Part shown: piece by piece, positions 1 through 64,000 of the stretch
Numbering within the stretch: the first letter of the stretch is position 1
Layout of the letters: the number at the start of each line of letters is the position of its first letter
Source: an uncultured Bacteroidales bacterium
GTDB lineage: Bacteria; Bacteroidota; Bacteroidia; Bacteroidales; Bacteroidaceae
Assembly: GCA_902799985.1 (NCBI GenBank)
Contig: CADCCR010000011.1
Location: 153-64,152, forward strand
Length of the DNA stretch: 64,000 bases
Reading direction: 5' to 3'
Notes under the pieces: model-generated
The model's database searches: none
The model's input: only the letters and a program-made list of their open reading frames with translations
What the model was told of the DNA's origin: nothing
Made by a program: the position numbers and the translations under genes

Positions 1-354
1 AGCATCTACACCGCCGGGAAGACCAACCTCTACCTCGGTGCTGAAAACACCCTCTACTATCCTACGGACGAGAACTTACAGGTGAACGCCTTCCGCGGCT
101 ACTTCCAGCTGAAGCAGGGCCTCACCGCCGGGGAGCCTTCCAATTCCAATCAGGCCAGCGTCCGCGCCTTCGTGCTGAACTTCGACGACGATGATAACGC
201 AACAGGAATAGTCAGTGCGGAAGCAAATTCTTCACTATTCACTCTTCACTCTTCACTTTCAGAGTGGTACACGCTCGACGGCCGCAAACTCTCTGGCAAG
301 CCGACTCAGCGCGGCATCTACATCCACGGAGGCAAGAAGGTAGTAGTGAAGTAA
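1..354 (+). CDS. 3' end of a secreted surface protein (5' end lies outside the window) with a T9SS-type C-terminal sorting tail
   Basis: Frame 1 is open from base 1 (SIYTAGKTNLYLG...) to the stop at 352-354. The tail NAFRGYFQL...NATGI...WYTLDGRKLSGKPTQRGIYIHGGKKVVVK parallels the C-termini of the CDSs ending at 12435 and 37381. Confidence 0.7.
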   Translation, partial: SIYTAGKTNLYLGAENTLYYPTDENLQVNAFRGYFQLKQGLTAGEPSNSNQASVRAFVLNFDDDDNATGIVSAEANSSLFTLHSSLSEWYTLDGRKLSGKPTQRGIYIHGGKKVVVK

Positions 355-358
355 ACCT

Positions 359-558
359 CTAAGGAGTCAAGGAGTAAAGGAGTGTCTGAGCCAAAAACTC
401 CTGAACTCCCAAACTCCTTAGAATAATAACAAATTCTACGGACTCAAAGGACTGTCCTGTAAGTCCCGAAAGTCCGTAGACAAAAAGAACCCCCTAAGGA
501 GTCCAGGAGCCAAGGAGTGGCTCCGCCAGAAAAACTCCCCAACTCCTAAACTCCTTAG
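359..558. repeat. Three consecutive hairpins whose arms are short tandem repeats (359-421, 435-480, 494-558)
   Basis: H1 is CTAAGGAGTcAAGGAGTaAAGGAGTg...ACTCCTgaACTCCcaaACTCCTTAG. H2 is TCTACGGACTcaaaGGACT...AGTCCcgaaAGTCCGTAGA. H3 is a near copy of H1. They fill the gap between the stop at 354 and the ATG at 595. Confidence 0.85.
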
Positions 559-594
559 ACAAAGAAAAAAGAAACAATTAATCCATAGAGAACA

Positions 595-777
595 ATGAAG
601 AAAACATATTTGCAGCCCACCACGATGGTGGTCACGCTACAGCAGCAAGGAATCATCTGCACCAGCAACGATGTAAGTCGTGTCAGCGGCAATACTGACA
701 TTGGCTACGGCGGCAGTGGCAGCGGACCGGCCCGCGCCCGCCAGCATAGCGGCATCGATTGGGACGATTGGGACTGA
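595..777 (+). CDS. Small hypothetical protein (60 aa), paralog of the ORF at 12449-12616
   Basis: MKKTYLQPTTMVVTL...TS...SGIDWDDWD aligns at both ends with MKKTYIIPLTTIEVA...TS...NSIDW at 12449-12616. Both lie downstream of surface-protein genes with related C-termini. Confidence 0.55.
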   Translation: MKKTYLQPTTMVVTLQQQGIICTSNDVSRVSGNTDIGYGGSGSGPARARQHSGIDWDDWD

Positions 778-797
778 TCCAAAGCAGATGAGATGAG

Positions 798-2708
798 ATG
801 AGACGACACGCTCTGATATGTATCGTGCTGGCCCTCTGCGTCAGCCTTTCGGCACAGGTGCAGCAGGGTGGCCCGGCGGACAACGTGAAGGTGAAGCCCT
901 TCCGCTTCGCCCAGCTGACCGACGTCCACCTGAACCCGAACAGCGACGGCCCCACCAAGGCCCTGCTGGCAAGTATCGAACAGATAAACCAGACGGACAG
1001 CATCGACTTCGTGCTCGTGACCGGCGACCTCATCGAGCAGGGCGACACCCGGATGATGCAGCAAGTTAAGGCTTGTCTCGACAGGCTGAACCGCCCCTAT
1101 CACGTGTGCATGGGCAACCACGAAACCACGTGGAGCGAGTCGGGCTGCACGGGATATAGCCGCATCTTCGGCCCCGAATACTACAGCATGGACTTCGGCG
1201 GCGTACACTTCGTCTTCTTCAACACTGGTCCGCTGCTGAAGATGGCCTACGGCCACGTGTCGCCCTACGTCTATACGTGGGCAGCGCGTGACCTGCAGGC
1301 CCATCGCGACATGCCAGCCATCGTCGTGACCCACTATCCCCTGACGGAGGGCGACGTGGATAACTGGTACGACGTCACCGATGCCCTGCGACGCCCGGGC
1401 AACATACGGCTCTTCATCGGCGGACACTACCATACCCTGCGCACCTTGCGCTACGACGGCATGCCGGGCATACTGATGCGCAGCAACCTGCCCGACGAGG
1501 AAGGGAAGCCCGGCTATGGCATCTACGAGGTGGACGGGAAGGAGATACGTGCCTACATACAGCGCGTGGGCGAAGAGAAGAAGTTCGTGCAGGCCTACAG
1601 CATGCAGCAGGCCGACTACGACCCGCAGGGGAAGGCCGCGAAGTACCCCGACTACAGCGACAACGAGCGTTTCCCGCAGGTCCGTGAGGTGTGGAAAGCA
1701 CAGGCCGGAGCCGCCATCTACGGTTCGCCCGGCGTGGAGAAGAAACGCGTCTTCGTGGGCGACGACGAGGGGCGGGTGCAGGCTTTCTCGCTGCGCGACG
1801 GGCAGAAGCTCTGGGAGTTCAAGGCCGGTGCTCGCATCGTGGGCGGACCCGCTGCCGACAAGGGCATCGTGGTGTTCGGCTCGGCCGACTGCAAGATATA
1901 TGGCCTGAAGGCATCGGACGGCCACCTGCTATGGACGCTGCAGGCATCGCAGCCCGTGCTGGGCTCCGTGAGCATCGACCGCGGCACGGCCTACGTCGGC
2001 GCCAGCGACTCCACATTCCGTGCCATCGACATCAGGACGGGCAGGCTCCTCTGGGCTTACCGGGGGCTGCGCGGCTACGTGATGACAAAGCCGCTCGTCA
2101 CTCGCGACCGCGTCATATTCGGTGCCTGGGACAACACGCTCTACTGTCTGCGGCGGACCGACGGCCACGAGCTATGGCGCTGGACGGGCGGACTCACCCG
2201 CATGCACTTCTCGCCGGCCCAGGTGTGGCCCGTCGCTGCGGACGGCTGCGTCTTCATCGTCGACCCGCAGCGTGCCATGACGGCCATCGACCTTGAGACG
2301 GGCGAGACACGGTGGCGCACGTTCCAGTCGAAGGTGCGCGAGAGCCTGGGCCTCTCGGCCGACGGTCAGCGCCTCTATGCCAAGACGATGCAGGACAGCA
2401 TCGTGTGTTATGCCGCACAGGGCGATGCGCCGCGCCAGCTGTGGGCCACCGATGCCGGCATCGGCTACGAGCATGCGCCCTGCATGCTGCCCGAGCGCGA
2501 CGGCATCGTCTTCGGCAGCACAAACGACGGCGTGAGCTTTGCCCTCGAAGGCAAGACGGGGCGTCTGCTGTGGCGCCACAAGACGGGCAACTCGCTGATG
2601 AACACCCTCGTGCCGCTGGGCAGGCGACGCCTGCTCTTCTCGAACAGCGAGGGCCACGTGGGCCTGCTGGAATACCAACAGACAAGACATAACACATCCG
2701 AACGATGA
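798..2708 (+). CDS. Secreted metallophosphoesterase fused to a PQQ-like/BamB-like beta-propeller repeat region
   Basis: Signal peptide MRRHALICIVLALCVSLSAQ. Calcineurin-type motifs are present (FAQLTDVHLN, VTGDLIEQGD, GNHETTW, GGHYH). The C-terminal half has repeated ...G.L.W... blades (DGQKLWEF, DGHLLWTL, TGRLLWAY, DGHELWRW, TGRLLWRH). Confidence 0.85.
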   Translation: MRRHALICIVLALCVSLSAQVQQGGPADNVKVKPFRFAQLTDVHLNPNSDGPTKALLASIEQINQTDSIDFVLVTGDLIEQGDTRMMQQVKACLDRLNRPYHVCMGNHETTWSESGCTGYSRIFGPEYYSMDFGGVHFVFFNTGPLLKMAYGHVSPYVYTWAARDLQAHRDMPAIVVTHYPLTEGDVDNWYDVTDALRRPGNIRLFIGGHYHTLRTLRYDGMPGILMRSNLPDEEGKPGYGIYEVDGKEIRAYIQRVGEEKKFVQAYSMQQADYDPQGKAAKYPDYSDNERFPQVREVWKAQAGAAIYGSPGVEKKRVFVGDDEGRVQAFSLRDGQKLWEFKAGARIVGGPAADKGIVVFGSADCKIYGLKASDGHLLWTLQASQPVLGSVSIDRGTAYVGASDSTFRAIDIRTGRLLWAYRGLRGYVMTKPLVTRDRVIFGAWDNTLYCLRRTDGHELWRWTGGLTRMHFSPAQVWPVAADGCVFIVDPQRAMTAIDLETGETRWRTFQSKVRESLGLSADGQRLYAKTMQDSIVCYAAQGDAPRQLWATDAGIGYEHAPCMLPERDGIVFGSTNDGVSFALEGKTGRLLWRHKTGNSLMNTLVPLGRRRLLFSNSEGHVGLLEYQQTRHNTSER

Positions 2709-3985
2709 ACAACAGCAAGACAATCATCCTGGCAGGAAGGCTCCTGCTACTGGCAGGCCTGTTCCTGCTGCCCACACAGACATGGGCCAGACGGACACGC
2801 ACCGACAAGATACGCGTGAAGACGGGCATCGAGGTGCTCAAGGCGCAACACTTCCGTCCCCTGCAAGGCAAGCGGGTGGGCCTTATCACAAACCCTACGG
2901 GGGTGGACAACACGTTGCGCTCCACCATCGACCTGCTCTATGAAGCACCCGGCGTGCAGCTGGTGGCGCTCTACGGCCCTGAGCACGGCGTGCGGGGCAA
3001 CCAGCATGCAGGCGAGAGCGTGACCGACGTGCGCGACGAGGCCACAGGCCTGCCCATCCATTCGCTCTACGGCAAGACTCGCAAAGCCACGCCCGAGATG
3101 GTCCGGGGGCTGGATGCGCTGGTCTATGACATACAAGACATCGGCTGCCGTTCCTACACGTACATCAGTACGATGGGCCTGGCTATGGAGGTTGCTGCCG
3201 AACAGGACCTGGAGTTCATCGTCCTGGACCGCCCGAATCCTTTGGGAGGGTGGCGTGTGGAGGGCTGCCTCACCGAGGACGACTGCACCTCCTTCGTCAG
3301 CCAGTTCCCCATCCCGTATGTCTACGGACTGACGTGTGGCGAGCTGGCGCGCTTGCTCAACGGCGAGCGGATGCTGTCGGGCGGCAAGGCCTGCCGGCTC
3401 ACGGTGGTGCCGATGAAGGGCTGGCGTCGCGACATGATGTATGCCGATACGGGGCTGCAATGGATTCCGGCGTCGCCGCACATCCCGCAGCCGGCATCCG
3501 CCATCGCCTATCCCATGAGCGGCATCATCGGCGAGTTCAGCTACCTGAACATCGGTGTGGGGTACACCATACCCTTCCAGATGTTTGCCGCGCCGTGGAT
3601 TGATGCCAACCGTCTGGCCGCGCGTCTGTCCGCGCTGGGCCTGGAGGGAGTGGTGTTCCGCCCCGTCTACGCAAAGCCGTTCTATGCCACCATGCAGGGC
3701 GAACAGGTGCAGGGCGTGCAGGTGCACTTCACCGACTATCGCAAGGCCCCGCTCACGGACATCCAGTTCCTCGTGGCACAGGAGGTGGCAGCGTTGTGGC
3801 CCGAGCAGGCGATGTTCAAGGTGGCCGACCCGGGACGCTTCCGCATGTTCGACATCGTGTGCGGCTCGGAGCAGATACGCCGTCGCTTTGCCGAGCGTCA
3901 CCGCTGGGAGGATATCCGCGACTATTGGTACAAGGATGTGGATGCCTTTCGCCGCCTTTCCAAGAAGTACTACCTCTATAAGTAG
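2705..3985 (+). CDS. DUF1343 family protein (NamZ-like exo-beta-N-acetylmuramidase family)
   Basis: N-terminal signal/anchor, then KTGIEVL...LQGKRVGLITNPTGVD...LYGPEHGVRG, typical of DUF1343. The start overlaps the upstream stop as ATGA (2705-2708). Confidence 0.8.
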   Translation: MNNSKTIILAGRLLLLAGLFLLPTQTWARRTRTDKIRVKTGIEVLKAQHFRPLQGKRVGLITNPTGVDNTLRSTIDLLYEAPGVQLVALYGPEHGVRGNQHAGESVTDVRDEATGLPIHSLYGKTRKATPEMVRGLDALVYDIQDIGCRSYTYISTMGLAMEVAAEQDLEFIVLDRPNPLGGWRVEGCLTEDDCTSFVSQFPIPYVYGLTCGELARLLNGERMLSGGKACRLTVVPMKGWRRDMMYADTGLQWIPASPHIPQPASAIAYPMSGIIGEFSYLNIGVGYTIPFQMFAAPWIDANRLAARLSALGLEGVVFRPVYAKPFYATMQGEQVQGVQVHFTDYRKAPLTDIQFLVAQEVAALWPEQAMFKVADPGRFRMFDIVCGSEQIRRRFAERHRWEDIRDYWYKDVDAFRRLSKKYYLYK

Positions 3986-4095
3986 GCGAAGTGCAGGACC
4001 CTGTGGCGGCCCGGAGAATCGGCGGGCAGCAGGGGAAAAAGGCCTCTCGTGTTCATTTTGTGCGCGAATTTGTTGGAACGAACGGGGAAAAAGCG

Positions 4096-4103
4096 TAACT
4101 TTG
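4096..4103 (+). promoter_or_regulatory. Bacteroidota-type -7 box (TAACTTTG)
   Basis: Matches the TAnnTTTG consensus, about 55 nt upstream of the ATG at 4159. Confidence 0.4.
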
Positions 4104-4158
4104 TGCCCGTTACGTCGGGAAACCGGAGCGGACGAAACGCAAAATAAACAAAGAGACT

Positions 4159-4299
4159 ATGGAAGACAAGAAAGCGGAAGGCACGCAGAAAGCGGAGCGT
4201 ACGTATCGCTGCAACGACTGCGGCGGCACGATATACAGGCACGAGGTGTTCTGCTCGAAGTGCGGAAAGCTGCTCGACAGATACGACTTCGAGGATTAG
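4159..4299 (+). CDS. Small zinc-ribbon protein (46 aa)
   Basis: MEDKKAEGTQKAERTYRCNDCGGTIYRHEVFCSKCGKLLDRYDFED has paired CxxC motifs. It is below the ORF-track cutoff and was translated by hand. It has its own TAnnTTTG box upstream. Confidence 0.5.
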   Translation: MEDKKAEGTQKAERTYRCNDCGGTIYRHEVFCSKCGKLLDRYDFED

Positions 4300-4322
4300 G
4301 GCAGGCGGGTGTCTGCCGGTGG

Positions 4323-6447
4323 TCAGGGCTCGGCCTTCAGCTCCACGATGTGGCTGACGAGTTCGCCCGATGATGTGAGGGTGAGACCGACCTTCATGAG
4401 GTAGTCGCCTGTGAAGGTTCGGCCCGAGCATGCGAGTGAGCTTTTGCGTCCGGGCATGAGGCATATCTCGCTGACGCGGTAGCGTGCATCGGGGTCGAGG
4501 CCTTTCAGCCGGGTGGGCAGTTGCTGTTCGCCGTATCGCGGGTGCATGTCGTAGGCGAAGAGGAGGGCGTGCCGGCGGTCGGGTGTGACGCGCTCAAGGA
4601 TGCAATGTTGGCTGTCGTAGGGTGAGAGGAGTCGGTAGAGTTCGGGCGAGAAGATGACGGGTTTCAGGCGTTTGTACTCGCTGATGGCTTGCCGGCAGTA
4701 TGCCATGTCGTCGGAGGAGAGGCCTTTCAGTCCGATGTCGAAGCCGAGTTTACCGGTGAAGGCGACGTCGACGCGGAATTTGACGGAAGCTCGGTTGTTC
4801 CAGTTTGTCACGTGTGCGCACATGGCTTTGGCGGGCATGAAGTGCGAGTAGCCCCATTGAATGAAGATGCGTTCCACGGGGTCGGTGTTGTCGGAGCACC
4901 AGAATTCGGTGAAGTAGCGTAGTCCCTCGAAGTCGGAGCGTCCGCCGCCGCCCGAGCACATCATCATGTAGAGGTCGGGGTAGCGCTGTTGTACGCGTTG
5001 GAGGACGTTGTAGAGTCCGCGCACGTAGTCCACGTAGAGGTTGCCTTGTTCGGTCTTTTCGTAGTGCGAGAAGATGTTGGTGATGGGTGAGTTGCAGTCC
5101 CATTTCATGAATTTGATGTGTGGGTTCTCCTGCATGAGTCCGTCGACGACGCCGAAGACGAAGTCTTGCACGCTGGGGTTGGCGAGGTCGAGCACCAGCT
5201 GGTTGCGGAAGTAGTAGTCTTCGCGTCCGTCCCATTTCAGTATCCAGTCGGGGTGTTGTTCGGCGAGTTCGCTTTTGGGGTTGACCATTTCGGGCTCTAT
5301 CCAGATGCCGAAGTCCACGCCTCGTTCGTTGGCGGCCTTGACGAGATAGGGTATTCCTCCGGGCAGTTTGGAGCGCGTCACCTGCCAGTCTCCCAGTCCG
5401 GCGTGGTCGTCGCGCCTCGGATACTTGTTGCCGAACCATCCGTCGTCGAGCAGGAAGAGGTCGACGCCCAGGTCCTTAGCTTCGCCGAAGAGGTCGGTGA
5501 GCTTCTTCTCGTCGAAGTCGAAGTAGGTGTTTTCCCAGTTGTTGAGGAGTGTGAGTCGGTCGTCCTGGCCTTTGTAGAGGCGGTGGTTGAGAGCCCATCG
5601 CTGGAATCGTCGGCTGCCGAGGCCTGTTCCTTCGTTGGAGAGTGTGAAGATGAAGTCGGGTGTGCGGAAGGTGTCGTCCTTCTTGAGGAGGTAGGTTGAG
5701 GCGTCGGGATTGATGCCGCTCACCACTCGGAGTGCTCTGTCGTGGTCCACCTCGAAGGTGAAGCGGAAGTTTCCGGTCCATGCCAGTGTGCCCATGAGCA
5801 CGGTGCCGTGGTCCTCTTCGACTGGTGTGCCGATGCCCACTTCGAAGAAAGGCGAGGCGAACATATTGGCGCGCGAACCGAGTCGGGAGTCGACGATTTT
5901 CTTGCCGAACTGCAGTTGTTGGCTCGACATGCGCATCTCCTTGGCCCAGTCGCCCGAGAATTCGGTGAGGTAGTACTGTGGTGCCTCGAAGTAGAGCATG
6001 GATGAAGCATAGCGGACGATGTTGACGCGTCCCTTTTCGCTGTGGCTTATCTCGCTCCATTGGCAGATGATGTCTTCCTCGGGGAACACCTCATAGTGCA
6101 GTACGACGGTGATGGGGTAGAGGTCGTCCTGCAGGGTGATGGCTGTGTGGCCTGCTTCCGTGTCGGAGCTCGAAGGCCGGTTCGTAGTAGTCCTCGGTGC
6201 CCATCACGGGATAGGCTTCGAATCCCTTGATGCCTGTGCTGGTGAGCCGTCCGTAGGGTTGGCTGAGCAGGCTGATGTCGGTCTGGTCGGAGAGCCGTTC
6301 GCCCAGGTAAGTCTGGTAGAGTCGGCCGTCGGCTTTCACTTGCAGCACCAGCTGAGTGTGTTCCGTGGCGATGGAGATGTTGGTCTCGGCTGCGGTGCTG
6401 AGTGTCAGGCCCAGCAGCAGGATGAGGGAGGAAAAGAGGTGTTTCAT
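4323..6447 (-). pseudogene. GH36 alpha-galactosidase interrupted by a single frameshift near 6158-6161
   Basis: The N-terminal piece (6091-6447) has a signal peptide and ...GTEDYYEPAFELRH, then goes out of frame. The other frame continues EAGHTAITLQDDLYPITVVLHYEVFPEEDIICQW into the 588-aa ORF. That ORF carries GH36-like motifs (DDGWF, KFMKWDCN). Confidence 0.8.
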
Positions 6448-6472
6448 GTCGTCAGTTTTATGCTTCTGCCTG

Positions 6473-6480
6473 CAAAGTTA
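6473..6480 (-). promoter_or_regulatory. -7 box (TAACTTTG on the minus strand) for the alpha-galactosidase gene
   Basis: The plus strand reads CAAAGTTA, 26 nt upstream of the minus-strand ATG at 6447. Confidence 0.45.
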
Positions 6481-6544
6481 CGAAATCTTAGGCTATTTGC
6501 AAGGCAAAAGCATGTAAAAAATCAGTTTGTGAAATCTGTTGCCT

Positions 6545-6847
6545 CGCGGAGACAGTTTCTTCGTCCCGCGGAAACAATTTCTTTGCCCCAGATGAACAAT
6601 TTCTTCGCCCCGGATGAACAAATTCCTCTTTCCGGATGAACAAATTCCTCTTTCCGGATGAACAAATTCTTCTTTCCGCAAAAACAATTTCCTCGTCCCG
6701 CGGAATAAAACTTTTTCAGAGGTTCGGAAATATATTTCAAAGGCTTGGAAATATATTTTAGTGGCTTGGAAATATATTTCAAAGGCTTGGAAATAGTTTT
6801 GTGGCGCGGAGCGAGGAATTTTTAGCCGCAGGGAAACGGATTTCATG
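6545..6847. repeat. Tandem array of about 14 units, period 22 bp (a few units 19-21 bp), in a divergent promoter region
   Basis: Units include cgcggagacagtttcttcgtcc, cggatgaacaaattcctctttc (three copies) and gcttggaaatatatttcaaag (three or four copies). The 117-aa ORF at 6493-6846 is only a translation of this array. Confidence 0.9.
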
Positions 6848-6995
6848 GGGTGGCGGTAGAGGTTTCATGGTTTGTGCCTCGGGATTGTACGATGTTCGCG
6901 ACGGGAAACAGACAAATGATGCTTCGTTTAGGTCTGTTCGTTGATGATTGGGGAACTTTTCGGCTCAAATCGTTGCATAATTATGAGATTATTCA

Positions 6996-7003
6996 TAACT
7001 TTG
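6996..7003 (+). promoter_or_regulatory. -7 box (TAACTTTG) upstream of the CDS at 7126
   Basis: Matches TAnnTTTG, and would give a 5' leader of about 120 nt. Confidence 0.4.
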
Positions 7004-7125
7004 CACGCTTTTTTGAAGGCTTTGCCACATCTTTATATAAGAAGAGAAGCGTTTTTATATAAGATGGGAAGTGTTCGGGAGGGCAATAATAAAGTAACGA
7101 AAAACACAATCAAATCAAGAAAAAT

Positions 7126-8820
7126 ATGAAGAAAACCATCGTTACCATCGCCGCTGCTGTGGCGATACTGTCGTGTATGCCGGTCGGCGCACAGAGTCTG
7201 AAGCTGAAAGGCATCGGCCACAACAATCGCTACGACGACGGAGAGCAGATGAGGTCGACCTACGTGGCCTGGAACTCCGAGCAGGGCAAAGCGGTCTTCA
7301 TCGTGGACAACGGCATCTATGCCATGACCTACGATGCCCAGGGCCTTTCCATGCCCACGAAAGAGCCGGCTGTGGACATCGCCGAGGTGCGGGCCGATGC
7401 CGAGAAGCAGACCTGGGCCACAAACTTCAATCTGATGTACGGCAACAGCGGAGCCGTCTATGCCGACGGGCAGCTGGTGACGGTCTTCTCGCGCGACGAG
7501 TCCTCCACCACCGACGAAGAGCTGTTCCAAGTCTGCAAGTGGGATGCCACGACAGGCGAGCTGCTGAGCAAAGAGACACGCCCCAAGTCCGACTGCCTCG
7601 AGTCGGCCGGCATGAGCTACAACCCCAAGGACGGTAAGGTCTACGGCCTCTTCTACCTGACAGGCCAGGACCTCCCCGACGAAATCACCTCCGACCCCGA
7701 CTACTTCGAGGACCAGGATGCCGACATGACCGACGGCGATGCAGGCTACTGCCTCTGCACCATCGACCTCAAGACCATGAAGGTGACGCCCATCACCCCC
7801 GGTCTCTACTACTATAACTTCATCACCTTCGCCATCAACAGCGAGGGTCGCGCCTTCGCCCTCACCAGCGGCGGCAGCGGCGGCTACATCGACGACGACG
7901 GCCGGCAAAGGGACATCGACGGCAAACTGGCTGGAGCACAGCTCTGCGAGTTCAACCTCCAGACAGGCCTCCTCGTGCGCAACCCTGTGCAGAAGACCGA
8001 CGCGGAAGGCGAGACATACACCGACTACGAGTTCCCCACCGAGGGCACAGGCTACAGCTCGCAGTACAGCCGCCAGGCAGCATGCTTTGCCATGAGCAAC
8101 CCGGGCAAGATGTACTGGATAGGCTACGTGAACAGCGGCAAGGGCATCAACGAGTGGGGCTCCTGGAGCTCGCTCAGCGACAAGCAATGGCGCACCAACG
8201 GCAAGTACGACACAGCCCTGTATGAAGTGGACATCGAGACGGGCCAGGCCACCTTCCTCTCCAAGGTGACGAACCGCTGGACCTTCTCTGCCCTCTGGGT
8301 GGACGGCGACGATGCAAGCGACGGCGCAGGCATCAACGTCATTCCCGAAGAGCCCGTGGCAGGCGCATACATCGCCCTTTCCACAGCCGACAACGGCGCC
8401 ATCTGGCAAAAGGTAGAGCTCGGACAGCAGTACACCTACTTCCTGGAGCCCGCCATCGGCTGGAAGGTGCACAGCATATCCTTCAACAATCAGGACATCA
8501 CAAGCCAGCTCACGAAGGCCGGCACCATCACGACACCCGTCATCACCAGCGAGCTCTCCACACTCTTCATCACCTTCGAAGAGGAGGACGCCACAGATGT
8601 GCAGGGAACGGAACAGGCCAGCCAGGTGCGCATCCTGGGCAGGACAGGCGGCATCAGCGTGCGCGGAGCCAAGGCAGGCGACGTGCTACAGGTCTATTCC
8701 GCCGACGGCATCCTGCAATCCTCCCAGCAGCTCCACTCCGAAGAGACCGAAGTTGCACTCCCCGGCAAAGCACTCTACATCATCAAGGTGGCAGACAAAG
8801 TGCTGAAAGTACGCCTCTGA
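7126..8820 (+). CDS. Secreted hypothetical protein with a T9SS C-terminal sorting domain
   Basis: Signal peptide MKKTIVTIAAAVAILSCMPVGAQS. The C-terminus ...VRILGRTGGISVRGAKAGDVLQVYSADGILQSS...GKALYIIKVADKVLKVRL has the T9SS CTD pattern. Confidence 0.8.
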   Translation: MKKTIVTIAAAVAILSCMPVGAQSLKLKGIGHNNRYDDGEQMRSTYVAWNSEQGKAVFIVDNGIYAMTYDAQGLSMPTKEPAVDIAEVRADAEKQTWATNFNLMYGNSGAVYADGQLVTVFSRDESSTTDEELFQVCKWDATTGELLSKETRPKSDCLESAGMSYNPKDGKVYGLFYLTGQDLPDEITSDPDYFEDQDADMTDGDAGYCLCTIDLKTMKVTPITPGLYYYNFITFAINSEGRAFALTSGGSGGYIDDDGRQRDIDGKLAGAQLCEFNLQTGLLVRNPVQKTDAEGETYTDYEFPTEGTGYSSQYSRQAACFAMSNPGKMYWIGYVNSGKGINEWGSWSSLSDKQWRTNGKYDTALYEVDIETGQATFLSKVTNRWTFSALWVDGDDASDGAGINVIPEEPVAGAYIALSTADNGAIWQKVELGQQYTYFLEPAIGWKVHSISFNNQDITSQLTKAGTITTPVITSELSTLFITFEEEDATDVQGTEQASQVRILGRTGGISVRGAKAGDVLQVYSADGILQSSQQLHSEETEVALPGKALYIIKVADKVLKVRL

Positions 8821-8930
8821 CCGACATTCGCCCGTCTTCGCCAAAACTACTTAACTACTGTCTACTTAACTACAGACTACTGAAAACTTCCATAATATAT
8901 TAATAAGGTAAAAAAGAAAAGTTAACCAAA

Positions 8931-11900
8931 ATGAGAAAAATGACTCTTTTATTTGCCGCGTTGCTCTCACTTGCAAGCACGACAACGAAGGCAGAAACGC
9001 TGACAGCCAACTTCGACAGCGAGCTGCCAGCAGGTTGGAGCATCGTCGGAGACCTCAGCAGAGACTCTGACCGTGCCAAAAGTGGTTCCGGTGTTTGGAC
9101 GTCGTCCAAGTCCGATAACGCCAATTATCTCGTGACAGAGCCCGTCGAAGGCTCCATCACCTTCTATGCAAGGGCCTACAACAAGAGCACCAATGCCTAC
9201 GTCTTCATCTATGCCTACGACGGCTCCGCCCTTGGCGACAAGCTGTACGAAAGCGCAAATATGAAAGCCTATTCCACCCCCAGCTGGAGCGAATACACAG
9301 CCGACCTGGGCGACTACAAGGGACAGGTGGCCATCGCCCTGAACTATGCAGCCATCGACGACGTGACCTACACGCAGATGGAGGTCGTGGAGGGTCCCGC
9401 CCTCACAGTCAAGGACGGCAGCAAGGTGACGTCTCCCTACAGCTACGACTTCGGTCTGGCAGCAGCCGGCACACAGAAGAGCTTCACCCTGGCCAATCCG
9501 GGTACGGAGGACCTCGGCGTCTCTGTGTCCGAGACAGGCAGCTTCAGCGCCACACTCTCTGCTACGACCATCGCAGCAGGCAGCGAGGTGACACTTACCG
9601 TCACCATGCCCGATGCAACAAGCAGCAGCCAGGTGACCATCACACCCGACGCCGGCAGCGGCATCGACCCCTTCATCATCAACGTGAGCGGCACCGTTCG
9701 CGACCCCAACAAGGTCTATCTTGACTTTGCCGACGGACAGATGCCCGAAGGCTGGACCGCAAAGGGAAACGACAGCGGCTACAGCACTTACGAGTGGACC
9801 GTGAGCGAAGGCTACATCTCCTACTCGGCCTCCAGCTCCTCCTACGCCGGCACCTTCACCTCGCCCAAAATGGTCTTCGCCAAGGACGAGCAGGTGTTCT
9901 TCGAGACCTCGAAGTACGGCAGCAGCTCATGGTCCTCGCCCTCCATCGTCGTAGAGTACTCCCTGGACGGCGAGACATGGACCGCTATCGGCTCAGCCTT
10001 CACGGATGACGTGAACGGCACATGGACCTCTCGCAGCGTCAGCATTCCCGAAGAGGGCGTGAAGTACATCCGCTTCAACGGCTGGTACATTAACCTCCGC
10101 AACATCTACGGCGGCGAACTGCCCAACGAACCGAACATGAAGGTGACACAGCCCGAGTCGCTCGGCTTCGGCATGATTACAGAGGCTACCGCCAAGACCT
10201 TCACCATCGCCAACATCGGCAAGGCTACCCTGGAGGGCATCAACGTGACATCCTCTGGCGAGGCCTTCACTCTGACAGGTGTTCCCGCAAGCCTCGCAGC
10301 CGGCGAGAGCGCTGAGGTGACCATCACGATGGCCGCCACCACCAAGGGCGCACAGAGCAGCGACATCGCAGTCAGCGCCACAGGCATGGAGACCGTCCAG
10401 TTCACCGTCAGCGGCTACGTGCTCAACACCGACGCCATGCTCGTTCAGTTCACCGGCAACACCGTTCCCGAAGGCTGGGAGAACAAGAGCTTCACCGTGG
10501 ATAACGACGAGCTGAGTTCCAGCTATTCGGCTGCCACCCTGACCTCGCCCGCTATCACCGTTGCCGAAGGCCAGACGCTTGCCATCTATGCAAAGAGCTC
10601 CAGCACCAGCTCATACAGCACTCCCTCTCTGTCGGTAAAGACCTCTACGGACAATGGCACGACATGGACCGAGGCCAAGAAGTTCAGCGATGACCATCAA
10701 CGGTTACAGCTACGACATGAACGCTCCCCAGATGAGCTTCACAGCCGAGGACTTCGTGGCAGGCAAGGTGATGAGCAACGCCAGCAAGACCTATACCGTC
10801 AGCAACGCTGGTACAGGCACCCTGACCGTCAATATTGCTTCCGACAACGAGAAGTTCACCGTAGAGCCCGCACAGCTCGACATCACAGACGAGCCTAAGG
10901 AGTTCACCGTCACCTTCAACTTCGAGGAGGGCGTCTACGGCAAGTTCAATGCCAACATCACCGTCACTCCGACCTACGACGAGAGCGCTGCCGTCACCTT
11001 CGCCGCTTCTGCTCAGAGCCTCAACCCCGACCTCTGGGAAGAAGACTTCGAGGAGGGCGAGCTGCCTCAGGGCTGGGTGGCCAGCAACTGGACAGTAGGC
11101 ACGAACAGCAGCTACGAGAACAAAACCAAGATGGCACTCGCTCCCAACAGCACCACAGCCGGCACGCTGACTACACCTTGCCTCACAGCCAAGGAAGGCG
11201 ACGTGCTGACCTGGGACTCTTACTTCAAGTGGGACGATGAGGCCCTGAAGGTAGAATGGTCGAACGACAACCAGGAAACCTGGACCGAACTCTACAACTT
11301 CATGGCCAAGGATGAGAGCCTCGGCAACAACAGCCACAAGGAGATGAGCTTCACCGCTCCTGCCGACGGCGACTACTACCTGCGCTTCACATCCACCTAC
11401 AACAATGGCGTGGACAACTTCCAGGGCTTCAAGCTCAATCTGCCCGAGCACATCATGGCCATCAGCGAAAGCAATATTCCTTCGTCAAACTCTTATATGC
11501 CGTCGATGAAGGTCAGCAAGTCCTTCGACGCCACCGTCACCGTCAAGGAGAGCCGTGGCGTGAACGAGGAGAATGTCGTGGCTAAGTTCTACATGGGCGA
11601 GGAGGTTATCGGCACTTCCGAGGCTGTGACCGTAGAGGCTTACAGCACGAAGCAGATCACCATTACCGCCACTCCGACCGTTGCCGCTACCTCCGGCGCT
11701 GAGATGCACATCGAGGTAGAGTACGCAGGCGGCACCCTGAAGACAGAGGCTGTGACCCGCTATGTCTCGGAGTACAAGAAGTTGGAGCTCACCGAAAAGG
11801 AAGAGACAGAAATCAGCACAGGCTACTCCGCCACCTACGACCTTGTTACCCTGACCCGCAGCTTCGCTAAGGGCTGGAACACCTTCGTGGCTCCCGTGGA

Positions 11901-12435
11901 AACCAACATCAGCGAGTTTGGCGAGGGTGCTAAGGCTTATGCCTTCAGCGACTATGCCGACGGCGAACTGAAGTTCACGGCTGTGACAGACTCCAAGCTC
12001 ACCGTTGCCACTCCCTACATCGTCTATGTTCCCGAAGCTATCGAAAGCAAGGAATTCGCATGGGAGTCTCCCGTCATCCGCAGCACAGCTGTCGGTGCCG
12101 ACAACATCAAGGTTACGAAGAACGGCGTCACCTTCCAGGGCACTTACGCTCCCGTGGCTGCTCCCGGCATGGAGGGCAAGTATGGTGTGACATCTGCTGC
12201 CAACATCGCCAAGGGCACGGACAAGGCCAGCATCAGGGGCTTCCGCGCTTACTTCGAACTGCCCGAAGGTGTGGAAATCAAGGCACTCACCTTCGATGGC
12301 GACGACGCAACCGGCATTATCACAATCAGCAATGTTCAAGGTGCGACGGACAATGTCTATAACCTTGCCGGACAGCGTCTGCAGAAGATGCAGCGTGGCA
12401 TCAATATCGTGAACGGTAAGAAGATACTGAAGTAA
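8931..12435 (+). pseudogene. Large multi-domain T9SS-tailed surface protein split by a frameshift or deletion near 10680-10695
   Basis: ORF 8931-10898 has the signal peptide and ORF 10654-12435 has the T9SS-like tail. The frames join at ...TWTEAKKFSDD / MTINGYSYDMNAPQMSF. There are four sibling modules with E/PxGW openings alternating with Ig-like FTxxNxG modules. See the finding for the missing roughly 30 aa. Confidence 0.75.
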
Positions 12436-12448
12436 AAGGAATCAAACA

Positions 12449-12616
12449 ATGAAGAAGACATATATCATCCCCCTGACCACCATCGAGGTGGCAGAAGCAG
12501 AACTGATGCTGGCCACCAGCTTGCTCGACCCCAACCAGGACAACCTCTCCGTCACTCCCTCCGACGAGACCTACGACGGCGAGTTCAATGCTAAGGAGAA
12601 CAGCATCGACTGGTGA
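12449..12616 (+). CDS. Small hypothetical protein (55 aa), paralog of 595-777
   Basis: Hand translation gives MKKTYIIPLTTIEVAEAELMLATSLLDPNQDNLSVTPSDETYDGEFNAKENSIDW. It starts 13 nt after the upstream stop and is below the ORF-track cutoff. Confidence 0.55.
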   Translation: MKKTYIIPLTTIEVAEAELMLATSLLDPNQDNLSVTPSDETYDGEFNAKENSIDW

Positions 12617-12694
12617 TTCTCATTCGTCTCAGCGCCATGCTCTCCGCGGCATGGCGCAGAGGCACTGTTCAAAGTGCCTGAGGAAACAAAAAAA

Positions 12695-12835
12695 GCGCCC
12701 CGTGCTTATTTCGGAAGCACAGGGCGCTTATCTTTTAGGCGCAGGGCGCTTATTTCGGAAGCGCAGGGCGCTTATCTTTTAGGCGCAGGGCGCTTAATTC
12801 AGAAGCACGGGGCGCTTATTCCGGAAGCGCAGGCG
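12695..12835. repeat. 22-bp tandem hairpin array (6.5 units) abutting the trpS stop codon
   Basis: Exact 22-bp units start at 12695, 12717, 12739, 12761, 12783 and 12805 (gcgcagggcgcttatttcggaa and variants). Each unit contains the dyad AAGCGC-n3/4-GCGCTT. Confidence 0.95.
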
Positions 12836-13972
<1,137 letters not shown>

Positions 13973-14026
13973 TTATTTCGTTATTTCGAGGCTTTTGTTT
14001 CTTCCCCCTAAGGGGGCAGGGGAGCC

Positions 14027-15892
14027 TTAGCCGAACATCTTGTCGATTGCCTCCTGCTGGAGGATGGTGAGTATGGTCTGGCCGCTGGGAGATTGATTGG
14101 GGTTCTCGCACTGGAAGAGGTCGCCGATGAGCGTCTCCATCTGCACAGGCGAGAGCACTTCGCCCACTTCGATGGCGTTGTGGCGGGCCAGCACGAGGGC
14201 CAGCTTGTGGTGCAAGGCATCGGTGTGTCCGCCATCCTGCACCTTGACCGACTCCACCATCTCCTGCACGACGGCCAGCGGGTCGTTCTGCCCCGAGGGT
14301 GTGCCGCCGATGGAGAAGCTGCTGCCGCCCAGGGGCGAGATGTCGAAGCCAAGGGCCCGCACGTCGTCGAGGATTGCTGTGAGCACGGCCGCATCGGAGG
14401 GCGACAGCTCGAGCAGCTCGGGAAAGAGGAGACCCTGTGTGGCAGCGTTGTGCTCCTGCATCTGCTTCATGTAGCGCTCGTAGAGGATGCGTATGTGGGC
14501 ACGCCGCTGGTCGACCATCATCAGGCCCGACTGCACGGCGGTGAGGATGTACTGCCCCTTGAACTGGAAGTGCTGCGAGCTGCGGTCCGCCTCGGGGAAA
14601 AGGGTGTCATTAGGGGCAGGTGGCAAGGGGCAAGGGGCAAGAGGATTGTCAGGGATGTCCGACTCTCCATTGTATTCTCTTGCTCCTTGCTCCTTGCCCC
14701 TTGCTCCCTCGAGCTCCTTGCCCCTTGCTCCCTCGAAGAGTTTCTCCCATTGCCGGACAGGTTTCCTGTTCTGGCTGTTGGTGCTGAAGGGGTTGTAGCT
14801 GACATCGAGCTGTACGCGGGGTGCCTTGATGCCGGACAGGTCACCGCCCTGGTAGGTCGGGATGTCGGGCCGTCCCTCCACGTCGAAGTCGATGGTCGGC
14901 ACAGCATTGAACTTGCCCAAGGCATCGCGCACGGCTGCCACGATGATGCTCCATATCTCCTGTTCGTTCTCGAACTTAATCTCTGTCTTTGTGGGATGTA
15001 TGTTGACGTCGATAGCGGCAGGGTCCACCTGGAAGAAGATGAAGTAGGGCACTTGGTCGCCCTCGGGGATGAGGTGGTTGAAGGCTTCCATCACAGCATA
15101 GTGGAAGCGCGGATGGCGCATGAAGCGACCGTTGACGAAGAGGTACTGCGCAGCTCCCTTCTTGCGTGCCGAATCGGGCTTGCCCACGAAGCCGCTTATC
15201 TTCACCAGCGTCGTCTCTACCTGCACCGGCAGGAGCTGTTCGCTGAGTTTCTTGCCGAAGATGTTCACGATGCGTTGCAGGGAACTGCCTGCCGGAAGCT
15301 GCATCAGGTTGTTGCCGTTGCTTGACAGGGAGAAGGTGACGGAGGGGTTGACCAGCGCGATGCGCTCGAAGTCCTGAATGATGTTGCTCAGCTCCGTCTG
15401 GTTCGTCTTGAGGAACTTCCGTCGCGCCGGCACGTTGAAGAAGAGGTTGCTGACCTCGAAGTTGGCACCCACCGGGCACGAACACACTTCCTGCCCCACA
15501 AAGCGCGACCCATCGATGCTCAGCCGCACACCCAGCTCCTGCTCAGCCGTGCGTGTGGTGAGGCGCACCTGTGCCACGGCAGCGATGGAGGCCAGTGCTT
15601 CGCCGCGGAAGCCCATGGTGCGGAGCTTGAAGAGGTCCTCGGCATGCAGTATCTTCGACGTGGCATGGCGCTCGAAGGCCATGCGGGCATCCGTCTCGCT
15701 CATCCCCTTGCCGTCGTCGATGACCTGAATGGACGTACGTCCCGCATCCTGCACCAGCACATCGATGGTCGATGCACCGGCATCCACGGCATTCTCCATC
15801 AGTTCCTTGATGACGGATGCCGGACGCTGCACAACCTCGCCGGCTGCGATTTGGTTGGCAACAGAATCGGGAAGAAGGTGTATGATGTCCAT
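14027..15892 (-). CDS. mutL: DNA mismatch repair protein MutL
   Basis: The N-terminus IHLLPDSVANQIAAGEVVQRPASVIKELMENAVDAG is a GHKL ATPase signature, and a C-terminal dimerisation region follows. Confidence 0.95.
   Translation of the reverse strand: MDIIHLLPDSVANQIAAGEVVQRPASVIKELMENAVDAGASTIDVLVQDAGRTSIQVIDDGKGMSETDARMAFERHATSKILHAEDLFKLRTMGFRGEALASIAAVAQVRLTTRTAEQELGVRLSIDGSRFVGQEVCSCPVGANFEVSNLFFNVPARRKFLKTNQTELSNIIQDFERIALVNPSVTFSLSSNGNNLMQLPAGSSLQRIVNIFGKKLSEQLLPVQVETTLVKISGFVGKPDSARKKGAAQYLFVNGRFMRHPRFHYAVMEAFNHLIPEGDQVPYFIFFQVDPAAIDVNIHPTKTEIKFENEQEIWSIIVAAVRDALGKFNAVPTIDFDVEGRPDIPTYQGGDLSGIKAPRVQLDVSYNPFSTNSQNRKPVRQWEKLFEGARGKELEGARGKEQGAREYNGESDIPDNPLAPCPLPPAPNDTLFPEADRSSQHFQFKGQYILTAVQSGLMMVDQRRAHIRILYERYMKQMQEHNAATQGLLFPELLELSPSDAAVLTAILDDVRALGFDISPLGGSSFSIGGTPSGQNDPLAVVQEMVESVKVQDGGHTDALHHKLALVLARHNAIEVGEVLSPVQMETLIGDLFQCENPNQSPSGQTILTILQQEAIDKMFG
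14613..14734. repeat. Inverted repeat with tandem-repeat arms, in frame in the mutL linker
   Basis: GGCAAGGGGCAAGGGGCAAGAG (14622-14643) pairs with CTCTTGCTCCTTGCTCCTTGCC (14677-14698) at 20 of 22 positions. The region encodes ...EGARGKELEGARGKEQGARE...NPLAPCPLPPAP. Confidence 0.85.
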
Positions 15893-15937
15893 CCTCGTTT
15901 CTTTCTTGTTCTCTTACTTCTTATTATCTCACCTCTC

Positions 15938-16231
15938 TCATCTTAATCCTGTGAGCAGGTAACGCCATATTACCAGCAAGGCAAAGATGATGAGTATGGC
16001 TAAAGGCCAGCCCAGCTTCGAGTCGCTCTCCTTGTGCTTCTTGGCGCGCGGGGTGAAGTTGATGAACGTGCCGCGGAACTTGTCGGGGTTGTAAGGCTCG
16101 TCGTGTGCCGGTGCTTCGCCCTGCTCGCGCTTCACGTCGTCGACCAGTTTCTGCAGCCGGTCGCGCGACTCATCGGTGTAGATACTCACGCGGCGGTAGC
16201 TGCGTGGCTTCCTTGTGCTGAACAGTTTCAT
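15938..16231 (-). CDS. Small hypothetical protein with a C-terminal transmembrane helix
   Basis: 97 aa with a hydrophobic tail WPLAILIIFALLVIWRYLL. The ATG overlaps the upstream stop as ATGA (16228-16231). Confidence 0.6.
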   Translation of the reverse strand: MKLFSTRKPRSYRRVSIYTDESRDRLQKLVDDVKREQGEAPAHDEPYNPDKFRGTFINFTPRAKKHKESDSKLGWPLAILIIFALLVIWRYLLTGLR

Positions 16232-18138
16232 GGGTTATTGCTTTTGTTGTCGGTGACTTTGGAGTCTTCTGGGTTCTCTGGGTTCTCTGAGTTCTCTGAA
16301 TTCTCTGAGTTCTCTGAGCTCTCTGAGCTCTCTGAATTCTCTGAGTCTTCTGAATTCTCTGAGTTCTCGGTATTCTCAGGGACTGTCTCCTCCCCCTTGG
16401 GGGAGGTTGGGAGGGGGCTTTCCTCTTCGGTGGAGGTTGTAAGGGGGCTTGAGTTCTGGTCGGGGGCTTCTATCCCCTTTTGCTTCTTGATGTCGCTGAG
16501 CTTCTGCTTGGGAGCCGCGTGGCGTACGCTCTCCTTGAGTTCGCTGCCGGCCTTCTTGGGGCGCCATTCGAAAATGTCATCCTTGTTGAGCGGACGTATG
16601 TAGTCGAACCATTCGAAGTTCTGCAGGTAGAGCATGTCCTGTGGGATAAGTGGAATGGGATACATGGTGCCGGTGGCAGCAGGCATCCAGATGCGGTCCA
16701 CCTTCCTGTCTGTCAGGAACATCTTGAGCAGAGTCGTCTCGGTATGGTTCATCTCCACCATGATGCTGTCCTCGTCGAAAGGATAGTAGTTGACGAAGAC
16801 GTTGCCCTCCGAGGTGCTGAGATACATTTCCCCATTCTTGAAGTAGGAGTGCATCTCGTGTCCTGACACTTGGTTGTAGTGTGTGTCGTCGAGCCGTTCC
16901 ACCGAGAGCGCCTGCCGCAGCACCAGCGTGCTGTCAATGGTGCTGTCGTTGAAGAAGATTTGTATCTCTTCGCCCAGCTGCTGCTGTCCCGCTTGCCAGA
17001 GGATGGGGTCGCGATACATGACGAGGATGCTGTCGCGTGTGTCGTAGACCATCGAGTCGCACACCGCCTGAATGTCGCGGCGGAAGGCTCGCATGTGGTG
17101 GTAGGCATGAATGACGCGGTAGGTGGAGTCCGTGTCGAGGTTGAACGTAAAGACCTTGAACGTGTCGGCATGCGCATACATCGTGTCCTGCTGGCTGTAG
17201 TCGATGCAGACGGCACGGTCGGTCGTCATGACGTATTCGGTGCTGTCCTCGTAGTAGCAGTATTCGCCGGTGAACATGTTCTTGTTGACGACATCGGAGT
17301 AGACCACATTGCCGAATGCCTCGGCTGTGGAGGTATCGTCGTTCCACACTACGCTGTCGCCCACGAGCCGTTTGCCGTTGTTGGTCAGAATGCTGCGGTC
17401 CAGCAGATGCGAGTGGTTCGTCTGCGTGTAGTAGTAGCCCAGCTCGGAATAGATATGGTTCTCGCCATTCTCTATATTGGAGGGGCCTACGATGTGTGCA
17501 ATGGCCGTCAGCGTGTTGTAGTGCAGCGTGTCGGAGATAAGCACCGTCTCAGGCTTGGCTGGAGGTGCGGGATTGACCAGCCGGACATTGTAGTTGAAGA
17601 CTGCTTCGTGGGTGGCCGGACTGTACTCTCCCCAGTCGCTGGTCAGCTCGTTGCCTTGGTCGAGAAGCCGTCCGCCCTCGAAGAAATAGCCGAGGTCGTA
17701 GAGACGGTCGTAGTCGAGGCTGTCCGTGTAGATGGTCGTGGTGCCGTGTTCGAGCACGACATCATATCGGGCACGTGCCAACTGGTCCAGGCCGTTGTAG
17801 TAGAGCACTTCGCTTTTGAGCATGAGTGTGTCGCCCTGGTTCAGGAGGACATGGCCGAAGGCATCAAGGGAGTTTGTGGATTCGTAGAAGAGCGCGCTGT
17901 CGCAGTAGAGCAACGCACCGTCGTGGCTGAACTGTACATGGCCCACCAGGAACTGTGCCGTGCGGTGCTTCCGCTCGTCGAAGAAGAGACGGTCGGCATG
18001 CAGCAAGTGCACCTTGCTGTCGGACGGCGGTCTGTTCTTGTCGGTCCGCCGCTGAGGCGTTACTGCCATAAGCAGACAAAGGCCGAAGAACAGTGACGCA
18101 CAGAGGATATATAGCCGCTGACCTTTCACTTTACCCAA
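16228..18138 (-). CDS. OstA/LptD-N-terminal-like domain protein with a repeat-derived acidic C-terminal tail
   Basis: N-terminal anchor, then repeated beta-jellyroll-like segments (LLHADRLFFDE...GHVQFSHDGALLYCDSALFYESTN...). Its position between the SurA-like genes and mutL is typical of Bacteroidota. Confidence 0.75.
   Translation of the reverse strand: MGKVKGQRLYILCASLFFGLCLLMAVTPQRRTDKNRPPSDSKVHLLHADRLFFDERKHRTAQFLVGHVQFSHDGALLYCDSALFYESTNSLDAFGHVLLNQGDTLMLKSEVLYYNGLDQLARARYDVVLEHGTTTIYTDSLDYDRLYDLGYFFEGGRLLDQGNELTSDWGEYSPATHEAVFNYNVRLVNPAPPAKPETVLISDTLHYNTLTAIAHIVGPSNIENGENHIYSELGYYYTQTNHSHLLDRSILTNNGKRLVGDSVVWNDDTSTAEAFGNVVYSDVVNKNMFTGEYCYYEDSTEYVMTTDRAVCIDYSQQDTMYAHADTFKVFTFNLDTDSTYRVIHAYHHMRAFRRDIQAVCDSMVYDTRDSILVMYRDPILWQAGQQQLGEEIQIFFNDSTIDSTLVLRQALSVERLDDTHYNQVSGHEMHSYFKNGEMYLSTSEGNVFVNYYPFDEDSIMVEMNHTETTLLKMFLTDRKVDRIWMPAATGTMYPIPLIPQDMLYLQNFEWFDYIRPLNKDDIFEWRPKKAGSELKESVRHAAPKQKLSDIKKQKGIEAPDQNSSPLTTSTEEESPLPTSPKGEETVPENTENSENSEDSENSESSESSENSENSENSENPENPEDSKVTDNKSNNP
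16261..16377. repeat. 9-bp tandem repeat, about 13 units (TGAGTTCTC family), coding for an (E-N/D/S-S)n tail
   Basis: Units run from 16261 to 16377. On the coding strand they give ENTENSENSEDSENSESSESSENSENSENSENPENPEDS. Confidence 0.9.
16389..16450. repeat. Two tandem copies of the GC-rich palindromic element, in frame in the OstA-like CDS
   Basis: cctcccccttgggggaggttgggagggggctt (16389-16420) and tcctcttcggtggaggttgtaagggggctt (16421-16450). They translate as SPLTTSTEEESPLPTSPKGEE. Confidence 0.85.
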
Positions 18139-19478
18139 CCATCATATTGAAAATCGCAGTTCCGCCAATCCGGGTTGATGCGGATGTATGTGCTTTGTTG
18201 TTTCTCCTTTATCCATTTCCGGATAGCTTCCTCGCCCTTCTTCTGCTTCACAACATTGTTCAGCACCTGAAAGTCCTCGGTGATGCTTGCACGGTGGGTC
18301 GTGGTACGGTTCTTGAGGCGTGCGATGGCACAGATGGTCATGCCCCTTTTGTTGAGCATCGTGAAGGGTTTCGATATTTCGCCCACTTCCAACTGGTCGA
18401 CCACGCGTGCCAGTTCGGACGAGAGGGCGGAGAGTTCGCTCATCTCGAAGCGTGTGGTGGTCTCGCCCGTCTCCTTCATGTTGGACATGATGCCGCGGTT
18501 GTTGCGTGTGTCCTTGTCGTCCGAAGCATAGCGAACGGCATCCTCAAAGGAGATCTTCTCGCTCTTGATGTCCTTGGTGATGGAGTCGAGAATGACCAAT
18601 GCGCTGTCGATGTCGGCCTGTGCCACTTCGGGTCGTTTCAGGATGTGGCGGCACTTCATCTTGTCGCCGCGCTTGTCGATGAGCTGTATGATGTGGAAGC
18701 CGAACTCGCTCTGTGCTATCTTGCTCACCTTCTTGGGGTCTGTGAGGCTGAAGGCGACGCTGGCAAAGCCTGGGTCGAGCTCACCTTTTCCCATGTAAGG
18801 CATCTCGCCGCCCTGACGTGCCGAGCCGGGGTCTTCGCTGTAGAGACGTGCCAGGGTAGCAAAGGAGGTCGTGCCGTTGTTGACACGCTCGGTGTAATCG
18901 CGCAGCAAGGCTTTGACGCGGTCAATCTCGGTCTGCGGGATGCGGGGCTGCAGCACGAGCAACTGCACCTCCACCTGTGTGGGGATGAGTGGCAGGCTGT
19001 CCTCCGGGAGGTCCTTGAAGTAGCGGCGCACTTCGGCAGGCGTCACCTTGATTTCGGATGTCAGCTGGTCGCGCATACGCATTGCCGTGGCTTCGTTCCT
19101 GTACTGGTCGAAGAGCTCCTCGCGTATCTGCACCATCGGCATCTTCATGTACTCTTCGAGCTTTTCCTTCGAGCCTGCCATCATGATTTTCTGATTGATG
19201 TCGTTCTCGACAAACTGGTTGACGTCGGCATCGGTCACGTTGATACTGTCGATGATGGCCTGGTGCAGGAAGAGCTTCTGTATGGCCAGCTGTTCGGGAA
19301 TGACGCAGTAGGGGTTGCCTTTGATTTGTGAACCGTAGTCCACGCGGCGCTTCTCAATGTCGGAGCGCAGGATGGCCTCGTCGCCCACAATCCATACCAC
19401 TTCGTCGACTACATTCTTCTGTGCCACGGAGAGCAGGCTGCAGAGCACGGCGAGCAGGCAGAGTGCGTATCGTTTCAT
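18126..19478 (-). CDS. SurA-like periplasmic chaperone / PpiC-type peptidyl-prolyl isomerase
   Basis: Signal peptide MKRYALCLLAVLCSLLSVAQ, and a parvulin-type segment (...SEDPGSARQGGEMPYMGKGELDPGFASVAF...FGFHIIQL). Confidence 0.85.
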   Translation of the reverse strand: MKRYALCLLAVLCSLLSVAQKNVVDEVVWIVGDEAILRSDIEKRRVDYGSQIKGNPYCVIPEQLAIQKLFLHQAIIDSINVTDADVNQFVENDINQKIMMAGSKEKLEEYMKMPMVQIREELFDQYRNEATAMRMRDQLTSEIKVTPAEVRRYFKDLPEDSLPLIPTQVEVQLLVLQPRIPQTEIDRVKALLRDYTERVNNGTTSFATLARLYSEDPGSARQGGEMPYMGKGELDPGFASVAFSLTDPKKVSKIAQSEFGFHIIQLIDKRGDKMKCRHILKRPEVAQADIDSALVILDSITKDIKSEKISFEDAVRYASDDKDTRNNRGIMSNMKETGETTTRFEMSELSALSSELARVVDQLEVGEISKPFTMLNKRGMTICAIARLKNRTTTHRASITEDFQVLNNVVKQKKGEEAIRKWIKEKQQSTYIRINPDWRNCDFQYDGWVK

Positions 19479-19490
19479 GTCGGGTGTTGC

Positions 19491-20915
19491 TTAATGGTTG
19501 TTGACGGTCTTGAGGACTTCTTCGTCTATCTCGAAGGCATAGCGTTTGCGCAGTTCTGCCACGAACTCGTCTTCCTTGAGGTGCTGGTAGTCGCTCACTA
19601 CCTGACTGCTGACGTCGGTCCATTGGGCGGGACCCTTCTTGAGTACCTTGCCGAAGACGCCGACGTGCGGATAGTTCTTCACGGGCTTCAGCTCAGCATC
19701 CTTCACCTTGAAGGCCAGACGGTCTACGTTGGAATTGTCGCCCTTCTTGAAGACGCGACGCTCCACGCGCACCATGATGCTGTCCTTGTTGAATGTCTCG
19801 CGTATGGCTCCCATCCACTGGTCCTGCGGCAGCTTCTTGACGAGCTTCTGCACGGCCTTGATGTCGGCAGCATCCTTGCAATAGTAGGCCATGCCGCTGT
19901 AGTGCGGTTCGTCCCAGGCATACTGCTTCTTGTTCTTCTTGAAGTAGGTCTGCAGAGCCAGTGTGTCCTTGGCAGCAGGTTCCCAGATGCGTCTGTTGCA
20001 TTCCTCGAAGAGGAGAAGTCCGTCGTGGTATTCCTGTACCAGATACTTCAGTTCGCTGTCCTTGGCGCAGAACTCTTCGGTCTTCTCGTCGAGGATTTGT
20101 TCTATGGTTTTCTGTTCTTCGCCCTGACTGGCGAGAGAGTCGAGGACCTGCTGTGCCAGTTGCTGTTCGATGCCTTGGCTGTCGAGGTACTTCATAATCA
20201 TGTCGTGCAGTTCCTCGTAGGTCTCGAGGTCTTTCTTGCCGATGAGCTTGATGATGTCGTAGCCGATGGGCATGAGGAAGGGTTCGCTTATCTCGTTCAC
20301 CTCGAGTGAATAGGCAACGTCCTCAAACTCCTTCATCACCTGATTGGGACCAATCCATGGCAGCATGCCGCCGCGTCCTGCCGAGCCCGGGTCCTGCGAC
20401 ACCTGCTTGGCCATTTCGGCAAAGTCGGCGCCGTCCTTCAGAGCCTGATAGACCGAGTCGATGGTTGCTTTGGCCTTGGTGCGGTCGTCTTCTGTGGCAT
20501 CCTGTGCCAGACGTATCAGGATGTGTGCGGGCTGCAGGAGTTGCTTGCCGTCGAGGCGGGTCAGCATGCCGTCGTAGTAGGCGCGGCATTCGGTTTCCTT
20601 TGCCCCCTCGGGAACCAGCAGCGGACGTATCTGCTGGTCGCGGTAGGTGCGGAACTCCTTTTGGTAGCTTGAGAGCGTGTCGAGGTGGTCGTCAAGAGCT
20701 GCGAGCACCTTGAGCTTATAGTTCACGAAGAGTTGGGCGTATTCCTCGACGTTCTTCTTGTCGATGACGCCCTCGGAGTTGTTCTTGTTGTAGTTGTATT
20801 CGAATTCGCTGCGTGTGACGGGCACTCCGCCGATGCGCATTACGATGGGGTCTTCCTGGGCGGCAGCCGTCATTGTCAGGGCTGCCAGCGCAAAGCATGT
20901 GAGTATCTTTTTCAT
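19491..20915 (-). CDS. PpiC-type peptidyl-prolyl cis-trans isomerase
   Basis: Signal peptide, and the parvulin motif ...SQDPGSAGRGGMLPWIGPNQVMKEFEDVAYSL... Confidence 0.85.
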   Translation of the reverse strand: MKKILTCFALAALTMTAAAQEDPIVMRIGGVPVTRSEFEYNYNKNNSEGVIDKKNVEEYAQLFVNYKLKVLAALDDHLDTLSSYQKEFRTYRDQQIRPLLVPEGAKETECRAYYDGMLTRLDGKQLLQPAHILIRLAQDATEDDRTKAKATIDSVYQALKDGADFAEMAKQVSQDPGSAGRGGMLPWIGPNQVMKEFEDVAYSLEVNEISEPFLMPIGYDIIKLIGKKDLETYEELHDMIMKYLDSQGIEQQLAQQVLDSLASQGEEQKTIEQILDEKTEEFCAKDSELKYLVQEYHDGLLLFEECNRRIWEPAAKDTLALQTYFKKNKKQYAWDEPHYSGMAYYCKDAADIKAVQKLVKKLPQDQWMGAIRETFNKDSIMVRVERRVFKKGDNSNVDRLAFKVKDAELKPVKNYPHVGVFGKVLKKGPAQWTDVSSQVVSDYQHLKEDEFVAELRKRYAFEIDEEVLKTVNNH

Positions 20916-20948
20916 TTACGATATTAATATTATTGTCATTCTTTCTTT

Positions 20949-20990
20949 CGTTATGACGTTATGACGTTATGACGAAATAACGTTATGACG
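20949..20990. repeat. Octamer tandem repeat (GTTATGAC, four units) upstream of the PPIase start
   Basis: cgttatgacgttatgacgttatgacgaaataacgttatgacg. Confidence 0.8.
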
Positions 20991-21009
20991 CCTCTACTTT
21001 GTGTGAAGC

Positions 21010-22614
<1,605 letters not shown>

Positions 22615-22685
22615 TTACACAGGAAAAAGGGGCATAAATGCAAAAAAAATTGAAGAAAAGTGTCGTGCTTGTCACTATTATTTAG

Positions 22686-22693
22686 TATCTTTG
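22686..22693 (+). promoter_or_regulatory. -7 box (TATCTTTG) for the polyferredoxin gene
   Basis: Matches TAnnTTTG, 42 nt upstream of the ATG at 22735. Confidence 0.5.
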
Positions 22694-22734
22694 TGCCGAT
22701 GTTTCTGAAAAATAATCAAGAATAGTTATATGTT

Positions 22735-24312
22735 ATGCTAAGAAAAATCCGTTTGACACTTGCTATCCTCTTTTGGGTGCTCATCACTTGGCTGCTTGTG
22801 GACTTCACCGGCACGGCACATGTCTACCTGGGATGGATGGCTAAAATTCAGTTTGTGCCGGCTCTGTTGGCACTGAATGTTGGAGCATTGCTCTTTGTGG
22901 TGACCCTGACGCTGCTCATGGGGCGCATCTATTGTTCTGTCATCTGCCCGTTGGGCGTGATGCAGGATGCTATCGCATGGCTGCGTCCTGGGAAGAACAA
23001 GTACAGCTTCTCGCCGGCTAAGACGACGTTGCGCTACACACTTCTCGTCGTGGCCTGCGCTGCCTTGGTCCTCAACGTGGCTTGGCTGGGCGGACTCATC
23101 TTCCCATACAGCACCTACGGCCGCATCGTCTCTGTCTGTGTGGCTCCCCTCTACAAGCTGGCCAACAACGGCCTTGCTGCTCTTGCCGAGCACTATGGCA
23201 GCTATGCCTTCTACGAGGTGGACGTCTGGCTGAAGAGCGTCACAGCCCTCGTCGTGGCACTCCTGACGTGGGCCGTCATTGCCGTGCTGGCCTGGAAGAA
23301 CGGCCGCACCTGGTGCAACACCATCTGTCCCGTAGGCACGCTGCTCGGCCTTATCAGCAGACATTCGTATCTCAGAATGACAATCGATGCCGACAAGTGC
23401 AAGAACTGTCGCAAGTGCGAGCGTAACTGCAAGGCAGCCTGCATCGACCTGAAGACGCACACCGTCGACCTCTCCCGTTGCGTGGTTTGCGGCGACTGCG
23501 AGGGGCAGTGCAAGTTCGATGCGTTGCATTTCACAAGCCTGAGTCCACAGACCCCCTCTAACTCCCCCTCAAAGGAGGAGGATTCCGGGCAGAAAGTCTT
23601 CCCTTCAAAGGGAGATTTAGAAGGGTCTCGCCGTGCAGCCCTGACCAGCATCGCCCTTCTTGCCGGCACAGCCCTCGCAAAGGCACAGAGCAAGGTGGAG
23701 CCTAAGACCACCGACGGCGGCCTGGCCGACATCATCAAGAAGGAGAAGTCGAAGCGCGACAAGCTCATCACACCTCCCGGCTCGCTCTCTATCCGCAACC
23801 TTCGCACCCATTGCACGGCTTGTCAGCTCTGCATCGATGCCTGTCCCAACGACGTGCTGCGTCCCAGCAGCAGCCTGGACCGCTTCATGCAGCCCGAGGT
23901 GAGCTTCGAGCGCGGCTATTGCCGACCCGAGTGCAACCGCTGTTCGCAGGTCTGCCCCACATCGGCCATCCAGCCCGTCACCGTGGAGCAGCGCACAGCC
24001 ATACAGGTGGGTCATGCTGTCTGGACGCGTGAGCTCTGCATCCCCGTCAGGGACGAAAAGCCCTGCGGACTCTGTGCCCGCAAGTGTCCTGCACAGGCCA
24101 TCCAGATGGTGCCCCTGCAGGCTGGCGTCCATCAGGACGGATGGCGCTGGCGCGATGCCGACAATCAGGAGATACCGCGCGAGAAGGTTCTGCTCATCCC
24201 CGTCGTGAACGAGGAGAAGTGCATCGGCTGCGGTGCCTGCGAGAACCTCTGCCCATCGAACCCCCTGAGCGCCATTCATGTGGAAGGACACGAGGTACAC
24301 AGAGAGATATAA
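22735..24312 (+). CDS. Membrane polyferredoxin with a NapH-like N-terminal half and a NapG-like C-terminal half
   Basis: The N-terminal half has transmembrane helices with two CX3CP motifs (YCSVICPLG, WCNTICPVG) and two CxxCxxCxxxC clusters. The C-terminal half has four more cluster motifs (CTACQLCIDACP, CNRCSQVCP, CGLCARKCP, CIGCGACENLCP). Confidence 0.8.
   Translation: MLRKIRLTLAILFWVLITWLLVDFTGTAHVYLGWMAKIQFVPALLALNVGALLFVVTLTLLMGRIYCSVICPLGVMQDAIAWLRPGKNKYSFSPAKTTLRYTLLVVACAALVLNVAWLGGLIFPYSTYGRIVSVCVAPLYKLANNGLAALAEHYGSYAFYEVDVWLKSVTALVVALLTWAVIAVLAWKNGRTWCNTICPVGTLLGLISRHSYLRMTIDADKCKNCRKCERNCKAACIDLKTHTVDLSRCVVCGDCEGQCKFDALHFTSLSPQTPSNSPSKEEDSGQKVFPSKGDLEGSRRAALTSIALLAGTALAKAQSKVEPKTTDGGLADIIKKEKSKRDKLITPPGSLSIRNLRTHCTACQLCIDACPNDVLRPSSSLDRFMQPEVSFERGYCRPECNRCSQVCPTSAIQPVTVEQRTAIQVGHAVWTRELCIPVRDEKPCGLCARKCPAQAIQMVPLQAGVHQDGWRWRDADNQEIPREKVLLIPVVNEEKCIGCGACENLCPSNPLSAIHVEGHEVHREI
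23552..23628. repeat. Two degenerate copies of the GC-rich palindromic element, in frame, forming the inter-domain linker
   Basis: ccccctctaactccccctcaaaggaggagg (23552-23581) and agtcttcccttcaaagggagatttagaagggtc (23596-23628). They translate as TPSNSPSKEEDSGQKVFPSKGDLEG. Confidence 0.6.
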
Positions 24313-24383
24313 AGCCTCGTCAAAGGGGAAGAAAGTGTTATACCGTAATACCGTTATAACGTCATAACGAAAAACATACCAGA

Positions 24384-25799
24384 ATGAAAAAATATATTGA
24401 CAGACGAGACTTCCTCAAAGTCTCTGGCACCACGGCTGCTACGGCGGCTTTGGCATCATGTGGCATACAAGGCGGCAACGCTGACGGCGAGGTGGACTAC
24501 ATGGGACACCACGAAGGCCCCATTCCATCGGACAAAATGACCTATCGCACCAACCCCAAGCAGGGCGACAAGGTCAGTCTGCTGGGCTATGGATGGATGC
24601 GCCTGCCGACCATGAAGAACGGCAGTGCCCGCACACAGGAGAACGTCAGCGGCGACGCCCTGGACCAGGAACAGATAAACCGCCTCTGCAAGTTTGCCCT
24701 CGACCACGGCGTCAACTACTTCGACACATCGCCGGCCTATTGCCGCGGACAAAGCGAGCAGAGCCTGGGCATCGCCCTGGAGGCCAGCGGATACAAGCGC
24801 AGCGACTATTTCATCGCCACGAAGCTCTCCAACTTCTCGCCCTCGCAATATGACTTCGAGGAGGGCAAGGCCATGTTCGAGCGCAGCCTGGAGTTCCTGA
24901 AGACCGACTACATCGACTATCTGCTCCTGCACAGCATTGGCGGCGGTGGCATGGGGCCTGTCCATCAGCGCTACCTCGACAACGGACTGCTCGACTGGCT
25001 CGTGGAACAGCGTGAAGCAGGCCGCATCCGCAACCTCGGCTTCTCGTTCCATGGCGACGTCGCCGTCTTCGACTGGGCCCTCGCACACCACGACCAGTAT
25101 CACTGGGACTTCGTGCAGATTCAGGCCAACTACGTCGACTGGAACAACGAGCAGGACAAGGGACGCTCCGGCAAGTACCTCTACGAAGAACTGGTGAGGC
25201 GGAACATCCCCGTCGTTATCATGGAGCCCCTGCTCGGCGGACGTCTGTCGAAGGTGCCCGACCACGTCGTGGCGCACTTCAAGCAGCGCAAGCCGGAGGA
25301 CAGCGTGGCTTCGTGGGCCTTCCGCTACATCGGCTCCAAACCCGCCGTGCTCACCGTGCTCAGCGGCATGACGTATATGGAACACCTGGAGGACAACCTG
25401 CGCACATACTCTCCCCTGGAACCTCTCACCGTGGAGGAGCAGGACTGGCTGGAGAACGAGACGGCAACGCTCATCAAGAGCTATCCCACCATCGATTGCA
25501 ACGACTGCAATTACTGCATGCCGTGCCCCTACGGACTCAACATCCCTGCCATCTTCGTACATTATAATAAATGTGTGAACCAAGGTAACGTGCCCGAGAG
25601 CCAGCAGGCCGAGAACTACCAGAAGGCACGCCGTGCTTTCCTCATCGGCTACGACCGTAGTGTGCCCCGTCTCCGCCAGGCCAACCACTGCATCCAGTGC
25701 CGCGAGTGCGTCAGTCACTGCCCGCAGCAAATCGACATCCCGCGCGAACTGCAACGTATTGACAGCTTCGTCGAGAAGCTCAAGCAAGGCACGCTCTGA
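24384..25799 (+). CDS. Tat-signal aldo/keto reductase with a C-terminal Fe-S (ferredoxin-like) cysteine module
   Basis: The N-terminus MKKYIDRRDFLKVSGTTAATAALASCG has a twin-arginine motif plus a lipobox-like ASC. An AKR core follows (GVNYFDTSPAYCRGQSE). The C-terminus has CNDCNYCMPCP and CIQCRECVSHCP. Confidence 0.85.
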   Translation: MKKYIDRRDFLKVSGTTAATAALASCGIQGGNADGEVDYMGHHEGPIPSDKMTYRTNPKQGDKVSLLGYGWMRLPTMKNGSARTQENVSGDALDQEQINRLCKFALDHGVNYFDTSPAYCRGQSEQSLGIALEASGYKRSDYFIATKLSNFSPSQYDFEEGKAMFERSLEFLKTDYIDYLLLHSIGGGGMGPVHQRYLDNGLLDWLVEQREAGRIRNLGFSFHGDVAVFDWALAHHDQYHWDFVQIQANYVDWNNEQDKGRSGKYLYEELVRRNIPVVIMEPLLGGRLSKVPDHVVAHFKQRKPEDSVASWAFRYIGSKPAVLTVLSGMTYMEHLEDNLRTYSPLEPLTVEEQDWLENETATLIKSYPTIDCNDCNYCMPCPYGLNIPAIFVHYNKCVNQGNVPESQQAENYQKARRAFLIGYDRSVPRLRQANHCIQCRECVSHCPQQIDIPRELQRIDSFVEKLKQGTL

Positions 25800-25805
25800 G
25801 GAAAC

Positions 25806-25853
25806 CTCCCTGCGCTTCCTAAGCGCCCTGCGCTTCCGCAATAAGCGCACGCC
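25806..25853. repeat. Short 22-bp hairpin array (about 2 units) after the AKR stop
   Basis: cctgcgcttcctaagcgccctgcgcttccgcaataagcgcacgcc. This is the same family as 12695-12835 in the opposite orientation. Confidence 0.8.
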
Positions 25854-25871
25854 GTGTAGGAAACAAAAAAA

Positions 25872-25900
25872 GCCCCTTCCCGAATCTCCCGGGAAGGGGC
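25872..25900. terminator. Bidirectional intrinsic-terminator-like hairpin between convergent genes
   Basis: GCCCCTTCCCG-aatctcc-CGGGAAGGGGC is flanked by an A-run (25861-25871) and by cTTTcTgTTTg. Confidence 0.7.
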
Positions 25901-25922
25901 TTTCTGTTTGTCCTGTTGTCGT

Positions 25923-28163
25923 TTACTTCTTCTCGCTCATGGTGAAGTCGAGTGTGCCGCCGGCAATGAGCTGCTGGTGCGTGAGCTTCCAGTCGGTTAT
26001 CTTCTGTCCGTTCAGTTTCACACCCTTCACGTAGATGGCCTTGTCCGATTTGCGCGGTGCGTTGATGACAAGGTCCTTGCCGCCCGGCATGTGCATGACT
26101 GCACGACGGAACAGCGGCGTGCCGATGACGAACTCTGCCGAGCCTGCGTTGAAGGGGTAGAAGCCCAACGAGGAGAATATGTACCAGGCCGACATCTGTC
26201 CGCAGTCGTCGTTGCCGGCATAGCCGCAGGGAGTGGCGTTGTAGAACGTACTGCGCACCTGTTCCACCAGCTCCTGTGTGCGCCAGGGCTGACCCGCGAA
26301 GTTATATAGGTATACGGTGTGGTGGCTTGGCTCGTTGCCATGGGCATATTGTCCGATGAAACCGCTCGCATTGCCGTTCACTTCGCCGCTCGTTTCGGTC
26401 AGCGTGAAGTTCTTGTTGAGCTTCTCGATGAACGGCTTCACACCGCCGAAAAGGTCGATGAGTCCTTGCGGATTCTGCGGCACGAACCACATGTATTGCC
26501 AGGCGTTGCCCTCCACGAAGCAGGGATTCTCGTAGCTCAGGGGGTCGAATGGCTCTATCCAGTTGCCTTTATCGTCCTTCGGCTGGAAGAATCCTGTGGC
26601 CGGATTGAACAAGTTGCGGTAGTACTCGCTGCGCTTGCTGAAGCGTTCAAAATCGCCCATTTTACCGAGCTTTTTTGCCACAGCTGCCACGCACCAGTCG
26701 TCGAAGGCTTGCTCCATCGTGATGCTGACGCTGACGTTCTGCTTGTTCTGCGGCATGTAGCCGTACTCTTCCCACACCTCGAAGGGACTGTTGGGGTGCG
26801 TGCGTGTGCTGCTCTCCACCATTGCGCGGTAGGCACGTTCCACGTCGAGGCCCGGCAGCTCGGACAGGATGGCGTCGGCCACAACGGGGATGGCATGATT
26901 GCCTATCATGCAGTAGTTGTCCTGTCCCCAGAGGTCCCAGATGGGCAGGTAGCCGTATGTCTCGTGATGCAGCACCATATCACGGACGAACTGCACGGCG
27001 ATGTTGGGGTAGAGGAGCGTGTAGAGGGGATGGGCGGCACGGAAGGTGTCCCACAGACTGAACGTGCTATGATAGGCCTGACCCTTTGGCATCTGCTTGA
27101 TTTCGAAGTTGGTGTCCATGTAGCGGCCGTCCACGTCGCTGACTGTGTTGGGCTGCATGAGAACGTGGTAGAGGCCGGTGTAGAAGATGGTCTTCTGTTC
27201 GTCGGTGCCTTCGATGTCGATGGTGGAGAGTTCCTTCTCCCAGGCATCGTGCGCGGCCTTGGTATAGTAGTTGAAATCCCACGACTGTGCCTCTGCCTGC
27301 ATGTTGCGGCGGGCACCGTCGTTGTCAACGGCCGAAATGGCAACCTTCACCATCACTTCCTTGCCAGCCTTCTCGTCGAAGTGGAGCGCTGCACGCAGCG
27401 TCTTGCCATTGACGACGTCGCTGCCGCCGGCATTGCGCCCGCCGTCCATCAGGATGCGGCTTGCTATGGGGCGTGAGAACTCGGCGCGGAAATACACCTT
27501 GCGCAGCTTTGCCCAGCCCGTCACGACGCGGAAGCCTTCGATGGTCTTGTCGTCGAGCACACGTATCTGGCTTTGGATAATCTGATAGGCACGTCGCCCG
27601 GAGTAATAGGCATCGCCTCGCCAGGTCATTCTGTCGAGGTCGAGGATAATATTTTGCTCCATTCCATCGGGGAAAACGTACTTGTGGATGCCGGCGTGAA
27701 CTGTGGCCGACAGCTCTACGTGGATGTTTTCGCCGCCCAGCAGGTCGACTGAATAGAAGCCAGGTGCAGCACTTTCCTTGTCGTGCTTGAAAGGCAATGC
27801 GAAGATGCCCTTGCGCAGCAGGTCGGGTGTGACACGCTTGACGGTAGGCATCAGCGAGATGTCGATGAGGTCGGTACAGCCAGTGCCGCTGAGGTGTGTG
27901 TGCGTGAAGCCGAAGATGGAGTCGCGGTTGTAGTCGTAGCCGCAGCAGGGGTCCCACGTGACGTATTGCTCTGTCTCGGGAGCCAACTGTACCATGCCCT
28001 GAGGCATCGTGGGGCCTGGGAAGGTGCTGCCGCTCAAGGCGCCAGTGTCATCGGTCTGAGTCCCGATGAAGGGGTTGACGTACTTCGTGTAGTCCACTGC
28101 CACACCGCTCAATGCAAAGCAGGCTGTGAGGCATATCGCTGCTATTCGTTTTGGGTAGAACAT
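25923..28163 (-). CDS. GH92 family alpha-mannosidase
   Basis: Signal peptide, YVNPFIGTQTDD...GSTFPGPTMPQGMVQLAPET, and ...HGNEPSHH..., typical of GH92. Length 746 aa. Confidence 0.9.
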   Translation of the reverse strand: MFYPKRIAAICLTACFALSGVAVDYTKYVNPFIGTQTDDTGALSGSTFPGPTMPQGMVQLAPETEQYVTWDPCCGYDYNRDSIFGFTHTHLSGTGCTDLIDISLMPTVKRVTPDLLRKGIFALPFKHDKESAAPGFYSVDLLGGENIHVELSATVHAGIHKYVFPDGMEQNIILDLDRMTWRGDAYYSGRRAYQIIQSQIRVLDDKTIEGFRVVTGWAKLRKVYFRAEFSRPIASRILMDGGRNAGGSDVVNGKTLRAALHFDEKAGKEVMVKVAISAVDNDGARRNMQAEAQSWDFNYYTKAAHDAWEKELSTIDIEGTDEQKTIFYTGLYHVLMQPNTVSDVDGRYMDTNFEIKQMPKGQAYHSTFSLWDTFRAAHPLYTLLYPNIAVQFVRDMVLHHETYGYLPIWDLWGQDNYCMIGNHAIPVVADAILSELPGLDVERAYRAMVESSTRTHPNSPFEVWEEYGYMPQNKQNVSVSITMEQAFDDWCVAAVAKKLGKMGDFERFSKRSEYYRNLFNPATGFFQPKDDKGNWIEPFDPLSYENPCFVEGNAWQYMWFVPQNPQGLIDLFGGVKPFIEKLNKNFTLTETSGEVNGNASGFIGQYAHGNEPSHHTVYLYNFAGQPWRTQELVEQVRSTFYNATPCGYAGNDDCGQMSAWYIFSSLGFYPFNAGSAEFVIGTPLFRRAVMHMPGGKDLVINAPRKSDKAIYVKGVKLNGQKITDWKLTHQQLIAGGTLDFTMSEKK

Positions 28164-28234
28164 GTTAAATAAGTTTTAATGATTGTGCAAAGTTCGGGAA
28201 ATCTTTTGTTTTTTGCAAAGAAATATATAATTTT

Positions 28235-28699
28235 GTGGCGAAAATCGAACGAACAATATATATAAATATGTTATACTATCCTCTCCTTGCCCTAATGTTC
28301 CCGTTCATGCAGGCCGACACAGCACGCGTCGACACCTCCCGGACCGACAACACCATCCGCGTCGACACCCTAAAAGAATTGGAGGTGCGTGGCGACTCAG
28401 TCCTGCGTGTCAACGAGGCGATTCGCCAAACGATAGGCAGGGAGTTGAAAAGCCGTCAGGGAACTCCCACCTTGAGCGATGTCATCGGCGGCAAGGCCAC
28501 TGACGTGATTATGCACCCCTTCGCCATAAAGGACCGCAAGCGGGAACGCAAACATGCGCGCGACCGGAAGATTCTGGAAGAGTACGAAAAGTTGGGACGC
28601 ATAAAGACCTTCGAGGAACTCCTCGACGAGGCTATCCGCCAGCAGGCCATCGATGACGGCATAGAACCGCCTACGCGCTCCGGCAAGAAAAACAAATAA
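28235..28699 (+). CDS. Hypothetical protein (start may be the Met at 28268)
   Basis: Open frame with a hydrophobic N-terminus MLYYPLLALMFPFMQA and a basic C-terminal half. I recognise no family. Confidence 0.45.
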   Translation: MAKIERTIYINMLYYPLLALMFPFMQADTARVDTSRTDNTIRVDTLKELEVRGDSVLRVNEAIRQTIGRELKSRQGTPTLSDVIGGKATDVIMHPFAIKDRKRERKHARDRKILEEYEKLGRIKTFEELLDEAIRQQAIDDGIEPPTRSGKKNK

Positions 28700-28708
28700 A
28701 CCAGTGTC

Positions 28709-29554
28709 TTGAACTTGAATAAGGTAACTCCTGCTATTCTTACGTTGCTAATCTTCCTTTTGATGCAAGGGATTGGCACAGCGGCCCTCTTTGGCATGGG
28801 CATCCTTATCTCGCCTGAATTCGCTACAGCCCTCAGCGAATATGTCAGCGGTGCGACGGACGAACTGCCATTGCTCAATGTGTTGCCCGTTTCGCTCTTC
28901 GCGTTGACGCTGATGGCTACCAACATATTGACTGTTCTTGCCTGCCGTCGCATACTGCATAACATCTGTTTCAAGTCGGCTTTCGACTATGCTTCTGTCA
29001 ACTGGCAGCCTGGCATATTGGCTTTGTCCGGTGGCATCTTGGGCGCCATTGGCATGTCGGTCCTGACCGATTCTGTCGAGATGCCCGACTCCATGCAACA
29101 GGCTTCGCTGGCTTTGTCGCGCAATGTGTGGGGCCTGCTTGCGATTGTTATCGTAGGCCCCGTCACAGAGGAACTTCTCTTTCGGGAGGCCATAGCAGGC
29201 GAGATGTTGCGCAGGGGAGCTGGTCCTTGGGTGGCGATCCTGACCTCTGCATTGGCATTCAGCATCGTGCACTTCAACTTTGCACAAGGCATCTATGCCC
29301 TTCCCCTCGGCATTCTTTTGGGAATTATCTATTTCAAGACGGGAAACATCGTGCTCTCTTCCCTGCTACACATTATTAATAATAGTATTGTCGTACTTCA
29401 ACTGTACATCGTTGGCGAAGAATTTGTCAATACTTCTTATGCGGAACTGTTTGGAGGGATGTTGATACCTTATATAATTATGACGTTTAGCATCGTGTTT
29501 TGTTGCTTTCTTATGTGTGCATTTTGGAGGCATTATGTACCATTCGCAACATAG
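28709..29554 (+). CDS. CPBP family intramembrane glutamic endopeptidase (CAAX protease-like)
   Basis: Multiple transmembrane helices with GPVTEELLFREAI, FSIVHFNF and LLHIINNS motifs. The annotated start is TTG, and an in-frame stop at 28697 excludes a longer ORF. Confidence 0.75.
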   Translation: MNLNKVTPAILTLLIFLLMQGIGTAALFGMGILISPEFATALSEYVSGATDELPLLNVLPVSLFALTLMATNILTVLACRRILHNICFKSAFDYASVNWQPGILALSGGILGAIGMSVLTDSVEMPDSMQQASLALSRNVWGLLAIVIVGPVTEELLFREAIAGEMLRRGAGPWVAILTSALAFSIVHFNFAQGIYALPLGILLGIIYFKTGNIVLSSLLHIINNSIVVLQLYIVGEEFVNTSYAELFGGMLIPYIIMTFSIVFCCFLMCAFWRHYVPFAT

Positions 29555-29680
29555 CGAACAATGGAAGTAAATTGATAAGATAGGTGGAAAATGTAGGTTA
29601 AAATTCTAAAATATGCAATAAGTTTTGTTAAAATAGCTTAAACGCCCTTCTTTCCTCATCTTTATTTCGCCGTATTGTCT

Positions 29681-29688
29681 TACCTTTG
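29681..29688 (+). promoter_or_regulatory. -7 box (TACCTTTG) upstream of the giant lipoprotein gene
   Basis: Matches TAnnTTTG and implies a 5' leader of about 105 nt. The leader contains the hairpin CACCCaaaaGGGTG. Confidence 0.45.
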
Positions 29689-29799
29689 CCAAACAATAGC
29701 ACCCAAAAGGGTGTACTATGCAGATATGAGAAAAAAGTTTAAGTAGAAAACGTATTAACTAAACTCAAACATAATTTATATAAACAAACTTATTAAAAA

Positions 29800-32700
29800 A
29801 TGAAAAAGAAACTCATTCAATCACTCACGCTGCTGTTAGTGGCAGTCAGTGTGGGAGCGTTCGTATCTTGTAAGGATACCAACGAGGATTTGTACAACGA
29901 GTATCGTACAGAGGCTGCTGGCCAGTCCGCGACTCTGCAACAGAAGCTTTCTCAGCTCGAGGGAACAATTGCAACCCTCCAGGCACAGCTGGCTGCTGTC
30001 AACTCATGCACATGTGACCCGACCAAGGTTACCACTCTTGAAGGCAAAGTGGCTGCTATCGAAGCCGCACTTGCAGGCGGTGGTGGCACAGGCACAGCTC
30101 CGGTTATCGTCGACATCATCGATGACTATATTGATGATTTGCTTGGCGGTGGCTCTGGCAGTGGTGGCTTAACCCTGCAGGACATTGTGAATATCGTTAA
30201 TAACCTTCAGGGTGACCAGGGTGATTTGTCAAAGATTTACAATACCCTTACAACTTATGGTAACGACATTACTACCATTCTGACGACCCTGAATGATCAT
30301 GGCGACAACATCCAGTTGCTCCTCACCAACCAGCAGGCTGCTCAGACATTGCTCAACAGCACTATTGCTGACCTGGCTGCCCTTCAGCAGAAGGTTAATG
30401 ACATCAAGCAGTGCAACTGTGACTTCACCACTCTGTGGAATGCCATCCATGAGCTCGAAACAGGTCTGGCTGCTGCTGAGGCAAAGGCACAGAATGCATT
30501 GGATTTGGCAACAGCTGCCGACACAAAGGCTACGAATGCTCAAAACACTGCTAATGCTGCCAATAACACAGCTAATGCTGCCAATAACACAGCTAACGAG
30601 GCCAAGCTGACTGCCGATGAAGCTAAGGCTGCTGCTGCTGCTGCAACAACAATCGCTAATGCTGCTACCGATTTGGCTCAAACAGCTGTTCAGACTGCTG
30701 CAAATGCTGAGAGCCTTGCCACGGCTGCCGGTCTGACCGCACAGGAAGCTAAGACTTTCGCTGAAACAGCTAAGACAAATGCTGAGAATGCCCTCAATAT
30801 TGCCAACAACGCAATCAGCGCTGCAGCAACAGCTCAGACTGCTGCAACAGCAGCTCTGAACCAGGCAAATGCTAACAAGGAGGCTATCGATCAGCTCAAG
30901 AATGACATCACAACCATTCAGAACACCCTCACACAGTATGGTGATCAGATTAACCTGAATACAACAAACATTCAGAAGAACGCTGATGCCATTGCTGATG
31001 CTGTCAATAAGATTCAGACTAATGCTGAGAAGATTCAGCAGAACAAGGAAGCTATCGACGCTCTGAAGACTCAGATCACAACCGTGAGCGAGACTGCAGC
31101 CAATGCTCTCCAGAAGGCAATCGACGCAGACGCAAAGGCTACTGCCAACGCTCTTGCTATCGAAAACCTGAAGCCCGCTGTCGAGGCTAACAAGACTGCT
31201 ATCGATGAGCTGAAGACAAAGACCCAGACTCTCGAGTCTACCGTTACAAATCTTCAGACTGTCGTTAACGACCTCAGCACTCAGGTGAACAACAACACTA
31301 CAGCTATCACCAACAACACCACAGCTATCACCAACCTAACAACCACCGTCAACAACCTGACAACTCAGGTTAACACAATCGAAGGTTCTGTTGATGAGCT
31401 GAAGACTACTGTTGCCGAACACACAACCAAGCTGGCAACTATGGAGGCCGAACTTGCTACTGTTAAGACAGAATGTGCTGCCAACCTTCTGACTGCAAAG
31501 CAGTATGCTGAGGCACAGGCTGAGGCTGTCAGAACTGCTCTGATGACTGAGATCAACAACCTCATTGCTCAGCTTGCAAACTACTACACAAAGGATCAGG
31601 TTTACACCAAGCAAGAAGTTGACGACCTGCTTAAGCAATTGAAGGATAACCTGAACATCACGATTAACAACAACACCGTAAGAATTGAGGTGCTTGAAGG
31701 TAAGGTTACTACCCTCGAAGGTAAGGTTGTCGATCTTCAGAGCGCTGTTGACGATCAAGGCGATAGAATCACTGCCCTCGAGACAAAGCTCAATGGCTAT
31801 GAGACATTGGTTGAGACAGTCAACGGACACACAACAAAGATTGAAAAACTCACAACCGACCTTGGTTCACTGCAAAGCATCGTAGATAACCTCTCTACTA
31901 CTGTTGGTCAAAACACTTCCGACATTGCTACAAACGCTGCCGCTATTGAGGCTATCAATGCTGCTATTGCTGCAATCAAGAGCTGCACTTGCGACCCCAA
32001 CGCTATCACAAAACTGAACGAAGACATCGCCGGCATACTGGAGCGTCTCGCTGCTGCAGAGGCAAATATTACTAAGAACGCTGGTGATATTGCCACAAAT
32101 GCTGAAGCTATTGCCGCAAACACCAAGCTCATCAACGATGTAAAGAAGGAACTGACTGACCTCATCAATGAGCAGATTGACCAGCTGAAGTCCACTCTTG
32201 AGGAGCAAATTGGTGCAGTCGACCACAAGGCTGACAGTGCACACGCCAGAATCGACGCATTGCAGTTGGCCTTTGACAACCTCAACTACATCACTCCCGA
32301 GGAGGTAGATGACAAGTTAGGTGACTTGGCTGAACTCCTCTTAGACAAGATTCATGCTGACTCTCTCGTTTCTGCCCAGACAGACGAGGACTTCAAGAAG
32401 CGTATGGATATCATTGGCGACTCCGTTGCTACTGCATTCCAGGACATCATCACCATGCAGACTACCATCGCTGCACTTGATGCTGCTACCGTCAAGAAGG
32501 ATGACTACAACGCCGACAAGGAAGAGATTCTTGGCAAGATTAGCGCTAATGAGACAGCCATCAGTGACCTGCAGGATGTCGTTGAGACCCTCAGCGACCA
32601 GCTGACCTCTCTCGAGGATAGAATAGAAGACCTGGAGGATCGCATGGATGTGGCAGAGGCTAACATCGAGCAGGCACTCGACGACATTCAGGACCTCAAG

Positions 32701-34899
32701 TCCGACGTGGCCGAAATTCAGGAGTTCCTTGCTAAGCAGGTAACAGGTATCATGATTCAAGGCACATACAATCCTGCCTTCGGTACTTTGGATCTGCCCT
32801 TCGACGTTCAGTCCAACATCCTCGTCGCTTACTATGGCAAGCCCGCCAAGGACGTTGAATTCCCCACATCGCGCACAAGTAATTATGTACGCCCAGAGGA
32901 GGCTCTCACCGAGAAGGATATGCAGATGATTAACGGCGTTGAGGTATTCGAGCACCTTGCCAACATTCCTCTCATGTTCGAGAACAACTATGCAGGTAAG
33001 GTTTACATGACCATCAACCCCAACACAGCTGATCTTTCTGGCCTGGAGCTGAGCATTGTCAATACTCAGGATACAGAGTCTCCCATCAAGCTCGAGGGTG
33101 TCAAGAAGAGCACCGAGAAGCTGAAGTTCGGCTACACTCGTGGCGAGAATGGCTTCTACGAGGCTGACGCTGTCGTTGCTCCCATCGATGTCGAGAAGGT
33201 TGAGCACATTTCCGTTGACAAGGCTGCCATCAAGGATGCCTATAAGGAGATTGCCGAGAAGCGCCTTAATGCTGACATCGAACAGGTAGCAACAGATGTC
33301 TACAAGGTAGTGAAGTCCCTGAAGCTCAACAAGAGCGGTTTGAAGTGTTCTTACACAGAGAACGGCAACACACACTCTGTCTACTCTCAGTACAACCTGG
33401 CAGCTACAGCTATCGATCCTCTCGACTTCGCTTCGTATAAGGATTGGAACTACCAGACTGTTCCTGGTTACGAGCGCGTCAACAACCTGCTCAACAGAAT
33501 TTCAAGAAAGGCAAAGGACAAGATTCATATCTTCTTCAAGGAGCTCAACGAATCTGCTTTGGTTGAGAAGGTTTGCGATCTTCAGATCAATGACATTGAG
33601 GTTCCCGACCTCTCTAACGACCTGCTGGCTAAATTCGTCCTGCACATGGATACCACCTTCGTAATGGATGGCCTCAAGTATCATCTGGATATGAAACTTG
33701 ACAAAGAAGTAACTGTCAAGTTCGACACAACGATTACAATTCCTATCAATTTGGAGGGAGTTACGGTTAACGTTCCTATTGACTATGATCAGAATGTAAA
33801 TATTGATTTGTCAACAGTCGTTGTAGAATCTCCCACAGTAGTTGTTAAGGGTTATGCTACCGGTCATGCAAATACAGGAAATTACAAGGCAGAAGTTGAT
33901 CCAATAACAGGTGACACAATAAATAAGGTTATTATTGACCCGGAAACCGGTCTGCCAGTATATGAGACAGTACTTGTTGTTCCTGTGAAGGACGATGCAG
34001 GTAATACTGTAGGTAACGCTGAAATTGATTTGAACGATGTCAATATCACTGCAGATGTTAATGCTTCTGGTACTGCAGGTACGATTAAACTCAATGGTTC
34101 TCCTGTTGCTACCATTAGCATCCATAAGACGTTCACTGGCACAGGAAATGTTCATCAGAATATGGATTACCATCTCGTAATTGAGAAGACCGTGGATATA
34201 TCGTACCAGCTTGACAAGTGGATCTACTTCGGTGATGGTGGCACAGACAAGAAGGAGTTCAAGCTTGTCTTCAGCTACGACATGCGCGACGCAGCTACGG
34301 ATCTTTGGGGACAAGCTCAGCACGCTATTGGCGACGTGAACAAGATGCTGAATGATCTCCGCGACATCGTCAGCGAGGTGAACAACGCTTTGGATAAGAT
34401 CAACAGCTACGAGGCAAGGATTGGCAATACGATTGACGAATATATTGACAGGGTTCGCAGCTACATCGACAAGATCAACAGCAAGATTGTCGGCTTCGTC
34501 AATTCTACCAACAGCCGCTTCCAGCCCTTCATGGTTGCTGCAGACAGCAAGGGTATCAAGCGTCTGAGCGGTAGTAAGAACTATCCCACTCAGTTGAGGT
34601 CGGACATCTCTCTCTATCCCACTTCTCAGACAATGGAGCTCATTGTTCCTATTGCCAGAAAGCATGTGGCTGTGACCAACGTCTTCAAGGGTAGTGCAAG
34701 TGCTCAGGGTGGCAACGCCGACTGTCTGGCTCGTCTGAAGGCTGCCAACACCGGTAAGCTCAACACTGTGCTGGATGGTAATGTCCGTCAGATTGCTCTG
34801 AATGGTTTGAAGTCTGGCTATGTATACGAGATTGCATACTCAGGCCTCGACTTCCATGGCAACATCGCTACACGCAAGTACTATGTAACTGTGAAGTAA
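29800..34899 (+). CDS. Giant (1,699 aa) coiled-coil lipoprotein, predicted to be surface-exposed
   Basis: Lipoprotein signal ...SVGAFVSC (Cys24) followed by KDTNED. Residues about 25-980 are an A/T/N/Q-rich heptad-like sequence with three CxCD motifs (C70/C72, C205/C207, C729/C731). Residues about 980-1699 are beta-rich. Confidence 0.9.
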   Translation: MKKKLIQSLTLLLVAVSVGAFVSCKDTNEDLYNEYRTEAAGQSATLQQKLSQLEGTIATLQAQLAAVNSCTCDPTKVTTLEGKVAAIEAALAGGGGTGTAPVIVDIIDDYIDDLLGGGSGSGGLTLQDIVNIVNNLQGDQGDLSKIYNTLTTYGNDITTILTTLNDHGDNIQLLLTNQQAAQTLLNSTIADLAALQQKVNDIKQCNCDFTTLWNAIHELETGLAAAEAKAQNALDLATAADTKATNAQNTANAANNTANAANNTANEAKLTADEAKAAAAAATTIANAATDLAQTAVQTAANAESLATAAGLTAQEAKTFAETAKTNAENALNIANNAISAAATAQTAATAALNQANANKEAIDQLKNDITTIQNTLTQYGDQINLNTTNIQKNADAIADAVNKIQTNAEKIQQNKEAIDALKTQITTVSETAANALQKAIDADAKATANALAIENLKPAVEANKTAIDELKTKTQTLESTVTNLQTVVNDLSTQVNNNTTAITNNTTAITNLTTTVNNLTTQVNTIEGSVDELKTTVAEHTTKLATMEAELATVKTECAANLLTAKQYAEAQAEAVRTALMTEINNLIAQLANYYTKDQVYTKQEVDDLLKQLKDNLNITINNNTVRIEVLEGKVTTLEGKVVDLQSAVDDQGDRITALETKLNGYETLVETVNGHTTKIEKLTTDLGSLQSIVDNLSTTVGQNTSDIATNAAAIEAINAAIAAIKSCTCDPNAITKLNEDIAGILERLAAAEANITKNAGDIATNAEAIAANTKLINDVKKELTDLINEQIDQLKSTLEEQIGAVDHKADSAHARIDALQLAFDNLNYITPEEVDDKLGDLAELLLDKIHADSLVSAQTDEDFKKRMDIIGDSVATAFQDIITMQTTIAALDAATVKKDDYNADKEEILGKISANETAISDLQDVVETLSDQLTSLEDRIEDLEDRMDVAEANIEQALDDIQDLKSDVAEIQEFLAKQVTGIMIQGTYNPAFGTLDLPFDVQSNILVAYYGKPAKDVEFPTSRTSNYVRPEEALTEKDMQMINGVEVFEHLANIPLMFENNYAGKVYMTINPNTADLSGLELSIVNTQDTESPIKLEGVKKSTEKLKFGYTRGENGFYEADAVVAPIDVEKVEHISVDKAAIKDAYKEIAEKRLNADIEQVATDVYKVVKSLKLNKSGLKCSYTENGNTHSVYSQYNLAATAIDPLDFASYKDWNYQTVPGYERVNNLLNRISRKAKDKIHIFFKELNESALVEKVCDLQINDIEVPDLSNDLLAKFVLHMDTTFVMDGLKYHLDMKLDKEVTVKFDTTITIPINLEGVTVNVPIDYDQNVNIDLSTVVVESPTVVVKGYATGHANTGNYKAEVDPITGDTINKVIIDPETGLPVYETVLVVPVKDDAGNTVGNAEIDLNDVNITADVNASGTAGTIKLNGSPVATISIHKTFTGTGNVHQNMDYHLVIEKTVDISYQLDKWIYFGDGGTDKKEFKLVFSYDMRDAATDLWGQAQHAIGDVNKMLNDLRDIVSEVNNALDKINSYEARIGNTIDEYIDRVRSYIDKINSKIVGFVNSTNSRFQPFMVAADSKGIKRLSGSKNYPTQLRSDISLYPTSQTMELIVPIARKHVAVTNVFKGSASAQGGNADCLARLKAANTGKLNTVLDGNVRQIALNGLKSGYVYEIAYSGLDFHGNIATRKYYVTVK

Positions 34900-34934
34900 A
34901 AACTAATTCGTCGAACCAGAAAAAGAGAACGATT

Positions 34935-36077
34935 ATGAAAATCAAGAATATTATCATGTCTGTTGCCCTGCTTGCCGGATGCATCACTGCATCCGCGCAG
35001 CAGACAACAGCTGCACCCAGCGAAGAGTTCAACCCCCACTGGTATGTTCAGGCTCAGGCAGGTGGACAGCACACTCTGGGCGAAGTATGCTTCGGCGACC
35101 TCCTTTCTGTCAATGCACAGATAGCAGGCGGCTATAACTTCACCTCTGTTTGGGGTGTTCGCCTTGCTATTGGTGCCTGGCAGAGCAAGGGTGGCACTCA
35201 TCTCGATTACTTAGGACTTGGCGACAAGACCTGGAAGTACAATTACATTGCTCCTACAGTTGACGTGGTTTGCGACCTCAGCAACTTGATTCTCGGCTAC
35301 AACCCTAAGCGCGTTTGCAACTTCGGTTTGTTGGCTGGTATCGGTGCCAACATCGGTTTCAACAACGGTGAGGCATTGGATGTAAGGAATCAGGTTATTG
35401 CAGCCAGCAACAATGTGCTCGACGAGGCCCATCTGATGTCCCTGTACTGGGATGGCACTAAGGCTCGTTTCTTGGGTAAGTTCGGCGCTTTCGTCGACTT
35501 CAACCTGAGCCGTCGCGTATCTCTCGGTCTGGAAGTGAACTGCAATCCCACCACTGACAGCTACAACTCGAAGAAGGCAGGCAATGGCGACTGGTACTTC
35601 AACGCCCTGGCCGGTGTCAAGGTAAGACTTGGCAAGGTTTCCCGCGAGGGTAAGCCTGCACCCGCTCCTGCTGTTGTAGAGAAGATTGTAGAGAAGATTG
35701 TGGAGAAGCCCGTCGAGAAGATTGTCTACAAGGAAACTCCCGCTCCGAAGCCCGAGCCTCTGCGTCGCGACATCTTCTTCAAGATCCGTGGCTCGCAGGT
35801 CAACAGGACCGAGATGCTTAAGGTAGAGGATGTAGTAGCTTACCTCAACAAGTATCCCGAAGCAAAGGTAACTGTTACCGGTTATGCAGACAAGGGTACC
35901 GGCAATCCGAAGTTGAATGTCGGCTATGCCCGCAAGCGTGCCGAGATGGTTGCCGACCTGCTGGTTAACACCTATGGTATCTCTCGCAGCCGCATCACAG
36001 TGGACAGCAAGGGTGACACCGTTCAGCCCTACGAGCAGAACGACCTGAACCGTGTCAGCATCTGTGTTGCCCAGTAA
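34935..36077 (+). CDS. OmpA family outer-membrane protein (N-terminal beta-barrel, VEKIVEK linker, OmpA-like C-terminal domain)
   Basis: Signal peptide, then alternating-hydrophobic barrel strands, then the linker PAPAPAVVEKIVEKIVEKPVEKIVYKETPAPKPEP. The C-terminus reads ...VTVTGYADKGTGNPKLNVGYARKRAEMVADLL... Confidence 0.9.
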   Translation: MKIKNIIMSVALLAGCITASAQQTTAAPSEEFNPHWYVQAQAGGQHTLGEVCFGDLLSVNAQIAGGYNFTSVWGVRLAIGAWQSKGGTHLDYLGLGDKTWKYNYIAPTVDVVCDLSNLILGYNPKRVCNFGLLAGIGANIGFNNGEALDVRNQVIAASNNVLDEAHLMSLYWDGTKARFLGKFGAFVDFNLSRRVSLGLEVNCNPTTDSYNSKKAGNGDWYFNALAGVKVRLGKVSREGKPAPAPAVVEKIVEKIVEKPVEKIVYKETPAPKPEPLRRDIFFKIRGSQVNRTEMLKVEDVVAYLNKYPEAKVTVTGYADKGTGNPKLNVGYARKRAEMVADLLVNTYGISRSRITVDSKGDTVQPYEQNDLNRVSICVAQ

Positions 36078-36106
36078 TCATTGAGTAACAGGCTAATCTA
36101 AGAGAC

Positions 36107-36147
36107 ATTCCCCCGTCATTCTGCTTCTGGCGGAGTGGCGGGGGAAT
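36107..36147 (+). terminator. Hairpin downstream of the OmpA-family gene
   Basis: ATTCCCCCG...CGGGGGAAT has a stem of about 9 bp and is followed by TTTGATT, which is only weakly T-rich. Confidence 0.4.
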
Positions 36148-36181
36148 TTGATTACTAAATCAACAGAAGCTTTTGTCTATT

Positions 36182-37381
36182 ATGAAGAGATTCTTATCAT
36201 TCGTTTTTGTTGCGTCCTTGCTGAGTGCAGGCAGTGTCCTTGCCCAGACTGGCACGGGCTTCATCGGCAACGGCTACTATCGTATCCGCAATTATGCCAC
36301 CGACCGTTACATTTATGTGACGGACAACAAGGATTATTACGATATGGCACGCGACAAGGAGGATTTTCAGGCTATACAACTTTGGAAGGATGTCACTCGC
36401 TTTGCATCCGACCCCGGCAGTGTCATCTACTTTGAGGAAGTGACACCCGACCATTTCGACCTAAGGGCTCAGGGCACCGGGGTTCATTCCTTTACTGGTT
36501 ATTATGTTGGTGTGACCAAGAGTTCCGGCACTTATATTGTTTCGGCCAGTGTGACGAAAGCTGGAATGCAGGTGACGAAGTACCTGACCGATGACGAGCA
36601 GAGTTCGTCGGACCAAGGCACGATGGGAACCCGAGGCAAGCTCAACTACCGCAAGTGGATTGTGGACAAGATAGAGACGGACCATGCAACCAACTATTTC
36701 GGCATCAAGCCATCGATAGAGGTTGGTGGCAAGTTCTATCATCCGTTCTATGCCGCTTTCCCCTTCAAGGTGGCAAGCGCAGGGATGCATGTCTACTACA
36801 TCGACGAGGTGGAGAGCAAGTATGCCGTCTTGAAGGAGATAGAGGGCGAAGTGCCGGCCAGCACGCCTGTCCTCATCGAGTGCAGTTCAGCCAACCCTTC
36901 GGAGAACCGTGTTGAGCTTCTTGCCACTTCATCCGCTAAGGTGACTGGCAACTTGCTTGGCGGTAATTATTTCTGCAATGGCAAACGCCCTCAGGAGTCG
37001 GTCGATGCTTATAAAGTCTTCGATGCAGACAAGATGCGTGTCTTCTCGGTGGTGGACGGTCAGCTTGTGCTTACGAACAATGCGCAGGACCGTCTCAACG
37101 AGATAAAGACTGTCGACTACTCCACATTATCTATGATAAAGCTCAAGTGTCTTCCTTCCAACACCAGTTATATGAAGGCGGACTCTGATACACCTGCCGA
37201 GGTGCCCGTGTTCGTCGACGGTCAGGTTCCCGACGCCATTGGCAGCATCTTGGCAGAGCAGAAGCCTACGGCCGCAGGTGTCTATTCCCTCAGCGGCACA
37301 CAGCTTAGGGCATCGAGCGATTTGCAAGGTCTGCCTGCAGGCCTGTATATCGTGAACGGTAAGAAGGTAGTCATAAAATAA
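36182..37381 (+). CDS. Secreted hypothetical protein with a T9SS-type C-terminal tail
   Basis: The ATG at 36182 gives MKRFLSFVFVASLLSAGSVLAQ. The C-terminus ...GVYSLSGTQLRASSDLQGLPAGLYIVNGKKVVIK resembles those ending at 354 and 12435. Confidence 0.8.
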   Translation: MKRFLSFVFVASLLSAGSVLAQTGTGFIGNGYYRIRNYATDRYIYVTDNKDYYDMARDKEDFQAIQLWKDVTRFASDPGSVIYFEEVTPDHFDLRAQGTGVHSFTGYYVGVTKSSGTYIVSASVTKAGMQVTKYLTDDEQSSSDQGTMGTRGKLNYRKWIVDKIETDHATNYFGIKPSIEVGGKFYHPFYAAFPFKVASAGMHVYYIDEVESKYAVLKEIEGEVPASTPVLIECSSANPSENRVELLATSSAKVTGNLLGGNYFCNGKRPQESVDAYKVFDADKMRVFSVVDGQLVLTNNAQDRLNEIKTVDYSTLSMIKLKCLPSNTSYMKADSDTPAEVPVFVDGQVPDAIGSILAEQKPTAAGVYSLSGTQLRASSDLQGLPAGLYIVNGKKVVIK

Positions 37382-37459
37382 AGTCCCATCCCGACCTCGT
37401 CCGAGGGATGAGGTGAGGGGGTGACATATACATTATATATAATATATAGAGATTCTACG

Positions 37460-38650
37460 ATGAAGGCTTTTGGAGCTTTTGCAATAGCCCTGTCTCTGAC
37501 GGCAGCGATGTCGGCCCAGGAGGGCAGTCAGTCCTTTACTTCTGTGTTGGCTCGGAAGAATATCCTGAACCACATGGACGTTGGCGTGAACGTGGGCACG
37601 ATGGGTGTCGGCGTTGATGTGGCAGTGCCTGTAGGCGACTATGTGCGCGTGCGTGCCGGCTACCACTATATGCCGCGCTTCACCATCAACTCCGACTTCC
37701 CTGTCGAGACGCGTAGCGGCAGCTTGAGCCAGTCCGACTTGAAGCGCTACATGGGCAAGATGAGCGAAGTGACCACCATCTTGGAGCAAAACGGCATCAA
37801 CCTCGACAACTATTCGAGGGAAAAGTCGCTGATAGATAAGTTCAGCGGCGTGGAGCTGAAGGACAAAGTGTCGATGGGCATGCGTCCCAGCATGCATCAG
37901 TTCAAGCTTCTGGTAGACGTTCTTCCCTTCAAGAACAATAAGCATTGGAGTCTGACGACAGGTATCTTTGTCGGTCCGGCTCAGGTGGGCGATGCCTGCA
38001 ACAAGGATCTGGAAATGCCATTGCTGCAGGCAATCAATGCCTACAACGAGCTGTACGTCATGTCCTGCACCTGGGAAATGTTAGGTGGCGGCGACGTTTA
38101 CTACAGGGGCAGGTCGCTCCACGACACCTTCTCCAAGATGGGTGTTGCCGGCTTCCCCTTGGGAACGTTCGCCAGGGACGTCACGCGTGTCGTTACCGAC
38201 GAGAATGGCGCAGAACATACGCTTGTGGCGGCGAAGGGCACTAAGGCTATCATGGTGCCTTCAGCCGACGGGACTGCGCGTGCAGAGATGGAGGTGAGCA
38301 AGGTGCGTCCCTACATCGGGTTCGGCTACAACACACATCTGTCGCGCAACAAGCGTTGGCAGTTGAATGTCGATGCCGGTGTGATGTTCCTCTGTGGAGC
38401 TCCGAAGGTGTACGTTGACAACGTCTATAGCATCGACGAGTCGCTCATCGATACCGGCAACGAGGTGTACGATATAGTCCGCCCCAACGAGGAAGGGACG
38501 GACTATGTGGTGGACACACCTTTGTCGCACATCGACCTGGTTCGCGACTTGCAGGGAATCACCGGCAAGGTGGGCGACTTGGTGGACGTTGCCTCCAAGT
38601 TCAAGGTCTATCCGAATGCGACGGTGACGTTCTCGTACAGGTTGTATTAG
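37460..38650 (+). CDS. Hypothetical outer-membrane beta-barrel-like protein
   Basis: The ATG at 37460 gives the signal peptide MKAFGAFAIALSLTAAMSAQ. The protein ends ...ATVTFSYRLY, the aromatic terminus typical of outer-membrane barrels. Confidence 0.65.
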   Translation: MKAFGAFAIALSLTAAMSAQEGSQSFTSVLARKNILNHMDVGVNVGTMGVGVDVAVPVGDYVRVRAGYHYMPRFTINSDFPVETRSGSLSQSDLKRYMGKMSEVTTILEQNGINLDNYSREKSLIDKFSGVELKDKVSMGMRPSMHQFKLLVDVLPFKNNKHWSLTTGIFVGPAQVGDACNKDLEMPLLQAINAYNELYVMSCTWEMLGGGDVYYRGRSLHDTFSKMGVAGFPLGTFARDVTRVVTDENGAEHTLVAAKGTKAIMVPSADGTARAEMEVSKVRPYIGFGYNTHLSRNKRWQLNVDAGVMFLCGAPKVYVDNVYSIDESLIDTGNEVYDIVRPNEEGTDYVVDTPLSHIDLVRDLQGITGKVGDLVDVASKFKVYPNATVTFSYRLY

Positions 38651-38659
38651 GAGCCCCTA

Positions 38660-38727
38660 AAGCCCCTCTCCAAACCTCCCCCAAAGGGGAGGCTTTTTTT
38701 GTTAGGGGAGGTTGGGATGAGGGGAGG
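38660..38727. repeat. GC-rich palindromic element (one full and one partial copy) between convergent genes
   Basis: aagcccctctccaaacctcccccaaaggggaggc, then TTTTTTT, then ggggaggttgggatgaggggagg. Confidence 0.85.
38675..38700 (+). terminator. Intrinsic terminator formed by the palindromic element
   Basis: CCTCCCC-caaa-GGGGAGG followed by cTTTTTTT, 25 nt after the stop at 38650. Confidence 0.6.
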
Positions 38728-38730
38728 ACC

Positions 38731-38835
38731 TCAGTAGCCCATGCACGAGGTGGTGCCGAGGGCGGTGAGGAAGGCTGTGAGGGCGGCAACGGCCATCTTC
38801 ACGAGCAGTTCGATAAATCTGTTCTTCTTTTTCAT
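38731..38835 (-). CDS. 34-codon ORF: signal peptide plus lipobox plus 3 residues (resembles the small ORFs I recall being labelled 'smalltalk protein' in Bacteroidales)
   Basis: Hand translation gives MKKKNRFIELLVKMAVAALTAFLTALGTTSCMGY. Its ATG overlaps the upstream TGA as ATGA (38832-38835). It is below the ORF-track cutoff. Confidence 0.55.
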   Translation of the reverse strand: MKKKNRFIELLVKMAVAALTAFLTALGTTSCMGY

Positions 38836-39320
38836 ACGTTCTTTTTGTATAGTTCAAAACCTTTGTTAATGATCTCTTCGGTCAGGAGCATCCCGCACTC
38901 CTGACGTGCCATGGCACGGACGAGTGCCGGCCAGTCATGTTCCGTGAGCCGCTGCGTGTCGCTCAGGCCAGTCCACAGGCAGACGTTGCGGATGTAGCGT
39001 TCGGTATCGTTCTCTGTGGGCGGTGCCCAGCGTCCGATGATGTCGCGGATGCAGCACAGCCCGTGCTTGTTGCGATAGGAGCGTAGGATGCAGAATGCGG
39101 CTCGGAGGCCCCATTCCATGCTCTCAAAGCGGACGAAGGCCCCTCTCCCGACCTCCCCCAAAGGGGAGGCCACATTGCTGATGAGGGGCTGCTCGCCTGG
39201 AGTTGACTTCGTCGGGCGTTTGCTACTCCCCTTGCAGAGGGAGTCAGCGGGGGTCTCTTCCCCCTTCCACTTCTGCCCTTTGACTCGGCGGATATTCAGC
39301 GGGTTGTTGTTAGAGTTCAT
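38832..39320 (-). CDS. Hypothetical protein downstream of the HU-HIG gene (family seen in phage and Bacteroidales contexts; function unknown)
   Basis: NPLNIRRVKGQKWKGE...FVRFESMEWGLRAAFCILRSYRNKHG...IRDIIGRWAPPTENDTERYIRNV. It carries an in-frame palindromic element (ASPLGEVGRGAF). Confidence 0.7.
   Translation of the reverse strand: MNSNNNPLNIRRVKGQKWKGEETPADSLCKGSSKRPTKSTPGEQPLISNVASPLGEVGRGAFVRFESMEWGLRAAFCILRSYRNKHGLCCIRDIIGRWAPPTENDTERYIRNVCLWTGLSDTQRLTEHDWPALVRAMARQECGMLLTEEIINKGFELYKKNV
39136..39170. repeat. GC-rich palindromic element in frame within CDS 38832-39320
   Basis: aaggcccctctcccgacctcccccaaaggggaggc. Confidence 0.85.
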
Positions 39321-39346
39321 AGTTCATAATTCATAGTTCATAGTTA
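39314..39346. repeat. Octamer-type repeat (TTCATAGT/TTCATAAT) spanning the start codon of CDS 38832-39320
   Basis: agttcatagttcataattcatagttcatagtta. Confidence 0.75.
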
Positions 39347-39380
39347 AGAGTTTTGCGTTTTTGTTTCCGCGGCCGTTCCC

Positions 39381-39423
39381 CGCCTCCCCTTTGGGGGAGG
39401 AGGGGTTAGGGGAGGAGAGGGGC
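39381..39423. repeat. GC-rich palindromic element between the HU-HIG gene and the downstream gene
   Basis: cgcctcccctttgggggaggaggggttaggggaggagaggggc. Confidence 0.85.
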
Positions 39424-39427
39424 ATGG

Positions 39428-39889
39428 TTACTCGAGCCCCTGGATGGTGTCCTGGTTCTTGATGACCTCGATGGCGGAGTTCTGTGCGGCACGGGTGGGC
39501 ACAAGCTGGAAGGTGGCGTAGGAGCGGAGGTCCTGGAATTCCTTGCCGGGAGTCCAGCTGACGTTCACCTCCTTGATGTTGGCAGCGGTGAAGGCATCGG
39601 CGGTCTTGGCTCCTTCGGTCTTGAGCTGTGCCTGGAAGTCGCCCAGGTCGCCGAGCTTGACGCGCTTGCCGTCGAGGATGAGTTCGCGCAGACACCCTAC
39701 GGCGATGTTGAGTACGGCGATGATGTCCCCCTTGCTGTAGACGCTGCCGTGGTTGGTGATGTGGTTGGCAAAGGCGTTGATGTCGAGTACTTCGTTCGAC
39801 TGTGCCACGCCGTAGGCCTTGGTCTCGGTGATGTCTTCCTTCTTGGTTCCGGGCTGTGCGGACATGATAGCGATGCTGTAGTTAATCAT
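39428..39889 (-). CDS. Bacteroidales-type HU-like DNA-binding protein (HU-HIG architecture)
   Basis: 153 aa with an HU-like core (...NHITNHGSVYSKGDIIAVLNIAVGCLRELILDGKRVKLGDLGDF...) and a C-terminal extension. Confidence 0.75.
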   Translation of the reverse strand: MINYSIAIMSAQPGTKKEDITETKAYGVAQSNEVLDINAFANHITNHGSVYSKGDIIAVLNIAVGCLRELILDGKRVKLGDLGDFQAQLKTEGAKTADAFTAANIKEVNVSWTPGKEFQDLRSYATFQLVPTRAAQNSAIEVIKNQDTIQGLE

Positions 39890-40064
39890 AATAGTTGTTG
39901 TTTGTAGTTAATGAATAATGAGTGATTGTTTTCAGAAGCGCTTCTACTTATATATACAGCATTTGTGTGCATTTGTCAACCCCTTGACGTAAATATTTAT
40001 TCTTGTGGCGGGTGAATTTCTTCTCCCCACATATTATAATATATACGTGCGGACGTGCGCATAA

Positions 40065-40157
40065 GGAAGCTCAGGCTTCCGGGGTAAGCGGCCCGTGCTT
40101 CCGTAATAAGCGCCCTGCGCTTCCGAGATAAGCGCCTTGCGCTTCTGAAATAAGCGC
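40065..40157. repeat. 22-bp hairpin array (about 4 units)
   Basis: ...gcttccgtaataagcgccctgcgcttccgagataagcgccttgcgcttctgaaataagcgc. Same family as 12695-12835, in reverse orientation. Confidence 0.85.
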
Positions 40158-40217
40158 GGGGAGTTTCTGCTACAAGTGCGGGAAGTGATGGATGAAGGAC
40201 TGTGTAGGAAACAAAAA

Positions 40218-40244
40218 GACCCCTCCCGTCATTTGGGAGGGGTC
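40218..40244 (-). terminator. Second hairpin plus T-run downstream of the HU gene
   Basis: GACCCCTCCC-gtcattt-GGGAGGGGTC, followed on the minus strand by TTTTTGTTTCCTACAC. The same junction sequence occurs at 25855-25871. Confidence 0.55.
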
Positions 40245-40295
40245 GCTGGAGAGGCTGTTGCTCTTCCTCGGCACAATTAGAAATAAAAAGTGCCT

Positions 40296-40328
40296 ACAAA
40301 AAGGTGCTTCCCAAGGGGGAAGTGCCTA
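40296..40328 (-). terminator. Intrinsic terminator of the HU gene
   Basis: The minus strand reads GGCACTTCCCccttGGGAAGCACC followed by TTTTT, about 20 nt after the stop. Confidence 0.65.
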
Positions 40329-40347
40329 TGAGGGTGAGTGTAGCCAG

Positions 40348-40611
40348 TTAGAATGCGAGTTCTGCGCCAGCCTTGAACTTAACCACCTTCTTAGCAGGGA
40401 TGGTGATAGTCTTACCGGTTGCGGGGTTGACACCCTTGCGAGCGCCACGCTCTGAAACGGCGAATGTGCCGAAGCCCACCAGAGCTACCTTGTCTTCTGC
40501 CTTAACAGCGGCGGTGATGGCGTCCAGAGTTGCCTCCAATGCCTTCTTTGCGTCTACTTTGCTCAAGCCTGCGCCCTCGGCGATCTTGGCTACTAATTCT
40601 GTTTTATTCAT
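40348..40611 (-). CDS. hup: HU family DNA-binding protein
   Basis: MNKTELVAKIAEGAGLSKVDAKKALEA...FGTFAVSERGARKGVNPATGKTITIPAKKVVKFKAG, the canonical HU fold signature. Confidence 0.95.
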   Translation of the reverse strand: MNKTELVAKIAEGAGLSKVDAKKALEATLDAITAAVKAEDKVALVGFGTFAVSERGARKGVNPATGKTITIPAKKVVKFKAGAELAF

Positions 40612-40680
40612 ACTCGAAATAATAAATATTGTTTGTAAATAGGTTGTTTATTCTGTGTTTATCATGCTTTTGCCTTACAA

Positions 40681-40688
40681 ATGTAGGG
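40681..40688 (-). promoter_or_regulatory. -7 box (TACATTTG on the minus strand) for the HU gene
   Basis: The plus strand reads CAAATGTA, about 70 nt upstream of the ATG at 40611. Confidence 0.4.
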
Positions 40689-40790
40689 AAACTTGTGCTA
40701 ACTACAAAGGAATTAAGCAAAAAAATGCTATAAATAGTGAAATTTTAATATGTTTGATTGTTTTTCCCCTTCTCCTACGTCTATTTTTTG

Positions 40791-40798
40791 TACCTTTG
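40791..40798 (+). promoter_or_regulatory. -7 box (TACCTTTG) for the rhomboid gene
   Basis: Matches TAnnTTTG, 34 nt upstream of the ATG at 40832. Confidence 0.5.
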
Positions 40799-40831
40799 CA
40801 GTCGAAAAAAAGAAACTACAGACTTTTCGAT

Positions 40832-41757
40832 ATGAATAACATGCCTCCTATAACGAAGAACCTGCTCATCATTAACGTTCTATGCTTTCTGGCCAGCCTG
40901 GCTTTCAGCACGCACGGCATAGACCTCGACGAGATTTTCGGTCTTCACTTTGTGCTGGCCGGCCATTTCCGTCCCTGGCAGTTCTTCACCTACATGTTCA
41001 TGCACGCCGGCTGGCAGCACCTCTTCTTCAATATGTTTGCCGTGTGGATGTTCGGACGCATCATGGAGCAGACGATGGGGCAGGGACGCTTCCTCTTCTA
41101 CTACCTGACGTGCGGACTGGGCGCCGGCGTGGCACAGGAACTGGTGCAGCTGGCAGAGTACTGGTACTACGGCTTCGGCAGCTTCGAGCAAGTGTCGCTC
41201 GGCGGCACGCTCGTCCCCATGGCCGACTATCTGGACCGCTGGAACACCGTCGGAGCCTCGGGTGCCGTCTATGGCATCCTGCTCTCCTTCGGCATGACGT
41301 TCCCCGAGGAGTGCCCATCAAGGCCAAGTACTTCGTCATGGGCTATGCCGTCATCGAGCTTCTCTCGGCGCTCTCGCAGAAGGGCGACGGCGTGGCACAC
41401 ATGGCTCACCTGGGCGGCATGCTCGTGGGCTTCCTGCTACTCCTCTACTGGCGCGGCGGAGGCGGCAAGAGCGGAGGCGGCGGCTACCGGAACTACGGGC
41501 GTGACGACAGCTCGTGGGACGGCTTCCGCAGCTGGTTCACCTCGCTGGGCAGCAGACTCTCCGCCTTGTGGAAGAAGAAGGAGCCGCACATCGACGTCAC
41601 CTACGGCGGGCAGTACAGCCGCGAGACGGCCTATCGCCAACAGAAGAAACAAGAGGAAGAGGAACTCAACCGCATCCTGGACAAGATAAAGAAGAGCGGC
41701 TACAGTCAGCTCACCGACGAGGAGAAGCGCCGCCTCTTCGACATGAGCAAGAAGTAA
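40832..41757 (+). pseudogene. Rhomboid family intramembrane serine protease, frameshifted near 41305-41312
   Basis: Frame A runs from MNNMPPITKNLL... to ...GASGAVYGILLSFGMTFPEE, which includes the catalytic Ser. Frame B continues VPIKAKYFVMGYAVIELL...AHLGGMLVGF, which includes the catalytic His, to the stop at 41757. Confidence 0.75.
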
Positions 41758-41811
41758 GAGCGCCCGTCCCCATCCTTCCGCGAAGAAGGGAGGGGAGAAG
41801 AAACAATCTGC

Positions 41812-42915
41812 ATGAGCAAGAAAGAAAGCAAAAAAGCCGCCCTCCGCGGAGGAAGGTTAGAGAAGGGCCTCAAGCGCATATCGGTCAGCCTTATCCTGGG
41901 TGCCAACATCTGCACCACGTTGCTGCTGTGGCTGTGCGTGGCCCTCACCTTCGTCTCGCCCGACGTCATCCCGCGCCTCTCGCTCCTGACGCTCGCCTTC
42001 CCCGTCTTCCTTGTCGTCGAAGTGCTCTTCGTGCTGTTCTGGCTCATCTTCTATGCCCGGCTCGCCTGGGTGCCTGTCGTCGGACTGCTCGTCGTGGGCG
42101 GCTACATCCTCGACTACTCTCCCATGCGTCTGGCAGGCGACACCGACGGCACCGACAGCACCCTGACCGTCATCTCCTACAATGTGGGCGGCATGTCGGA
42201 CAAGGAGAAACGCACCGAGCTCTTGGACTACCTCCGCACGGCAGACGCCGACATCGTCTGTCTGCAAGAGGTCTCCACCCATTTCCTCAAGAACCATCAG
42301 AAGTGGCTCGACTCCACGTCCTACCACACCCTGCAGGCCGGCAGCCTGGCCTTCCTCTCCCACCATCCCTTCCTGAGCGATACCATCCGCATCAGCTTCC
42401 CCACCCGCAGCAACAGCAGCGTTGCCTGCTGGATAGACCTCGGCGGCGACAGCCTGCTCGTCATCAACAATCACCTGGAGAGCAACCATCTGAGCGAGGA
42501 AGAGAAGAGCGAGTATGCCCACACCATCACCGACCCTCACCGCCAGACCATCAAGAGCAGTTCGCGCATGCTCGTGGGCAAGTTGAGCGAAGCGGCAGGC
42601 TATCGCGGCGCACAGGCCGACAGCGTCTGCACCTTCGTCGACCGCCATGCCGGCCACCCCGCCATTGTCTGCGGCGACTTCAACGAGACCCCTGTCTCCT
42701 ACGTCTACCAGCAGTTCGACCGTCGCCTCGTGTCGGCCTATCGCGAAGCAGGCGTCGGCCCAGGTTTTTCTTACTCCCGACGCTCCTTCCCGGTGCGCAT
42801 CGACCACCTCTTTCACTCCCCTCATTGGACGTGCACCTCATACCGCATCGATCGCACCATTTCGGTCTCCGACCACTACCCGCTCATCGTCCGTTTGCGG
42901 AAAAAAGTGCAATAA
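41812..42915 (+). CDS. Membrane-anchored endonuclease/exonuclease/phosphatase (EEP) family protein
   Basis: N-terminal transmembrane helices, then TVISYNVGGM...DIVCLQEV...CGDFNETP...RIDHLFHS...SDHYPL. Confidence 0.85.
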   Translation: MSKKESKKAALRGGRLEKGLKRISVSLILGANICTTLLLWLCVALTFVSPDVIPRLSLLTLAFPVFLVVEVLFVLFWLIFYARLAWVPVVGLLVVGGYILDYSPMRLAGDTDGTDSTLTVISYNVGGMSDKEKRTELLDYLRTADADIVCLQEVSTHFLKNHQKWLDSTSYHTLQAGSLAFLSHHPFLSDTIRISFPTRSNSSVACWIDLGGDSLLVINNHLESNHLSEEEKSEYAHTITDPHRQTIKSSSRMLVGKLSEAAGYRGAQADSVCTFVDRHAGHPAIVCGDFNETPVSYVYQQFDRRLVSAYREAGVGPGFSYSRRSFPVRIDHLFHSPHWTCTSYRIDRTISVSDHYPLIVRLRKKVQ

Positions 42916-42971
42916 AACTCCTTTTGTGCGGAAAAAAGTGGCAAAATCTCTTTTGTTTCAAGAAAAAAGCG

Positions 42972-42979
42972 TATCTTTG
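42972..42979 (+). promoter_or_regulatory. -7 box (TATCTTTG), with TTTG at 42952-42955, upstream of secDF
   Basis: TAnnTTTG with a candidate -33 TTTG 16 nt upstream, 60 nt before the ATG. Confidence 0.5.
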
Positions 42980-43038
42980 CACGCTATAATGCCCAAAACG
43001 AATAAAAACAAACAAAACATTAAATAAAATTATTAACA

Positions 43039-46000
43039 ATGCAAAACAAAGGATTTGTAAAGGTTTTCGCGCTCCTGCTTACGCTGGTGTGCATCTTTTA
43101 CCTGAGTTTCTCCGTTGTGACAAGTCACTACGAGAGCAAGGCTGAGGCTATCGCACAGACTGACGGCCAGGAAGCTGCCGACCGTTATCTGGACACCCTG
43201 CTCAACAAGAAGGTGTACTGCAACGTATGGACTCTGAAGGAGTGCCGCGAGATGGGCATCGGCCTGGGTCTCGACCTCAAGGGCGGTATGAATGTCATTC
43301 TCGAGGTAAGCGTGCCTGATGTCGTCAAGGCATTGGCCGACCACAAGGAGGAGACCGACGAAAACTTCCGCAAGGCTGTAGAGCAGGCAACAACCGCTGC
43401 TCAGGCTAGTCAGAGTGATTTTATTACCTTATTTATTAAGAACTACAAGGAATTGGAGCCCAACAAGGCTCTGGCCGAGCTCTTTGCCACACAGCAGCTG
43501 CGCGACAAGGTGACCACCAAGAGCACCGATGCAGAGGTGGAGCGCGTGCTCCGCGCCGAGGTGAAGAGTGCCATCGACAACTCGTACAACGTGCTTCGCA
43601 CACGTATCGACCGTTTCGGTGTGGTTCAGCCCAACATCCAGGCCCTCGAAGGCCAGGAGGGTCGCATCATGGTCGAAATGCCCGGCGTGAAGGAGCCCGA
43701 GCGCGTGCGTAAGCTCTTGCAGGGCAGCGCCAACCTCGAGTTCTGGGAGACCTACAATGCACAGGAGATTACTCCTTTCCTCATTAACCTCGACGCCAAG
43801 CTTGCTGCCGCACTGAGCACCATCGAAGATGAGGCTCCTGCCGACACAGCAACTGTCGTTGCACATACCGACGAGCAGAAGGTTGAAGCACCTGCCGACA
43901 CCGCTAAGGCAACAGCCGACCTGGCTTCTGCCGTAGCCGACAAGGATGTCGATGCCACTCAGAACATGTCTGCTGCCGACATCGAGAAGGCTCACAAGCA
44001 GAATCCCCTGCTCAGCCGCTTGAACCACAGATATGCCTATGGTTGCGTGGTAGGCGTTGCCAGCAAGCGCGACATGGACGCCATCGACGAACTGCTTGCT
44101 TCTCCCGAGGCAAAGGAAGTTCTTCCCTCTGACCTCCGCCTCAAGTGGGGCGTGAAGGGCATGGGCGAAGGTGCCAACGCAAACATCTATGAGCTCTATG
44201 CCATCAAGGTTACGGAGCGCAACGGCCGTGCTCCCCTCGAGGGCGACGTTGTGACCGATGCCAGCGACTCTTTCGACCAGCGCGGTATGCCTTGCGTCAG
44301 CATGAAGATGAACGTCGACGGTGCACGCCGCTGGGCAGCCCTCACCAAGGCTAACCTCAAGCGTAGCGTCGCCATCGTGCTCGACGACAATGTATACAGT
44401 GCTCCCACCGTACAGAGCGAGATTACCGGTGGTAACTCCGAGATTACGGGTCACTTCACAGCAGAGGACACCCGCGACCTGGCCAACGTGCTGAAGTCCG
44501 GTAAGATGCCCGCTCCTGCCAAGATTGTGAGCGAGGAGATTGTAGGTCCCTCTCTGGGTGCCGAGTCCATCCGCCAGGGTATCTGGAGCTGCGTCATCGC
44601 CTTCATTATCCTCATGGTCTACATGATCACGATGTATGGCTTCATTCCTGGAATGGTTGCCAACGGTGCTCTTATCCTGAACCTCTTCTTCACCATCGGT
44701 GTCCTGACCAGTTTCCAGGCAGCCCTGACCATGAGCGGTATCGCCGGTATGGTGCTGTCGTTGGGTATGGCCGTCGATGCCAACGTGCTCATCTACGAGC
44801 GCACGAAGGAAGAGATGAAGGCCGGCAAGAAGGTGCGCGAGGCACTGGCTGCCGGTTACAGCAACGCCTTCAGCGCCATCTTCGACTCGAACCTGACGTC
44901 CGTCATCACGGCTATCATCCTCTACTACTTCGGTACAGGACCCATCCGCGGCTTCGCCACCACGTTGCTCATCGGTATCTGCGTCAGCTTCTTCACCGCT
45001 GTGTTCCTCACACGCGTCGTGTACACACAGGTTATGGATAAGGACAAGTGGCTCGGCCTGACCTTCCGTACGGCCATCGGCGACAAGATTTCCTTCCAGA
45101 ATCCTGCCTACAAGTTCATGAATGCCTACAAGCGTAGCTTCACCATCTTCGGCGTGTTGGCAATCCTCAGCGTTGTCTTCATGTTCACACGCGGCTTCAG
45201 CAAGAGCATCGACTTCACCGGCGGTCGCAACTTCGTTGTGCTGTTCGAGAATCAGGTGCAGCCCGAGACCGTTCGTGGTCTGCTGGCCGAGGCATTCCCC
45301 GAAAGCAACACCAGCGCCATCGCTCTGGGCACCGAGGGCAAGACCGTCCGTATCTCTACGAACTATCGCATTGAAGAGGACGGCATCGAGGTGGACAGCG
45401 AGATTGAAGAGAAGCTCTTCAACACCCTGAAGGGCGGCGGTCTGCTGGCAGGCGACCTCACCTTGGAGAACTTCATCAACCGCGACGAGCGTGCCGGCGG
45501 CTCCATCATCAGCAGCCAGAAGGTAGGTCCTTCCGTAGCATCCGACATCACGAAGGGTGCCATCTGGAGCGTCATCCTCGCCTTCATCGCCATCTTCGTC
45601 TACATCTTCATCCGCTTCCGCAACCTGTCATTCTCCTTCGGTGCCATCACCGCACTGTTTGTCGACATCATCCTCATCCTGGGAATGTACAGCATGTGCT
45701 GGGGCTGGATGCCCTTCTCGCTCGAGATAGACCAGACGTTCATCGGTGCCGTGCTGACCGCTATCGGTTATTCTATCAACGATAAGGTGGTTGTCTTCGA
45801 CCGCATCCGCGAGTTCCTCCGCCTGCACCCGAAGCGCGACAAGCAGGACCTCTTCAATGCTTCGCTGAACAGCACCCTGAACCGTACCATCAACACCTCT
45901 GTCTCTACGTTCATCGTACTGGCAGTCATCTTCTGCCTCGGCGGTAACAGCATCCGCTCGTTCGCCTTCGCTATGATTCTGGGTGTCATCTTCGGTACGC

Positions 46001-46083
46001 TCTCGTCCATCTTCGTGGCAGCTCCCACAGCCTACCTCACACATGGCAAGACCATCGTGGAAGGTGCAGAAGAGAAGAAGTAA
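43039..46083 (+). CDS. secDF: Protein translocase subunit SecDF (fused)
   Basis: 1,014 aa with a large periplasmic domain and two 6-TM blocks (...GLDLKGGMNVILEV..., ...IDFTGGRNFVV...). Confidence 0.95.
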   Translation: MQNKGFVKVFALLLTLVCIFYLSFSVVTSHYESKAEAIAQTDGQEAADRYLDTLLNKKVYCNVWTLKECREMGIGLGLDLKGGMNVILEVSVPDVVKALADHKEETDENFRKAVEQATTAAQASQSDFITLFIKNYKELEPNKALAELFATQQLRDKVTTKSTDAEVERVLRAEVKSAIDNSYNVLRTRIDRFGVVQPNIQALEGQEGRIMVEMPGVKEPERVRKLLQGSANLEFWETYNAQEITPFLINLDAKLAAALSTIEDEAPADTATVVAHTDEQKVEAPADTAKATADLASAVADKDVDATQNMSAADIEKAHKQNPLLSRLNHRYAYGCVVGVASKRDMDAIDELLASPEAKEVLPSDLRLKWGVKGMGEGANANIYELYAIKVTERNGRAPLEGDVVTDASDSFDQRGMPCVSMKMNVDGARRWAALTKANLKRSVAIVLDDNVYSAPTVQSEITGGNSEITGHFTAEDTRDLANVLKSGKMPAPAKIVSEEIVGPSLGAESIRQGIWSCVIAFIILMVYMITMYGFIPGMVANGALILNLFFTIGVLTSFQAALTMSGIAGMVLSLGMAVDANVLIYERTKEEMKAGKKVREALAAGYSNAFSAIFDSNLTSVITAIILYYFGTGPIRGFATTLLIGICVSFFTAVFLTRVVYTQVMDKDKWLGLTFRTAIGDKISFQNPAYKFMNAYKRSFTIFGVLAILSVVFMFTRGFSKSIDFTGGRNFVVLFENQVQPETVRGLLAEAFPESNTSAIALGTEGKTVRISTNYRIEEDGIEVDSEIEEKLFNTLKGGGLLAGDLTLENFINRDERAGGSIISSQKVGPSVASDITKGAIWSVILAFIAIFVYIFIRFRNLSFSFGAITALFVDIILILGMYSMCWGWMPFSLEIDQTFIGAVLTAIGYSINDKVVVFDRIREFLRLHPKRDKQDLFNASLNSTLNRTINTSVSTFIVLAVIFCLGGNSIRSFAFAMILGVIFGTLSSIFVAAPTAYLTHGKTIVEGAEEKK

Positions 46084-46201
46084 GAACCAGGAATCCGACG
46101 GGGACTGACCCCGACAGATGCTCCTATATAGAGAGAAGGACGTGTGTCAAAGACTTTTGGCACACGTCCTTCTTTGTTTTTCGACACGTGGTTGGTTCGG
46201 A

Positions 46202-46283
46202 GACCCCCTCCAAACCTCCCCGAGGGGAGGCGTCCTTCGCTGCGACATCCACTCCCCCGCGGGGGAGACGGAAGGGGGCGCTT
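46202..46283. repeat. Two copies of the GC-rich palindromic element in opposite orientation
   Basis: gaccccctccaaacctccccgaggggaggc (46202-46231) and ctcccccgcgggggagacggaagggggcgctt (46252-46283). Confidence 0.8.
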
Positions 46284-46349
46284 CCGGAAGCGCCCCGTGC
46301 TTATTCCGGAAGCGCCTAGCGCTTATTTTGGAAGCGCACGGAGCTTTTT
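46277..46349. repeat. 22-bp hairpin array (about 3 units) ending in a T-run
   Basis: ggcgcttccggaagcgccccgtgcttattccggaagcgcctagcgcttattttggaagcgcacggagcttttt. Confidence 0.85.
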
Positions 46350-46415
46350 GTCCCGCCGCAGGGGGTGAGAAGTCAGAATCTGTTTCGTTTCCTTTGTCAT
46401 TTCGAATTTTATCTG

Positions 46416-46423
46416 TAACTTTG
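46416..46423 (+). promoter_or_regulatory. -7 box (TAACTTTG) for mutS
   Basis: Matches TAnnTTTG, 23 nt upstream of the ATG at 46446. Confidence 0.5.
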
Positions 46424-46445
46424 CAGAAAGAAAATACAGACAGAC

Positions 46446-49064
46446 ATGGCAAAAGAAGCGCTCACACCGATGATGAAACAGTTCTACGACCTCAAGGCCA
46501 AGCACCCCGAGGCGCTTCTGCTGTTCCGTTGCGGCGACTTCTACGAGACGTATGCCGACGATGCTGTCATCGCAGCCGAGATACTGGGCATCACCCTGAC
46601 GCGGCGCAACAACGGCAAGACGGGCGCCGTCGAGAGCATCGCCATGGCCGGCTTCCCCTATCATGCACTCGACACCTACCTGCCGAAGCTCGTCAGGGCA
46701 GGCAAACGTGTGGCCATCTGCGACCAGCTCGAAGACCCGAAGATGACGAAGACGCTCGTCAAGCGCGGCATCACGGAACTCGTCACGCCCGGCGTCACCA
46801 TGTCCGACACGGTGCTCAACCATCGCGAGAACAACTTCCTCTGCGCCATACACTTCGGCAGACAAGCCTGCGGCATGGCACTCCTCGACATCAGCACCGG
46901 CGAGTTCCTCGTCACGGAAGGCACAACCGACTACGTCGACAAGCTCATGTCCTCCTTCGCCCCCAAGGAAGTGCTCTACGAGCGCGGCAAGAAAGGCATG
47001 TTCGAAGGGTCGTTCGGCACACGCTACGTCACCTTCGAGCTCGACGACTGGGCCTTCACCGAGCAGACCGCCCGACAGAAACTCCTGCGCCACTTCGAGG
47101 TGACCAGCCTGAAGGGCTTCGGCGTAGAGCACATGACGAGCGCAGTGGTGGCGGCAGGTGTCATCCTGCAGTACTTGGAGATGACGCAGCATCAGCAGCT
47201 CGGACACATCACCACGCTGCGCCGCATCGAGGAGGACCGCTACGTCCGCCTCGACAAGTTCACGGTGCGCAACCTCGAACTGGTGGGCAGCATGAACGAA
47301 GGCGGCATCTCGCTCCTCGACATCATCGACCGCACCGTCACCCCCATGGGCGCCCGCATGCTCCACCGATGGATGCTCTTCCCCCTGAAGGACCCCGTGG
47401 AGATAGGGAAACGTCAGGACGTCGTGGAGTACTTCTTCCGCGACCCCGACCTCCGCGACGCTGTGTTGGAACGGCTCCGTACGGTGGGCGACCTGGAACG
47501 CATCATATCGAAGGTCAGCGCACGGCGCGTCACACCGCGCGACGTCGTACAGCTCCGCATCGCCCTGCAGGCCGTGGAGCCCATCAAACAGATGTGTCTC
47601 ACCTCCGACGACCACACGCTCCACGACATCGGACAGCGGCTCGACCTCTGTGCCGACATACGCGACCGCATCGCCCGCGAAGTGCGGCCCGACCCGCCAC
47701 TGCTCACTACCGGCGGCGGCATCATCATGGAAGGCATCAACAGCGAACTGGACGAACTGCGACACATCGCCTACCAGGGGAAGAGCTACCTGCTCGAAAT
47801 GCAGCAACGCGAAATAGAGAAGACCGGCATACAGAGCCTGAAGATAGGCTACAACAACGTCTTCGGCTACTACCTCGAGGTGCGCAACACCTATCGCGAC
47901 CAAGTGCCGGCAGACTGGATACGCAAGCAGACGCTCACACAGGCCGAACGATACATCACGCAGGAGCTCAAGGAGTACGAGGACAAGATAATGGGTGCCG
48001 AGGAACGCATCTTCAGCCTCGAGGCCATGCTCTTCGACCAGCTCATCACAGCCCTCGCAGCCTACGTCACACCCATCCAGCGCGATGCGTCGCTCCTGGC
48101 ACAGCTCGACTGCCTTCTCTCCTTTGCTCAGAGCGCCCAGGAAAACAGATACATACGTCCCATCGTGGACGACAGCGATGCCATCGACATACATGGCGGC
48201 CGGCATCCCGTCATCGAGAAGCAGCTCCCCGTGGGCGAACGCTACATCCCCAACGACGTCTTCCTCGACACACAGACACAGCAAATCATCATCATCACCG
48301 GACCGAACATGGCCGGTAAGAGCGCTCTGCTCCGCCAGACGGCACTCATCACCCTGCTGGCTCAAATGGGCAGCTTCGTGCCGGCCGAGCGGGCACGTAT
48401 CGGTTACGTGGACAAGATCTTCACCCGCGTCGGGGCCAGCGACAACATCAGCATCGGCGAGAGCACCTTCATGGTGGAGATGAACGAGGCGGCCAGCATC
48501 CTGAACAACCTCTCGGAGCGCAGTCTGGTGCTCTTCGACGAACTGGGTCGCGGCACAAGCACCTACGACGGCATCTCCATCGCATGGGCCATCGTGGAGT
48601 ACATCCACGAGAGCAACAAGGGCCGCGCCCGCACGCTTTTCGCCACACACTACCACGAACTGAACGAGATGGAACGCAGCTTCCAGCGCATCAAGAACTT
48701 CAATGTCAGCGTCAAGGAAGTCGACGGGAAGGTCATCTTCCTGCGCAAGCTCGAGCGAGGCGGCTCGGAACACAGCTTCGGCATACACGTGGCCAAGATA
48801 GCCGGCATGCCTCGCGTCATCGTCCAGCGTGCAGGAACGATTCTCGAGCAACTCGAAGGCTCCACGAGTCACAAGGACCTGGCCGGCCGCATCAAGACCG
48901 GCACCGACTCCGAGAAAGGTGTGCAGATGAACTTCTTCCAGCTCGACGACCCCGTCCTCTGTCAGATTCGCGACGAAATCCTCGGCCTCGACATCAACAA
49001 CCTCACTCCCCTCGAAGCCCTCAGCAAGCTCAACGACATCAAGAAGCTGGTGAAAGGGAAATAA
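46446..49064 (+). CDS. mutS: DNA mismatch repair protein MutS
   Basis: [30 protein letters not shown], and the Walker A motif [10 protein letters not shown]. Length 872 aa. Confidence 0.95.
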
Positions 49065-49103
49065 CTAAATACGTCAAGACACCAAACTTCACACGTCAAA
49101 TTC

Positions 49104-49169
49104 ATTGCACATACATGTAAATGCAATTGCACATACATGTAGATGCAATTGCACATACATGTAAATGCA
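49104..49169. repeat. Three exact-period 22-bp near-palindromic units ending 6 nt before a start codon
   Basis: attgcacatacatgtaaatgca, attgcacatacatgtagatgca, attgcacatacatgtaaatgca. Confidence 0.9.
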
Positions 49170-49175
49170 AACAAT

Positions 49176-49673
49176 ATGACTCAGGAAATTGACTTGGAAA
49201 GCCGCATACAAAGGGCGGTGGAGCTGTTCATGCAGGGCTACGGCTGCTGCCAGAGTGTGCTGTGCGCCTTTGCGGACCGCTACGGACTGGACGAAGAGAT
49301 GGCGCTCAGGATTAGTGCCGGCTTCGGTGGCGGTGTGGGACGGATGCGCATGATGTGCGGCACGTGCTCGGCTTTGGTGATTCTGGCGGGCTTGGAGAAA
49401 GGCCAGACCCGTGGCGACGACCGCGAGGGGAAGGCTGCCTGCTATCAGCTCGTGCGCCAACTCCTCGAGACGTTCCGCCAGAGGAACGGCAGCATCATCT
49501 GTGCAGAACTGTTGCAGATGAACGGCCTTAAAGCGGAGACAAACACTTCGCAGCCCGACGAGCGCAACGCCGAATACTACCGCGTGCGGCCTTGTGCCCG
49601 CAAGGTGGAGAGCGCGGCGCGTGTCTTTGCCGAGTGGATTGCCTCCGATTCCAACCGGAGCGAAACTTTGTAG
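49176..49673 (+). CDS. C_GCAxxG_C_C family protein
   Basis: LFMQGYGCCQSVLCAF...MMCGTCSALVIL...SIICAELL...RPCARKV. The Met at 49176 is preferred over 49143, which lies inside the repeat. Confidence 0.75.
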   Translation: MTQEIDLESRIQRAVELFMQGYGCCQSVLCAFADRYGLDEEMALRISAGFGGGVGRMRMMCGTCSALVILAGLEKGQTRGDDREGKAACYQLVRQLLETFRQRNGSIICAELLQMNGLKAETNTSQPDERNAEYYRVRPCARKVESAARVFAEWIASDSNRSETL

Positions 49674-49682
49674 CACGCCAAC

Positions 49683-51650
49683 ATGCGGTGGTCTGTTCTC
49701 CTTTTGCTATGGCTCTTCCCTCTTGTTGAAGCTATGGCTCAGAACTCCTCCCCTTTGGTGGAGGCTGGGAGAGGGGCTTCGTGGGACGACTTTGTCGAGG
49801 AATATCTGAGCGACGAGGAACGGGCTGACGACGAGGACCTGCAGCTGCATCTGCAAGACCTCAAGGAACTTTCCGAACACCCCCTGAACATCAACACGGC
49901 AACCGTAGAGGACCTTCTGCAGTTGCCGTTCCTGTCTGAGGCACAGATAGAACAGATACATGCCTACATCTACCTGCACGGACAGATGCAGACGCTCTCG
50001 GAACTGCGACTGGTGCCGCTCATCGACGATGCGACACGCCGCTGGCTCTCCCTCTTCGCCTATGCCGGGACGGAGCAACACGAGGACCGCCGCTTCCTGG
50101 GCCGCCTGCATCACGACATCTCGTCGCGCCTCGACGTGCCCCTCTACTACCGCATGGGACAGCAGCGGGCCGACGGTTACAGGGGCGATGCGCTCTATCA
50201 TCGCCTGCGCTACACGCTCTCCGACGGCCGGCACCTGCAGGCGGGACTGCGCATAGAGAAGGATGCAGGCGAACGCTTCTACGACAGCTACGGCGCCTAC
50301 GCCATGCTGCAGGATGTGGGACCGCTGCAGAAGGCCGTCGTAGGCGACTACCGCATCGGCTTCGGCGAAGGGCTGGTGATGGGCGGTTCGACGTGGCACA
50401 GCAAGTCGACACCGCCGCTGAAGGTGCAGGGTGGACTGCGACCGATGACGGGCATGGACGAGGTGAACTTCCTGCGCGGCGCGGCTGTGACGTTCTCGCT
50501 GGGCAGACATGTCAGTCTGAGCGCGTTCGGTTCCTATCGCAAGCGCGATGCTACGCTGACCGACGAGGGCGAGGTGCAGACCTTGCGCACAGACGGTTAT
50601 CACCGGACAGCATCGGAATGGGACAGGAGGCGGAACGTGGGCAGCACCATGCTGGGCGGCAACATCGCCTGGCAGGGCAGCGGCTTCCACCTGGGAGCCA
50701 CAGGCTACTGGCAGCAGTTCAGCCGCTCCCTCAACCCCGGCACGCAGCAGTATCGTGCCATTTATCCCAAAGGAAAGACCTTCGGCACGGCAGGCGTGAA
50801 CTATGGCTACACGCGCTACCGCATCGCACTGGCCGGCGAGACGGCCTACAGCACAGCCGGCGGGGGCATGGCCACCGTGAACCGCATCTCGTGGACCCCA
50901 AGCCGACGCTACACGCTCTCCGTCGTGCAACGCTTCTTCTCCTATAACTATTATTCCTTCTACGGCAGCACCTTGAGCGAGAACAGCTCGCCGCAGAACG
51001 AGAGCGGCGTGCTCGTACACCTGCAAGCCGAGCCGCTGGCGGGACTCTCGCTGACGGCCTATGCCGATTTCTTCCACAATCCCTGGCCGCGCTACCGCAT
51101 GACGCACAGCAGCACCGGCCAGGACTTCATGCTGCAAGGCACGTATGCCCTCTCCCGAAGGCAGACCATCATGGCACGATATCAGTTGAAGCGCAAGGAG
51201 AACGGCGACCGCATGGAGCCGCACCACCGCGTGAAGTTGCAGTGGACCTGCGAAGCATCCGGCCGTTGGCGCCTGCAGACGACGGGTTCCTTCCACAGCG
51301 TGCTGGGCTGCAAAGGCTTCCTCCTGAGCCAAAACGCCCGTTTCATCGTAAAAAAACCGGGCTTGACCCTCAACGGACAGCTCGGATACTTCCACACCGA
51401 CGACTACGCGAGCCGCATCTACGTCCAGCATCCTGCACTCTTCAGCAGCGTCTCGTCGGCCTCCTACTACGGGCACGGCATGCTGGGCGTCGCCACGTGC
51501 CGCTGGCAAAGCAAGAACAGACGTTGGATGCTCGAAGGGCGTTACAGTCTGCTCCGCTACTTCGACCGCGACGAGCAGGGCACAGGTCTGCAGGCCATCA
51601 TGAGCGCCTGGAAGAACGACATCTCCGTGCAGTTCCGCATAAGGATATAG
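49683..51650 (+). CDS. Helix-hairpin-helix domain protein with a large C-terminal beta-rich region
   Basis: Signal peptide, HhH segments (LNINTATVEDLLQLPFLSEAQIEQI), then about 500 aa rich in aromatic-alternating strands. Confidence 0.8.
   Translation: MRWSVLLLLWLFPLVEAMAQNSSPLVEAGRGASWDDFVEEYLSDEERADDEDLQLHLQDLKELSEHPLNINTATVEDLLQLPFLSEAQIEQIHAYIYLHGQMQTLSELRLVPLIDDATRRWLSLFAYAGTEQHEDRRFLGRLHHDISSRLDVPLYYRMGQQRADGYRGDALYHRLRYTLSDGRHLQAGLRIEKDAGERFYDSYGAYAMLQDVGPLQKAVVGDYRIGFGEGLVMGGSTWHSKSTPPLKVQGGLRPMTGMDEVNFLRGAAVTFSLGRHVSLSAFGSYRKRDATLTDEGEVQTLRTDGYHRTASEWDRRRNVGSTMLGGNIAWQGSGFHLGATGYWQQFSRSLNPGTQQYRAIYPKGKTFGTAGVNYGYTRYRIALAGETAYSTAGGGMATVNRISWTPSRRYTLSVVQRFFSYNYYSFYGSTLSENSSPQNESGVLVHLQAEPLAGLSLTAYADFFHNPWPRYRMTHSSTGQDFMLQGTYALSRRQTIMARYQLKRKENGDRMEPHHRVKLQWTCEASGRWRLQTTGSFHSVLGCKGFLLSQNARFIVKKPGLTLNGQLGYFHTDDYASRIYVQHPALFSSVSSASYYGHGMLGVATCRWQSKNRRWMLEGRYSLLRYFDRDEQGTGLQAIMSAWKNDISVQFRIRI
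49746..49779. repeat. GC-rich palindromic element in frame just after the signal peptide
   Basis: ctcctcccctttggtggaggctgggagaggggctt, which encodes SSPLVEAGRGAS. Confidence 0.8.
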
Positions 51651-51695
51651 TGTGAACAAGAAGACACGGCGTGCGCTTCTGCCGGAAGCGCCGTT

Positions 51696-51955
51696 CGTGC
51701 GGATTTGAAATCCGCACGCTTGAATATAGGGATTTATAATCCCGCAACTCTTTTTGCCGCATTTCAAATGCTTATATCCAATGCTGTCGGATTGCAAATC
51801 CGACAGAACATTACAAGAAGCGCCCCGTGCTTATTTTGGAAGCGCGGATTGCAAATCCGACAGAACATTACAAGAAGCGCCCCGTACTTATTTCGGAAGC
51901 GCTAGGCGCTTATTCCGGAAGCACAGGGCGCTTATTTTGGAAGCGCACGCCGTGT
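51696..51955. repeat. Composite repeat region: GGATT-loop-AATCC hairpins, a roughly 57-bp direct duplication and 22-bp hairpin units
   Basis: Hairpins at 51696-51716, 51728-51742, 51784-51804 and 51843-51860. A direct repeat spans 51787-51843 and 51845-51900. 22-bp units run to about 51955. Confidence 0.85.
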
Positions 51956-51965
51956 CTGTATGAAG

Positions 51966-53435
51966 TCAGTGGCGTGTTGGCCTCTTTGTCCTGGACTTTT
52001 GACGGTTTCCCTTCGACGTTGCGTTGAGGGGAATGAGCAGTGTGGTGATGCTCCTCTCGGGGAGTCCGACCTCGATGATGCCGTCGGAGGTGATGCCGAC
52101 GTTGCCAATCGGCTCCATCGACTCGGTTTCGCTGGAGCGCCAGGCCTGGATGCCGCCATTCACGTCAGCCCCCAACAGACTGATGTGGTGGGTGCTTGGC
52201 TCCTTGTCGCCCAGCAGGACGACGGTCAGCGTGTCGGCTTCGGGATTGATGGCAGCCAGCGACTGTCCGTTCCGGCTCTCCACGATGTGGTAGCCCTGAC
52301 GGATGAATCGCGTGAAGTGCTGGCGGACGTAGAAGTTCTTCACCTTGCGGTAAGTGCCTCGGGCAAAGTTGCCCTGGACGAGGCACCATTGGTCGCCGTA
52401 CTCCTCCACGTACTGCCAGTCCAGCCAGGCCGAGGGCCTGATGTCGCGCATGTCGTCGATGAGGCGCTGAGCCATGTTCAGGTTGCCCTCGATGCCTCTG
52501 CCGCCGCTGCCCGACTCGCTCATCCAGACCTCTTTGCCAGCGTTCCGGGCCAGGTCGCCCACCTTGCGTCGCGTGTCCCTGTCGGCCGAATAAGTGTGGG
52601 TGTTCCACTGCCCAATCAGGTCGATGGCGCCGCTCCGGAGGTACTCCTTCAGCACCGCGAGGCTGTGCTTGGTGCACGTCTCGTCGCTTGCGCTGATGAT
52701 GGTGCGCAGACCGCTCTCCTTCAGGATGGGAGCCAGCACACGCAGGAATGCCACCTGGCTTGTGGCGTCGAAGTGGCAACCCTCCTGCGAGCCCGACCGA
52801 TACCAGTAGTCCGTGGTGGGTTCGTTGAAGGGCTCCAGCGTCTTGAACTCAATGCCGTACGTGTCGCGATAGTGCAGACATACGTCGACAAGATAGCGTG
52901 CGAAGTCCTCGTAGCAGTCGGTGCGCAGATTGTCCGTCCGGGCATCCTGGTGCCCCGCCGCACAGCCGCTGACGGTCATCCACCAGGGCGGACTGTTCGA
53001 GAAGGCTTCGAAGATGGCGTCCGGACGCTTCTCCTTTATCTTGAGCATGATGCGTCGCTGGGCAGAATCGCGTTCCCATCGGTACGGGCCTCCGCGTTCG
53101 TCCTGGAATCCCTCCATTTCGGCTCGCAGACCTTTCCCCTTTCCCATGTGGTGGACGTCGCAGTTCGTCCACTCGGGGTCGTCGCCTCCACCGATGTTGT
53201 AGCGGAAGATGTTCCAGTTCAGTCCGTCGGGGCTGACCATCCAGTCAATGAGTTGGTCGATGCTTTCCTCGTCCCATTTGCCGCACATATTGGCCCACCA
53301 GCACAGGCTCACGCCCCATCCCTCCACCGTTTGGCGGCGGGCATCGACGTCCACAGCGTACTCATGCCGGTGCTGAGCCGTTGCGGTCAGAACCGTCATG
53401 AAGAGGGCGATTGCCAGGGAGCCGGAGCCTTTCAT
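51966..53435 (-). CDS. GH30 family glycoside hydrolase (O-glycosyl hydrolase family 30)
   Basis: Signal peptide, then ...QTVEGWGVSLCWWANMCGKW...FEAFSNSPPWWMT...MSESGSGG... Family assignment is by motif recall only. Confidence 0.7.
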   Translation of the reverse strand: MKGSGSLAIALFMTVLTATAQHRHEYAVDVDARRQTVEGWGVSLCWWANMCGKWDEESIDQLIDWMVSPDGLNWNIFRYNIGGGDDPEWTNCDVHHMGKGKGLRAEMEGFQDERGGPYRWERDSAQRRIMLKIKEKRPDAIFEAFSNSPPWWMTVSGCAAGHQDARTDNLRTDCYEDFARYLVDVCLHYRDTYGIEFKTLEPFNEPTTDYWYRSGSQEGCHFDATSQVAFLRVLAPILKESGLRTIISASDETCTKHSLAVLKEYLRSGAIDLIGQWNTHTYSADRDTRRKVGDLARNAGKEVWMSESGSGGRGIEGNLNMAQRLIDDMRDIRPSAWLDWQYVEEYGDQWCLVQGNFARGTYRKVKNFYVRQHFTRFIRQGYHIVESRNGQSLAAINPEADTLTVVLLGDKEPSTHHISLLGADVNGGIQAWRSSETESMEPIGNVGITSDGIIEVGLPERSITTLLIPLNATSKGNRQKSRTKRPTRH

Positions 53436-53452
53436 GTGTCAAGGCTTGGGGT

Positions 53453-54289
53453 TCAGCGTTTCTCGGCCAACGCCTTGCAGTACTTCCCGCCGAACATGCA
53501 GTAGAGTCCGAGCACGACGAAGGGGATAGAGAGCAGTTGGCCCATGTTCAGGAGCATGCCGCTTTCGAAGTCCACCTGGTTCTCCTTGGTGTACTCGATG
53601 AAGATGCGGCTCAGGAAGATCATGAAGAGGCAGAGCCCGAAGAAGAAGCCTGTGCCCACTTTCTGCGGGTAGCGGCGGTACAAAATCCAGCTGATGACGA
53701 AGAATATGGCGTAGCAGATGGCCTCGTAGAGCTGTCCGGGATGGCGCGGAAGCTGGTCGACGCGCTCGAAGATGAACGCCCAGGGCACGTCGGTCGGTCG
53801 GCCGATAATCTCGGAATTCATCAGGTTGCCGATGCGGATGGCACAGGCGCAGACAGGAGTGACAATGCCGACGTTGTCCAGCACGTGCATGATGTTGAGC
53901 TTCACGTGGCGGGCATAGAGCCAGAGGGCAAGCATCAGTCCCAGCGTACCGCCGTGACTGGCAAGGCCTTCGTAGCCGGTGTACGTCCAGCCCTTCCCGG
54001 GTATGTTGCGGGCAGGCAGTATCATCTCGATGGGGTGCGACAGGTAGTAGCCGGGCTCGTAGAACAGACAATGTCCCAGACGCGCACCGATGAGGATGCC
54101 CAGGAAGCAGTACAGGAACATCGGGTCGAACTTCTCTTCGGCAATCTTCTGCTGCCGGTAGAGCATGTGCATCAGCAGATAGACGCTCATCAAGCCGACT
54201 GCCCAGCACAGCGAGTACCAGCGAATGGCAAAGAAACCCAGGTCGAGGGCAATGATGTCGGGGTTCCAAGTGATGAATTGGAATTGCAT
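53453..54289 (-). CDS. lgt: Prolipoprotein diacylglyceryl transferase
   Basis: ...[14 protein letters not shown]...[15 protein letters not shown]...[24 protein letters not shown]...HPGQLYEA. Length 278 aa. Confidence 0.9.
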
Positions 54290-54292
54290 TTC

Positions 54293-54329
54293 AAATTAAA
54301 GATTAAGGATTAAAGATTAAAGATTAAGG
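54293..54329. repeat. Left arm of an inverted octamer-repeat pair flanking the four-helix-bundle gene
   Basis: aaattaaagattaaggattaaagattaaagattaagg, complementary to 54789-54822. Confidence 0.85.
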
Positions 54330-54368
54330 CTTGATTGTCTTGTAGGTGTGTTTCTGTTTAATTAATGT

Positions 54369-54761
54369 TTAAAGCTTTTGTTGTGATGGGCTGTAGTCGC
54401 CATTGTCTATTATTGATTTGTGTAAAGCAGACAGCTGTCTGTTAATAGGTATAATCTGGCTTTCTAATTCTTTTAGTTGCTCTTCGCTAATATAGTTCTC
54501 GTCCTGCGACAGCTCTAACTCGCACATAACTTCATTAAGTGAACCAAAGGCAATTTGTATAAAATGCGCCTTCTCTTTGGCAGAGAAGCGTCCGAATCCT
54601 TCAGCGATATTAATCGGGATTGACATGACAGCTCGCCGGAGCTGGTCGCACAGACCATATCGCTCATCAGCAGGGAAGGTTTTAATAAGCTTACACACAG
54701 CATGAGACAATGCTTTTGCTCGCTTGTAAACCTCTAACTTCCGATAGTAAAACTCTTCCAT
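54369..54761 (-). CDS. Four-helix-bundle protein (23S rRNA intervening-sequence protein family)
   Basis: YRKLEVYKRAKALSHAVCKLIKTFPADERYGLCDQLRRAVMSIPINIAEGFGR...AFGSLNEV..EL matches the family pattern. The gene is AT-rich compared with its neighbours. Confidence 0.85.
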   Translation of the reverse strand: MEEFYYRKLEVYKRAKALSHAVCKLIKTFPADERYGLCDQLRRAVMSIPINIAEGFGRFSAKEKAHFIQIAFGSLNEVMCELELSQDENYISEEQLKELESQIIPINRQLSALHKSIIDNGDYSPSQQKL

Positions 54762-54788
54762 CCTGCAATGGACTTTAGATACAAACAG

Positions 54789-54822
54789 CTTTAATCCTTA
54801 ATCTTTAATCTTTAATCCTTTT
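54789..54822. repeat. Right arm of the inverted octamer-repeat pair
   Basis: ctttaatccttaatctttaatctttaatcctttt. Confidence 0.85.
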
Positions 54823-54827
54823 CAACG

Positions 54828-55925
54828 CTACACGTTGAAACGGAAATGCATGATGTCGCCGTCCTGCACCACATAGTCCTTGCCTTCCACACTCATCTTG
54901 CCTGCTTCGCGGACGGCAGCCTCGCTACCATATTTAATATAGTCCTCGTACTTGATGACTTCGGCGCGGATGAAGCCCTTCTCGAAGTCGGTGTGGATGA
55001 CGCCGGCACACTGCGGGGCCTTCCATCCGCGGCGGAACGTCCAGGCCTTCACCTCCATCTCGCCTGCCGTGATGAACGTCTGCAGGGTGAGAAGATGGTA
55101 GATGGATTTGATGAGGCGGTTGCAGCCGCTCTCCGTTAGGCCCATGTCTTCGAGGAACATCTGCTTCTCCTCGTAGGTCTCCAGCTCGGCGATGTCGGCT
55201 TCGGTCTGTGCCGAGATAATCATCATCTCAGCATCCTCGCCGGCGATGGCCTGCTTGACGGCTTCGGTATAGGCGTTGCCTGTGGCGGCAGAGGCGTCGT
55301 CGACATTGCAGACGTAGAGCACAGGTTTCGTGGTGAGCAGGAAGAGACTGTTGGCAGCCGCCAGTTCGTCCTCGGTCTCGAAGCTGACGCTCCGGGCACT
55401 GAGGCCTTTGCTGAGGGCGTCCTGATAGCGGAGCAGGACGTCGAGCTCCACTTTGGCCTGCTTGTCGCCGCCCACGCGTGCCTGCTTCTCCACCTTCTTG
55501 ATGCGGTTCTCTATCGTTTCGAGGTCCTTGATTTGCAGCTCGGCGTCGATGATTTCCTTGTCGCGGACGGGGTCCACGCTGCCGTCGACGTGCACGATAC
55601 CGTCGTTGTCGAAGCAGCGGAGCACGTGGATGATGGCATCGCACTCGCGGATGTTGGCCAGGAACTGGTTGCCCAGTCCTTCGCCTTTGCTGGCTCCCTT
55701 CACGAGTCCGGCAATGTCGACAATGTCGCAGACGGCGGGCACGATGCGTCCCGGATGCACGAGTTCGGCAAGGCGGGTCAGTCTTTCGTCTGGCACAGTG
55801 ACTTGTCCGAGCTGGGCATCAATGGTGCAGAAGGGGAAATTGGCAGCCTGAGCTTTCGCGCTCGACAGGCAGTTGAAGAGGGTCGACTTGCCGACATTGG
55901 GCAGTCCTACTATTCCGGCTTTCAT
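54828..55925 (-). CDS. ychF: Redox-regulated ATPase YchF
   Basis: MKAGIVGLPNVGKSTLFN..., a C-terminal TGS-like region ...KAWTFRRGWKAPQCAGVIHTDFEKGFIRAEV, and a length of 365 aa. Confidence 0.95.
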   Translation of the reverse strand: MKAGIVGLPNVGKSTLFNCLSSAKAQAANFPFCTIDAQLGQVTVPDERLTRLAELVHPGRIVPAVCDIVDIAGLVKGASKGEGLGNQFLANIRECDAIIHVLRCFDNDGIVHVDGSVDPVRDKEIIDAELQIKDLETIENRIKKVEKQARVGGDKQAKVELDVLLRYQDALSKGLSARSVSFETEDELAAANSLFLLTTKPVLYVCNVDDASAATGNAYTEAVKQAIAGEDAEMMIISAQTEADIAELETYEEKQMFLEDMGLTESGCNRLIKSIYHLLTLQTFITAGEMEVKAWTFRRGWKAPQCAGVIHTDFEKGFIRAEVIKYEDYIKYGSEAAVREAGKMSVEGKDYVVQDGDIMHFRFNV

Positions 55926-55931
55926 TGTTTC

Positions 55932-55964
55932 AATTCATAATTCATAATTCACAATTCATAATTA
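55932..55964. repeat. Octamer tandem repeat (AATTCATA family) immediately upstream of ychF
   Basis: aattcataattcataattcacaattcataatta. Confidence 0.8.
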
Positions 55965-55986
55965 CAATCCCGCTGCCGAGGTGCGA

Positions 55987-57135
55987 TTAGAAATCGTTAA
56001 AGTCGTCGTTCTTTGCAGGCTGGATGGCGATGCACTCCATCTCGATGAGCCAGGCGGGACGGCAGACGGGGGCCAGGGTGAAGACGGTGGGGACGGCAGG
56101 ATACTTCTCGCTGAACATGCGGCTGACGGCTTCGTAGTCGGCTCCGTCGCGCAGGTAGACGATTATCTGTGCTGCGTTGTCCATCGTCATGCCGGCCTCG
56201 GCAAGCAGTGCCTCGACGTTCTCCCACATGCGGTGCGTCTGCTTCTCTATGTCGCCGGTGTGCATCACTTCGCCGTGGTTGTTGATGCTGGCTGTGCCGG
56301 AGATGAAGGCATGGTTGCGGTCGCCGAAGCGGAGGAGTGTGCCGCGCTCGAAGGTGACACCGTATTCGCTGGTGCGGTTCAGGTGGCTGGCGGCGTAGAG
56401 GTAGCGCTGTTGCTCAGGCTTGAAGCCGGTCAGGGCATAGCAGCCAAGCTGTATGAGCGCCTTGGGGTTGGAGGGGTTGCCGCCGATGCCTGTCGAGGCG
56501 ATGTAGTGCGTCTCGGGTGTGAGTCCGTGCATGGCGAAGTTCTCCCAACGGGCTACGACGAGGCCTTTGTACTGTGTATCGACGTCGCGCACGAAGAACC
56601 AGGTGCGGATGCAGTTGTCCTCCAGGGTGGCATGGTAGTCGGCGAGGAGCTGTTCGTACTCTTCGAGCAATGTCGTTGTCTGCACGTAGCTGGTGCCGTC
56701 GCTGGTGGTCATGCCCATCGTCCAGATGTGCTGATAGCCGTTGTGACGCACGACGGTGGAGCGCAGGCCGTCGGACACGGGAAGCACCTCTGTGCCTTGC
56801 TGCAGGTAAATCCACAGTGCCACTTTGCTGCCGTCGAGTGGCGGCTGCTGTATGTATGAGACGGTGCAGGCATCGTCCTGCTCCATGATGGGTTGCTGAT
56901 TGGTGGCGTCGGAGAGGAAGTAGCGTTTGAAGACGGGCTTGGCCCCCTTCATCTCCTCTGTTTCCGCCAGGATTGCCTCTGCCCGGCAAAGGCGGTGGTA
57001 TTGTCCGAGGAAGAATTCGCCGCGCGGCTCAACGCGCAGCATGGCGTGCCATTCTGCCACCTTGCCCTCCGGGGCAAACGTGGACAGTTCTATGCTGACA
57101 CCGAGCTCTTCCAAGGTTATTTTCTTGTATTGCAT
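55987..57135 (-). CDS. RidA/YjgF-domain protein with a long N-terminal region (FkbO/Hyg5-like chorismatase architecture, tentative)
   Basis: The C-terminal Rid-like segment is ...ISGTASINNHGEVMHTGDIEKQTHRMWENVEALLAEAG...IIVYLRD. The start at Met 57135 sits 24 nt below a -7 box. Confidence 0.65.
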   Translation of the reverse strand: MQYKKITLEELGVSIELSTFAPEGKVAEWHAMLRVEPRGEFFLGQYHRLCRAEAILAETEEMKGAKPVFKRYFLSDATNQQPIMEQDDACTVSYIQQPPLDGSKVALWIYLQQGTEVLPVSDGLRSTVVRHNGYQHIWTMGMTTSDGTSYVQTTTLLEEYEQLLADYHATLEDNCIRTWFFVRDVDTQYKGLVVARWENFAMHGLTPETHYIASTGIGGNPSNPKALIQLGCYALTGFKPEQQRYLYAASHLNRTSEYGVTFERGTLLRFGDRNHAFISGTASINNHGEVMHTGDIEKQTHRMWENVEALLAEAGMTMDNAAQIIVYLRDGADYEAVSRMFSEKYPAVPTVFTLAPVCRPAWLIEMECIAIQPAKNDDFNDF

Positions 57136-57158
57136 GTCGTATTGTGTGTTATAGTGTG

Positions 57159-57166
57159 CAAAGTTA
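57159..57166 (-). promoter_or_regulatory. -7 box (TAACTTTG on the minus strand)
   Basis: The plus strand reads CAAAGTTA, 24 nt upstream of the ATG at 57135. Confidence 0.5.
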
Positions 57167-57247
57167 CGAAAAAAAATCAGAATGTGAGGTTGTATGCTAT
57201 AAAAATTATCTTCTTTCAAGGGAACAGCGACACTTTCCTCCGTGTCG

Positions 57248-57345
57248 GGCGCCCTGAGCTTATCCCAGAAGCGCCCCGTGCTTATTTCGGAAGCGCCTCG
57301 CGCTTATCTCGGAAGCGCAGGGCGCTTATTTTGGAAGCGCAGGCA
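57248..57345. repeat. 22-bp hairpin array (about 4 units) just downstream of the stop at 57359
   Basis: Units start at 57271, 57293 and 57315 (gcgccccgtgcttatttcggaa, gcgcctcgcgcttatctcggaa, gcgcagggcgcttattttggaa). Confidence 0.9.
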
Positions 57346-57358
57346 GGATATGCCGGAG

Positions 57359-58108
57359 CTAAGGTTTGAGTTGCTCTATCCACTGGTCGATGAGGGCGGA
57401 CACCTCCTCGAGGTTCGTCTTGAACTGACTGCTGAGGATTTCCGTGTGGTTGTGCGAGAGCAGGTCTTCGCCGCCTTCCCTCAGGATGAGATGGAGGAGC
57501 GAAGCCTCTGCATTGCCGCTCTCCACGCGCATGTAGCCCGTGCGGCGTGTGCTGGGCACGTCCACCAGTGCGGCATAGGCATTGCCTTCGGTCAGGGTGA
57601 GACCTGCTGCCGAACGTCCGTTGGCACCGTGGCACTGGATGCAGGCGCGGTTGAAGAGTCCCATCTGCAGCACGCCGGTCTGTCCCACATCGACCTGCCC
57701 GAGGTCGAGACGAATCGTGTCGCGTGTGCCGTAGTCCCGGTAGTCGTTCATGTTGATGGTGGCCAGCGTGATGATACGCTTGCGCAAGGAGTTGGTCAGG
57801 GCCAGCTCCACGGTCTGCACATCGTCCGAGAGATTGGAGAGGGTGATGCTGAGGGGTGTGCCGTTGCCTATCGTGGCGGGCAGTGCACGTTGCACCTGGG
57901 CAAACTTGCTGTCGGCGGTGAAGCCGGCCACGGCCAGTGTGTAGTCGGTGCCGTCCCACTCCCCGATGCCGCTCACCCGTGCCGTCAGCTCCACGGTGTA
58001 GCCTTTCTCGTCGACCGTATAGACCTTCTCCGCGATGTCGCCGCTGTCGCAGGACGCGAGCGCGACACAGCAACAGACAATATATATATAATAATGTATG
58101 GACTTCAT
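57359..58108 (-). CDS. Lipoprotein with one c-type heme motif (Planctomycete-cytochrome-c-like domain)
   Basis: Lipobox VALASC. The heme region reads FNRACIQCHGANGRSAAGLTLTEGNAYAALVDVPS...ESGNAEASLLHLIL. Confidence 0.75.
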   Translation of the reverse strand: MKSIHYYIYIVCCCVALASCDSGDIAEKVYTVDEKGYTVELTARVSGIGEWDGTDYTLAVAGFTADSKFAQVQRALPATIGNGTPLSITLSNLSDDVQTVELALTNSLRKRIITLATINMNDYRDYGTRDTIRLDLGQVDVGQTGVLQMGLFNRACIQCHGANGRSAAGLTLTEGNAYAALVDVPSTRRTGYMRVESGNAEASLLHLILREGGEDLLSHNHTEILSSQFKTNLEEVSALIDQWIEQLKP

Positions 58109-58295
58109 AGGTGTTGTTTTTCTCTCGTTCTGACGTTCCGGTGGCGTAATGTTCTTCCGTTCCGTGGGCGTAATGTTCTGGTCTTCTGGCGTTATAACGT
58201 TATAATGTCATATCGTTATCACGAGCGCCAGGATGTTTTTATGCGCGCCGGGATGTTATCACGCACATCGGGATGTCATTGCGAGCCTTTCGATT

Positions 58296-59621
58296 TCAGA
58301 AACTATACTGCAGCTGTATGGTGGCAGCGTGCGTGCTGATGCCCAGGTCGTCGTTGTCGCGGTCGAGCTGAGTGGCGTGTCCGTAGCGTCCCGTGAACTG
58401 GTACATGGCCGAAAGCTTCAGGTTGCACTTGTTCACGTAGTAGTTCACGACGGCAGCCGGCATGTTCAGGATGCCGTCCTTGCCCGAACCGTTGCGGTCC
58501 AGGAAGTCGTAGCGCAGACCGGCCTGAATGCTTCTCGTGAAGAAGTAGCCCACCTGAGCGTAGGCTCCCCAGTAGTTGAACGCCTGGTCTATCTTCTGCC
58601 GGTCCGTGAAGCTGACGTGCATCCAGTAGCCTTCGGCGGCAGCGTACCAGCGTCCGTAGAGCATGCTCCATTCCAGGCCGAGGCGCGTGTCGTTGGTGCT
58701 TTCGCTCTCGCTCTCCACGTTGATGCCTCCGCTCAGGCCGAACAGCATGTGCCGCCCTTGGAGCATGTGGCTGTTGCCTTGCGTGGCAGGCATATTGCCC
58801 CAAGGCATGAAGGTGAGCCGGCCGGCATAGAGCAGCGAGGGGATGTGTGCATCGTCGGAAAGGGTCTTCGTGGCTGTGTTCACGCCGCTGCCGGTGCCAT
58901 TCCACAGTCCCACCTCGTAGCCCATCATCCAGCTGTTCTCCTTGCGGTTCAGCTTGGCTTTGCCATGGAACTGGAAGCCCAGGTCGAAGCCCGTGCCGAT
59001 GGTGGGAGTCACGGCGTTGAGGCTATAGGGCATGATGGTGGAGGCCGTCAGCGAAGTGGGCAGGGTGGGGAAGAGCGTCTCGCCCAGCGTGGTGAGGTAG
59101 GCATGGAAGAACGGCGTCTTGAACTTGCCGGCACGGAAGCGAGCGGCAGGCGACAGACGGTAGTCCACCCAGGCCTGCTGCAGGACGTTGCCGCCCGTGG
59201 CAGCCGCATTGATGCTCAGGTTGTAGTCGAGCCGCCCGAAGGTAGTGCCCGTGAAGCCCAGGATGGCGTAGGGCATCGAGAAGCCCGAGTTCGCCACATT
59301 GTCCTGGTTGTAGGCCTTGTCCAGTCCCTCGTCGTCGTAATAGTGGAACTGTCCCCTTGTCTGCAGGAAGAGGTATGGCTTGAAGATGAAGCGTCCGTCG
59401 CGCGACTGGAGCGTGAAGCCGCGGTCGTCGGCAATGCCCAGCACGCCGTTCTCCATGTCGATGCGGTCCGTCTGTTGCTGCAGGTCGGCACTCTGCAGGT
59501 TGTACTTCTCGAAGGTGATGCCCTTGCCTTTCGCAGGAGCAGGATTCTCTTTCTCGTTCTCCTCTGCCCATGTCGGCATGGCGAGGAGGGTTGCTAATAG
59601 CAGTATGTATGTCTTTTTCAT
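58296..59621 (-). CDS. Outer-membrane porin (phosphate-selective porin O/P-like)
   Basis: Signal peptide MKKTYILLLATLLAMPTWA, beta-strand periodicity, and a terminal ...ATIQLQYSF. Confidence 0.7.
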   Translation of the reverse strand: MKKTYILLLATLLAMPTWAEENEKENPAPAKGKGITFEKYNLQSADLQQQTDRIDMENGVLGIADDRGFTLQSRDGRFIFKPYLFLQTRGQFHYYDDEGLDKAYNQDNVANSGFSMPYAILGFTGTTFGRLDYNLSINAAATGGNVLQQAWVDYRLSPAARFRAGKFKTPFFHAYLTTLGETLFPTLPTSLTASTIMPYSLNAVTPTIGTGFDLGFQFHGKAKLNRKENSWMMGYEVGLWNGTGSGVNTATKTLSDDAHIPSLLYAGRLTFMPWGNMPATQGNSHMLQGRHMLFGLSGGINVESESESTNDTRLGLEWSMLYGRWYAAAEGYWMHVSFTDRQKIDQAFNYWGAYAQVGYFFTRSIQAGLRYDFLDRNGSGKDGILNMPAAVVNYYVNKCNLKLSAMYQFTGRYGHATQLDRDNDDLGISTHAATIQLQYSF

Positions 59622-59627
59622 AAAAGA

Positions 59628-59659
59628 AATTATGAATTATGAATTAATAATTATGAATT
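59628..59659. repeat. Octamer tandem repeat (ATTATGAA family) upstream of the porin start
   Basis: aattatgaattatgaattaataattatgaatt. Confidence 0.8.
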
Positions 59660-59661
59660 GC

Positions 59662-61173
59662 TTAGAGGCTCTCCAGGAACTTGACGAGTGCCGAGCGGTC
59701 GTCCTTCGTCATGCTGGCAAAGATGTTCTTGCTGGCTTCGCCTTCGCCGCCGTGCCACATGATGGCTTCGGTCAGGTTGCGGGCGCGGCCGTCGTGCAGG
59801 AAATAGGTGTGGGCATTGACCTTCTCCTGCAGTCCGATGCCCCAGAGCGGCGTGGTGCGCCACTCGTTGCCGCGTGCCAGACCGCTGACATAATTGTCGT
59901 TCAGGCCGACGCCCATCAGTTCGCTGCCCATATCGTGGAGCAGGTAGTCGCTGTAGGGATGAATGGTTTGTCCGCCCAGCCACGGGAGCTCTGTGCCATT
60001 GAGAAGCGTTGCGCCGCGAGGACGGGTGTGGAGCGTGGTGACGTGGCAAAGGTGACACTTCGCCTCGTAGAACTTCTGTTCGCCGATGCTGACCAGCTCC
60101 CGCTCCGTAATGGTGCGTCCCTGGTAGGCTGCCGGCTGTCGCGTGCTGCCCAGGCGCCGTGCCGGCACACCCAGTCCGTGCAGGTAGAAGTCCACGTCCT
60201 CCATGTCTTCGGTTGTGACGTCGAGCTGGTCGTAGAGCAATCCCATCATGGAACCTTCCTGCATCTGCGTTTGTCCTTCGCAAATCTTCTCCGGGTAGCG
60301 GCTGTTCGTGGCGCCCATGTCGGAGGAGAAGCCCAGCTCAACCGTCAGGTCGGCGTGCTGTGCCTTGTTGCCCGACAGACCGAGTTGCCGGATGCCGCGC
60401 TCGACGATGTAGTTGCAGCGGCCGCTGATGCCGTACTCCGGGTAGTTCGACTTCGCCGCAAGCTGTTCTATCTCGTTGCGGTCGAGGGCCATCATCTGTC
60501 CCATGCCGACGTGCCGCAAGGGGATGCGCACCGTGCAGAAGAGGTCCTCGGGCCTGATGTCTTCGTCCGTATCGCGGTACTTCGGCTTGTACCAGTCCGT
60601 GATGGTGTACTCGGGATAGGCCAGGCTGTACGTCTCCCCGTCGGGGAACGCGAACTGCTGCTCGTGCCAGCGGCATTCCAGTTTGCCTTCGGCGCTCACA
60701 CCATAGATGCTCTGGTCGTGGAGCACGCGCCCGTAGTTCTGGAAGAAGGCGCCGTTCTTGCGGGTGATATATACCAGCATGGAGCTGAAACCGTAGGCGC
60801 CTGAACCATAGACAGGCGTGCCGTCGGGGTCGGTGCCGGTCTGCGTCCAGAGTGCAGGCTTCGTGCGTCCGGCATTGCGGTGGCACGAGCCGCAGGAGTA
60901 GCCGGCATAGACAGGACCGAGACCCGCCTTTTGCGTCAGCACATCGTCGTAGAGGCCGTCGCCGTTGATGAAGCGTCGCGAGTTGGCCTTCACGTTCTCC
61001 ACCCACGGTGCATCCGTGTCGTAGGCGAACGAAGAGTTGACGAAGACCGTGCTGCTGCCTGCGCTCAGGGCATAGCCGCTGGGCACGCTGAAGTCTTCGG
61101 CAGTAAAGCAATCATCCTCCTTGTCGCAGGCGGCAAGGAGGAAGAGAGCAAGGAACAATATGTTCTTGTTCAT
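59662..61173 (-). CDS. Di-heme oxidoreductase family lipoprotein (DUF1111, 'thiol oxidoreductase'-like)
   Basis: The Met at 61173 gives MNKNILFLALFLLAACDKEDD. There are two CxxCH motifs (YSCGSCHRN, AKCHLCHV). The longer ORF to 61341 only translates the upstream repeat. Confidence 0.85.
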   Translation of the reverse strand: MNKNILFLALFLLAACDKEDDCFTAEDFSVPSGYALSAGSSTVFVNSSFAYDTDAPWVENVKANSRRFINGDGLYDDVLTQKAGLGPVYAGYSCGSCHRNAGRTKPALWTQTGTDPDGTPVYGSGAYGFSSMLVYITRKNGAFFQNYGRVLHDQSIYGVSAEGKLECRWHEQQFAFPDGETYSLAYPEYTITDWYKPKYRDTDEDIRPEDLFCTVRIPLRHVGMGQMMALDRNEIEQLAAKSNYPEYGISGRCNYIVERGIRQLGLSGNKAQHADLTVELGFSSDMGATNSRYPEKICEGQTQMQEGSMMGLLYDQLDVTTEDMEDVDFYLHGLGVPARRLGSTRQPAAYQGRTITERELVSIGEQKFYEAKCHLCHVTTLHTRPRGATLLNGTELPWLGGQTIHPYSDYLLHDMGSELMGVGLNDNYVSGLARGNEWRTTPLWGIGLQEKVNAHTYFLHDGRARNLTEAIMWHGGEGEASKNIFASMTKDDRSALVKFLESL

Positions 61174-61180
61174 GATGTAT

Positions 61181-61273
61181 GGTGTTATGGAACTTATGTG
61201 TCCTATGGGGCCAATGGGTCTTATAGACCTTATGGGTGCTATAGGACCGGTAGGAGTCAGGGGGTTGATGGGT
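61181..61273. repeat. 9-bp-period repeat (NNNNNTATG-like, about 10 units) filling the whole intergenic spacer
   Basis: ggtgttatg gaacttatg tgtcctatg gggccaatg ggtcttata gaccttatg ggtgctata ggaccggta ... Confidence 0.8.
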
Positions 61274-62506
61274 TTATTTGTTTCCAACTGTTCTGGGCTG
61301 TCCGTTCTTGAAGAGCAGGAACTCCAGGGTGTGGAAGCCACGGATGCTTTGTGCCTCGGCTATCTCTTCGGCGTGCTTGCTCATGTTGCCGTTCTCGTCC
61401 TCGCCTTCAAACTCGCCGTCCCATTCCATGCCCGAGAAGTCGCCGCTGGAGAGGACGTTCTTGATGGCATCCTGGTCGAGTGGCCATGAGTCCATGTTCG
61501 GGTCGAGGCCAAGCTCGTCGACGGGACCGAAGAGGAACGCCTCGCTCGATTCCCAGGGCTGACGAGCTGCCATCCAAGCCTTTGCCGCAGCTTCGAAGGT
61601 TGAGGTGGAGGGGTTTGCCTTCAACTGCTGCACGGTATTGTGCAGGTTGGCGTTCGCTGTGGCCAGGTCTCTGTAGGTGGGCAGCACGACGACGTCAACG
61701 TAGTCGGCCACGATGTTCCTCAGCTCTTCCTCGTTATCGAAGTTCTCCACTTCAGCCTTGAGCGTTCGGAGCACGCTCTTCAGCCTGTCGCATGCCTCCA
61801 TAGCGGTGAGGACGGTGGGGTTGCCGATGTGGTTGCGGAAGGGTGCAGCCATGCCTTCGATGGCAACAATGGCAGCAACGATGCGGTCGTTGACGTCCTT
61901 GGCAAGTTCCGCCTGTGCGTTCTTCGAGAGGTAGGCGGCAATGCTGTGCTGGCCTTGCTTGCCGTTGTAGGTGCAGAAGAATGCGTTCTGGATGGAGCGG
62001 ATGTTGTTGGCGTAGTCCTGGATGGAGTGGTAGCTGTACCATGACTCGACGGCGTAGACGGCTTCGGTGTAAAGCTTGTTCTCCCACTTGTCGCGCGGGT
62101 CGCCTATCTTGCTCTCGCCCACTTCGTTGGCAATGTCGATGCAGCCGTCCAGTATCTGCTCGATGCAGTCGTTGTAGCTGTGGTAGGCTCCCTTTGCCTC
62201 CTTGAAGGTTGTCTGGAATGCTTCGTCGCCGTTCAGGCCTTCGTTCCATGCCTTGTAGAGCGTCTCGGCATCGTTCTTCAGGTGCGAGGAAACGGCTTCC
62301 GCATAGTTGCCCCAGTTGGCTTGGTAGCGCGGGTCGTTGTAGTCGGCGTCGGTCTCGTTGATGGTGACGCGCGGGTCGCTGGTGCCTTCGGGCATTGTTG
62401 TTACATCGGGGTCGACGATGTTGTTGTTGTCGTCGTCGTTCTTGCTGCAGGAAGTGACGGTAGCGGCAAGGGCCATGAGGCCAAGGATAAAGATGTTCTT
62501 TTTCAT
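61274..62506 (-). CDS. Imelysin family lipoprotein (peptidase M75-like)
   Basis: Lipobox TVTSC followed by SKNDDDNNN, and the family HxxE motif in RGFHTLEFLLF. Confidence 0.8.
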   Translation of the reverse strand: MKKNIFILGLMALAATVTSCSKNDDDNNNIVDPDVTTMPEGTSDPRVTINETDADYNDPRYQANWGNYAEAVSSHLKNDAETLYKAWNEGLNGDEAFQTTFKEAKGAYHSYNDCIEQILDGCIDIANEVGESKIGDPRDKWENKLYTEAVYAVESWYSYHSIQDYANNIRSIQNAFFCTYNGKQGQHSIAAYLSKNAQAELAKDVNDRIVAAIVAIEGMAAPFRNHIGNPTVLTAMEACDRLKSVLRTLKAEVENFDNEEELRNIVADYVDVVVLPTYRDLATANANLHNTVQQLKANPSTSTFEAAAKAWMAARQPWESSEAFLFGPVDELGLDPNMDSWPLDQDAIKNVLSSGDFSGMEWDGEFEGEDENGNMSKHAEEIAEAQSIRGFHTLEFLLFKNGQPRTVGNK

Positions 62507-62538
62507 GTTATTGTTTTTTAGTGTTATGTATGTTCGGT

Positions 62539-63957
62539 TTATTCGGACAGTCTTTTCAGCTCGTCCAGCTGTTGTTGCATTTCTGCGAGGCGTTGCTGCA
62601 TGTCGTGCAGGTCGGTTTCCTTTGCTGCTCTCTTGGCAGCGCGGTTTTCGCGGATGCGTGCTGCTGTGCGGTCGGTGAAGAACCAGCCTGTGAAAGCTAC
62701 GCCCAGGGCGAACTCATTCTCGCTGTTGTAACGGCCTCCGCCTATGCGACGCGTGGTGTAGTCGGCCTTGATGATAACCCAGGGAATGGGACGATAGTTG
62801 AGTCCGGCCGTCCACATGGAAGTCTTGAGGCGTGCGTCCATCGTTTGCATGGCTTCGCCAACCTCCTGTGCGTTGTAGTATTCATAGCGTACGAAGGGGA
62901 TGATGTCCGGCATCTTCCAGGCGGAGAGGATGTTCCTGAGGCGCAGACCGCCCTCGATGCCGTAGCTGACGGCCTTGCTTGCTATGGGAGCCGTCTTGCT
63001 GTAGGGGCTGGCATTGCTCTGGCGGCGGTTGCGGGCGCTGAGCTGCGTGGAGTTGCCCACCTTGCCGCTGAGGATGTTGCCGCGCACGATGCCGTAGCGA
63101 TGCTGGTACTGAGCGTCGACGCTCCACAAGTTGACCGGGACGTCGAAGCTATAGGTGGTGGGCTTGTCGGCATTCGAGGCAGCGTTCTGGACGTGGTACC
63201 AGCTTGCACCGAGACGCAGGCCGGGCACGCCGGTATAGTTGATGCGGGCCACGTAGCCGGGCGACGTGAAGTTGTCCACCTCAAAGAAGCCTTGCTTGCC
63301 TTTCTTCACCCAGTTGTTGCGGTCGAAGCCGTTCGCATTGAGTCCTGCCACAATCTGTGCCTCCCAATTGAAGGAAGCCCAGCGGCGACCCACCTGTCCG
63401 AAGAAGCTGAGGCCCGTCTCGTGCCATGTGTTGGGGATGATGCTTGTCTCGCCTTCGGGGCGCACCGTGCCGAAGAAGTTAATGGGTTCGTGGTGCGCAT
63501 TGTTCAGTCCGACGGGCACAATGAAGTGTCCCGCGCGTACATTAAAATACTGGTTGAGGTGGTAGGTGAGGTGGAACTGTTCGATGGCCACCTCGCCGCC
63601 CTTCTCCACTTCTGTCTCGTATTCGCCGTTCTCCGAGTTCTCTATCTCGTAGGCCGAGCCAGTGCCTCCGCTCTCGAACTCCACCTCCAGGCCGATGTTC
63701 CAGTGGCGTCCGAACTTATAGTCGCCGGCCAGTACGAATCGCGGAATGGCGATGGTGTTGCGATGCAAGCGCGTGTTGCCCTCGCTGCCGCCGTAGAAGC
63801 GGTTGGTGCCGTAGTCCTTGAAGGCGGCCACCACCTCGCCGTAGCCGCCGATGCGGTAGCGCTGGTAGGAGTCAATCTCGGTGGAGTCGGTGTTCCATTG
63901 TGCCGAAGCTGTGCCGGCTGAAAGCAGCAGAAGTGCTGCAAGAAGAGTTCTGTTCAT
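62539..63957 (-). CDS. Outer-membrane beta-barrel-like protein with a C-terminal coiled-coil extension
   Basis: Signal peptide MNRTLLAALLLLSAGTASAQ. The barrel-like body ends ...LGVAFTGWFF, followed by about 50 aa of TDRTAARIRENRAAKRAAKETDLHDMQQRLAEMQQQLDELKRLSE. Confidence 0.7.
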   Translation of the reverse strand: MNRTLLAALLLLSAGTASAQWNTDSTEIDSYQRYRIGGYGEVVAAFKDYGTNRFYGGSEGNTRLHRNTIAIPRFVLAGDYKFGRHWNIGLEVEFESGGTGSAYEIENSENGEYETEVEKGGEVAIEQFHLTYHLNQYFNVRAGHFIVPVGLNNAHHEPINFFGTVRPEGETSIIPNTWHETGLSFFGQVGRRWASFNWEAQIVAGLNANGFDRNNWVKKGKQGFFEVDNFTSPGYVARINYTGVPGLRLGASWYHVQNAASNADKPTTYSFDVPVNLWSVDAQYQHRYGIVRGNILSGKVGNSTQLSARNRRQSNASPYSKTAPIASKAVSYGIEGGLRLRNILSAWKMPDIIPFVRYEYYNAQEVGEAMQTMDARLKTSMWTAGLNYRPIPWVIIKADYTTRRIGGGRYNSENEFALGVAFTGWFFTDRTAARIRENRAAKRAAKETDLHDMQQRLAEMQQQLDELKRLSE

Positions 63958-64000
63958 AGCTTTTTTTCTTTTTCTAGGCTTTACTAGGCTTTTCTAGGTT

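Follow-up and report, generated by a model that had tools for sequence, protein, structure and literature searches.

A conserved 34-codon gene ends an HU-HIG operon in Bacteroidales and encodes a predicted membrane peptide with a possible role in lysis or release

Does a 34-codon open reading frame at the end of a three-gene unit in Bacteroidales encode a genuine protein, and what might so small a product do? The frame lies within 64,000 nucleotides of DNA from an uncultured Bacteroidales bacterium (hereafter the window), where an initial annotation had read it as little more than a lipoprotein signal peptide that would yield a lipidated CMGY tetrapeptide. We found the frame on the minus strand as described, with the product MKKKNRFIELLVKMAVAALTAFLTALGTTSCMGY, and the unit consists of the following genes:

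39428–39889, minus strand: HU-HIG DNA-binding-type protein, 153 aa, first gene of the unit (Pfam PF18291, E 9.5e-19)
38832–39320, minus strand: predicted muralytic enzyme (lysin), 162 aa, of PHA02564/Enc34-endolysin type (PHROG 873, 7q47 fold)
38731–38835, minus strand (start 38835, end 38731): smalltalk mini-ORF, 34 codons plus stop

The mini-ORF product comprises a basic N-terminus, one helix and the C-terminal residues TTSC-MGY. The basic n-region and hydrophobic core of the initial annotation were both borne out: residues 1–13 have a net charge of +4 (basic residues K2, K3, K4 and R6), and hydropathy peaks at a Kyte-Doolittle value of 1.94 over residues 8–26 (19-residue window). AlphaFold2 predicts a single helix spanning residues 3–32 (mean pLDDT 82), and the C-terminus is uncharged. 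The hydropathy, the positively charged N-terminus and the predicted single helix together point to a membrane helix, and the product is very probably a membrane-embedded peptide. Its insertion and topology in the membrane are inferred, as are any cleavage or modification at the cysteine and any activity in permeabilising membranes.

The label 'smalltalk protein', which the initial annotation had suggested, holds. The mini-ORF scores 25.3 bits (E 1e-5) against the NCBIfam model NF033879 'smalltalk', above its cutoff of 24.7, with residues 12–32 aligned to profile positions 9–29 of 29, and smalltalk is also the name that NCBI gives to its close relatives. The Pfam family PF20096 (DUF6486) is missed narrowly (22.4 bits; gathering threshold 22.7), whereas close relatives reach 37–50 bits with it. 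With its length, the T-A-x-x-T-A motif in a single hydrophobic helix and its S-C-M ending, the mini-ORF follows the smalltalk pattern of about 30–36 residues ending shortly past S-C, and changing T20 and T24 together to alanine lowers the smalltalk model score by 8.7 bits. It differs from the family at its end. Most relatives carry a conserved six-residue tail, C-M-G-x-G-P-F/I/L, although tails can be missing or as long as about 8 residues; G-P-hydrophobic is gone in the window's clade, whose CMGY is a truncated variant of that tail. A protein search with an alignment headed by a 57-aa gene call matched smalltalk in at least 5361 protein clusters at E ≤ 10, marginal matches included (8000 candidates scored); at the stricter limit of E ≤ 0.001 there were matches to 1216 representatives (50% identity). 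Smalltalk peptides are thus very common in Bacteroidales. The family is only a name, however: NF033879 is a 'hypoth_equivalog' and PF20096 a DUF, our literature search found one paper, in which smalltalk is a row of an expression table, and no functional study, and nothing turned up for DUF6486 or NF033879 by name.

Selection acts on the smalltalk reading frame at the codon level. Across 89 distinct homologous DNA sequences we found no stop codon and a pooled pN/pS of 0.31, or 0.36 when positions fixed by the search pattern were left out, whereas the other two frames gave ratios above 1 and contained stops. Residues T20, A21 and T24 are invariant while using all four codons, and at the invariant serine before the cysteine (position −1) codons of the AGY and the TCN type both occur. 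In syntenic orthologous loci, where the initial annotation had proposed to look for conservation of the frame, it is kept without stops at a dN/dS of 0.14–0.21; smalltalk is therefore more constrained than the lysin (0.29–0.44) or HU-HIG (0.31–0.39). The start codon of the mini-ORF and the TGA stop codon of the 162-aa gene share the sequence ATGA, and the mini-ORF is translationally coupled, as proposed before. A curated family match, thousands of relatives and purifying selection on codons place the mini-ORF far above chance, and it is almost certainly a real, translated gene.

The neighbouring 162-aa protein matches PHROG 873 'endolysin' (E 1.1e-34) and, among PDB sequences searched with phmmer, 9vvp Gp29 (1e-12) and 7q47 (0.007). 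Its AlphaFold2 model (pLDDT 78.5) superimposes on 7q47 with a Foldseek E of 1e-6 and a TM score of 0.65, so that the modelled fold is that of an Enc34-type endolysin, with a predicted muralytic function. Homologues are present in 611 phage records, mostly annotated as endolysin; the name 'structural protein P5' suggested a phi6 lytic protein, a reading that we rejected, as the name comes from phage PM2 gene V and the RefSeq entry is an endolysin. The protein has neither a signal peptide nor a transmembrane (TM) segment (maximal Kyte-Doolittle value 0.86, 19-residue window): its ORF stops before any hydrophobic segment, and an ORF of its own encodes the TM helix. Lysin and smalltalk seemed to be fused in stop-to-stop scans and in P0284, but these cases proved to be out-of-frame read-through of the lysin gene. 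We likewise rejected an Enc34-like programmed −1 frameshift from lysin into smalltalk, as the slippery sequence is not conserved: before the overlap the window reads C-AAA-AAG, compared with CAAACAG in three related loci (L001, L002 and L070), and at many loci lysin and smalltalk are separated by stop-filled spacers of 34–205 nt.

As the initial annotation had suggested, the gene order recurs in Bacteroidales; at multiple loci HU-HIG is followed by a protein of roughly 135–160 aa and then by the mini-ORF. An HU-HIG gene lies −1 to 264 nt upstream of smalltalk in 50 of 57 metagenome loci, and the genes downstream are unrelated and often convergent. A position directly 3′ of HU-HIG, which the mini-ORF's unit shows, serves here as an operational rather than a curated criterion for smalltalk. 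Every complete locus reached via HU-HIG had the order HU-HIG, lysin, smalltalk, and HU-HIG proteins of the window's subfamily precede lysin and smalltalk in every complete locus examined. Most smalltalk members sampled in the metagenome loci, by contrast, have no muralytic gene in the operon. At loci whose smalltalk lacks the cysteine, a further 64–70-aa protein with two TM segments (phrog_8278, E 7.6e-5) comes next, the genes overlapping by 4 nt. According to an earlier survey, HU-HIG genes have no operonic partners; new here are that smalltalk is the conserved distal cistron of HU-HIG operons, that a phage-type muralytic enzyme and a holin-like protein with two TM segments periodically accompany it, and that it carries a conserved C-terminal motif. 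Smalltalk peptides are about 74% identical and their HU-HIG partners about 23% (median), a comparison biased by the retrieval of loci through similarity to the peptide; it points to a conserved target of smalltalk rather than to a cognate surface on HU-HIG.

What, then, might the peptide do? Our best guess, offered tentatively, is that smalltalk is a single-pass membrane-active peptide that serves a domesticated lysis or release cassette. Its basic N-terminus would remain in the cytoplasm, followed by one TM helix and a very short outward tail with one conserved cysteine, and the helix would present a stripe of small and polar residues (A-A-L-T-A-x-L-T-A-x-x-T-T-S). The functional unit would be this helix, either uncleaved or freed by signal peptidase II. 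By self-association, or by engaging a conserved membrane component, it could perturb or open the inner membrane, acting as a holin-like or release-protein-like partner in a domesticated phage-type cassette. As the last cistron of operons that HU-HIG opens, and coupled in translation, in the window's clade, to a cytoplasmic, signal-less Enc34-type muralytic enzyme, smalltalk may thereby allow this enzyme, and possibly HU-HIG, to reach the cell wall or the outside. We regard a lysis or release role as plausible, although somewhat short of probable; if true, it would bear on how Bacteroidales release DNA-binding proteins, DNA and vesicles.

The link to a lysis cassette comes from the Enc34 endolysin fold of the neighbour, from the combination of a TM-less enzyme with an ATGA-coupled smalltalk in the place of a holin or TM domain, and from the two-TM protein at the Cys-less loci. 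In both the Enc34 endolysin and M4Lys, the same catalytic domain continues into a C-terminal TM domain, and lysis independent of a holin or Sec needs that TM domain (PMC8943055, PMC7143992). The 162-aa protein shares this catalytic fold and also has a TM element immediately 3′; here, however, a 34-aa protein of its own, coupled through ATGA, provides that element, with one helix instead of two and no sequence similarity, and the cassette is chromosomal, headed by HU-HIG, under purifying selection and in a housekeeping context. Phage Seurat has a homologous endolysin gene followed by a holin gene, resembling the order of lysin and smalltalk, and smalltalk shows two of the features by which holins are recognised, namely at least one predicted TM segment and a gene beside that of an endolysin.

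Several observations speak against a lysis role. No homology of smalltalk to holins, spanins or colicin lysis proteins was found in Pfam or PHROG, and the best holin match, obtained for a smalltalk relative, was Holin_SPP1 at 16 bits against a cutoff of 27. Holins typically end in a charged C-terminal tail, which the peptide does not have, and the known ones are larger. A simple pore would leave the strong conservation of the cysteine and of C-M-G-x-G-P-hydrophobic unexplained, and the many paralogous copies per genome would need tight control, none of which is evident. Since most sampled operons have no muralytic gene, export of the enzyme cannot be the role of the whole family. Searches of IMG/VR and 50,697 phage records gave no confirmed viral smalltalk, with a short hydrophobic query for which the BLAST low-complexity filter may hide matches.

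Colicin lysis or bacteriocin release proteins are small lipoproteins whose stable signal peptide contributes to membrane damage. Like them, the mini-ORF product is tiny, bears a lipobox and comes last in an operon whose other products lack export signals. However, there is no homology (Pfam Lysis_col), the mature part of smalltalk would be 1–9 residues compared with about 28, its lipobox is atypical and some members lack the cysteine; we therefore rejected membership on homology and mature length, which is at most three residues past Cys here. An o-spanin (Rz1-like) was also rejected, with three residues past the cysteine and no embedded or adjacent i-spanin gene.

Somewhat unlikely, in our estimate, is that the product of interest is the lipidated oligopeptide itself. 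Here Lgt would attach diacylglycerol to Cys31 and signal peptidase II would cut between Ser30 and Cys31, releasing CMGY in the window and C-M-G-x-G-P-F/I/L in most relatives as a peptide that could serve as a signal or be sensed by a host, and leaving a free 30-residue signal peptide in the membrane. The K/R-rich N-region, hydrophobic core and Cys31 satisfy a permissive PROSITE-type lipobox rule with a limit of 35 on the position of the cysteine. The T-S-C motif of the initial annotation passes under this permissive rule, but the pattern alone does not exceed chance, as the same rule also matches about a dozen spurious short ORFs in the G+C-rich window. Against the canonical [LVI][ASTVI][GAS]C, positions −1 and −2 of TTSC fit and the −3 threonine falls outside the set. 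Among 42 lipoproteins predicted in 1.18 Mb of related loci, which served as a local reference, Ser at −1 and Thr at −2 do occur; Thr at −3 is found in 2% (Leu, Met, Phe or Val in 86%), and neither TTSC nor Met at +2 in any. The cysteine lies at positions 16–26 in 41 of these 42 but at 29–31 in smalltalk (31 here). The lipoproteins with FVSC, LASC and VTSC that had been quoted for comparison are all present in the window, and smalltalk lacks the acidic surface-export motif of the window's real lipoproteins.

Conservation cuts both ways for this reading. The cysteine column is heavily weighted in the curated models, as C31A lowers the NCBIfam score by 5.9 bits and the Pfam score by 3.5, so lipidation of Cys31 has a reasonable, though less than even, chance. 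Moreover, the +2 Gly, +4 Gly and +5 Pro (counting the residue after Cys as +1), none of them part of the search pattern, never vary even though all four codons are used, as would be expected if the mature stub were functional. Anaerobic Bacteroidales are not known to have oxidants of the DsbA/B type, which makes a disulfide role of a lone periplasmic cysteine less likely. On the other side, Cys-less 30-aa members (…SAFGLA) are bona fide smalltalk, being above the family cutoff, named as such by NCBI and under purifying selection, and the tail varies in length and can be absent. The notion of little more than a lipoprotein signal peptide is further weakened in that the hydrophobic helix, rather than a mature part, is under the strongest constraint, so that the would-be signal peptide, unlike ordinary signal peptides, is the most conserved portion of the protein. 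That abundant rumen and gut Bacteroidales encode thousands of mini-prolipoprotein variants from which Lgt and signal peptidase II release a lipidated oligopeptide seems doubtful to us. If it were so, a diacyl- or triacyl-Cys-Met-Gly-Tyr here and C-M-G-x-G-P-F/I/L elsewhere would be natural counterparts of synthetic Pam-Cys lipopeptides and an intercellular or host-sensed signal, and the stable 30-residue signal peptide would stay and act in the membrane. A lipidated smalltalk would stand out among ribosomally made lipopeptides for its small size and might matter for host sensing.

Enterococcal sex pheromones are cut from the signal peptides of full-size lipoproteins, and these peptides are partner-specific. 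In smalltalk, too, the most conserved stretch lies just N-terminal to the lipobox cysteine and a DNA-binding protein is encoded alongside. However, smalltalk is nearly invariant while its HU-HIG partner diverges, which argues against a cognate signalling pair.

An effector or toxin of a conflict system is unlikely. Smalltalk would then damage membranes much as type I toxins or abortive-infection TM effectors do, and a foreign-DNA-sensing, fast-evolving HU-HIG would hold this small peptide in check or trigger it; the lysin, where present, would speed suicide lysis. Type I toxins (among them Hok, TisB, Fst and Ibs) are single-helix hydrophobic peptides of 20–40 residues, and smalltalk fits this size and hydrophobicity. 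It differs from them as the translationally coupled, distal cistron of a protein operon, with no antisense-RNA candidate evident in Rfam. The lineage-specific expansion and rapid divergence of HU-HIG, matched by the low median identity of the partners here, have been read as signs of involvement in biological conflict (PMC5499826). Smalltalk loci often adjoin restriction-modification genes, Gp49/HTH pairs and primase-helicase genes of mobile elements, and one identical HU-HIG protein accompanies three different lysin/smalltalk variants. By contrast, the window's trio keeps a stable, syntenic place among housekeeping genes (secDF, rhomboid and hup) across species, none of the three proteins has a PADLOC match, the presumed effector does not diversify, and no mechanism is known by which an HU-type protein would gate a membrane peptide. 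In a survey of upstream context for a recurrent mobile-element gene, the 49 ORFs from 26 metagenome loci looked heterogeneous.

Quite improbable is a role as anchor or regulator, in which smalltalk would be a TM partner in trans that tethers DNA-bound HU-HIG to the inner membrane, or a small subunit of a conserved membrane machine. An analogue is the sister bacterial HU-CCDC81 clade, in which an HU domain, a disordered segment, a TM segment and usually SPOR or LysM form one polypeptide (PMC5499826); in both, a domain of HU type and a membrane helix come together with a module directed at peptidoglycan, but here these are three cistrons, and the hydrolase that makes up the cell-wall module has no export signal. 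Right before smalltalk, with gaps down to −1 nt, the HU-HIG partners have C-terminal tails that are Gly-rich and disordered, and in the database protein P0316 an HU-HIG N-domain is fused in frame to smalltalk. Smalltalk is also far more conserved than HU-HIG. However, the fusion is a singleton on one contig, covariation with HU-HIG is not evident, and an anchor leaves both the coupled muralytic enzyme and the conserved cysteine tail unexplained.

That no gene exists, and that a chance ORF overlies a conserved DNA or RNA element, is scarcely credible: the frame is very short and abuts a repeated hairpin, and random short ORFs also show its lipobox pattern, but high synonymous variation alongside amino-acid invariance, the switching of serine between codon families, the intact frame beside broken ones and Rfam matches that are all below threshold stand against it.

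Further DNA elements surround the unit:

38645–38730, minus strand: long G+C-rich imperfect palindrome starting at the mini-ORF stop codon (−44.6 kcal/mol, z −3.35)
39140–39170, plus strand: third copy of a 31-nt repeat, in frame within the lysin ORF, encoding …SPLGEVGRG…
39314–39345, minus strand: four tandem 7-nt units (TATGAAC/T), the last of which ends in the lysin start codon
39382–39412, minus strand: second copy of the 31-nt repeat, a hairpin in the HU-HIG/lysin spacer with no U-run on the operon strand
40218–40244, minus strand: hairpin resembling a terminator, with a T-run, following the canonical hup gene (40348–40611)

A hairpin does follow the mini-ORF stop directly, where the initial annotation had placed a strong terminator. 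The palindrome is terminator-like on the plus strand only, though, its T-run serving the convergent gene for a 409-aa protein; the mini-ORF's own strand has just TTTGG after the hairpin. Within the palindrome lies one copy of the 31-nt repeat (38663–38693), and the element also lies 3′ of the smalltalk ORF at other loci (L001, L002, L004, L006 and L067–72). In Rfam, no family reached its gathering score, and weak 'whalefall-1' and CRISPR-repeat-like scores fell on the 31-nt repeat only. The repeat-encoded …SPLGEVGRG… peptide, which several lysin homologues share, falls in a disordered, length-variable insert of the lysin (residues 26–59, pLDDT <50). Upstream of HU-HIG, a search for the promoter motif of the Bacteroides type (TTTG…TAnnTTTG) gave no match. 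The tandem TATGAAC/T units, of which some strains have two copies, create overlapping MNYEL* mini-uORFs before the lysin, and the hairpin after hup marks the 5′ limit of the HU-HIG/lysin/smalltalk unit.

Several lines of sequence analysis show that the 34-codon ORF, with the product MKKKNRFIELLVKMAVAALTAFLTALGTTSCMGY, is a genuine gene belonging to a named family. The label 'smalltalk protein' suggested in the initial annotation proved correct: the peptide scores 25.3 bits against NCBIfam NF033879 (cutoff 24.7), and 22.4 versus 22.7 for Pfam DUF6486 (PF20096). Several relatives carry the same NCBI name, and gene calls for the exact window peptide exist on 83 contigs. An exhaustive search returned 1216 representatives (50% identity) at E ≤ 0.001; in a profile search that scored 8000 candidates, at least 5361 protein clusters matched at E ≤ 10, marginal matches included.

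Features of the smalltalk unit and its surroundings
38835 to 38731, minus strand: smalltalk, 34 codons plus TGA
38832-39320: 162-aa ORF (lysin), whose TGA is shared with the smalltalk ATG as ATGA
39428-39889: 153-aa HU-HIG protein (PF18291, E 9.5e-19), upstream of the lysin
40218-40244: terminal hairpin and T-run of hup, further upstream
37421-38650, plus strand: convergent 409-aa gene adjoining smalltalk; signal peptide, no Pfam family
36173-37381, plus strand: preceding 402-aa gene; signal peptide, insignificant SBP_bac_5 match below threshold (E 0.053)
38663-38693 (plus), 39140-39170 (plus), 39382-39412 (minus) and 49746-49776 (minus): copies of a 31-nt repeat
39314-39345, minus strand: four tandem 7-nt units TATGAAC/T, ending in the lysin ATG

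The start–stop overlap reported earlier is thus present, and, because hup ends in its own hairpin and T-run, HU-HIG, lysin and smalltalk form a separate unit. A strong terminator had also been proposed after smalltalk. A long, G+C-rich palindrome (−44.6 kcal/mol, z −3.35) does extend from the stop codon, but its T-run belongs to the other strand and serves to terminate the 409-aa gene; the smalltalk strand continues only with TTTGG. A repeated hairpin element directly follows the smalltalk stop in the window and in loci L001, L002 and L067-72. The 409-aa and 402-aa genes are both syntenic in related species.

The 31-nt repeat, with the hairpin CCTCCCC-AAA-GGGGAGG, occurs four times in the window versus zero expected, and three of the four copies lie within the unit. 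One is in frame within the lysin ORF, encoding …SPLGEVGRG… in a disordered loop of variable length; several lysin homologues of other organisms carry this insert, and in further homologues this position is taken by a different G+C-rich insert. The repeat resembles a REP/MITE-like element whose presence in a protein loop is tolerated. The TATGAAC/T array creates three overlapping MNYEL* mini-uORFs and has two units rather than four in two metagenome strains (L069 and L071); it may be a slipped-strand variable repeat that affects lysin and smalltalk expression.

Codon analysis of 89 distinct DNA sequences revealed no stops in the smalltalk frame, a pooled pN/pS of 0.31 and a median dN/dS of 0.18; the other two frames gave ratios >1 and contained stops. 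Most of these loci were retrieved by the peptide pattern T[AT][LIV][GT][TV]TSCM, and for this reason rumen-type Bacteroidales and the Cys-containing clade predominate in the metagenome sample. Recomputed without the pattern positions, pN/pS was 0.36. T20, A21 and T24 are invariant, each with all four codons, and the Ser preceding the Cys is encoded by both AGY and TCN codons. Conservation of the frame, on which the initial annotation had made the reality of the gene depend, was found in orthologous loci with secDF/rhomboid/hup synteny: smalltalk dN/dS was 0.14-0.21 (pS ~0.57), below that of both lysin (0.29-0.44) and HU-HIG (0.31-0.39).

Of the 57 metagenome loci in which 700 bp or more precede smalltalk, 50 had a same-strand HU-HIG gene ending −1 to 264 nt before it, and the genes downstream were unrelated and often convergent; smalltalk thus closes, as the distal cistron, a two-gene module headed by HU-HIG. 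Its HU-HIG partners vary widely (140-313 aa, with Gly-rich tails in many) and have a median identity of 23%; the peptides have ~74% across loci, although the way in which loci were retrieved inflates this latter figure. An earlier survey described HU-HIG genes as almost entirely without conserved operonic linkages (PMC5499826); the mini-ORF, being unannotated, probably escaped it.

In the window's clade, the lysin is a third gene between the two. HU-HIG and lysin genes were detected with HMMs built from Pfam-validated seeds. Smalltalk follows all ten of the closest lysin homologues (≥47% identity), and nine have a detectable HU-HIG gene upstream; distant homologues (≤39%) occupy other contexts, with neither. 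Look-ups via the 153/157-aa HU-HIG subfamily gave the order HU-HIG, lysin, smalltalk in all complete loci, in one of which the lysin was not called as a gene. One identical HU-HIG protein, P0481, occupies three different genomic contexts (L171, L172 and L173), with lysin variants of 155, 134 and 162 aa and smalltalk tails CMGFGPI, CLGYGPF and CMTAL, a pattern suggesting that modules are shuffled behind an unchanging HU-HIG gene.

Sequence and predicted structure identify the product of this middle gene as a muralytic enzyme of phage type that lacks an export signal. It matches PHROG 873 'endolysin' (E 1.1e-34) and, in the PDB, 9vvp Gp29 (1e-12) and 7q47 (0.007); its AlphaFold2 model (pLDDT 78.5) aligns with the Enc34 endolysin catalytic domain (E 1e-6, TM 0.65). 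Homologues occur in 611 phage records, mostly annotated as endolysin, and the label 'structural protein P5' traces to phage PM2. A conserved N-N-P-L-N-I-R motif begins at residue 4, and a maximum hydropathy of 0.86 indicates that the protein lacks a signal peptide or TM segment. In Enc34 and M4Lys, a catalytic domain of this type is fused to a C-terminal TM domain needed for lysis independent of holin and Sec (PMC8943055; PMC7143992), and in phage Seurat a TM-less homologue is followed by a holin gene; in the window, a translationally coupled TM peptide gene takes the same 3′ position.

In some loci, a Cys-less smalltalk gene is followed by a conserved two-TM protein of 64-70 aa, holin-like in size and with a charged C-terminus, which matches phrog_8278 (E 7.6e-5) and whose cluster is found on up to 81 contigs. 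The 4-nt overlap makes these loci tight four-gene operons.

Loci with the two-TM gene after Cys-less smalltalk
L003
L008: 4566-4760
L174: 3529-3723
L175: 2969-3181
L177

Two further Cys-less loci, L004 and L006, lack it. ORFs resembling Peptidase_M15-type cell-wall hydrolases by eye lie near other smalltalk genes, one 288 nt downstream (L162) and another upstream of a smalltalk locus, a hint that the module may associate with hydrolases of more than one family.

What we infer about smalltalk function draws on sequence, context and analogy, and the main clue is that it occurs together with an endolysin-type enzyme lacking a signal and with a partner of holin size. Because this pairing is recurrent and architecturally varied, and because smalltalk is terminal in the operon, behind signal-less proteins, we tentatively suggest, short of calling it probable, that smalltalk is holin-like or release-protein-like within a domesticated lysis/release cassette. 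Many lysin-free HU-HIG/smalltalk pairs are unexplained by this reading unless HU-HIG itself were the released cargo, which would account for them. The conserved Cys tail is also left unexplained.

The peptide has a net charge of +4 over residues 1-13, a Kyte–Doolittle maximum of 1.94 at residues 8-26 (19-residue window) and a predicted single helix over residues 3-32 (AlphaFold2). A conserved polar pair near the helix start (Glu at −22 and Lys at −18 relative to the Cys) is followed by a small/polar stripe, A-A-L-T-A-x-L-T-A, and then [G/T]-T-T-S-C-M-G.

Score loss on mutational probing of the curated models
T20A+T24A: NCBIfam 8.7 bits, Pfam 9.9 bits
C31A: NCBIfam 5.9 bits, Pfam 3.5 bits
S30A: NCBIfam 1.0 bit, Pfam 2.1 bits

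A Cys-less 30-aa subtype, M[KT]QE[ST]KNKWSVIIN…LSAFGL[AV], scores 27.0 bits and carries the NCBI name smalltalk; its non-identical loci differ by 7-10 synonymous versus 3-5 non-synonymous codons, with a TCG/AGT Ser switch. Together, these data support a membrane-embedded peptide in which the helix is the constrained functional part. In most relatives the tail reads C-M-G-x-G-P-F/I/L and is sometimes extended by two further hydrophobic residues, so the window's CMGY is a truncated tail, common to a widespread sub-clade (for example, P0229 on 146 contigs). With the residue after the Cys numbered +1, the G at +2, G at +4 and P at +5 hardly vary and use all four codons, even though the search pattern does not cover them.

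The initial annotation read the ORF as essentially a lipoprotein signal peptide that, if processed as such, would yield lipidated CMGY. We consider this unlikely as the main function; lipidation of the Cys as such is conceivable, if somewhat short of probable. The lipoboxes quoted for other window genes (FVSC, LASC and VTSC) are present. Among 42 predicted lipoproteins in 1.18 Mb of related loci, the −3 residue is L/M/F/V in 86% and Thr in 2%, making TTSC atypical; neither TTSC nor Met at +2 occurs, and 41 of the 42 have their Cys between positions 16 and 26, compared with 31 here. Cys-less members show that lipidation is not required family-wide. The permissive lipobox rule is also satisfied by around a dozen spurious short ORFs of the G+C-rich window, and the pattern alone is therefore no evidence.

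Alternatively, smalltalk could anchor HU-HIG to the membrane, echoing the HU / TM / SPOR-or-LysM architecture of a sister clade (PMC5499826). The singleton P0316 (131 aa, on one 12-kb contig) bears on this reading: in this protein the N-terminal domain of HU-HIG continues in frame into smalltalk (…ENQKKGALKKEETWKTVIQVIVSILTAALTALGTTSCMGHGPIIL), and it could be a Rosetta-stone hint or a deletion/assembly artefact. A further reading casts smalltalk as a conflict-system effector.

The smalltalk family is curated but functionally blank, and the peptide belongs to none of the holin, spanin, colicin-lysis and known defence families. In the literature searched, smalltalk was mentioned in one paper, as an entry of a transcriptome table, and DUF6486 and NF033879 in none; nothing was found on the operonic link to HU-HIG, on the Enc34-type enzyme and the two-TM protein as optional components, or on the tail motif, and these features may be undescribed. 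Primase-helicase genes (DUF3987, D5_N plus DnaG zinc ribbon, BT4734-like_N) are often found next to HU-HIG/(lysin)/smalltalk units, and other frequent neighbours are ImmA/HTH pairs or restriction-modification genes. In the loci where such mobile-type neighbourhoods were noted (L073-L076, L078-L080, L171 and L175), the setting resembles the edge of an integrated element; the window copy sits amid housekeeping genes.

What the first reader, a model, noticed from the sequence alone, without database searches (positions are those of the whole stretch)
54293..54822. Four-helix-bundle (23S-IVS-type) gene carried as a stem-loop cassette between ychF and lgt
An AT-rich 130-codon gene of the family first noticed inside 23S rRNA intervening sequences lies between two housekeeping genes on the same strand. 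It is bracketed by complementary arms of about 34 nt, made of ATTAAAG/ATTAAGG octamer repeats (54293-54329 and 54789-54822).

In a ychF-to-lgt read-through transcript the arms would pair into a long duplex, with the ORF in the loop. That is the geometry of rRNA intervening sequences excised by RNase III.

This suggests a mobile or excisable RNA-level cassette. It is also an example of how the octamer-repeat hairpins in this genome may be generated.
Basis: partly seen in the sequence, partly recalled or inferred. Interest (0 to 1): 0.6.

Follow-up and report, generated by a model that had tools for sequence, protein, structure and literature searches.

The report
Hairpin-armed four-helix-bundle gene in operon
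A small, well-conserved gene of the family first seen inside ribosomal-RNA "intervening sequences" sits between two housekeeping genes of a rumen Prevotellaceae bacterium, enclosed by two mirror-image runs of a 7-base repeat; gene and arms are inherited and exchanged together, but always at this one site, and what they do is still unknown.

Summary
A 130-aa PF05635/TIGR02436 gene (54369-54761, minus strand) lies between ychF and lgt. It is bracketed by complementary arms of about 34 nt made of GATTAAA/GATTAAG repeats; these are heptamers, not octamers.

All 11 PF05635 genes of this genome are armed in the same way, each with its own repeat unit, and all are co-directional with their neighbours.

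All 35 relatives found by a protein search (96-54% identity; rumen Prevotellaceae, Prevotella, Hoylesella) sit in the same ychF-lgt spacer. In an unbiased sample of 28 same-genus genomes, only 2 carry this cassette and 13 have a 0-12 nt junction.

Gene and arms travel as one unit. The arm unit follows the gene tree better than the flank tree, and cassette dS (0.23-0.32) is well below flank dS (0.65-0.99). The protein is under purifying selection (dN/dS 0.04-0.09).

The arms pair in the predicted RNA fold and an RNase III gene is present, but arm mismatches show no G·U excess.

The arms belong to about 1,200 intergenic arrays in this genome, most of them solo.

The scan has flagged this architecture in many other genomes. 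I found no paper describing it.

The parts
54828..55925 (-). ychF (ribosome-binding ATPase/GTPase), the upstream host gene
   Evidence: PF06071 E 1e-40 and PF01926. It is on the same strand as the cassette.
54816..54844 (-). Local hairpin with the ychF stop codon (TAG) in its loop. The 12 nt after the stop are the reverse complement of the last ychF codons.
   Evidence: Inverted repeat I8, 12 nt and 92% complementary. In the orthologues the complement co-varies with synonymous codons such as Arg CGT/AGA. It is not a general feature of arrays: 2 of 333 array-adjacent stops have one.
54787..54822 (-). Arm 1 (5' arm in the mRNA sense): about 4.3 GATTAAR heptamers, purine-rich on the sense strand
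   Evidence: It pairs with arm 2 in the RNA fold.
54762..54786 (-). Arm-1 'tail' (GCTGTTTGTATC...) and the short leader before the ATG; no room or motif for a promoter of its own
   Evidence: A tail of the form G[CT]TTG[AG]TTGT recurs next to GATTAAR arrays elsewhere in the genome. No Bacteroidetes-type or sigma-70-type promoter match on this strand.
54369..54761 (-). 130-aa four-helix-bundle protein gene (PF05635 / TIGR02436)
   Evidence: AlphaFold model pLDDT 89. Foldseek matches: 2GSC TM 0.83-0.95, 2RLD, Avd 4DWL TM 0.72. dN/dS 0.04-0.09.
54332..54368 (-). Arm-2 tail (reverse complement GCTTGATTGTCTTGTAGG...) between the stop codon and arm 2
54293..54331 (-). Arm 2 (3' arm): about 4.7 YTTAATC heptamers, pyrimidine-rich on the sense strand, ending 3 nt before the lgt ATG
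53453..54289 (-). lgt (prolipoprotein diacylglyceryl transferase), the downstream host gene
   Evidence: PF01790 E 1.1e-58.

Best explanation
This is an IVS-type cassette living between two cistrons instead of inside 23S rRNA. It consists of a functional PF05635 four-helix-bundle gene plus two inverted arrays of a heptamer repeat, and the whole forms one heritable unit.

It has no recognisable promoter or terminator of its own and is read from the ychF-lgt operon transcript.

In that transcript the two arms, which start just after the ychF stop and end 3 nt before the lgt start, pair into a duplex of about 25-34 bp. That duplex closes off the 460-nt loop holding the ORF.

By analogy with ORF-bearing 23S IVS, the duplex is most likely cut by RNase III. 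At the least it acts as a structural bypass that brings the ychF stop and the lgt start together. Either way, the insert is tolerated in a junction that is otherwise 0-12 nt.

The cassette is an old resident of this one site in Prevotellaceae. It has been lost or replaced many times and passed between lineages as a gene-plus-arms unit, apparently by homologous recombination in the conserved flanks.

Shown: anatomy, recurrence, site fidelity, co-inheritance of gene and arms, purifying selection, predicted pairing, presence of an RNase III gene.

Inferred: co-transcription, pairing in vivo, RNase III cleavage, and any role of the protein on the arms.
For: - Anatomy and family assignment.
- All 11 copies in the genome are armed and on the same strand as every flanking gene that could be assessed (20 of 20). 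In five related genomes 23 of 24 are armed.
- The RNA fold pairs the arms (z -3.8).
- No terminator-like site and no promoter consensus lie between ychF and lgt.
- An RNase III gene is present.
- The Coxiella IVS has an ORF of the same family, a 28-bp stem and GACAGAT heptamers, and RNase III cuts at the first repeat (PMC4990558).
- All 35 homologues sit in the ychF-lgt spacer.
- Presence is polymorphic, with 0-12 nt junctions in 13 of 28 genus genomes and at least 8 presence/absence changes on the flank tree.
- The arm unit changes 7 times on the cassette tree but 13 times on the flank tree.
- AU tests reject congruence: p 0.03 and 6e-5, with groups named after the trees were seen.
- Between this genome and L042-44, cassette dS is 0.23-0.32 against ychF 0.65-0.79 and lgt 0.84-0.99. 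Against L058 the relation is reversed.
- dN/dS is 0.04-0.09.
- Both arms always change together across orthologues: GATTAAR, GATTAGR, GGATGAR, GAATAAG.
Against:
- Mismatches in the arms show no sense-strand wobble signature: G·U 30 against A·C 69 in 70 cassettes, and 49 against 68 in 71 gene-less hairpins. Complementarity may therefore be kept by a DNA-level copying process rather than by selection on RNA pairing.
- Three orthologues (L050, L053, L055) keep an intact gene but have lost arm 2, so the stem is not indispensable.
- The 23S rRNA of this genome is not assembled, so a true IVS copy could not be compared.
- The L042-L076 set was found through the protein, so it cannot give the frequency of the cassette.
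Confidence: 0.45

Rival explanations
1. Repeat-binding regulator. The four-helix-bundle protein, a homopentamer like its solved relatives, binds tandem heptamers in RNA leaders or in DNA. The two arms are its own autoregulatory operators. The hundreds of solo arrays just upstream of start codons are its trans targets, one regulon per paralogue. This could coexist with the RNA-stem model.
For: - The solved relatives were deposited with five chains (2GSC, 2RLD), and Avd sits in the DGR ribonucleoprotein (8UBE).
- Array length has a sharp mode at 4 full units, or 32 nt, whatever the unit.
- Solo arrays are purine-rich on the sense strand (195 against 86, p 7e-11) and end a median of 18 nt before the next start codon.
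- The cassette arm type matches the dominant array type in G000 (AAR 103 against AGR 10) and in G011 (0 against 47).
- The arm unit tracks the gene tree.
- The protein is under strong purifying selection.
Against: - G017 has an AAR-armed cassette but more AGR than AAR arrays (15 against 106).
- G007 and G022 (89% and 92% complete) hold 38 and 67 AAR matches, but no AAR-armed gene was found among their 9 and 4 copies.
- Orthologous genes at one site can carry unrelated units: an 8-mer TAGTTAAG against a 10-mer AGAAGATAGA (L081 and L083).
- There are more array families than genes.
- No binding data exist.
Confidence: 0.2
2. DNA-level foldback element. The arms are terminal inverted copies of a dispersed repeat (array plus tail). 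A trans-acting enzyme inserts or rearranges this repeat in single-stranded or hairpin DNA. The gene is cargo, and RNA pairing is incidental.
For: - There is no RNA wobble signature.
- The arms share a conserved tail with about 45 dispersed GATTAAR loci.
- There are 128 short gene-less hairpins that abut coding ends.
- A different PF05635 gene (34% identity, other arms) occupies the same spacer in G031.
- Whole-spacer replacement between near-identical flanks is seen in L057 against L017.
Against: - No transposase, HUH, nuclease or reverse transcriptase gene is in or beside the cassette. No PF00078 or PF13366 match was found in the assembly.
- No target-site duplication is visible at filled against empty sites.
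- All 35 homologues sit at a single site.
- The left recombination breakpoint appears to lie inside ychF, as in ordinary homologous exchange.
Confidence: 0.15
3. Passive coincidence. A small horizontally acquired gene lies between two ordinary intergenic arrays. Their complementarity is kept by slippage and template switching in a quasi-palindrome, and the hairpin has no function.
For: - Arrays are everywhere: about 927 are intergenic.
- Concerted change of both arms can be produced by DNA copying alone.
- Three orthologues lack arm 2.
Against: - Inverted same-family arms occur around 11 of 11 and 23 of 24 PF05635 genes, against about 0.5% of host genes.
- Arm 2 is in the orientation that solo arrays avoid.
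- The same design is documented for the family inside 23S rRNA.
Confidence: 0.1

Closest known systems
ORF-bearing intervening sequences (IVS) of 23S rRNA (Coxiella burnetii S23p IVS, Leptospira; Warrier et al. 2016, PMC4990558)
   Same: Both have an ORF of the same protein family (PF05635/S23p) in the loop of a long terminal stem. The stem is built partly of tandem heptamers. The element is about 430-530 nt and is read as part of a host transcript. Its distribution among relatives is sporadic.
   Different: The host context is a spacer between two protein-coding genes, not helix 25 or 45 of 23S rRNA. RNase III excision is shown for the IVS but untested here. The Coxiella ORF is decaying and apparently untranslated, whereas this one is under strong purifying selection. 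This cassette is kept at one site across genera.
Intergenic heptamer tandem repeats (TAACTGA in Beggiatoaceae, PMC4679880; GGGAATC/GGGGAYT in Xanthomonas and Nostoc, PMC4692102; cyanobacterial STRR, from my own knowledge)
   Same: These are arrays of 7-nt units that are mostly intergenic and oriented with the downstream gene, close to the start codon. About four units are preferred. The arms here are two such arrays.
   Different: Those papers name no associated protein family and treat mostly direct repeats. Here the arrays are AT-rich and cannot form G-quadruplexes, yet they show the same 4-unit mode. Pairs of them enclose a PF05635 gene.
REP/REPIN-RAYT and Ssn/NTS systems (PMC11893778)
   Same: One small gene is framed by inverted copies of a repeat that is also dispersed in many gene-less copies in the same genome.
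   Different: RAYT is a Y1/HUH transposase and Ssn is a GIY-YIG ssDNA nuclease. The protein here is a four-helix bundle with no nuclease motif. The link between gene and dispersed repeats is only loose.
Avd, accessory protein of diversity-generating retroelements
   Same: The fold is the same (4DWL TM 0.72, rmsd 1.8 A) and the Pfam family is the same.
   Different: It scores below the Avd equivalog cut-off (23.6 against 80 bits). No reverse transcriptase was found anywhere in the assembly. There is no template or variable repeat.

Membership tests
PF05635 / TIGR02436 four-helix-bundle (23S rRNA IVS protein) family | Sequence match above the curated cut-offs | tested here: met
   Pfam 118.1 bits (cut-off 33.8). 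TIGR02436 109.7 bits (cut-off 24).
PF05635 / TIGR02436 four-helix-bundle (23S rRNA IVS protein) family | Four-helix-bundle fold like 2GSC and 2RLD | tested here: met
   The model has pLDDT 89 and four long helices. Foldseek gives 2GSC TM 0.83-0.95 and 2RLD TM 0.75-0.90. phmmer gives 2GSC E 7.7e-16.
23S rRNA intervening sequence (IVS) | Inserted in helix 25 or 45 of a 23S rRNA gene | tested here: not met
   It lies between ychF and lgt. No 23S rRNA is assembled in this genome.
23S rRNA intervening sequence (IVS) | Terminal inverted repeats forming a long stem that encloses the element | tested here: met
   The arms are 34 nt and 88% complementary. A 25-bp helix appears in the MFE and centroid folds.
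23S rRNA intervening sequence (IVS) | Excision from the precursor by RNase III | not testable with these tools
The only related evidence is that an rnc gene is present.
DGR accessory protein Avd | Match to the Avd equivalog model, and a neighbouring reverse transcriptase with template and variable repeats | tested here: not met
   NF033474 scores 23.6 bits against a cut-off of 80. No PF00078 match in the assembly, which is 79% complete.
REP/REPIN-RAYT or Ssn/NTS type repeat-plus-enzyme system | The framed gene encodes a Y1/HUH transposase or a GIY-YIG nuclease | tested here: not met
   The only match is PF05635. There is no padloc match.
REP/REPIN-RAYT or Ssn/NTS type repeat-plus-enzyme system | Dispersed repeats co-occur with the cognate gene across genomes | tested here: inconclusive
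   G000 and G011 fit. G017 does not. G007 and G022 have many GATTAAR arrays but no GATTAAR-armed gene was found. The genomes are incomplete.
Transposon / MITE | Target-site duplication, and copies of the same element at many sites | tested here: not met
   No duplication is seen at filled against empty junctions. All 35 homologues are at one site.

The most novel reading that the evidence does not exclude
PF05635 four-helix-bundle proteins are sequence-specific readers, or maintainers, of tandem heptamer arrays. Each pentamer would recognise about 4-5 units of its own heptamer. The gene sits inside a hairpin of its own operators. The hundreds of sense-oriented arrays in front of start codons would be its targets. 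This would give the long-unexplained bacterial heptamer repeats (STRR, GGGAATC, TAACTGA and others) and the rRNA intervening sequences a common protein partner, and would define a new kind of post-transcriptional repeat-protein system.
Probability: 0.15. Interest if true: 0.85.

Novelty: new variant of a known kind. Interest (0 to 1): 0.62.

Why it matters
The origin and purpose of rRNA intervening sequences and of their S23p ORF have been open since about 1990. Bacterial heptamer repeats have also been described several times without an explanation.

This locus shows the same gene-in-a-heptamer-stem design in an ordinary operon. The gene is clearly functional: it is under purifying selection and has been kept at one site across genera. 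That makes the system testable in cultivable Prevotella and Hoylesella strains.

The locus also shows that gene and arms are inherited as one unit. The 4-unit length rule holds for AT-rich units as well, which argues against the G-quadruplex explanation offered for Xanthomonas and Nostoc.

If the arms are processed by RNase III, this would be an mRNA counterpart of rRNA fragmentation. It would also be a way for an insert to sit harmlessly in a tightly coupled gene junction.

Tried and rejected
- Rfam: no family matches anywhere in the window.
- Other cargo families: no PF13366 (GxxExxY/PDDEXK_3) match. The other long-gap array pairs merely flank normal host genes, or AT-rich stretches without an ORF.
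- DGR link: no reverse transcriptase was found, and the protein scores below the Avd cut-off.
- Defence link: no padloc match.
- Sense-RNA wobble test: I expected G·U to exceed A·C if the stem were selected in RNA. I found the opposite or no bias.
- 'One master gene per repeat family' (REPIN-like): rejected as a strict rule.
- Stop-codon hairpin as a general anchor of arrays: rejected, 2 of 333.
- A hairpin over the lgt start codon: it is weak, also present at empty sites, and probably a by-product of the conserved F-I codons.
- Own promoter or terminator in the cassette: none found with the sigma-70 scan, the terminator scan or the Bacteroidetes TTTG...TAnnTTTG pattern.
- Literature: five full-text searches found no paper linking PF05635 genes to heptamer-array hairpins outside rRNA.

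Full report
**1. What is there**

On the minus strand the window carries three genes in a row:
- ychF at 54828-55925;
- a 130-aa ORF at 54369-54761;
- lgt at 53453-54289.

The ORF is a clear member of PF05635 (23S_rRNA_IVP; E 2.5e-34) and of TIGR02436 'four helix bundle protein'.

An AlphaFold model built on 21 orthologues has pLDDT 89 and four long helices. Its closest solved structures are:
- XCC0516 (2GSC; TM 0.83-0.95) and BT_0352 (2RLD), each deposited with five chains;
- then the DGR protein Avd (4DWL; TM 0.72).

It is not an Avd by NCBI's model (23.6 bits against a cut-off of 80). No reverse transcriptase is found in the assembly.

The ORF is bracketed by two complementary arms, 54787-54822 and 54293-54331. 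They are 34 nt long and 88% complementary; the best register gives 28 nt at 96%. Each arm is 4.3-4.7 tandem copies of a 7-nt unit, GATTAAA/GATTAAG, on the sense strand of arm 1.

Arm 1 starts 6 nt after the ychF stop codon. Arm 2 ends 3 nt before the lgt start codon.

Folded as RNA, the cassette pairs the two arms into a 25-bp helix in both the MFE and the centroid structure. The z-score is -3.8.

**2. It is a rule in this genome, not a coincidence**

The window comes from a 3.05-Mb assembly with 54.6% GC, 215 contigs and 79% completeness. It is a rumen Prevotellaceae MAG.

The assembly holds 11 PF05635 genes. Every one of them is flanked in the same way: an upstream tandem array of 7-8-mers, and downstream the reverse complement of that array.

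The unit differs between the 11 copies. Examples are GTGGTTA, GCAAGGG, GTGAAGA, AGTTAAG, AATTCAT, TTGACCA and TAGTCGTT.

All 11 are on the same strand as every flanking gene that could be assessed (20 of 20). They have GC3 of 0.35-0.57, against 0.65-0.85 for the neighbours.

In five related genomes, 23 of 24 copies are armed.

Among about 2,100 host genes, only about ten lie between complementary arrays. In those cases the arrays are simply the contents of two adjacent spacers.

**3. The arms belong to a genome-wide population of arrays**

TRF finds about 1,210 arrays of period 6-10, of which 736 have period 7. About 927 are intergenic.

Period-7 arrays have a sharp length mode at four full units, 32 nt (397 of 736). 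These units are AT-rich, so the G-quadruplex explanation given for the same four-unit preference in Xanthomonas and Nostoc (PMC4692102) cannot be general.

There are 128 short gene-less hairpins. They occupy spacer types in near-baseline proportions (77% co-directional). They abut the coding ends, at a median of 16 nt and 9.5 nt.

Most arrays, however, are solo. Only 225 of 1,210 have an inverted partner within 750 nt. Solo arrays in co-directional spacers have these properties:
- they are purine-rich on the sense strand (195 against 86, p 7e-11);
- they end a median of 18 nt before the next start codon.

This matches what was described for TAACTGA repeats in Beggiatoaceae (PMC4679880).

The GATTAAR family has 45 loci in this genome: about 38 solo arrays, 5 short hairpins and this cassette. 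In co-directional spacers the solo arrays have GATTAAR on the sense strand in 22 cases against 3. Many share a tail of the form G[CT]TTG[AG]TTGT with the cassette arms.

Arm 1 therefore has the usual orientation of such arrays. Arm 2 has the orientation that solo arrays avoid.

**4. History of this cassette**

*Unbiased sample.* In 28 same-genus genomes the ychF-lgt synteny is kept. The spacer between the two genes is:
- 0-12 nt in 13 genomes;
- filled by other hairpins or arrays in 12. One of these is G036, whose 26-nt spacer is a solo three-unit TTTAATC array identical to the distal end of arm 2;
- filled by this cassette in only 2 (G017 and G011);
- filled by a different PF05635 gene in one (G031; 34% identity, other arms).

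*Search by protein.* A search of one genome per species found 35 homologues from 96% down to 54% identity. They include Prevotella phocaeensis, Hoylesella enoeca and H. pleuritidis. All 35 lie in the ychF-lgt spacer. This lineage is therefore an old, site-faithful resident, not an element that hops between sites.

*Arm evolution.* The arm unit is lineage-specific: GATTAAR, GATTAGR, GGATGAR, GAATAAG. Both arms always change together. Three orthologues keep the gene but have lost arm 2.

*Selection.* The protein is under strong purifying selection, with dN/dS of 0.04-0.09. This contrasts with the decaying ORF of the Coxiella IVS.

**5. Gene and arms move between lineages as one unit**

Four results support this.

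1. On trees of the same taxa, the arm-unit type needs 7 changes on the cassette-protein tree but 13 on the YchF+Lgt tree.

2. This genome's closest flank relative, L058, carries a GATTAGR cassette. Its lgt dS is 0.25, but its cassette is only 71% identical in nucleotides. This genome's closest cassettes (L042-44) show the opposite pattern: cassette dS of 0.23-0.32, but flanks at dS 0.65-0.99.

3. AU tests reject the alternative groupings, with p 0.03 and 6e-5. The groups were named after the trees had been seen.

4. Presence or absence needs at least 8 changes on the flank tree. Between near-identical flanks (L057 against L017) the whole spacer is replaced exactly between the ychF stop and about the third lgt codon. 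There is no target duplication.

The identity profile against L043 suggests that the left breakpoint lies about 260 nt inside ychF and the right one within the first 40 nt of lgt. Ordinary homologous recombination in conserved flanks is therefore sufficient. No element-encoded mobility is required or shown.

**6. Tests of how it works**

*RNA level.* The geometry, the co-directionality, the absence of promoter or terminator motifs and the presence of an RNase III gene all fit the IVS analogy. In Coxiella, RNase III cuts the 28-bp stem at the first of the GACAGAT heptamers.

However, arm mismatches show no excess of G·U over A·C on the sense strand:
- 30 against 69 in 70 cassettes;
- 49 against 68 in 71 gene-less hairpins.

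Complementarity may therefore be kept by DNA-level copying, such as slippage plus template switching, rather than by selection on RNA pairing.

*Trans relation between the gene and dispersed arrays.* I counted three-unit matches to GATTAAR (AAR) and GATTAGR (AGR) arrays per genome:

| Genome | AAR / AGR matches | Cassette at ychF-lgt |
|---|---|---|
| G000 | 103 / 10 | AAR-armed |
| G011 | 0 / 47 | AGR-armed |
| G017 | 15 / 106 | AAR-armed |
| G007 | 38 / 6 | none |
| G022 | 67 / 35 | none |

G000 and G011 fit a link; G017 does not. In G007 and G022 no AAR-armed gene was found anywhere in the assembly. Orthologous genes at another site carry unrelated units in two genomes (L081 and L083). The link is loose at best.

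**7. A local peculiarity**

The 12 nt after the ychF stop codon are the reverse complement of the last ychF codons. This gives a 10-14-bp hairpin with the stop codon in its loop (repeat I8).

Across the orthologues, this complement co-varies with synonymous changes in ychF. Examples are CCGTTTCAACG/CGTTGAAAAGG, AGATTCAACG/CGTTGAATCT and AGGTTCAATG/...TTGAACCT.

It is not a general property of arrays: only 2 of 333 array-adjacent stops have one.

Together with the arm stem, this hairpin would place the ychF stop and the lgt start side by side at the base of the structure. This is why I favour a 'bypass or processing' role that keeps a formerly tight junction working. That step is inference.

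**8. Comparison with what is known, and novelty**

The closest known thing is the ORF-bearing 23S IVS. This cassette works like one in its geometry but fails the defining feature of lying in rRNA.

It is not an Avd or DGR component, not a RAYT or Ssn system, and not a transposon or MITE (see the membership table).

Five full-text searches found no paper that links PF05635 genes to heptamer-array hairpins between protein-coding genes.

Earlier notes of this scan report the same architecture in many other genomes. I used them as leads to papers and tested some of their claims here:
- that the arm unit goes with the gene: agrees;
- that the cassette is a mobile insert at many sites: not for this lineage;
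- that dispersed arrays are the arms of this element: largely contradicted, since most arrays are solo and persist where no matching gene is found.

**Verdict**

This is a real, non-random feature and a new variant of a known kind. The mechanism is still open.

Noticed in passing
window 54816-54844: A hairpin encloses the ychF stop codon. The sequence after the stop is the reverse complement of the last ychF codons and co-varies with synonymous codon changes across orthologues. Only one other such case exists among 333 array-adjacent stops in the genome (C24:27855-29007).
   Followed up: yes
window 55932-55963: A solo AATTCAT(A) array of 4.6 units lies immediately upstream of the ychF start, with no inverted partner. 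It belongs to the same unit family as the arms of the PF05635 cassette on contig C3.
   Followed up: partly
window 14612-14731: A gene-less hairpin of the GCAAGGG/CTTGCYC heptamer family (4.3 and 7.1 units, 37-nt loop). The family matches the arms of the PF05635 cassette on contig C160.
   Followed up: no
whole genome (G000): Period-7 arrays have a sharp mode at 4 full units, 32 nt (397 of 736), although most units are AT-rich. The four-unit preference reported for G-rich heptamers therefore cannot be explained by G-quadruplexes alone.
   Followed up: partly
G000 contigs C132:203-517 and C160:108-425: Two contigs of the MAG carry PF05635 genes at the same homologous site (the flanking gene is visibly homologous), but with different arms (GGTTAGT against GCAAGGG) and clearly diverged proteins. 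This points to either strain heterogeneity in the bin or paralogous loci.
   Followed up: no
window 51790-51960 and 57240-57330: Copies of another dispersed repeat of about 60 nt (GGATTGCAAATCCGACAGAACATTACAAGAAGCGCCCCGTRCTTATTTYGGAAGCGC), tandem at 51.8 kb and with internal palindromes. It is unrelated to the heptamer arrays.
   Followed up: no
window 16268-16368 and 63970-64063: Long arrays of a 9-mer (TCTGAGTTC, 11 copies) and a 10-mer (TTTCCTAGGC, 9 copies).
   Followed up: no
L016 (G027) and L017 (G007), ychF-lgt spacer: In these relatives an AATTATG array runs into lgt and appears to supply its ATG start codon and first codons (MNCELFI...). Arrays can therefore be recruited into coding sequence.
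   Followed up: no
L050, L053, L055: Orthologous cassettes with an intact gene and arm 1 but no arm 2. The gene's stop is followed by TCCT and then the lgt ATG.
   Followed up: partly
G000 C73:4240-5053, C2:17948-18293, C118:1122-1636: AT-rich stretches (GC 0.35-0.41) of 350-800 nt between complementary arrays with no long ORF. These may be decayed cassettes.
   Followed up: no
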